In this document: piece after piece, positions 1 through 17,655 of the stretch | How the letters are laid out: the number at the start of each line of letters is the position of its first letter | Position numbering within the stretch: the first letter of the stretch is position 1 | Source of the DNA: a virus | Taxonomy: Duplodnaviria; Heunggongvirae; Uroviricota; Caudoviricetes | Length of the DNA stretch: 17,655 nucleotides | IMG/VR virus record: IMGVR_UViG_3300014204_013127 | Reading direction: 5' to 3' (one strand) | Position numbers and translations under genes: made by a program | The notes under the pieces: model-generated | What the model was told of the DNA's origin: nothing | Seen by the model: the letters and a program-made list of their open reading frames with translations, nothing else | Database searches by the model: none

Positions 1-24
1 CAGTTTCTATTTTTACGGCTTAAA

Positions 25-33
25 TGCTATAAT
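25..33 (+). promoter_or_regulatory. extended -10 promoter element (TGnTATAAT)
   Basis: TGCTATAAT at 25-33, followed by GGAGG (40-44) and ATG at 50; no good -35. Confidence 0.45.
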
Positions 34-49
34 GTATTCGGAGGCACAT

Positions 50-247
50 ATGGTTATTTTATTGGTTGTTATTCTTGTTTTGGTGTTGATAACATTGGCT
101 CTTTTAGTTGCGGCATGCTTTTTGTTGGTCAAGCTCTCTAACGAATTGGGCGAATTGTGGGAAGTTGTGCAAGCCCAAAGATCGAACGTTAGTCGATTGA
201 TGAATTGGGTTGGTGGCGTGGGCGATGAAAACAGGGATCAATCTTGA
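50..247 (+). CDS. small single-pass membrane protein, hypothetical
   Basis: Long hydrophobic N-terminal run (VILLVVILVLVLITLALLVAACFLLV). Start moved from 32 to ATG 50 because GGAGG lies at 40-44. Confidence 0.7.
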   Translation: MVILLVVILVLVLITLALLVAACFLLVKLSNELGELWEVVQAQRSNVSRLMNWVGGVGDENRDQS

Positions 248-273
248 CTTTTGTCTGAGTTTTATGCTATCCT
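244..273 (+). promoter_or_regulatory. sigma70-type promoter, probably giving a leaderless mRNA
   Basis: TTGACT (244-249), 18 nt, TG-c-TATCCT (268-273). ATG at 280 lies 6 nt after the -10 and has no SD. Confidence 0.55.
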
Positions 274-279
274 ATAATC

Positions 280-1326
280 ATGCTCATAGAATACAAAAAA
301 TTTAATAGCAAGCGTCGTTTTGGTATTGAATTAGAAGTCAGCAGCGTAAAAAATCAAGTTATCCGTGGTTCTTCCAAAGAATCAGTGTGGACCGATCAGT
401 TTGGCTATCGTCATCCATGTATTAGCAAACAATACATTAGAGATATTATTGCCAAAAAATCTTCTCGGCACATTGTGGTAACAGATGGTATTTTTGGTGA
501 CGATTGCCCAGGATGGGCACAAACCAGCCAAAATGATTATTGGCATGTCAAGTATGACAGCACCTGTGGTCCGCTCGGCAAGAAAAAAGACAATGGTGGA
601 TGGGAAGTTGCTTCGTTTATCGCCCAGGGCCAGCGTGATCTTTTGCACATAGGTAATGTGGCAGATGCTTTGCGAAAAGCTGGTGTAGAAGTCAACAATA
701 ATTGTGGGCTTCATATTCACGCAGAAGTTAAAGATTTTGCCCCAGAGCAAGTTGCCGTTCTTGTTGCTCGATGGATTAAAATAGAGCCGTGGATATGCCA
801 AATGCTTCCACCACATCGCCGCACAAATAAATATTGCAAATTATTGGGAAAACATTTTAAGTATGAAGGAGTATTTGAAACTCCAGAAGATTATTGGCGT
901 TATATTAAGCCTTCAAATCTCAATGTACATGAGAATCCTCAAAAAAAATTGGCAATAAATTTGGTGAACTATGCGGCTGCCATAAGGGGTGAAGCAGGGC
1001 ATGGGGGATATGATACGAGTCGTAAAACAGTAGAATTACGGATGCCAGAGGGCACATTAACCAGTTCGGAAATTATTAATTGGACATATTTATATTTGTG
1101 GTTTGTGGATTTTTCAAAAAACAAAATTATGCCGACTGATTTTTCCCAAGTACCTACTTTGGAGGAATTTTTGAGGTATTTGGGACTAGAAAAAGATAAA
1201 GGTGTTTATTTATTGTCGGATGAGTTATTTGAATTAAAAAAGTGGATATTGAATCGTATGGTTCAATGGGGTAATTTGAAGCACAAAAAAGAAGCACAAA
1301 AGAAGTTGAAATTTATGGAGCTATGA
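280..1326 (+). CDS. putative amidoligase enzyme (amidoligase_2 / glutamine synthetase-like COOH-NH2 ligase)
   Basis: Family motifs RRFGIELEV, GWEVAS, CGLHIH and TVELR-PEGT in the expected order. Confidence 0.85.
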   Translation: MLIEYKKFNSKRRFGIELEVSSVKNQVIRGSSKESVWTDQFGYRHPCISKQYIRDIIAKKSSRHIVVTDGIFGDDCPGWAQTSQNDYWHVKYDSTCGPLGKKKDNGGWEVASFIAQGQRDLLHIGNVADALRKAGVEVNNNCGLHIHAEVKDFAPEQVAVLVARWIKIEPWICQMLPPHRRTNKYCKLLGKHFKYEGVFETPEDYWRYIKPSNLNVHENPQKKLAINLVNYAAAIRGEAGHGGYDTSRKTVELRMPEGTLTSSEIINWTYLYLWFVDFSKNKIMPTDFSQVPTLEEFLRYLGLEKDKGVYLLSDELFELKKWILNRMVQWGNLKHKKEAQKKLKFMEL

Positions 1327-1380
1327 ACACAAGAGGTTTGCCACTTGTGAATCATATATAATTAAAAAGGGAGGTGAGTT

Positions 1381-1659
1381 ATGCTTTGGTTGATTGGATT
1401 TTTATTTTATGCTATAATTGTGGGATTGATTGCGAAAGCTATCATGCCTGCGGCTGCCCCTGTAGGGCTATTATCAACAATTGTGGTTGGTGTTGTTGGC
1501 TCTTATGTTGGAGGGCTTATTAATTTCCTGATTGGTAGAGGTGAATTTGGACAAACTTCTGGCATCATTCTTGGCATCGTTGGCGGCATTGTTGCCCTGT
1601 GGATATGGCGATGGTGGAACACGCAACAAGCTGGTGTTAGTTTTTGGAATGGCAAATGA
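1381..1659 (+). CDS. GlsB/YeaQ/YmgE family (transglycosylase-associated) membrane protein
   Basis: Three Gly-rich TM helices with IIVGLIAKAIMP and IVVGVVGSYVGG; strong SD GGGAGGTG at 1369-1376. Confidence 0.85.
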   Translation: MLWLIGFLFYAIIVGLIAKAIMPAAAPVGLLSTIVVGVVGSYVGGLINFLIGRGEFGQTSGIILGIVGGIVALWIWRWWNTQQAGVSFWNGK

Positions 1660-1877
1660 ATCAGGAAGTGATTGATAAGCTAAGAGAAAGATATGTTGAT
1701 TTGCATCCTTTGATTTTTTTGAGATCAGTGGAGCATGCCAAAGACACAGGAGAGCTTTTTGAAATTTTAGAAAGTTTTCCTAAAAAATACCCTGTGGCTT
1801 GGGACGAACAAACTCGTTGCTGGGCTGTGGCTGATCCTATTCGATTAAATGAATTGAAAAAAATTGTAGAAAAGTAA
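1656..1877 (+). CDS. hypothetical protein
   Basis: ATGA overlap with the upstream stop (start 1656, MNQEVIDKL) and TAATG coupling to the next gene. Confidence 0.7.
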   Translation: MNQEVIDKLRERYVDLHPLIFLRSVEHAKDTGELFEILESFPKKYPVAWDEQTRCWAVADPIRLNELKKIVEK

Positions 1878-2452
1878 TGTATCTCTGCGAAGAATATCTT
1901 AAACGGCACGGTATCGATATACCTTATGTTAAACACATCCGATCAGGATGTGCTTTTTTCAAGCCCGCCGACAACAATTGGTATTTATTGACCATTAATT
2001 GGCAAGAGCCAACATGGCGTCCGGGGGTATATTATATAAAAACTTACGAGCCAATACATAACGGATACAGAGATGGTGTTTTGTTTGAACAATTAACTGA
2101 AAATAAATTGTTTTTGGATGAATATGAAGATTTTTTTCTCGAATGGAGAAAAAATGTTGTAAGACTGCCTTGGCAAAAAGAATTACGATTAATTACATGG
2201 GAAATTTGCCTCTATTGTTATGATGGTTTGTTGGCAAGTTATGTGTCAAAACAGGACTTTCTTTCCACTATAGACCCGAGTTTGTCTGTTGAATCCCGAC
2301 TAGAATCTTTAGATAAAATTTTGATATATTTTCAAAATAAGTTGCCGTTGTTTGTAGAGGCGTTAAACATGGATATGAGAAGATATTCAAAGGAATATGC
2401 CAATTGGTTAGCGGAGTTAGTACATGGAAATACTAAAAATTCGCAATCCTAA
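1877..2452 (+). CDS. hypothetical protein
   Basis: 191-aa ORF translationally coupled upstream (TAATG); no family recognised. Confidence 0.7.
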   Translation: MYLCEEYLKRHGIDIPYVKHIRSGCAFFKPADNNWYLLTINWQEPTWRPGVYYIKTYEPIHNGYRDGVLFEQLTENKLFLDEYEDFFLEWRKNVVRLPWQKELRLITWEICLYCYDGLLASYVSKQDFLSTIDPSLSVESRLESLDKILIYFQNKLPLFVEALNMDMRRYSKEYANWLAELVHGNTKNSQS

Positions 2453-3404
2453 GTCGAGCTTTTCCTACATTAAAATAAAGCCGCATCAGGAATTTTTCCT
2501 CCATTTTTCCTCCATATTTGGCAATAATCCAGCAGAGCAGATTCTGGATTTTACTTGGAATAGTGAATATTTGGAGTGTGAGGAAAATTTAAACAAAGAT
2601 CGTCCCGATGGACCAGTTGATATGCGTTTTCGTCAATTATATCCAGATATCATGGATGATTGGGCGAAATATTCTTCGGTCGTGTTGGGCGAAATATGTG
2701 TTGTGCGACAGCACGGACAATCTAACATGGTGGTTGTTTTAGAACAATCTACACCCAAGGTCAATGATATACTTACAATTATCGACCCAGACAATATCAC
2801 CCTCACATTACGTCCAAAACAAATTTTAGAAATAGTTTTATCGGGCAATAAGGGAACTTGTCATTATTGTGCAACTGGACTCTCAAGCTCGCAGTGTTTT
2901 TATCATAAAGTTGCTTGTGCCTCAATGGAAATAAATGAAGAGTGCATGAAATGCAATGGCACTAAAGAGGCAGAGGGAATCTATACGGTCAACATTGGCA
3001 GCGATCAAGAGCCGGTGCGAGTGATGCCTAAGGTAACAGGATGTGCAATGCATTCTTGGTATAGAAATTTTCTTGCTGGTGCTAATTGGCCCGCTGGTGC
3101 CTATAATGCTGGAAGGATTTATTGCGAAGGAGTAGAAAATGAAGGGCAAATTAATTTAAATCTCAAATTGCGAAGAAAAGACACAAAAAACAAAGGACTA
3201 TCTATTCCATCTGTTCAAAATACAGTTGTTCCATATTGTAAAAATGTTATACTAGAAGAAATAGGTGGTGAATTTGAAGATTGTGAAACTGTAGAATATG
3301 TTGGCGAAAACAAAATTATTAAAACTGTAGATAATCGAATAATAGTTTGCAATTCACACGAAAGGAACGCTCGTTGCTCTGCCCATGCTAACTCGTATAA
3401 TTAA
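2424..3404 (+). CDS. hypothetical protein with Cys/His-rich putative metal-binding motifs
   Basis: 326-aa ORF containing CHYC, CFYH, CMKC and CAMH; no family recognised. Confidence 0.7.
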   Translation: MEILKIRNPKSSFSYIKIKPHQEFFLHFSSIFGNNPAEQILDFTWNSEYLECEENLNKDRPDGPVDMRFRQLYPDIMDDWAKYSSVVLGEICVVRQHGQSNMVVVLEQSTPKVNDILTIIDPDNITLTLRPKQILEIVLSGNKGTCHYCATGLSSSQCFYHKVACASMEINEECMKCNGTKEAEGIYTVNIGSDQEPVRVMPKVTGCAMHSWYRNFLAGANWPAGAYNAGRIYCEGVENEGQINLNLKLRRKDTKNKGLSIPSVQNTVVPYCKNVILEEIGGEFEDCETVEYVGENKIIKTVDNRIIVCNSHERNARCSAHANSYN

Positions 3405-3972
3405 AGAATCTTTAAAACGCCCAAATCCTGGTCAATTTGCCATTGAACCACAAGCCAACCACGCATTGGTTTGGATAGCATGCAGAGATCGTTTTAATAC
3501 GTGTTATTTCACAGAAGATACAGAAGGTTTTTACGTGTCTCATTTGGCTGGCGATGCTGTAAAAGTTTCTGCTTTTATGTATAAAACGGAAGTAATATTG
3601 GGTGTTTCATATTCTGAGTTTGCCCCCACTAATCGAGATTATATTACTTGGATTGCTCCATCTTTATTCTGGAAAGATAATTTTATTCGACGGTCTTTGC
3701 TTACTTTGTTGCTGCGGGCTGGAACTGCCTATGATCCAAAAACTGATAATTATGAGGAAGCCTTGTATTCCAACAAATACCTTAAAGACAGCAAACCGGC
3801 TGTTATGCGGTTTCTTTTCGGTTTTACAGAATTTCCAAGTGCTGGCCCCGATTGGAGCACAGGATGGTGGGCTACTTTTGTGAATAAATCAACAGAAGAA
3901 GTCAGAAGGGCGTTGGTTTCAAAGAAGGTCAGCGAACCTTCTGTAGTAGGCCAAGGCAGCCTTTGGAGATAA
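3385..3972 (+). CDS. hypothetical protein
   Basis: 195-aa ORF overlapping the upstream stop, in the co-directional gene run. Confidence 0.7.
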   Translation: MLTRIIKESLKRPNPGQFAIEPQANHALVWIACRDRFNTCYFTEDTEGFYVSHLAGDAVKVSAFMYKTEVILGVSYSEFAPTNRDYITWIAPSLFWKDNFIRRSLLTLLLRAGTAYDPKTDNYEEALYSNKYLKDSKPAVMRFLFGFTEFPSAGPDWSTGWWATFVNKSTEEVRRALVSKKVSEPSVVGQGSLWR

Positions 3973-4067
3973 ACAATACTATCAGCAAAATTATGTCGCT
4001 CGGATGGAAGCCTCAATTTAATCTTGAAGAGGGGCTACAAAAGACGGTAGAATACTACCTTTCTTAG
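3948..4067 (+). pseudogene. C-terminal remnant of an NAD-dependent epimerase/dehydratase (extended SDR)
   Basis: The frame ending at TAG 4065-4067 reads RPRQPLEINNTISKIMSLGWKPQFNLEEGLQKTVEYYLS, matching the RPgd-x-DisKa-x-LGWxP-x-LEEGLxxTxxWY terminus of sugar-nucleotide epimerases. In-frame TAA at 3885-3887, so no N-terminal domain. Confidence 0.75.
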
Positions 4068-4068
4068 G

Positions 4069-4096
4069 TTTACAAAAATCCCTTCTGAAGTATAAT
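4069..4096 (+). promoter_or_regulatory. sigma70-type promoter, leaderless start
   Basis: TTTACA (4069-4074), 16 nt, TATAAT (4091-4096); ATG 6 nt later at 4103. Confidence 0.7.
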
Positions 4097-4102
4097 AGGG
4101 GC

Positions 4103-4798
4103 ATGGACTATTTCACAGCAGATACTCATTTTGGACACGGCAATATTCTGAAATATTGCCACCGGCTGCAATTCATGACAGATTCCGAACGGGCTGTTAT
4201 GGCAAGCGGCGATCATAAAGCTATATCCCAGTTGAGGATAAGCCAAGAAAGCATTAGCCGAATGGATCGGGGAATGCTTGACCACATTAACTCTGTGGTG
4301 GGGGAAAAGGATCGACTTATTCATGTGGGAGACTTCTGTTGGGTGCGTGGCGACCCCCACCGAATAGCTGGTGCTTTCATCTATTACAGAAAGCAGATTA
4401 AATGTCGCAATGTTGTTTTGGTTTGGGGAAACCATGATCCTAAGCAATTTTCTGCGGGCAGAGAGGCAATTGATGCGTCCGGGTATTTTCGAACGCATGC
4501 CGATATGTTGTCTTTGAGAATTGGGGACAAAAATTATGTAGCGTCCCATTATGCTTATGCGATTTGGGATCGTCGCCACCACGGAGCAAGAAACCTATAC
4601 GGACATTCTCATGCCCGTGCTGAGGCTTGGCTTGATTCCATTATGCCCGGTCGATTTTCAATGGATGTGGGCATAGACAATGCATTCAAACTTCTGGGTG
4701 AATATCGACCTTTTTCCCTTGATGAAATTGAATCCATAATGTCCACCCGATCTGGGTTTGGATTGTTGAGAAAAGGAGAAGATGATGAACGTGGGTGA
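4103..4798 (+). CDS. calcineurin-like metallophosphoesterase
   Basis: All signature motifs present: DTHFGH, GDF, GNHD, SHY, GHSH, plus DVGID. Confidence 0.9.
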   Translation: MDYFTADTHFGHGNILKYCHRLQFMTDSERAVMASGDHKAISQLRISQESISRMDRGMLDHINSVVGEKDRLIHVGDFCWVRGDPHRIAGAFIYYRKQIKCRNVVLVWGNHDPKQFSAGREAIDASGYFRTHADMLSLRIGDKNYVASHYAYAIWDRRHHGARNLYGHSHARAEAWLDSIMPGRFSMDVGIDNAFKLLGEYRPFSLDEIESIMSTRSGFGLLRKGEDDERG

Positions 4799-5177
4799 GC
4801 AAACTGCACCAGTAGGTCAGTGTCCATGTATTATTGCTCTGCAAAGCAATGTTGATTTGATCTTGTGCAAGGATAAGGCGACGGCTCGAAAGCAAGCTCT
4901 AGCCTATATGGCAGAGTGGTATCAAGATGATTTGGATTGGTCCTATATGCCAGAATTTATCAAAGCATTCAATGATGCTGTGGATGATCTGGAAGATGAA
5001 AATAAATTCCAAATAGTTTGGAATATTTGGGAAGAGCATGCCAATGGTGAGTTTGAATTTATCAAAATTATTGATAAGATTCACACAGCAGAAGATATAG
5101 CGTTGGAGAAGTTGGCCGAAGACGAGGAACAAAATGACACCCAAGCAGAAGAAGTTTCTGACGGATTTGTGGTTTGA
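4785..5177 (+). CDS. acidic hypothetical protein
   Basis: AGGAG at 4774-4778 favours ATG 4785; overlaps the upstream stop. Confidence 0.7.
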   Translation: MNVGEQTAPVGQCPCIIALQSNVDLILCKDKATARKQALAYMAEWYQDDLDWSYMPEFIKAFNDAVDDLEDENKFQIVWNIWEEHANGEFEFIKIIDKIHTAEDIALEKLAEDEEQNDTQAEEVSDGFVV

Positions 5178-5355
5178 TGAATTTATAGGGCAAAATAATT
5201 TATGCGGATTGTGTGGCAACACAGGTCGTATCGATACTGTGGGAAAAGTAACCTCACCAGCGGGTTTTCCTGCGGGCGGTGAGTTTTTTTGTATTTGTCC
5301 AAATGGCAGAGCAATGAAGGAAGCAAATGATGTCAAGCAAGCCAAAAAAAATTAG
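5134..5355 (+). CDS. small putative zinc-binding protein
   Basis: CGLCGNTG and FCICPNG give two Cys pairs. Confidence 0.6.
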   Translation: MTPKQKKFLTDLWFDEFIGQNNLCGLCGNTGRIDTVGKVTSPAGFPAGGEFFCICPNGRAMKEANDVKQAKKN

Positions 5356-6127
5356 TGGCACCTTGGAGTGGGCAGTGGCAAATGTGAATTGCATCAAAGG
5401 CTGTAGCCACAATTGCCGCTATTGCTACGCACGCTCCCGAGCTATGCGGTTCAAGCAAATCAACACTCCCGAGGATTGGACTAAGCCGGAAGTCCGAGAG
5501 CATGATGTCAAAAAGAATCGAAAAAAAGAAGATGGAACAGTGATGTTCCCCACCACGCATGACATTGTTCCAGAAATGATTGAGCCTTGCGTCATTGTGT
5601 TGCGAAAACTTCTGGAAGCTGGCAACGATATTCTCATTGTGTCCAAGCCTCATTTGGAGTGCATTAAACGACTTTGCCATGAGTTTGAAGAGTATAAGGA
5701 TCACATTCTTTTCCGATTTACTATTGGGGCATTTGACGATGCAATCCTAAAATATTGGGAACCAGGAGCCCCGAATTTCTTTGAGCGTATGGCTGCCCTG
5801 AAATACGCATTTGTAGCTGGGTTCAAAACAAGCGTAAGTTGTGAGCCCATGTTGGATGCTCCCAATATGGTTGAATTATTCAACACGTTGGAGTTGTTTG
5901 TCACCGATAGCATTTGGATCGGGAAGATGAACAAAGTCAGACAGAGAGTAATCATTGAAACAGAGGAAGACGAGCGGCAGGTCGCCCGTATTGAGGCTGG
6001 ACAGACCGATGATAAAATATGGGAAATTTATGAAGCCTTGCAGGATCGCAAGGTTGTTAAATGGAAAGAGTCCGTAAAAGAGATTGTGGGACTTACTTTA
6101 GCAATTGAGCCGGGGACAGACGAATGA
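5327..6127 (+). CDS. radical SAM protein (spore photoproduct lyase-like / Gp37Gp68-like neighbourhood)
   Basis: CxxxCxxC motif GCSHNCRYCYAR after TLEW; later EPGAP..ERMAAL and SCEPML as in SPL-like radical SAM folds. Exact subfamily not resolved. Confidence 0.8.
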   Translation: MMSSKPKKISGTLEWAVANVNCIKGCSHNCRYCYARSRAMRFKQINTPEDWTKPEVREHDVKKNRKKEDGTVMFPTTHDIVPEMIEPCVIVLRKLLEAGNDILIVSKPHLECIKRLCHEFEEYKDHILFRFTIGAFDDAILKYWEPGAPNFFERMAALKYAFVAGFKTSVSCEPMLDAPNMVELFNTLELFVTDSIWIGKMNKVRQRVIIETEEDERQVARIEAGQTDDKIWEIYEALQDRKVVKWKESVKEIVGLTLAIEPGTDE

Positions 6128-6354
6128 GTGGCATTGCTAAAATAACGGTGTATTTAATAGTGCTTATTCCGGCTACGCCGATTGGACTGTTGCTTTATAT
6201 AGGTCTGGTCAAGTTATTTGAGCCACATAATGCGTTTTTGTGTTTGCTTTGTGCTTTCGGAGCAGCGTTTGTAGCATCGATTTTAGTTCTTTATTCCATC
6301 ATTGGTGTGATGGTTTTATTGGCACTTCGCAAAAAGAAACAGACAAATGAATAG
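6124..6354 (+). CDS. two-TM membrane protein, hypothetical
   Basis: Two hydrophobic helices and a basic C-terminal tail; ATGA overlap. Confidence 0.7.
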   Translation: MSGIAKITVYLIVLIPATPIGLLLYIGLVKLFEPHNAFLCLLCAFGAAFVASILVLYSIIGVMVLLALRKKKQTNE

Positions 6355-6844
6355 CGTTAAAATTAAAGAATTTTTGGACATTAGAAAACGTTGCAAAGCA
6401 GCAGGTGTTGCTGAACCACCGGAAGTATCAAATGCTTTAAAAGGTTGTGCGTTGATGCCTTCCGTGGTCGAATTGTCGGCAATGAGAAAAGAGTACAAGT
6501 TTTTAAGCAAAGGAATACAACAGAAGGTTGATTTTCCTGCGTTAAAACTAAGATTGCATCTGCACATTTATTGGGAAGAAGACGACTACGCCAGTTTTGA
6601 AATTGAGGGCGTGAACATCATTGATCCAACATTTTTGGAAAAAACGTTTTTTCAGGAACAGCAGCAAGCATTTGATGATATGGTTGGGCACAACGGTACG
6701 GTCGAGGATGCAATATGGCAATTAAAATTATTCAAGGATTTTAACAAGAGAGTCAAAGATTGTTGCCAAAAGGCAAAAAAGTTTGAAAGTAAATATCCTG
6801 GGTTTGATTGGTATAGAGACATAGTTGAAATTGTCGAACAATAG
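6347..6844 (+). CDS. hypothetical protein
   Basis: 165-aa ORF overlapping the upstream gene. Confidence 0.7.
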   Translation: MNSVKIKEFLDIRKRCKAAGVAEPPEVSNALKGCALMPSVVELSAMRKEYKFLSKGIQQKVDFPALKLRLHLHIYWEEDDYASFEIEGVNIIDPTFLEKTFFQEQQQAFDDMVGHNGTVEDAIWQLKLFKDFNKRVKDCCQKAKKFESKYPGFDWYRDIVEIVEQ

Positions 6845-6855
6845 AGGAGGTAGTG

Positions 6856-7293
6856 ATGCAAAGCTTAAAACAAGAGCTAGACAACATACTTTCTGGGCAA
6901 CGCAAGCACCTACGTGTGGATGCAGAATTGATTGCAAAATCCAATGCCAGCCAATCACCCCAGGATGTATCCCAGCGTAATTGTCGTGCCTTGGATAGAT
7001 TTGTGCCATTGGTCAACTGTCTCTCGGATGTGGCAAAATTCGTAGATTGGTTTTGGGGATATTATTATGGTGAAAAGAAATCAAAAGACGAAAAAGCACT
7101 GTTGGCCGAAAACGAAAAGCTGAAGGCCCAAGTGAAAAGGCAAGCGGAGGAATTAAAGCATTTGCAGGAAGTGGCAGCAGCAAGAAAAAAGAAATTAGAG
7201 AATTGGCTTGTGGTCATGCGTCGTTTGAACGACAAGGTTGAGTTGTTGAATAGAAAACAAAAAGTGCGGGAATACTTGACAAAGGTGGGCTAA
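6856..7293 (+). CDS. hypothetical coiled-coil protein
   Basis: GGAGG at 6846-6850 favours ATG 6856; heptad-like K/E/L C-terminal half. Confidence 0.7.
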   Translation: MQSLKQELDNILSGQRKHLRVDAELIAKSNASQSPQDVSQRNCRALDRFVPLVNCLSDVAKFVDWFWGYYYGEKKSKDEKALLAENEKLKAQVKRQAEELKHLQEVAAARKKKLENWLVVMRRLNDKVELLNRKQKVREYLTKVG

Positions 7294-7294
7294 A

Positions 7295-7483
7295 ATGAAG
7301 ATTTTTGAAATTATCACCACCCAAGAGCCGTGCAAACTGCAACATCCCATTATTGGGATTGTTGAATGGATAAACGATCCAACGCAAGGGTGGGTGTTGG
7401 TGTTTTCCGAAGGGCCAGAAAAAGGACAGTGTTTGGTTGTGGATGAGAGCGTGATTCTCGATGATACATGGCAAACAGCATGA
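7295..7483 (+). CDS. small hypothetical protein
   Basis: 62 aa; fills the gap exactly and has an ATGA overlap with the next gene. Confidence 0.6.
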   Translation: MKIFEIITTQEPCKLQHPIIGIVEWINDPTQGWVLVFSEGPEKGQCLVVDESVILDDTWQTA

Positions 7484-7851
7484 ACGCAAAAGAAATTCAC
7501 AAATTGTTGTCGGATCAAGGTGTTCGCATTTTTTCTGTGCGGATACAAAGCAGCTATGGATTGGAAACGGAGTATTGGATACATCCCAGCCAGACCGTGC
7601 AGGAATGGCGTCTGGATGTTGCTGCATTTTTTGAAAGTAAATTTATTTCCGAAGACGATTTGCTCAATGAATTTCACACATACATGCGAGGTTTGGGATA
7701 CATTGAAATGATGGATGTAGTTGCCGATACATTTGAAGGCGAAGTGCGAATTGTGCATGAGGGAGAACATCTTACGGCAAAAATGGTGCCCGATCCCGAC
7801 CACCGAGAGGATGTGACTGGGTTTGGGCACCACGGGTGGGAATCAAAGTGA
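7480..7851 (+). CDS. hypothetical protein
   Basis: Start at ATG 7480 (ATGA overlap) preferred over 7468. Confidence 0.65.
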   Translation: MNAKEIHKLLSDQGVRIFSVRIQSSYGLETEYWIHPSQTVQEWRLDVAAFFESKFISEDDLLNEFHTYMRGLGYIEMMDVVADTFEGEVRIVHEGEHLTAKMVPDPDHREDVTGFGHHGWESK

Positions 7852-7877
7852 AAAGTTTTTCTGAAAGATGTAGAATA

Positions 7878-8204
7878 ATGGATTGGTTAAAACACGTTGA
7901 TGACCTGAAGGCTGGAAAAAGAGTCCAGATTCGACCCAAAGGTAATTCAATGGAGCCAAAGATCAGCAGCGGTGATTTGGTGACTATCGAGCCAATCAAA
8001 GAAAAAGACCACCGTATTGCAATTGTTGAAAAAGGTGATATAGTATTCTGCAAGGTGAAGGGGCATTATTATATTCACTTGGTAGAAGCTGTTAAACAAA
8101 AAATGGGTTGTGTGCTTTATCAAATCGGCAATAACAAAAAACACACCAATGGCACCATTGGTGCCGATAACATTTTTGGGAAGATAACAAAGGTGGAAAA
8201 ATGA
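7878..8204 (+). CDS. S24/S26 peptidase-like domain protein
   Basis: GNSMEPKISSGDLVTIEP and GDIVFCKV match the SM-P...GD pattern. Start could be 7878 (ATG) or 7836 (GTG). Confidence 0.7.
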   Translation: MDWLKHVDDLKAGKRVQIRPKGNSMEPKISSGDLVTIEPIKEKDHRIAIVEKGDIVFCKVKGHYYIHLVEAVKQKMGCVLYQIGNNKKHTNGTIGADNIFGKITKVEK

Positions 8205-8503
8205 ATATTGAAACCAGAAAAGAGCCCAAAGAGCCAGAGAATGCCGCTGAGGTTATGGCAAGGGCAGTCGAGTTTGCCAAAAAACGTACCGAATGTTTGG
8301 TGCTGGGCGGCAGCGAAGAAGCTGCATTGGAGGCACAACTTGCGTTGGTATGGGATGAATTTAAAGACACATCCTTGTCCAAAAATATTGGTCTTTTTTT
8401 TCCTGAGCCAATCAAGGATGATGCGACCGATCAACTCAGGCTCTGTCTGTATAAGGCTTATTTGTTGGGGCAACTTTCTGTTATCAAACTCCAAAGGTCA
8501 TGA
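8201..8503 (+). CDS. hypothetical protein
   Basis: 100-aa ORF coupled at both ends. Confidence 0.65.
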   Translation: MNIETRKEPKEPENAAEVMARAVEFAKKRTECLVLGGSEEAALEAQLALVWDEFKDTSLSKNIGLFFPEPIKDDATDQLRLCLYKAYLLGQLSVIKLQRS

Positions 8504-8793
8504 TGAACGATACAGAAAAAACACAGTGCGAACAGTTGAGGGCAATTATTGACTGGCTTTATATGCAGTCAGCCGATTTGTTTCTCTGCGGAGAAATTAT
8601 AGAGATTCACGAAGCCCGTGAGTTTCTTAGGGCAATAAAAAATGACCCCCAACATGGCTACGGAAACGATACCCTTGCTCAACATTTTTCCATGATTTGT
8701 CTCAATATCAAGCCTGCCATCGAAATTAGAATAGACAGGATGAACAATGCTCTTGAGAAAATCGAAGAAGCCCAGAAAAAGCCGGGAACATAG
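8500..8793 (+). CDS. hypothetical protein
   Basis: 97-aa ORF, ATGA overlap. Confidence 0.65.
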   Translation: MMNDTEKTQCEQLRAIIDWLYMQSADLFLCGEIIEIHEAREFLRAIKNDPQHGYGNDTLAQHFSMICLNIKPAIEIRIDRMNNALEKIEEAQKKPGT

Positions 8794-8829
8794 TTTTCCT
8801 GTACATTGGGAAGATGAAAGGACAAAATC

Positions 8830-11028
8830 ATGAATTACCCGAAATTGAATGCCAGTCAGTGCGATGAGTTGGAAGCCATTATTGCTGAGTTGGATACTCG
8901 ATTTGATGACGGCGAAGATTGCCTAATCCCCGCCGATACATCGGATGATATGTTGAAACTCTTGGGGTTGGATGCTGCAACCCCCGTATCCGACCCAAAA
9001 TACGATATGCTCAAGGGCACCCTCCAGGCTAATCGTTCTGACTCCAAAATCTTCAAAACTGTTACGGCTTCAAAGCGGGTAATTTCCACAAAGAAGGTAA
9101 AACACGTCCCATTGCTGACCTCCATCGACAAAGCAAGCCATGAGGATTTGGAAATCCAAAAAGCACAACTTTGGAAGTGGATTTCAGATTGCACAGAGAA
9201 AGCCCCCAAGTCGGTTCGGGAAGGCAAGTTTTATGTTCTGGATGGAGAGAAATACAAGGGCAGCAACGTAACTTATCCCCGTGGCTATTTTTATCAGCAA
9301 TGGAAATTGGATGGAGTTTCTATTCAATTCTATTATGAGAAGGGGGAATTGGTTTCGGCTGGTTTGCGTCCACGGGATGGAGAATATGGGGAAGATGTCA
9401 CAGAGCAAGCCAAATATGTGAAGGGCATTCCCACAAAGCTCAAAGTTCCGATCACATGTGCCATTCGGGGTGAATTGATTGTTTTGACTTCCGATTTCCC
9501 CAAGGTTCAAGATTGGAAGCGACAACAGGGGGAAAAAGAATTTTCTAACCAACGATCAGCGGCAGTCGGTGGTATCCGACAATTCAATGATCCCGAGAAA
9601 ACCAAATATCATTTGGTAACTTGCATTGCTCATGGGATTACGTGGAATGATAGTTCCCCTATTCCTTACAGTACCGAAACCGAAAAGGCTATTTGGGTCA
9701 ATAAAAATCTGGGCTACGATTCAGCACATCCGAATGAGCCATGCATTCGATTTGTGCAAAGCAGAAGCTTTAATTTCTTTGATTTGGCAAAGATGGAGGC
9801 AGAAGTCCCCTCTCTGGATTATCGGGTTGACGGGATTGTGATTGGTGTAGAAAGCTTGGATGAACAGAGTCACTTGGGCACCCACGGTGATAAACCCGAT
9901 GGTAATCCACGGGGCAAGATTGCTTGGAAATTCGCTGAGGAACGTGAGCCTGCAATCATTAAAGCCATTGAGTGGAATGTGGGTCGCACTGGGGTCATTA
10001 AACCCGTTGCTATTTTTGCTCCCATTCGCTTGGCCGACACGAATGTAGCCCGTGCCACGCTCCATAATCTCGGATTTATGATTCGTAAGAAAATTGGCCT
10101 GGGCACAGAAATACTTGTCCAAAAAGCCGGGAACATTATCCCCAAGGTGGTGGGTGTCAAATCTAATTCGTGTGACCCAACCTATCCCAAAACTTGCCCA
10201 TCGTGTGGCAAGCCTACGGCCAGTATTCACACCCCCGCCAAAGGTAATAGGGAGGAAATGTGGGAACTTCGATGTGAGAATTCCGACTGTCCAGCGAAGC
10301 AATTGAGCAATTATTGTCATTGGTTTAAGGTCTTGGGTTGCCTGGGATTGGGAGAGGCAACTGTTGAAATGCTCATGTCCAGTGGTAAAATTACCACCAG
10401 AGCCGATTTTTATTCTCTTTCCGCCGCAGATTGCATGGCGGCAGGGCTTTCGGAGCGAGAATCACTGTTGACCGTGGCTGCCATTCATATGATTCACGAT
10501 CCCGAACATATTGATGATAAAGAGCTTGCGACACAAATAACAGCAGCAATTAAAACCCCCAAGAAGGTGGATGCCTGGAAGTTCTTTGCTGCCCTGGGTA
10601 TTCCCACAGCAGGGGAGGATTCGGGAAAATCTTTAATTTCTCACTTTCGGGGTATTGACAAGATACAGGCAGCTAGCGTTAATGAACTTGAGGGCACGGA
10701 TGGGGTTGGTAAAAAGACAGCCGAAATCATTTATTCTTACCTGCAATTGCATTCGCAAGAAATCAACCGGCTGCTGCAACATTTTGACTTGCAACTTCCC
10801 AAAATCGGAAAACTAACAGGCGTGACCTTCTGCCTCAGTGGTAGTTTGCCGCAAGGTAAAACATTCTGGAAAGCAAAGATCGAAGAATTGGGTGGCAAGT
10901 GTGCTGGAAGTGTATCCAAAAAAGTAAAATATCTGGTGGCTGGAGATGGTAGTGGTGATAAGTCGGCTGAGGCAACGGCGTTAGGAATTCCCATCATTGA
11001 TGTTGACACCTTGAAGAATTTGTTGTAA
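8830..11028 (+). CDS. ligA: NAD-dependent DNA ligase
   Basis: Adenylation motif KLDG, RGE, DGIV, AWKF, OB-fold VGRTG, Zn finger CPSC...CENSDC, HhH repeats and a C-terminal BRCT domain (TFCLSGSL...SVSKKVKYLVAG). Confidence 0.97.
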   Translation: MNYPKLNASQCDELEAIIAELDTRFDDGEDCLIPADTSDDMLKLLGLDAATPVSDPKYDMLKGTLQANRSDSKIFKTVTASKRVISTKKVKHVPLLTSIDKASHEDLEIQKAQLWKWISDCTEKAPKSVREGKFYVLDGEKYKGSNVTYPRGYFYQQWKLDGVSIQFYYEKGELVSAGLRPRDGEYGEDVTEQAKYVKGIPTKLKVPITCAIRGELIVLTSDFPKVQDWKRQQGEKEFSNQRSAAVGGIRQFNDPEKTKYHLVTCIAHGITWNDSSPIPYSTETEKAIWVNKNLGYDSAHPNEPCIRFVQSRSFNFFDLAKMEAEVPSLDYRVDGIVIGVESLDEQSHLGTHGDKPDGNPRGKIAWKFAEEREPAIIKAIEWNVGRTGVIKPVAIFAPIRLADTNVARATLHNLGFMIRKKIGLGTEILVQKAGNIIPKVVGVKSNSCDPTYPKTCPSCGKPTASIHTPAKGNREEMWELRCENSDCPAKQLSNYCHWFKVLGCLGLGEATVEMLMSSGKITTRADFYSLSAADCMAAGLSERESLLTVAAIHMIHDPEHIDDKELATQITAAIKTPKKVDAWKFFAALGIPTAGEDSGKSLISHFRGIDKIQAASVNELEGTDGVGKKTAEIIYSYLQLHSQEINRLLQHFDLQLPKIGKLTGVTFCLSGSLPQGKTFWKAKIEELGGKCAGSVSKKVKYLVAGDGSGDKSAEATALGIPIIDVDTLKNLL

Positions 11029-11732
11029 TGTCTATTAAATCATCAACGCAGGTTGGTCCGAAGTGCTTGTCGTGTAAGCAAGTTGGTCCGAAGTGCAAAA
11101 ACACTTTGGTCTGCGAGGGCTTTATGACAATTGCTTTGAAGAAAAAATCGTTCACTCTTCCGTCCCCTATTTCTACATCGGGACTGCAAGACGACCAAAG
11201 CACACAAGAGCTAAGGTTCGTCAAGCCAACCGTCGAGGCCAATTTGAAGCTGGCTCGCTCTTCGGCTTTAACTTTTCTCAAGTCTAATGAAGATGTAGAA
11301 AATAGCGAAGAATATTCCGATGCTTTGATGGGCTTGTGGAGAGCCGTGGAAAGCTGGACACCAGACTTAGCCCAGCAACATGAATGCACATGGTCTAGTT
11401 ATGCTATTCGCTGTATGCGAAATGCCATTCTTGATGGATATAAACAAAGAAAAATAAAATATCATGAAGAGTTGGTAGACTTCACTGAAATGCAAATTGT
11501 TGATCCACGGTCTTCAAACGCAGACTTGGTAGATGAATTGTTCACCATGCATTCTGGCGATACATTTTTTACAACAAGAGCAAAACAAATTCTTCACGAA
11601 CATTATATTGAAAGAAAAACACTGAAAGAGATTGCCAAGCAATTGGGGGTATCAAGTCCGTATATCCATCAATTGCTTCAAAAAGCAAAGCTGTTGATGC
11701 GAGAGAAGTTTGGTATTGCATTGCAGGGCTGA
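11028..11732 (+). CDS. sigma70-family RNA polymerase sigma factor (FliA/SigF-like, regions 2 and 4)
   Basis: Region 2-like ALMGLWRAVESWTP...WSSYAIRCMRNAILD and region 4 HTH TLKEIAKQLGVSSPYIHQLLQKA. The true start may be downstream (e.g. MTIALKKK). Confidence 0.8.
   Translation: MSIKSSTQVGPKCLSCKQVGPKCKNTLVCEGFMTIALKKKSFTLPSPISTSGLQDDQSTQELRFVKPTVEANLKLARSSALTFLKSNEDVENSEEYSDALMGLWRAVESWTPDLAQQHECTWSSYAIRCMRNAILDGYKQRKIKYHEELVDFTEMQIVDPRSSNADLVDELFTMHSGDTFFTTRAKQILHEHYIERKTLKEIAKQLGVSSPYIHQLLQKAKLLMREKFGIALQG
11048..11096 (+). repeat. 19-nt direct repeat, 30-nt period (QVGPKC twice)
   Basis: GCAGGTTGGTCCGAAGTGC (11048-11066) and GCAAGTTGGTCCGAAGTGC (11078-11096), one mismatch. Confidence 0.9.
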
Positions 11733-11764
11733 TTTAGTTATAGTTTTGTCATGGAGGAACAAAT

Positions 11765-12445
11765 ATGAGAATTGGTTTAGAAAAAGAATTTTTTCTTTTA
11801 ACAAAAGACGGCGAGCCTGTTTCTCTGGCTGCTGTAAATCCGACCGGGACTGGCGGGCATTCCTTACTTCGTTTACCACACGATGATTGCGGCTGGTTGG
11901 TTGAAGCAAGGGGCGAACCTTTTAGCAACCCTGTTGATGCCGTGTTTAGCTTAAAGGCAGAAATTTACAAGATTGAGCAGACGCTGGCAGAAATTAACGC
12001 CGAAACCTTCTTTGCTGGATTACCATTCAGATTGTCAGATGTGCCAATCATGAAGGTTCCTAAGACCGTAAGGTTGCAATCCGCAAGATATTTCACTAAG
12101 CCGTTGGTGAAGTATCAAAACTTTTATGGATACGAAACACACAAAAATGCAATGCTGGAAGGCACAGCGGGCGTACATGTCAGCTTCACCCAAGAGACCA
12201 GTTTTACAGAAGATGCTTGTGAGTCATGCGGACATTGCAAAGAACGTATCTACAACGTCAATTTTGATTGGCCACAAATTTTCTTGAAGTTGGATGCTGC
12301 ATTTGCCGAAGAAATCAAAGAAGCTAAGCGACGACCGGGTTTCTACGAGATCAAGCACGATGGGCGGGTGGAATATCGTTCGTTGCCCGCAGATGTGGAT
12401 ATGGAAAAGCTGATTAAAATTCTGAAAACGGTGGTTTACACTTGA
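11765..12445 (+). CDS. phiEco32-like COOH-NH2 ligase type 2 (glutamate-cysteine ligase-like fold)
   Basis: N-terminal IGLEKEFFL, DDCGWLVEARG, AGVHVSF and RRPGFYEIKHDGRVEYRSL; SD GGAGG upstream. Confidence 0.75.
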   Translation: MRIGLEKEFFLLTKDGEPVSLAAVNPTGTGGHSLLRLPHDDCGWLVEARGEPFSNPVDAVFSLKAEIYKIEQTLAEINAETFFAGLPFRLSDVPIMKVPKTVRLQSARYFTKPLVKYQNFYGYETHKNAMLEGTAGVHVSFTQETSFTEDACESCGHCKERIYNVNFDWPQIFLKLDAAFAEEIKEAKRRPGFYEIKHDGRVEYRSLPADVDMEKLIKILKTVVYT

Positions 12446-12463
12446 TTGATTCTGAAGTATAAT
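12435..12463 (+). promoter_or_regulatory. sigma70-type promoter, leaderless start
   Basis: TTTACA (12435-12440), 17 nt, TATAAT (12458-12463); ATG 6 nt later at 12470. Confidence 0.7.
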
Positions 12464-12469
12464 GGGAAC

Positions 12470-13024
12470 ATGAAACGAACATTATTGATTTTGCTGGCAA
12501 TGTCGATCTGCAATTGTGCGTCTGCTGATATCATTCCTGCTGTCGTTGATTATCAATATCATGGCGAATTGAATGGATCGATGTGGACGTGGACAAAAAT
12601 TACTGATCCTGGTTATGGAATGCCCGAGTGGTTTACAATTCCTTCCAACCAAGATAAGTGGCTTTTTATTCCGAATAACGAACAGTTGGACAGAGTAAAG
12701 CATTTGTGGTTGCAAGTAGAGTGGCAGAGTGATTCCAATGTAGTCGATCCTATTGTGTGGGTGCCTCAAGGATTTACTGTTACGGGTAGTGATTCTGTTC
12801 ATTTTGCTAATACTTATGTCTGGGAGTGGATTATCACACCCCAGTCGGGTGCAGAGATTATTCAATTCCCCAACTCGTTTTCGTGGGCTGGTGTCACTGG
12901 AATTGATGTTGCCACGGATTGTCCCGAACCATCTACTATCGTTCTGCTTGGCATTGGTGCAATTTTCCTAATTTGCAGAAACAAATCATGTGTGAACCGG
13001 CTCCTTCCTGTGGGAGCCGCATAG
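12470..13024 (+). CDS. PEP-CTERM protein-sorting domain surface protein
   Basis: Signal peptide MKRTLLILLAMSICNCASA; C-terminal CPEPSTIVLLGIGAIFLICRNK is PEP motif + TM helix + basic residues. Confidence 0.85.
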   Translation: MKRTLLILLAMSICNCASADIIPAVVDYQYHGELNGSMWTWTKITDPGYGMPEWFTIPSNQDKWLFIPNNEQLDRVKHLWLQVEWQSDSNVVDPIVWVPQGFTVTGSDSVHFANTYVWEWIITPQSGAEIIQFPNSFSWAGVTGIDVATDCPEPSTIVLLGIGAIFLICRNKSCVNRLLPVGAA

Positions 13025-13363
13025 GAGGTTTCCCTTTCTCCTTAAAAGGGGGTTACTGCTATCCCTTAAAGCGGGGTTAGTCTTTTTAACTTAAAAGGCG
13101 GTCTTCCCTCGACTATAAAGTGGGGGTTTTCATCTGGTTTTCTCCACATAAACCCGAGGCTTTTATCTGATTGCCTATAAATCAGAGGTTTCAGCAGGTG
13201 TCACCACAACACCTGGGCATTACTGGTTTCGCCTACCTAGCCAGAGGTTTTGTCAGGTGTCTCCACAACATCTGGGATTTGTCAGTTGTTCCTCAACACA
13301 CTGGGACGCATCTGGTCGTCCTAACCACCAGAGGTTTTTGCCGGATTATCCATAAAATCCGGC
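13023..13363 (+). ncRNA. array of 12 tandem H-type pseudoknot units (25-33 nt period), function unknown
   Basis: Each unit is GGN, a U-rich linker, a 5-8 bp stem arm, NCC, an A-rich linker and the complementary arm, with compensatory changes among units. See findings. Confidence 0.75.
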
Positions 13364-13373
13364 ATTTTTTTTT
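13340..13373 (+). terminator. intrinsic terminator (also the last unit of the array)
   Basis: GCCGGATT/AATCCGGC 8-bp stem, then A and T9 (13365-13373). Confidence 0.85.
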
Positions 13374-13375
13374 GG

Positions 13376-13403
13376 TTTACAAGGCAAGTTTCTGGAGTAT
13401 AAT
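13376..13403 (+). promoter_or_regulatory. sigma70-type promoter
   Basis: TTTACA (13376-13381), 16 nt, TATAAT (13398-13403); shares TTCTGRAGTATAAT with the promoters at 4069 and 12435. Confidence 0.75.
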
Positions 13404-13409
13404 GTAACA

Positions 13410-13478
13410 GGAGCCACTGACCGGATGCGGTTTAATAACATCATCTAGGCAGAAGAGGGCACGGTCAGTGGTTCTTTT
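13410..13478 (+). ncRNA. small structured RNA or structured 5' leader
   Basis: Predicted +1 near 13410; GAGCCACTGACCG (13411-13423) pairs with CGGTCAGTGGTTC (13462-13474), followed by TTTT. Confidence 0.5.
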
Positions 13479-13500
13479 GCACTCTTAAAAGGAGTAGACC

Positions 13501-14238
13501 ATGAATAAGACAATTATTTTGACATTGCTGTGCTTTTGTGGTTGTGCCCCAGACTTGCACAAGGGGGTCTATGTCAGCGACAAGCATACCATCGAAGTTG
13601 CCAGCGATGCCACTTTGCAGGTTGATGGAAAGGATTGCATTCATTATACCACGCATCCAGAACAGACTTTGAAAGCTACTGTGGATGGAGTAGAAGTCGT
13701 CTATTATGTGGAAGTGCCGAGTTCCACTAAATTTGTTTTAACAGCCAAAACAAATATCGGCCACAATGATCTTTCGGGGGTTTATATCAAGGACGATAAC
13801 AGCACAAAGCCGGTGCCAATAGATGAATTAAAACAATTAAAAATCAAAAGAAAAGTGTGTGCGGGGAAACTGGAGAAATTGGATACGGTGTTGTTGACGA
13901 TGAGTACCCAAATTGCAACTAAAACACAAAAACTAAAAAGTTTGGGCATTAAATCCTCCGCAGATATAAAAGACACCGAAACCAGACAGCTTGCTCAAGA
14001 TTTGGTCGCTATGACAAAGGATCGGGACAATCTTGACAAAGCAAAAAAAATTATTTCCACGAAGCTTGATGAAATAGACCGTGGGATAGAGCAGTTGGAA
14101 ACCAATACATCGGAGATTTCCGACAAAGAATTGGAAGAATTATTAGCGAGTATCGCTGATAAAAGGGGTGGGCAACCTAAGACGCCGGTTGAGAGCATTG
14201 AATCAAATGACATTTTGACAAAAGCCCTGGGGAAATAA
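13501..14238 (+). CDS. putative lipoprotein with C-terminal coiled coil
   Basis: MNKTIILTLLCFCGC is a signal peptide II with a lipobox-like xxGC; SD AAGGAG; helical K/E-rich C-terminal half. Confidence 0.75.
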   Translation: MNKTIILTLLCFCGCAPDLHKGVYVSDKHTIEVASDATLQVDGKDCIHYTTHPEQTLKATVDGVEVVYYVEVPSSTKFVLTAKTNIGHNDLSGVYIKDDNSTKPVPIDELKQLKIKRKVCAGKLEKLDTVLLTMSTQIATKTQKLKSLGIKSSADIKDTETRQLAQDLVAMTKDRDNLDKAKKIISTKLDEIDRGIEQLETNTSEISDKELEELLASIADKRGGQPKTPVESIESNDILTKALGK

Positions 14239-14870
14239 TGCCAACCACAATTGACGGTGTTGAATTTGGTCGTGGAGATACCGTTTGGGTTTTACGTGGA
14301 GACTGTGCTGCCATAGATAAGCAGCCAGCAAAAGCAACCGTTGAAATGCTGTTTCCCAGCCCTGACGGCATATGTAGAAAAGGAACTTTGAGGTTTGAGA
14401 ACGAGGAAAGGGAGGATTGGCGACTGAGTGTGTTTAGCACAAAAGAAGCCGCCGAGGCCGCATTGGCAGAAACGATTGTGATGTTGAAGCTGGACAAGGA
14501 CGATGCTCATTTTATTTGGCATCATCTTGCTGAGGGTTTCGCAAAAGTAAAACAAGAGTTGGAGATTTTGCGTATTACGAAAGATCGGGAGTTGACAAAA
14601 CTTGAAAAGTCGATGTTGCCCTCAACGTTGGTAAGATATTCAAGAGAGCAACTGCAAGAACAAATCGACCCGTGGATCAGCTATCTGCAACACTTCATTT
14701 GGTTGATGCGTATGATGAAGGTGGAGGACATTTCCAGAGAACAGGAAATGGTGTGGTGCTATGGAGAAAAGCGGGCACATGAGTTGATGGATGGCTTTGG
14801 GCGGGAATCTTGTTTTGGCAAACGAATTCGTGCTGAGGATGTCAAGCACATTGATGGACCATTGGGATAA
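14238..14870 (+). CDS. hypothetical protein
   Basis: 210-aa ORF with TAATG coupling. Confidence 0.7.
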   Translation: MPTTIDGVEFGRGDTVWVLRGDCAAIDKQPAKATVEMLFPSPDGICRKGTLRFENEEREDWRLSVFSTKEAAEAALAETIVMLKLDKDDAHFIWHHLAEGFAKVKQELEILRITKDRELTKLEKSMLPSTLVRYSREQLQEQIDPWISYLQHFIWLMRMMKVEDISREQEMVWCYGEKRAHELMDGFGRESCFGKRIRAEDVKHIDGPLG

Positions 14871-14876
14871 TTTGTC

Positions 14877-14975
14877 AATTTGTCAATCAACAATATGAGG
14901 GTTTTGCTACGCACGGCACGCCTCTTAACCATGTGCGGATTCTTCGGAATCAGAAGGGTTGTTGATTGACAAATT
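14877..14975. repeat. perfect 17-bp inverted repeat enclosing a 65-nt structured core
   Basis: AATTTGTCAATCAACAA (14877-14893) and its exact reverse complement TTGTTGATTGACAAATT (14959-14975); internal GATTC-TTCG-GAATC hairpin. Confidence 0.85.
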
Positions 14976-15117
14976 TAATGGAAGAGCAAGCTGGCAACCT
15001 CCGAGAAACGGCGACAGCAAACCCCGATAAGCTAATGTCTCCATTGGAGCGGGAATAGTGGCAAGGCGACTCGGAGCCATTTTTGGTTTACGCCGAAAAA
15101 AATCCGAAAAATAGGGA

Positions 15118-15145
15118 TTGACAGAAAAAAATTTCAAGCTATACT
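15118..15145 (+). promoter_or_regulatory. strong sigma70-type promoter of the tRNA region
   Basis: TTGACA (15118-15123), 16 nt, TATACT (15140-15145), 17 nt before the first tRNA-like gene. Confidence 0.8.
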
Positions 15146-15162
15146 CATATATATGAACATGA

Positions 15163-15235
15163 CGCAGGGGGTAGGTACGGTTATCTTATTTGGCTCATAA
15201 CCAAATGAAAGCGGGATCATCCCCCGCCCCTGCCA
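15163..15235 (+). tRNA. atypical tRNA with CAT anticodon (Met/fMet/Ile2-like, degenerate)
   Basis: 73-nt cloverleaf: acceptor (C)GCAGGG/CCCTGC(C), anticodon arm TTTGG-CTCATAA-CCAAA, T stem GCGGG/CCCGC. T loop is ATCATCC and position 8 is G. Confidence 0.6.
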
Positions 15236-15255
15236 CTTAATTTTTGAAAACATGA

Positions 15256-15329
15256 TGCGGGGTGGAGCAGTCTGGTAGCTCGCAAGGCTCATAACCTTGA
15301 GGCCGTAGGTTCAAATCCTACTCCCGCCA
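15256..15329 (+). tRNA. tRNA-fMet (CAT), initiator
   Basis: Canonical cloverleaf, U1xC72 mismatch, A11:U24, CAAGG-CTCATAA-CCTTG, TTCAAAT T loop; no encoded CCA. Confidence 0.95.
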
Positions 15330-15346
15330 CTGAAGGAAAAAGAATA

Positions 15347-15415
15347 ATGTCGAAGCAACAAAAACAACAGAAACAAAAGTGGCAGCATTGCTGCATTACT
15401 GGCGATCTGTTCTGA
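15347..15415 (+). CDS. putative attenuator leader peptide MSKQQKQQKQKWQHCCITGDLF
   Basis: AAGGA at 15333-15337, ATG 15347, nine consecutive Lys/Gln codons, TGA 15413-15415. Below the size cut-off of the ORF track. Confidence 0.7.
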   Translation: MSKQQKQQKQKWQHCCITGDLF

Positions 15416-15501
15416 GTTGCACCGTGGCTCAGGACAAATGCCTGAGCCGGGTTGGTATTGAAAAGCCCCGTTCAGGTAAAAAACTGGACAGGGCTTTTTT
15501 T
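15412..15501 (+). promoter_or_regulatory. transcription attenuator (mutually exclusive hairpins)
   Basis: Segments 15412-15420, 15424-15433, 15441-15452, 15461-15476 and 15484-15498 give alternative pairings 0:1 + 2:3 versus 1:2 + 3:4. Confidence 0.7.
15461..15501 (+). terminator. intrinsic terminator (3:4 hairpin)
   Basis: AAAAGCCC-C-GTTCAG / CTGGAC-A-GGGCTTTT, ending in T7 (15495-15501). Confidence 0.85.
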
Positions 15502-15522
15502 ATTGGCTTTAGGAGCATTATG

Positions 15523-16089
15523 ATGGACACAATTCCAAGGATTGATAATTTGCCACCCGATGATCCTGTTGCTTTGCAAGGACGGAGGGTAATGAAGTTG
15601 CTTCAACATTTGTTTGATAAATTTAATACTATACCACTCGATGCTTTGAAGGAATTGTCACAATTTAGTTCAAAATTGATGCTTTCAGGTGTGACTCCTG
15701 TGGCTTTGGGTGATTTTTCCTTTGTTTGCGTTGTGGCAACAGAAGGTAACATGCTTCTGGGTGTGCCATTGGATTTTGGAAAAAAAAGTTATTTGTTGGT
15801 GCTTATGGAAGCTATCAGGCTTCTAAGTTATGCAAAAGATTTGTATAACGACAAGATGGATGATGGCTTGGTTCCAAGAGCAAGAGCTTACATGGCAGAG
15901 TTTGCAAAAGAGTCTCTTGCCAACAACTGGACCTGGGGCGATGCTGTAGGTTGTTTGACAGTTTTGGAGGGTTATCCCAGGGGACTGGGGTCTCTTGATG
16001 AAAAGTATAAGTATGAATCAAAACCATTGAAAGAAAGGAAAAGTTCGTTCTTTGATATGTTTCCAAAGTGCGATCCGAGTTTGAATTGA
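15523..16089 (+). CDS. hypothetical protein
   Basis: Same frame as the 15379 ORF, but AGGAG at 15511-15515 places the start at ATG 15523 (or 15520). The extra N-terminal part would run through the attenuator and terminator. Confidence 0.75.
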   Translation: MDTIPRIDNLPPDDPVALQGRRVMKLLQHLFDKFNTIPLDALKELSQFSSKLMLSGVTPVALGDFSFVCVVATEGNMLLGVPLDFGKKSYLLVLMEAIRLLSYAKDLYNDKMDDGLVPRARAYMAEFAKESLANNWTWGDAVGCLTVLEGYPRGLGSLDEKYKYESKPLKERKSSFFDMFPKCDPSLN

Positions 16090-16094
16090 AAATA

Positions 16095-16168
16095 CGTGGC
16101 TGACGGGCCGGTTTGCCCTGGAATCCCTGATAAGGATTCCGTGTTGAGTTCGACTCTCAAAGCCACGA
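16095..16168 (+). tRNA. tRNA-Ile (GAT), atypical D arm
   Basis: Perfect acceptor CGTGGCT/AGCCACG, loop CTGATAA, T arm TTGAG-TTCGACT-CTCAA, A73; G at position 8. Confidence 0.8.
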
Positions 16169-16169
16169 C

Positions 16170-16196
16170 TTGAAAAAAATAGAACTTTGCTATTAT
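16170..16196 (+). promoter_or_regulatory. possible promoter
   Basis: TTGAAA (16170-16175) and TG-c-TATTAT (16188-16196); -35/-10 spacing only 15 nt, so it would rely on the extended -10. Confidence 0.4.
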
Positions 16197-16223
16197 ATAT
16201 AGGTAGAAAGGCAAGGTTCTATT

Positions 16224-16874
16224 ATGAAAAAAGAGTTAAAAGAAAAAGCCAAACAATTGAGGAAAGAAGGTAAGTCGCTTGGTGAAATAGTGAATTTGTT
16301 GGGTGTGTCTAAATCAACAGCAAGTGTATGGACACGCCCCATAAAAATGTCGCAAACGAAACGCAAGAATTTAGATGGAAGAATAGGGTTTGCTGGCAAA
16401 GAAGGAACAAGAAAAAAATATTTGGCAATTAGGAAACAATATCAGCAAGAGGGGAGGGAGCAGGCGAAAAAGGGAGAGTTGCAGCATTTGTTGGGTTGTA
16501 CGCTGTATTGGGCAGAAGGAACAAAAAGTAGAAATGTGGCAAGCTTGGCGAATACGGATGCGAATGTCATTTGTGCATTTAAAAAATTTGTGGATACCTA
16601 CTTCCCAAAACAAAAGTATACAATATGCATCAATTGTTATTTAAACAATGGTCTATCAAAAAAAGAGATTGAAGATTATTGGCTTGGAATTTTGAAATTA
16701 GACCATAGCAGTTTGCGAAAGGGAGTTTTCAAAGAGGGAGAAGGTGGCGGGTATAAAAAGAATAAGCATAAGTTTGGAGTTTGTTCTTTAAGGGTGTGCG
16801 ACACTCATATGGTGCAACACATTTATGGAGCAATTCAAGAATATTGTGGTTTTGTGAATGAAGAGTGGTTGTAG
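16224..16874 (+). CDS. HTH + single-motif LAGLIDADG-like protein, probable free-standing homing endonuclease
   Basis: N-terminal HTH (GKSLGEIVNLLGVSKSTASVW); LLGCTLYWAEG resembles a LAGLIDADG helix; located inside a tRNA cluster. Confidence 0.6.
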   Translation: MKKELKEKAKQLRKEGKSLGEIVNLLGVSKSTASVWTRPIKMSQTKRKNLDGRIGFAGKEGTRKKYLAIRKQYQQEGREQAKKGELQHLLGCTLYWAEGTKSRNVASLANTDANVICAFKKFVDTYFPKQKYTICINCYLNNGLSKKEIEDYWLGILKLDHSSLRKGVFKEGEGGGYKKNKHKFGVCSLRVCDTHMVQHIYGAIQEYCGFVNEEWL

Positions 16875-16944
16875 GGTTCGTAATTCAATGGCAGAATAAC
16901 TGGCTTTTACCCAGTTTATCGGGGTTCGATTCCCCGTGGACCCA
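16874..16944 (+). tRNA. tRNA-Lys (TTT), C38 variant
   Basis: GGGTTCG/TGGACCC acceptor, ACTGG-CTTTTAC-CCAGT, TTCGATT T loop; anticodon 16906-16908. Confidence 0.9.
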
Positions 16945-16976
16945 CTTGTGATCTTTGACAATTTGGTTTATCCTTT

Positions 16977-17048
16977 GGGTCCATAGTTCAGCGGCTAGAA
17001 TAGAACACTCTTAATGTTTTGACCTCGGTTCGATTCCGAGTGGACCCA
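16977..17048 (+). tRNA. tRNA-Lys (CTT)
   Basis: GGGTCCA/TGGACCC, GAACA-CTCTTAA-TGTTT, TTCGATT; anticodon 17010-17012. Confidence 0.93.
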
Positions 17049-17138
17049 CTCAAGGTTTGTGGCCATAAAATCCTTTTCCCAGGGTTTCCTGCAAAGGTTG
17101 TGCTGCTGTAATAAAGATTGGCAATCTTTTCCTTATAT

Positions 17139-17211
17139 GGGATCGTAGCTCAATTAGTAGAGCAACGGCCTTTTAAGCCGTAGGTTTTGGGTGCGAATCC
17201 CAACGGTCTCA
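17139..17211 (+). tRNA. tRNA-Lys (TTT)
   Basis: GGGATCG/CGGTCTC, ACGGC-CTTTTAA-GCCGT, T loop TGCGAAT (G55); anticodon 17172-17174. Confidence 0.93.
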
Positions 17212-17214
17212 CTT

Positions 17215-17337
17215 GCAACTATAGTTTAAGGGGTCGTAATAACTAATTCAATTCTAGAACAAGGGTTGGCAAAAAGCGGCCTAAGGCAAAACGTTCCCGA
17301 CACCGGAGAAATATTGGTTCGATTCCAGTTGGTTGCA
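17215..17337 (+). pseudogene. interrupted tRNA-Val(GAC)-like gene with a 55-nt D-loop insertion
   Basis: Acceptor GCAACTA/TGGTTGC, D stem GTTT/AAAC, T arm ATTGG-TTCGATT-CCAGT, GAC-AC at 17299-17303 in an anticodon arm ~2 nt short; insert bounded by TAAGG direct repeats. Confidence 0.6.
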
Positions 17338-17342
17338 AACAT

Positions 17343-17427
17343 GGGGGTATTGGGGTTGTTGGCAGACCCCGGCAGTCTTTGAAGCTGCATGCGAAAGCAC
17401 TCGGAGGTTCAATTCCTTCTGCCCCTG
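17343..17427 (+). tRNA. type II (long variable arm) tRNA with TTG (Gln) anticodon
   Basis: GGGGGTA/TGCCCCT acceptor, G73, 5-6 bp D stem GGGGT/ACCCC, GCAGT-CTTTGAA-GCTGC, 14-nt V arm with TGC-GAAA-GCA, GGAGG-TTCAATT-CCTTC. Confidence 0.85.
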
Positions 17428-17535
17428 CTAAATGTCCCAAGTTGGCGATACGGTGGCCGATAACCTCGGTGAGGATGGACAGCCTCTAACCTCGGCAGTT
17501 TAAGCTGTGGAACACCGAAATATTTACCAAATTTT

Positions 17536-17607
17536 TGGGCTGTGAGGTAACGGTTAGCCTGACAGACTTTGAATCTGTTCGTGAAGGTTCGAATCCTTCC
17601 AGCCCAG
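17536..17607 (+). tRNA. tRNA-Gln (TTG)
   Basis: Canonical: U1:A72, G73, ACAGA-CTTTGAA-TCTGT; anticodon 17569-17571. Confidence 0.95.
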
Positions 17608-17613
17608 CTATTT

Positions 17614-17655
17614 TGCCCCGTGGTGTAGTGGCCGCACGTCTCGCTCTGAACGAGA
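17614..17655 (+). tRNA. tRNA-Gln (CTG), 5' part only (truncated by window end)
   Basis: TGCCCCG-TG, D stem GTGT/GCAC, TCTCG-CTCTGAA-CGAGA; anticodon 17646-17648. Confidence 0.85.

What the first reader, a model, noticed from the sequence alone, without database searches (positions are those of the whole stretch)
13023..13373. Array of 12 back-to-back H-type pseudoknots with divergent sequence but conserved fold
Seen: from the PEP-CTERM stop codon to a T9 terminator, units start at about 13024, 13050, 13075, 13100, 13125, 13158, 13187, 13216, 13246, 13275, 13304 and 13333. Long stems differ but pair: CCCTTT/AAAGGG, CTGCT/AGCGG, GTCTTTT/AAAAGGC, CCCTC/GTGGG, TCTGGTTT/AAACCCGA, TCTGATT/AATCAGA, CAGGTGT/ACACCTG, CTGGTT/AGCCAG, CAGGTGT/ACATCTG, CAGTTGT/ACACACTG, TCTGGT/ACCAGA, GCCGGATT/AATCCGGC. 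Each loop is complementary to the segment 5' of its stem and covaries with it: GGAG/CTCC, GGGT/ATCC, GGTT/AACT, GGTC/GACT, GGC/GCC (x2), GGT/ACC, GGA/TCC, GGACG/CGTCC, and GGT/TCC with a U.U mismatch in three units. L1 is U-rich, L3 mostly A-rich, and units abut with 0-1 nt. G.U wobbles indicate a + strand RNA. In units 1-3 the linkers are too short for all pairs to form at once. Established analogies: type III antitoxins (ToxI) are tandem pseudoknot repeats before a terminator and phage PhiTE carries pseudo-ToxI decoys; tobamovirus 3' UTRs carry stacked pseudoknots. Inference: an undescribed phage RNA, such as a diversified panel of antitoxin decoys, a quasi-continuous helical nucleic-acid mimic, or a 3'-exonuclease barrier.
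Basis: partly seen in the sequence, partly recalled or inferred. Interest (0 to 1): 0.9.

Follow-up and report, generated by a model that had tools for sequence, protein, structure and literature searches.

The report
Tandem hairpin-pseudoknot RNA array in phage
A giant phage that probably infects Planctomycetes encodes a roughly 370-base non-coding RNA built from 13 back-to-back small hairpins, probably knotted, whose sequences differ but whose pairing is kept; it matches no catalogued RNA family and its job is unknown.

Summary
The period is 24-33 nt, and the last module is the T9 terminator. A descriptor scan finds a chain of 13 here, against at most 4 elsewhere in the 340-kb phage contig and at most 5 in shuffles.

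One related phage contig (L024) has a homologous array directly behind a promoter, with no ORF in front, plus a second 8-unit array. Six compensatory double changes keep the long stems between the two phages.

The pseudoknot stem (GG at the linker start pairing with CC in the loop) has real but partial support:
- Own linkers pair better than other units' linkers (p 0.0003-0.002 by energy).
- Pairing exceeds loop shuffles (z 4-5).
- Two double changes between the phages keep it.
- It is only 2 bp in several units, clashes with the neighbouring stem in units 1-5, and is at chance level in L024's second array.

Rfam gives nothing above threshold. No ToxN-type toxin or reverse transcriptase was found beside the array or on the phage contig, so the antitoxin-decoy idea is unsupported. 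My best reading is a stand-alone structured multivalent RNA (decoy or scaffold). This scan has noted comparable tandem pseudoknot arrays on other DNA (e1-3421010, e1-5058674).

The parts
12437..12463 (+). Sigma-70-like promoter (TTTACA, 16-17 nt, TATAAT). An ATG lies 7 nt after the -10 box, giving a leaderless start for the PEP-CTERM ORF. This is the only promoter upstream of the array.
   Evidence: The same TTCTGAAGTATAAT core stands directly in front of array B in L024.
12470..13024 (+). PEP-CTERM protein gene, a host-derived cargo gene. Its last ~12-15 codons are read from the 5' part of the RNA array.
   Evidence: Pfam PF07589. A 55%-identical chromosomal homologue in a Planctomycetaceae MAG ends right after the basic cluster and has only a plain terminator downstream. 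The tail is homologous to the non-coding 5' region in L024.
12998..13019 (+). Unit 0: a 7-bp hairpin with a UUCCUGUG loop, inside the end of the ORF.
   Evidence: The L024 homologue keeps 7 bp through two G:C to A:U double changes.
13023..13157 (+). Units 1-5, with long stems at 13032-37/13045-50, 13056-60/13070-74, 13080-86/13093-99, 13106-10/13122-26 and 13133-40/13150-57. The short stems are long here (4-7 bp) but overlap the preceding long stem by 1-6 nt.
   Evidence: Homologous units in L024 carry compensatory changes.
13158..13332 (+). Units 6-11, regular 28-31-nt modules. Each reads (A)GG, a U-rich linker, a 6-8-bp stem, a loop with CC followed by A-rich bases, then the return strand. 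Short stems are GGC/GCC, GGU/ACC, GGC/GCC, GG/CC, GGA/UCC and GGACG/CGUCC.
   Evidence: TRF sees only units 9-10 as repeats.
13333..13373 (+). Unit 12, which is also the intrinsic terminator: a 9-bp stem (13339-47/13356-64) with an AUCCAUAA loop, followed by T9 (13365-13373).
13376..13403 (+). Next promoter, for the lipoprotein gene at 13501-14238. It marks the end of the array's transcription unit.

Best explanation
The element is a phage-encoded, + strand, structured non-coding RNA of about 370 nt, running from unit 0 to the terminator. It is built from 13 tandem modules of about 28 nt that have diverged in sequence.

Shown:
- Each module is a 5-9-bp hairpin kept by compensatory change.
- The modules abut with 0-1 nt between them.
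- The single-stranded parts carry the only conserved letters: GG plus U-rich bases in the linker, and CC plus A-rich bases in the loop.
- The array ends in an intrinsic terminator.
- In a relative phage it is a promoter-driven gene of its own.

Probable (about 50%): in most modules of this array the loop CC segment pairs with the GG at the start of the module's own 5' linker. That makes an H-type pseudoknot with a U-rich L1 and an A-rich L3. Because modules abut, the knots could stack end to end.

Inferred (about 30-35%): the RNA works as RNA, as a multivalent, nuclease-resistant decoy or scaffold that presents a dozen copies of one shape to a shape-reading protein of the host or the phage. 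Sequence divergence between copies would serve mainly to avoid recombinational loss and misfolding between neighbours.

The PEP-CTERM gene in this window is a cargo gene inserted between the RNA gene's promoter and its first hairpin. It is not the reason the array exists.
For: - Non-randomness: a chain of 13 modules against at most 4 elsewhere in 340 kb and at most 5 in shuffles; MFE z=-3.3.
- Conservation: L024 carries a homologous array B (units 0, 2-6 in the same order) and a second 8-unit array A.
- Long-stem double changes between the phages: unit 0, two; unit 3, one; unit 5, one; unit 6, two.
- Short-stem double changes: unit 2 (G13050:C13063 becomes A:U) and unit 6 (C13160:G13173 becomes U:A). 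In unit 5 there are two C/U swaps opposite G.
- Cognate linker-loop pairing beats non-cognate (p=0.0003-0.002) and beats loop shuffles (window z=4.1-4.9; L024 B z=2.7-3.3).
- The four loops without CC (units 3 and 4, L024 B units 3 and 5 as numbered) have longer unit-specific short stems of 4-7 bp.
- Strand: 9 G.U against 0 A.C, plus promoter and terminator orientation.
- Independence from the ORF: L024 array B starts about 15 nt after a promoter with no gene in front.
- Five relatives whose DNA I could not fetch keep 287-486 nt of gene-free DNA at the same place.
- No known family: Rfam's best hit is 28 bits against a gathering score of 49.5.
Against: - Only one relative with DNA was available, so between-phage covariation rests on a two-sequence comparison.
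- The short stem is 2 bp in several modules, and in units 1-5 it shares bases with the previous long stem, so not all pairs can form at once.
- L024 array A shows no linker-loop complementarity beyond composition, so conserved GG and CC could instead be protein contacts.
- There is no expression data.
- No partner protein was identified: the neighbouring proteins have no Pfam or PHROG match.
- The decoy or scaffold function is inference from the anatomy alone.
Confidence: 0.45

Rival explanations
1. The array is plain hairpins with no pseudoknots. The conserved single-stranded GG(U) linkers and (U)CC-ACA loops are read directly by an RNA-binding protein, so the RNA is a sponge in the manner of CsrB/RsmZ but for a different motif.
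For: L024 array A has the conserved GG and CC but no complementarity beyond composition. The strict short stem is only 2 bp in several window units. RNAfold explains the region with hairpins alone.
Against: Cognate-specific complementarity in the window array and in L024 B. Two compensatory short-stem changes between the phages. Loops lacking CC carry longer specific complements.
Confidence: 0.3
2. The array is a 3'-end protective structure: a stack of stable folds that blocks 3'-to-5' exonucleases and stabilises the upstream PEP-CTERM mRNA.
For: In the window it lies between a stop codon and the terminator. L024 array A also follows a small ORF.
Against: L024 array B follows a promoter with no ORF. 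One terminator hairpin normally suffices. The bacterial homologue of the gene has only a simple terminator. Thirteen modules with conserved loop and linker letters is more than a barrier needs.
Confidence: 0.12
3. The array is a precursor that is cut at the module junctions (after CWG, before GG) into small RNAs of about 28 nt. Each would bind a protein, as ToxI or crRNA precursors do.
For: Regular module size. A recurrent junction, CAG/AGG or CUG/GG.
Against: No processing enzyme gene beside the array. The modules differ in sequence, which does not suit one sequence-specific nuclease. No data on RNA sizes.
Confidence: 0.1
4. The array is a panel of type III antitoxin decoys (pseudo-ToxI) that neutralise host ToxN/CptN/TenpN-like abortive-infection toxins.
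For: Tandem small pseudoknot-like units before a terminator, in a phage.
Against: No Rfam match to any antitoxin RNA. The units are 24-33 nt and dissimilar, where ToxI, CptI and TenpI are identical repeats. No ToxN-family hit in the bin that holds the phage contig, though the control genomes were silent too, so this counts for little.
Confidence: 0.04
5. The array is a DNA-level element (origin, packaging or recombination site) or a neutral decaying minisatellite.
For: It is a tandem repeat by descent: units 7, 9 and 10 and L024 units A1 and A3 are visibly related.
Against: Stems are kept by compensatory change while sequence is lost. G.U but no A.C pairs. It is bracketed by a promoter and a terminator on one strand. 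There is a single copy in 340 kb.
Confidence: 0.05

Closest known systems
Type III antitoxin RNAs (ToxI, AntiQ, CptI, TenpI) and phage pseudo-ToxI
   Same: Tandem small units with pseudoknot potential, transcribed from a promoter and ended by a terminator; can be phage-borne.
   Different: Those repeats are near-identical, 34-49 nt, few in number (2-5.5), and sit directly upstream of their endoribonuclease toxin gene. Here there are 13 dissimilar units of 24-33 nt, no toxin gene, and no Rfam hit.
Csr/Rsm sponge sRNAs (CsrB, RsmZ/Y/X)
   Same: One RNA made of many short hairpins with a repeated short motif, ended by a terminator; acts by multivalent protein titration. This is what I propose it works like.
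   Different: Their motif is GGA exposed in hairpin loops. Here the + strand loops carry CC and the GG lies in the linkers. GGA-type loops would appear only on the minus strand, which G.U pairs, promoter and terminator argue against.
Upstream pseudoknot domain of tobamovirus 3' UTRs, and the PK2-PK4 string of tmRNA
   Same: Consecutive H-type pseudoknots that stack into a quasi-continuous stalk downstream of a stop codon.
   Different: Those have three knots, not 12-13, in eukaryotic virus or tmRNA contexts, with no sequence or family relation. This is an analogy recalled from knowledge, not tested here.
STAXI RNA motif (Rfam)
   Same: A small pseudoknot repeated in tandem in mobile-element contexts, function unknown.
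   Different: No cmscan match even at E up to 10. STAXI has different conserved nucleotides and gene associations.
Reverse-transcriptase-associated ncRNAs (UG27, DRT2/3/9; PMC9226505)
   Same: Phage or defence ncRNAs made of several stem-loops next to a protein partner.
   Different: No RVT_1 gene on the phage contig; the two hits in the bin lie on other contigs.
Tandem pseudoknot arrays noted earlier by this scan (e1-3421010 in a crAss-like phage; e1-5058674 in Magasanikbacteria)
   Same: About 10-12 back-to-back small knots with differing stems, one shared junction motif, no Rfam family, function unknown.
   Different: Their units are about 46-48 nt and their junction motif differs (GUAAAA). 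No sequence likeness was found. I did not test those findings here.

Membership tests
Type III toxin-antitoxin antitoxin RNA (ToxI/CptI/TenpI) | Near-identical direct repeats of 34-49 nt | tested here: not met
   TRF reports only 2 copies at 83% (units 9-10). MAFFT mean column identity of the 12 units is 51%. Units are 24-33 nt.
Type III toxin-antitoxin antitoxin RNA (ToxI/CptI/TenpI) | An endoribonuclease toxin gene (ToxN/AbiQ/CptN/TenpN) immediately downstream, reached by terminator read-through | tested here: not met
   The downstream gene is a 245-aa lipoprotein with its own promoter and no Pfam or PHROG match. PF13958 finds nothing in the bin, but it found nothing in the control genomes either.
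Type III toxin-antitoxin antitoxin RNA (ToxI/CptI/TenpI) | Match to the family covariance models | tested here: not met
   cmscan at E up to 10 lists only sub-threshold anti-hemB, suhB and similar hits.
Csr/Rsm sponge sRNA | Many GGA motifs exposed in hairpin loops of the transcribed strand | tested here: not met
   The + strand loops carry CC, and GG lies in the linkers. The strand is set by 9 G.U against 0 A.C and by promoter and terminator.
H-type pseudoknot (structural class) | A loop segment pairs with a segment outside the hairpin, shown by covariation, with loop lengths that allow both stems | tested here: inconclusive
   For: and two double changes. Against: 2-bp stems, overlaps in units 1-5, and no signal in L024 array A.
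RT-associated ncRNA (UG27/DRT) | An adjacent reverse-transcriptase gene | tested here: not met
   PF00078 hits lie only on contigs C168 and C204, none on the phage contig C200.
RNA anti-CRISPR (Racr) / CRISPR repeat mimic | Units reproduce the host CRISPR repeat sequence | not tested
   I did not look up the host's CRISPR repeats. The units differ from each other in stem sequence, so they cannot all copy one repeat.

The most novel reading that the evidence does not exclude
The 12-13 modules fold into a single coaxial stack of H-type pseudoknots. That would be a nicked rod more than 100 bp long, with U-rich strands in the deep groove and A-rich strands in the shallow groove. The huge phage would use it as a protein-free nucleic-acid mimic or multivalent decoy against a host RNA-binding defence or RNA-decay factor. 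Together with the arrays this scan saw in a crAss-like phage and in a CPR bacterium, it would define a new class of 'poly-pseudoknot' RNAs.
Probability: 0.2. Interest if true: 0.85.

Novelty: new variant of a known kind. Interest (0 to 1): 0.6.

Why it matters
Huge phages are known for protein-coding novelties and tRNAs, but very few structured non-coding RNAs of theirs have been described. This one is a compact, promoter-to-terminator RNA gene in which selection has kept a fold, and four to six single-stranded letters, across 13 copies while letting the rest drift. That is the signature of a shape-based multivalent function. If the knots form and stack, it would be the longest pseudoknot string known to me in any bacterial or phage RNA, and a tractable object for structural work. 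It also shows a host surface-protein gene being slotted into the 5' end of an RNA gene, which explains the odd tail on that protein.

Tried and rejected
- **Rfam.** Gathering threshold on the whole window finds only tRNAs. E up to 10 on the region and on L024 gives only sub-threshold chance-level hits: anti-hemB at 28 bits against 49.5, suhB, Xist, SAM-III.
- **Relatives by DNA or protein.** INPHARED blastn found none. tblastn with the ligase found only relatives below 32% identity. IMG/VR scans with the PEP-CTERM protein, the lipoprotein, the ligase and a PEP-CTERM alignment found none. Two metagenome-contig scans found none. 201 relative genomes and 401 genomes of the phylum gave only the phage contig itself and a 30-nt terminator match.
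- **Contigs of protein relatives.** The contigs carrying P0002-P0005, P0007, P0011 and P0128 gave gene maps but no DNA.
- **Identical copies.** L020 and L021 are identical, so uninformative.
- **More distant relatives.** Relatives of the neighbouring 226-aa gene at 58% identity or less have tRNAs or genes at this place, not arrays.
- **IMG/VR pattern scans.** The unit-0 pattern found nothing. A two-junction pattern found 5 chance hits without arrays.
- **Hairpin-chain detectors.** My first two were too strict or too greedy and I replaced them.
- **Structural alignment.** MAFFT could not put the units in structural register. A seed covariance model from 3 units finds 14 true units mixed with noise. 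In the 6.2-Mb bin it finds only the array itself. A single unit carries too little information for database mining, so I dropped the covariance-model route for testing S1.
- **Strand choice by folding energy.** Not discriminating.
- **Other readings considered and rejected on the sequence.** Anticodon- or T-arm mimicry (no U33 or purine-37 pattern), preQ1-I aptamers (no Rfam hit), and coding potential (indels of 1, 2, 7 and 26 nt between the two phages).

Full report
**Context.** The window is part of a 340,072-bp huge-phage contig (G001:C200, reverse strand). The contig is binned with a 6.2-Mb genome. Around the finding lie an NAD-dependent ligase, a sigma factor, a conserved 226-aa protein, a PEP-CTERM protein, a lipoprotein and eight tRNA genes. 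The PEP-CTERM protein has a 55%-identical chromosomal homologue in a Planctomycetaceae MAG, which points to the host lineage.

**The observation.**
- Three corrections apply. Unit 4 pairs CCCTC with the G run at 13122-26, unit 5 has one U.C mismatch, and unit 10 has a 1-nt bulge.
- A further 7-bp hairpin, unit 0 (12998-13019), sits in the last codons of the ORF.
- I wrote a descriptor for chains of 'GG, 1-8 nt, hairpin of at least 5 bp, 0-1 nt, GG'. It finds a chain of 13 here.
- The best chain elsewhere in the window or in the whole 340-kb contig, on either strand, is 4. Shuffled contigs give 3-5. The array is therefore unique in this genome and far beyond chance.
- The last unit is a 9-bp hairpin followed by T9, an intrinsic terminator. 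A sigma-70-like promoter follows at once.

**A relative phage.**
- Searches of INPHARED, IMG/VR, the metagenome collection and about 600 genomes found no DNA relative.
- Protein relatives of the PEP-CTERM gene and of the neighbouring genes exist on short metagenomic contigs. For most, only gene maps could be read.
- Those maps show 287-486 nt without a called gene at the equivalent place.
- One contig with DNA, L024 (neighbour protein 67% identical), carries two arrays. Array A has 8 units and follows a small ORF.
- Array B starts about 15 nt after a promoter that shares the core TTCTGAAGTATAAT with the window's promoter at 12437-12463. It runs to the contig end.
- Array B aligns with the window array unit for unit (units 0, 2, 3, 4, 5, 6; unit 1 is missing).
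- L024 has no PEP-CTERM gene. The homology begins about 20 nt before unit 0, inside what is the window ORF's C-terminal tail.
- So the array is a promoter-driven RNA gene in its own right. In the window a host-derived gene lies between the promoter (leaderless ATG) and the first hairpin, and it reads 12-15 codons into the RNA. All bacterial and metagenomic homologues end 2-3 residues after the basic cluster.

**Long stems.**
- Between the two phages the hairpins are kept by double changes:

| Unit | Change in the long stem |
|---|---|
| 0 | two G:C to A:U |
| 3 | G:C to C:G |
| 5 | U:A to C:G |
| 6 | A:U to G:C and U:A to C:G |

- One pair is lost in unit 5, and the unit 4 stem has decayed in L024.
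- Within the arrays the stems share almost no sequence but all pair.
- The census over 27 units is 141 Watson-Crick, 9 G.U, 0 A.C and 1 other.
- With the promoter and terminator orientation, this fixes the + strand as the functional RNA strand.

**Short stem (the pseudoknot).**
- Every linker begins with GG. Twenty-one of the 25 loops (unit 0 of each array left aside) contain CC.
- In the window, each loop pairs better with its own 5' linker than with other units' linkers: p=0.0003-0.002 by duplex energy, 0.01-0.08 by helix length.
- It also pairs better than with shuffled versions of itself: z=4.1-4.9.
- The downstream linker gives no such signal.
- L024 array B behaves likewise (z=2.7-3.3), but array A does not (z about 0).
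- Between the phages, two short-stem pairs change on both sides: unit 2 G:C to A:U, and unit 6 C:G to U:A. In unit 5, two loop pyrimidines swap opposite G.
- The four loops without CC have longer unit-specific complements of 4-7 bp.
- Against this, under strict rules the stem is only 2 bp in four window units.
- In units 1-5 the stem shares bases with the previous long stem, so not all pairs can coexist.
- I put the pseudoknot reading at about one half for this array.
- The geometry (L1 2-6 nt and U-rich, L2 mostly 0-2, L3 2-7 nt and A-rich, junctions 0-1 nt) is compatible with classical H-type knots that stack across units. That is inference.

**What it is not.**
- Rfam gives nothing at or near threshold.
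- The type III antitoxin criteria fail: the units are dissimilar and short, there is no toxin gene, and there is no ToxN hit, although that search's control was silent.
- No reverse transcriptase lies on the phage contig. I tested this after an earlier scan note on UG27 arrays and after reading PMC9226505.
- CsrA-type GGA loops would exist only on the wrong strand.
- Relatives at 58% neighbour identity or less have no array at this place. As far as I could see, the family is confined to a narrow clade.

**Mechanism.** The selected features are a fold repeated 13 times, plus GG/U-rich and CC/A-rich single-stranded letters. The array exists without an ORF in L024. This argues for a function of the RNA itself rather than protection of one mRNA. 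I commit to a multivalent, stable decoy or scaffold for a shape-reading protein (about 30-35%). Plain-hairpin sponge, 3' barrier, small-RNA precursor, antitoxin decoy and DNA element are rivals in that order. None of the functional steps is shown.

**Relation to earlier scan notes.** Comparable tandem pseudoknot arrays with differing stems and one shared junction were noted in a crAss-like phage (e1-3421010) and a Magasanikbacteria genome (e1-5058674). There is no sequence likeness to L024's arrays, and I did not re-test those notes.

Noticed in passing
window 12437-13024; L024 2355-2432: The PEP-CTERM gene looks like a host-derived cargo gene slotted between a leaderless promoter and the first hairpin of the RNA gene. 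Its last 12-15 codons (…SCVNRLLPVGAA) are homologous to the non-coding 5' region of the array in L024, which explains the unusual tail after the RNK basic cluster.
   Followed up: partly
window 12437-12463, 13376-13403; L024 2355-2382: Three promoters share an extended form, TTTACA, about 11 nt, TTCTG(A/G)AGTATAAT. Two of them have an ATG 7 nt after the -10 box, so this may be a phage promoter class with leaderless starts.
   Followed up: no
L024 1971-2126: A 51-codon open frame behind a GGGAGG Shine-Dalgarno sequence has no ATG, GTG or TTG start (ATT or ATA are possible). It lies between the 212-aa gene and array A and has no PHROG match.
   Followed up: no
window 11765-12445: The 226-aa protein upstream has more than 120 homologues, 35-86% identical, on contigs up to 340 kb. 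Its invariant motifs include GLEKEFF near the N-terminus and EYRSLP near the C-terminus. It has no Pfam or PHROG family.
   Followed up: partly
slot between the 226-aa gene and the array, in relatives: The gene in front of the array varies: PEP-CTERM here and on the P0003 contig, an unrelated 173-aa ORF on the P0007 contig, and a small ORF plus array A in L024. This looks like a cargo hotspot.
   Followed up: no
window 13023-13364, minus strand: Read on the minus strand, 7-8 of the 12 loops would show GGA (for example AUGGAU, UAGGAC), like CsrA-binding loops. G.U pairs, promoter and terminator argue against that strand.
   Followed up: partly
window 8001-9000 against G001:C200: The held genome differs from the window by a 4-bp indel somewhere in this kilobase. 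It is otherwise identical in every other 1-kb block tested.
   Followed up: no
rc of G001:C200 137380-137590: A cluster of four or five strong GC-rich hairpins, of a different kind from the array.
   Followed up: no

What the first reader, a model, noticed from the sequence alone, without database searches (positions are those of the whole stretch)
17343..17427. Ser/Sec-like tRNA body carrying a Gln (UUG) anticodon
Seen: 85 nt with a 14-nt variable arm (GAAA tetraloop), a 5-6 bp D stem, G73, G1.U72, a 7/5 acceptor/T fold and loop CT-TTG-AA, identical to the canonical tRNA-Gln 110 nt downstream. Established: bacterial tRNA-Gln has a short V loop; long V arms belong to Ser, Leu, Tyr and Sec; SerRS reads the V arm and ignores the anticodon; bacterial GatCAB favours U1:A72; long D stems typify tRNA-Sec (UCA to UUG is two transitions); allo-tRNAs with mismatched identity are described but have 8/4 or 9/3 folds. 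Inference: either a missense tRNA inserting Ser at Gln codons, which would also relieve stalling on CAA/CAG when tRNA-Gln is lost, or a nuclease-resistant type II tRNA-Gln (G2:C71, G3:C70, G73 and UUG fit GlnRS).
Basis: partly seen in the sequence, partly recalled or inferred. Interest (0 to 1): 0.75.

Follow-up and report, generated by a model that had tools for sequence, protein, structure and literature searches.

The report
Phage glutamine tRNA with tyrosine-type body
A giant phage carries a real, intact tRNA that reads the glutamine codon CAA but has the extra arm normally found only on serine, leucine and tyrosine tRNAs; about 100 other tRNAs, nearly all from phages, share this design, and it most likely still delivers glutamine as a back-up, not serine.

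Summary
Confirmed: an 85-nt 7/5 cloverleaf, anticodon UUG, 14-nt variable arm, on a 340-kb jumbo-phage contig. It is identical in two runs (49-61x; either may be the source) and a further assembly, so it is not a sequencing error.

It is not Sec-like or an allo-tRNA, and its core is Tyr-type, not Ser-type: arm geometry 1/3/3 occurs in 9/36 Tyr and 0/86 Ser; U8-U9; D+T arms score 11 bits better as Tyr.

It belongs to a recurrent family of at least 101 distinct long-arm tRNA-Gln. None has G1:C72 (Ser: 81/86), and 92/101 classify as Gln by acceptor alone. One lies in a Gln tRNA trio directly before a phage glnS gene.

This member meets 8 of 10 E. coli GlnRS determinants. It lies downstream of a Gln/Lys-rich leader peptide and terminator, which suggests a back-up for stalled CAA decoding.

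Best reading: GlnRS-charged class II tRNA-Gln (0.62). Its G1·U72/G2:C71/G73 end leans Gln by only 2.4 bits, so partial serylation stays open. Nuclease evasion is untested and the host is unknown.

The scan already noted this family on other DNA. I found no paper describing it.

The parts
17343..17427 (+). Long-variable-arm tRNA-Gln(UUG); CCA not encoded (C74 only)
   Evidence: read support
17343..17349 (+). Acceptor 5' strand; pairs with 17420-17426 (G1·U72, G2:C71, G3:C70); discriminator G73 at 17427
   Evidence: nearest acceptors with G73 are Gln and Trp types A/U-GGGGUA
17352..17370 (+). D arm: 6-bp stem, 7-nt loop with GG, G10:C25, G11:C24; U8-U9 upstream (Tyr-type)
17372..17388 (+). Anticodon arm GCAGU-CUUUGAA-GCUGC, anticodon UUG at 17379-17381
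   Evidence: same arm in phage tRNA-Gln of L005, L010, L011, L162
17389..17402 (+). 14-nt variable arm: 1 unpaired, 3-bp stem with GAAA loop, 3 unpaired (Tyr geometry)
   Evidence: 9/36 Tyr, 0/86 Ser, 1/71 Leu; same geometry as this phage's tRNA-Tyr
17403..17419 (+). T arm, 5 bp, loop UUCAAUU (same loop as this phage's tRNA-Tyr)
17536..17608 (+). Canonical short-arm tRNA-Gln(UUG), U1:A72, G73
17614..17655 (+). Start of canonical tRNA-Gln(CUG), cut by the window end
   Evidence: complete on contig C200
15118..15145 (+). Sigma-70-like promoter (TTGACA-16-TATACT, 11/12) in front of the array
   Evidence: consensus match only
15347..15415 (+). 22-codon leader ORF with 6 Gln and 4 Lys codons among codons 2-13, plus Trp, His, Cys and Ile codons, matching the tRNAs of the downstream cluster
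15461..15501 (+). Hairpin plus T7 terminator after the leader; candidate attenuator

Best explanation
A functional phage tRNA-Gln built on a class II, tyrosine-type core. Steps: (1) Shown: an intact gene in a Met-Ile-Lys-Gln-Cys-Trp-His array, beside two ordinary tRNA-Gln genes. (2) Inferred: it is transcribed from the 15118 promoter mainly when ribosomes stall on the Gln/Lys-rich leader and the terminator at 15461-15501 is bypassed. (3) Inferred: it is matured by host RNase P and a CCA-adding enzyme; the phage encodes one. (4) Inferred from known identity rules: a direct GlnRS charges it with glutamine. GlnRS reads U35/G36, G2:C71, G3:C70, G10 and G73, needs an easily opened 1-72 pair, and tolerates a long arm. 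SerRS is kept off by the short, Tyr-oriented arm, U72 and G11:C24; TyrRS and LeuRS by G73. (5) Inferred, weakest: its value to the phage is being structurally unlike host tRNA-Gln, so CAA decoding survives host tRNA-cutting or tRNA-modifying defences.
For: At least 101 distinct long-arm tRNA-Gln (92 UUG, 9 CUG; 80 clusters at 80% identity). First pair U-A 74, A-U 17, G·U 2, G-C 0, as in short-arm Gln (U-A 57, A-U 7, G·U 2, G-C 0 of 71) and unlike Ser (G-C 81/86). An acceptor-only classifier puts 92/101 in Gln. Their arms pair better than 200 shuffles (score 8.9 against a maximum of 6.8). Long-arm Asn, Cys, Pro, His and Thr tRNAs likewise keep their own discriminator bases. In L278 a long-arm Gln(UUG) heads three Gln genes directly before a glnS gene (TIGR00440 585 bits, cut-off 426). 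The target meets 8 of 10 E. coli Gln elements listed in PMC1483225. An amber tRNA-Ser became a Gln acceptor by changing pairs 1-72 and 3-70, so GlnRS accepts a long arm (PMC9976931). A Tyr body needs arm insertions plus changes at 9 and 73 to be serylated (PMC11122139); the target has only G73. CAA is 26 per 1000 phage codons, and CAA columns align to Gln 28% and Ser 4.5% in homologues of two phage proteins. Leader with 6 Gln codons. Phage tRNAs that resist host nucleases are known (PMC11464382; PMC12445682).
Against: No charging or expression data. This member is atypical: G1·U72 occurs in 2/101, and the acceptor margin of Gln over Ser is only 2.4 bits (1.1 bits on pairs 1-3 plus 73). It shares G1, G2:C71 and G73 with Ser. 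U15/C48 is not a usual Levitt pair. G1·U72 fails the U1-A72 rule of amidotransferases, so the model needs a GlnRS host. The host is unknown and the phage has no full GlnRS. No nuclease specific for tRNA-Gln that the arm would block was identified.
Confidence: 0.62

Rival explanations
1. Ambiguous or missense tRNA: SerRS charges it, wholly or in competition with GlnRS, and Ser enters at CAA/CAG codons, keeping ribosomes moving when Gln-tRNA is lost.
For: Long arm, G1, G2:C71 and G73 are Ser features; one review also lists G3-C70. The acceptor margin is small. Nematode nev-tRNAs show that long-arm tRNAs can decode a foreign codon (PMC4033280), and allo-tRNAs insert Ser or Ala.
Against: Arm geometry occurs in 0/86 Ser; a 3-bp stem in only 8/83. 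U72 and G11:C24 replace C72 and C11:G24, and U9 occurs in 2/86 Ser. The family never has G1:C72. CAA is the phage's main Gln codon and shows no Ser signal; this excludes reassignment but not low-level misreading.
Confidence: 0.17
2. Not used in translation: a decoy for an anticodon nuclease or toxin, or an uncharged or decaying gene in an array that also holds remnants.
For: Redundant with a canonical UUG gene. Odd core (U15/C48, extended D stem). The neighbours 17215-17337 and 17428-17535 look irregular. No RNA run is available.
Against: All stems are intact. A syntenic copy differs at only 3 of 85 positions while the upstream array differs at 29 of 467 (low depth). The design recurs in 80 sequence clusters, and in most fetched loci (64/92) no short UUG gene was seen.
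Confidence: 0.13
3. Charged by a private or indirect route: one of the two phage-encoded minimal GluRS/GluQ-like proteins, or a non-discriminating GluRS without amidation, giving Glu at Gln codons.
For: Contig C200 encodes two ~240-aa PF00749 proteins with HLGH and KMSKS-like motifs. G1·U72 is common in Glu tRNAs (25/59) and blocks GatCAB.
Against: These proteins lack an anticodon-binding domain and lie about 73 and 177 kb away, beside unrelated ORFs. Only 3 of 23 long-arm-Gln phage records carry any PF00749 gene (1 of 12 near-complete). The acceptor scores 6.7 bits worse as Glu.
Confidence: 0.06
4. A tRNA-Sec or tRNA-Ser whose anticodon recently mutated, or a sequencing error.
For: 6-bp D stem and G73; UCA to UUG is two transitions.
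Against: Zero differences in deep runs. 7/5 fold, 7-nt D loop, 14-nt arm, tRNA-Sec below 30.2 bits. Identity to the phage's own Ser tRNAs is 42-49%, and the best matches are long-arm Gln at 61-66%.
Confidence: 0.02

Closest known systems
Canonical bacterial and phage tRNA-Gln(UUG), class I; E. coli GlnRS identity set
   Same: UUG, A37, G10:C25, G2:C71, G3:C70, G73 and a weak first pair; loop identical to the neighbouring canonical gene
   Different: 14-nt variable arm, G1·U72 instead of U1:A72, A38 instead of U38 (shared with the neighbour), Tyr-type D arm
Bacterial tRNA-Tyr (class II)
   Same: U8-U9, arm geometry 1/3/3, D and T arms score best as Tyr; T loop same as this phage's tRNA-Tyr
   Different: Anticodon UUG not GUA, G73 not A73, G1·U72 not G1:C72
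Engineered Gln-accepting class II tRNAs: amber tRNA-Ser with changed 1-72 and 3-70 pairs (cited in PMC9976931); from memory, not retrieved: E. coli su3 tRNA-Tyr mischarging mutants at positions 1, 72, 73 and the class II tRNA-Gln of Nissan, Oliphant and Perona 1999
   Same: Long-arm body with Gln acceptor marks
   Different: Natural, sense anticodon, phage-borne, widespread
Nematode nev-tRNAs (PMC4033280)
   Same: Long variable arm with a class I anticodon
   Different: nev-tRNAs keep Leu identity and mistranslate; this family carries the acceptor of its own anticodon; phage rather than eukaryote
allo-tRNAs and tRNA-Sec (PMC5389517, PMC7609411)
   Same: Long arm, G73, extended D stem
   Different: 7/5 fold rather than 8/4, 9/3 or 8/5; 7-nt D loop with GG rather than a tetraloop; short arm
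Nuclease-resistant phage tRNAs: T5 tRNA-Lys against PARIS (PMC11464382), phage tRNA-Thr against P2-OLD (PMC12445682)
   Same: Phage-encoded variant isoacceptor that could replace a host tRNA
   Different: Known cases use anticodon stem-loop substitutions, not an added arm; resistance not tested here

Membership tests
tRNA-Gln (GlnRS route) | Anticodon Y34-U35-G36 and A37 | tested here: met
   set from PMC1483225
tRNA-Gln (GlnRS route) | G2:C71, G3:C70, G10, G73 | tested here: met
tRNA-Gln (GlnRS route) | U1:A72 and U38 | tested here: not met
   G1·U72 (weak pair, also in 2/71 short-arm Gln) and A38 (as in the canonical neighbour)
tRNA-Gln (GlnRS route) | Short variable loop (class I) | tested here: not met
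   14 nt
tRNA-Gln (GlnRS route) | Charged with glutamine | not testable with these tools
   needs an aminoacylation assay
tRNA-Gln (GatCAB route) | U1:A72 for the amidotransferase | tested here: not met
   G1·U72; rule in PMC9976931
Bacterial tRNA-Ser | G1:C72 | tested here: not met
   G1·U72; G-C in 81/86 Ser
Bacterial tRNA-Ser | G2:C71 and G73 | tested here: met
   both are also Gln elements
Bacterial tRNA-Ser | Ser-type arm length and orientation; C11:G24 | tested here: not met
   geometry 1/3/3 in 0/86 Ser; G11:C24
Bacterial tRNA-Ser | Serylation by SerRS | not testable with these tools
   needs an assay
Bacterial tRNA-Tyr | Tyr-type core (U9, 3-bp arm, 3 unpaired 3' bases) | tested here: met
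   the Tyr reference set is small (36) and its leave-one-out recall is 22/36
Bacterial tRNA-Tyr | GUA anticodon, A73, G1:C72 | tested here: not met
   A73 in 36/36 Tyr
tRNA-Sec | 8/5 acceptor/T fold and UCA anticodon | tested here: not met
   7/5 and UUG; register fixed by N73-C-U ends
tRNA-Sec | Rfam RF01852 at or above 47 bits | tested here: not met
   below the 30.2-bit tRNA match; not listed (150 of 796 candidates scored), where the bin's real Sec scores 67.8
tRNA-Sec | 6-bp D stem with 4-nt loop | tested here: not met
   6 bp but a 7-nt loop with GG; long D stems in 9 tRNAs of this phage
allo-tRNA | 8/4 or 9/3 acceptor branch | tested here: not met
   U17350 faces C17419, so no eighth pair; definition in PMC5389517
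nev-tRNA-like missense tRNA | Body keeps the identity set of the class II donor | tested here: not met
   Tyr determinants A73, GUA and C72 are lost; family acceptors follow Gln
Nuclease-evading phage tRNA | Resists a host tRNase that cuts the host isoacceptor | not testable with these tools
   host and nuclease unknown

The most novel reading that the evidence does not exclude
A natural dual-identity tRNA: a Tyr-shaped body that GlnRS charges normally but SerRS can also charge (G1, G2:C71, G73), switched on by a Gln-codon-sensing attenuator, so that the phage accepts Ser at CAA codons to keep translating when host defences remove Gln-tRNA.
Probability: 0.15. Interest if true: 0.85.

Novelty: new variant of a known kind. 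Interest (0 to 1): 0.5.

Why it matters
The textbook rule is that long variable arms in bacteria belong to Ser, Leu, Tyr and Sec tRNAs only (PMC4033280). Phages break it often: at least 101 distinct tRNA-Gln, plus Asn, Cys, Pro, Ile and His examples, which keep the acceptor marks of their own anticodon. If they are charged correctly, the arm is a freely exchangeable chassis. That would give a new, testable way for phage tRNAs to differ from host targets of tRNA-cutting defences, and natural scaffolds for tRNA engineering. This member is the most informative test case, because it sits on the GlnRS/SerRS boundary that was earlier explored only with engineered suppressors. If it were serylated, it would be a natural regulated missense tRNA.

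Tried and rejected
Sequencing error: rejected. Sec or allo-tRNA: rejected. CAA reassigned to Ser: no sign, but only two genes were tested. The phage uses the standard code (TAG is used as a stop).

Private synthetase as a family trait: not supported (3/23 records). No class II synthetase on C200, and no GlnRS anticodon domain or GatB on C200.

No RNA holder listed; this is no evidence on expression.

GenBank phages: no close homologue of the target, and family members hit mostly Leu, Asn or Tyr tRNAs.

Syntenic relatives through flanking proteins: only the same strain was found.

Host: unresolved. The bin G001 is a GC-rich bacterium with GlnRS, GluRS and GatB, while the contig is 40% GC, so binning is not evidence of host. 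Homologues of the GluQ-like genes in Planctomicrobium and Schlesneria are only a hint.

GTDB scan: 5 true long-arm Gln genes, all on 4 MAG contigs with tRNA arrays and none from isolates. The pattern was narrow, so absence from chromosomes is not shown.

Literature: four searches found no description of phage long-arm tRNA-Gln. The primary papers of Nissan 1999, Himeno 1990, Rogers and Soll 1988, Sampson and Saks 1993, and Soma and Himeno 1998 are not held. The su3 and Nissan precedents therefore rest on memory.

Rows are related sequences, not independent events.

Full report
Observation. The feature is as described. Window 17343-17427 folds as a 7/5 cloverleaf with G1·U72, G2:C71, G3:C70, G73, a 6-bp D stem, loop CU-UUG-AA and a 14-nt variable arm. 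Two deep DNA runs from different years and habitats carry it with no difference, although either may be the window's source. A further assembly has it exactly. A pond contig has a syntenic copy with 3 differences at positions I could not see.

Setting. The window lies on a 340-kb, 40% GC contig binned with a GC-rich bacterium. It has jumbo-phage content: DNA ligase, sigma factor, tmRNA, a CCA-adding enzyme and about 70 tRNA genes. The host is unknown. The gene sits in a cluster Met-Met-Ile-Lys-Lys-Lys-Gln-Gln-Gln-Cys-Trp-Trp-His, beside canonical Gln(UUG) and Gln(CUG) genes. The phage already has six Ser tRNA calls and one Tyr. It also has long-arm Asn(GUU) and Ile(UAU) genes and eight short-arm Leu genes, so arm length is uncoupled from anticodon across this genome. 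Upstream lie a sigma-70-like promoter, a 22-codon leader with six Gln and four Lys codons in positions 2-13, and a hairpin-T7 terminator. An earlier scan note pointed me to the leader. I checked the ORF and hairpin but not the switching.

What the body is. It is not Sec: wrong fold, anticodon, D loop and arm length, and the Rfam Sec score is below 30.2 bits against 47. Long D stems occur in nine tRNAs of this phage, so that feature is not diagnostic. It is not an allo-tRNA, since no eighth acceptor pair exists. Against 1,277 tRNAs parsed from the fetched loci, the D and T arms score best as Tyr (-31.2 bits; Ser -42.6, long-arm Gln -43.6). The arm geometry of one unpaired base, three pairs and three unpaired bases occurs in 9/36 Tyr, 1/71 Leu and 0/86 Ser, and in the phage's own Tyr. 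U9 is seen in 18/36 Tyr and 2/86 Ser. The Tyr determinants A73, GUA and C72 are gone. Whether the body descends from a Tyr gene or converged on it is not shown: identity to the phage's Tyr is only 51%, and the Tyr reference set is small.

The family. Pattern scans of viral, metagenome and genome collections gave 101 distinct long-arm tRNA-Gln, 92 UUG and 9 CUG, in 80 clusters at 80% identity. Nearly all come from viral contigs; the five GTDB hits lie in tRNA arrays on MAG contigs. Their arms pair better than shuffles. Their first pair is U-A 74, A-U 17, G·U 2 and never G-C, as in short-arm Gln and unlike Ser (G-C 81/86). By acceptor alone, 92/101 classify as Gln. Their cores vary between Gln-, Leu-, Tyr- and Ser-like, which suggests repeated origins (inference). 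Long-arm Asn, Cys, Pro, His and Thr tRNAs also keep their own discriminator bases. In one record a long-arm Gln gene heads three Gln genes directly before a full glnS. The target's best whole-sequence matches are family members at 61-66%.

Which amino acid. The target meets 8 of the 10 E. coli Gln elements in PMC1483225. The misses are A38, shared with its canonical neighbour, and G1·U72 in place of U1:A72. From my own knowledge, GlnRS opens the 1-72 pair, and su3 tRNA-Tyr mutants with U72 or G73 insert Gln; I could not retrieve those papers. GlnRS accepts a long arm: an amber tRNA-Ser became a Gln acceptor through pairs 1-72 and 3-70 (PMC9976931). A Tyr body needs arm insertions and changes at 9 and 73 to become a Ser acceptor (PMC11122139), and the target has only G73. 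CAA is the phage's main Gln codon and aligns to Gln, not Ser, in homologues. The caution is real: this member is among the most Ser-like of its family, with an acceptor margin of 2.4 bits. G1·U72 also rules out the GatCAB route, so a GlnRS host is required and is not identified.

Why the arm. This step is inference. Phage isoacceptors that escape host tRNases are established. A structurally different copy beside a canonical one, behind a Gln-codon sensor, fits a back-up role. No nuclease that the arm blocks is known, and neutral reuse of class II bodies would explain the family equally well. A private phage synthetase is unlikely as a general explanation.

Novelty. I found no paper on long-arm tRNA-Gln in phages; the library lacks most subscription papers. 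The nearest published cases are nev-tRNAs, allo-tRNAs and engineered suppressors. The scan's own notes report the same family on other genomes; these are not independent evidence.

Verdict: a real feature and a new variant of a known kind. Gln-charged 0.62, Ser or mixed 0.17, not translating 0.13. Interest 0.5.

Noticed in passing
window 17215-17337: tRNA-like gene with a ~55-nt structured insert in the D loop between TAAGG repeats and a defective anticodon arm around GAC; Rfam tRNA 33.5 bits; variant copies in two other runs.
   Followed up: partly
window 17428-17535: Structured spacer between the two Gln(UUG) genes, with several hairpins; possibly a tRNA remnant; no convincing Rfam match.
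   Followed up: partly
window 15347-15501: Gln/Lys-rich leader ORF followed by a hairpin-T7 terminator; its codons match the anticodons of the downstream cluster.
   Followed up: partly
window 14870-14957: Long, almost perfect hairpin (about 24-bp outer stem) just before the promoter region of the tRNA array.
   Followed up: no
window 8441-8445: The window has 4 more bases than contig C200 of G001 here; otherwise the two are identical.
   Followed up: no
G001:C200 (reverse strand 308002-308091 and 326772-326864): Long-arm tRNA-Asn(GUU) and tRNA-Ile(UAU); the Asn arm begins and ends like the arm of the long-arm Gln in L005. Also eight short-arm tRNA-Leu genes.
   Followed up: partly
L150:1036-1773 and L152:1414-2130: Two phage paralogues of a ~240-aa GluRS/GluQ-like catalytic domain without an anticodon-binding part, each beside ~340-360-aa ORFs of no known family; 76 homologues, including Planctomicrobium and Schlesneria.
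   Followed up: partly
L278:910-2733: IMG/VR record with three different tRNA-Gln(UUG) genes, one long-armed, directly followed by a complete glnS gene.
   Followed up: yes
window 16095-16169 and 15164-15234: tRNA-Ile(GAU) with an unusual D arm, and tRNA-Met(CAU) with a non-standard T loop (31.9 bits).
   Followed up: no
window 12446-13024: ORF with a weak PEP-CTERM match (21.9 bits, cut-off 20.7) in a phage.
   Followed up: no
L033, L042, L046, L047, L054, L062, L086, L090, L108, L112, L113, L141: Recurrent irregular tRNA-like genes in 36-60 kb (pro)phages that ARAGORN calls Lys(UUU), with a poorly paired anticodon stem and a 19-20 nt extra region.
   Followed up: no
G001:C200 contig ends: One end is a hexamer tandem repeat; no terminal repeat was seen.
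   Followed up: no
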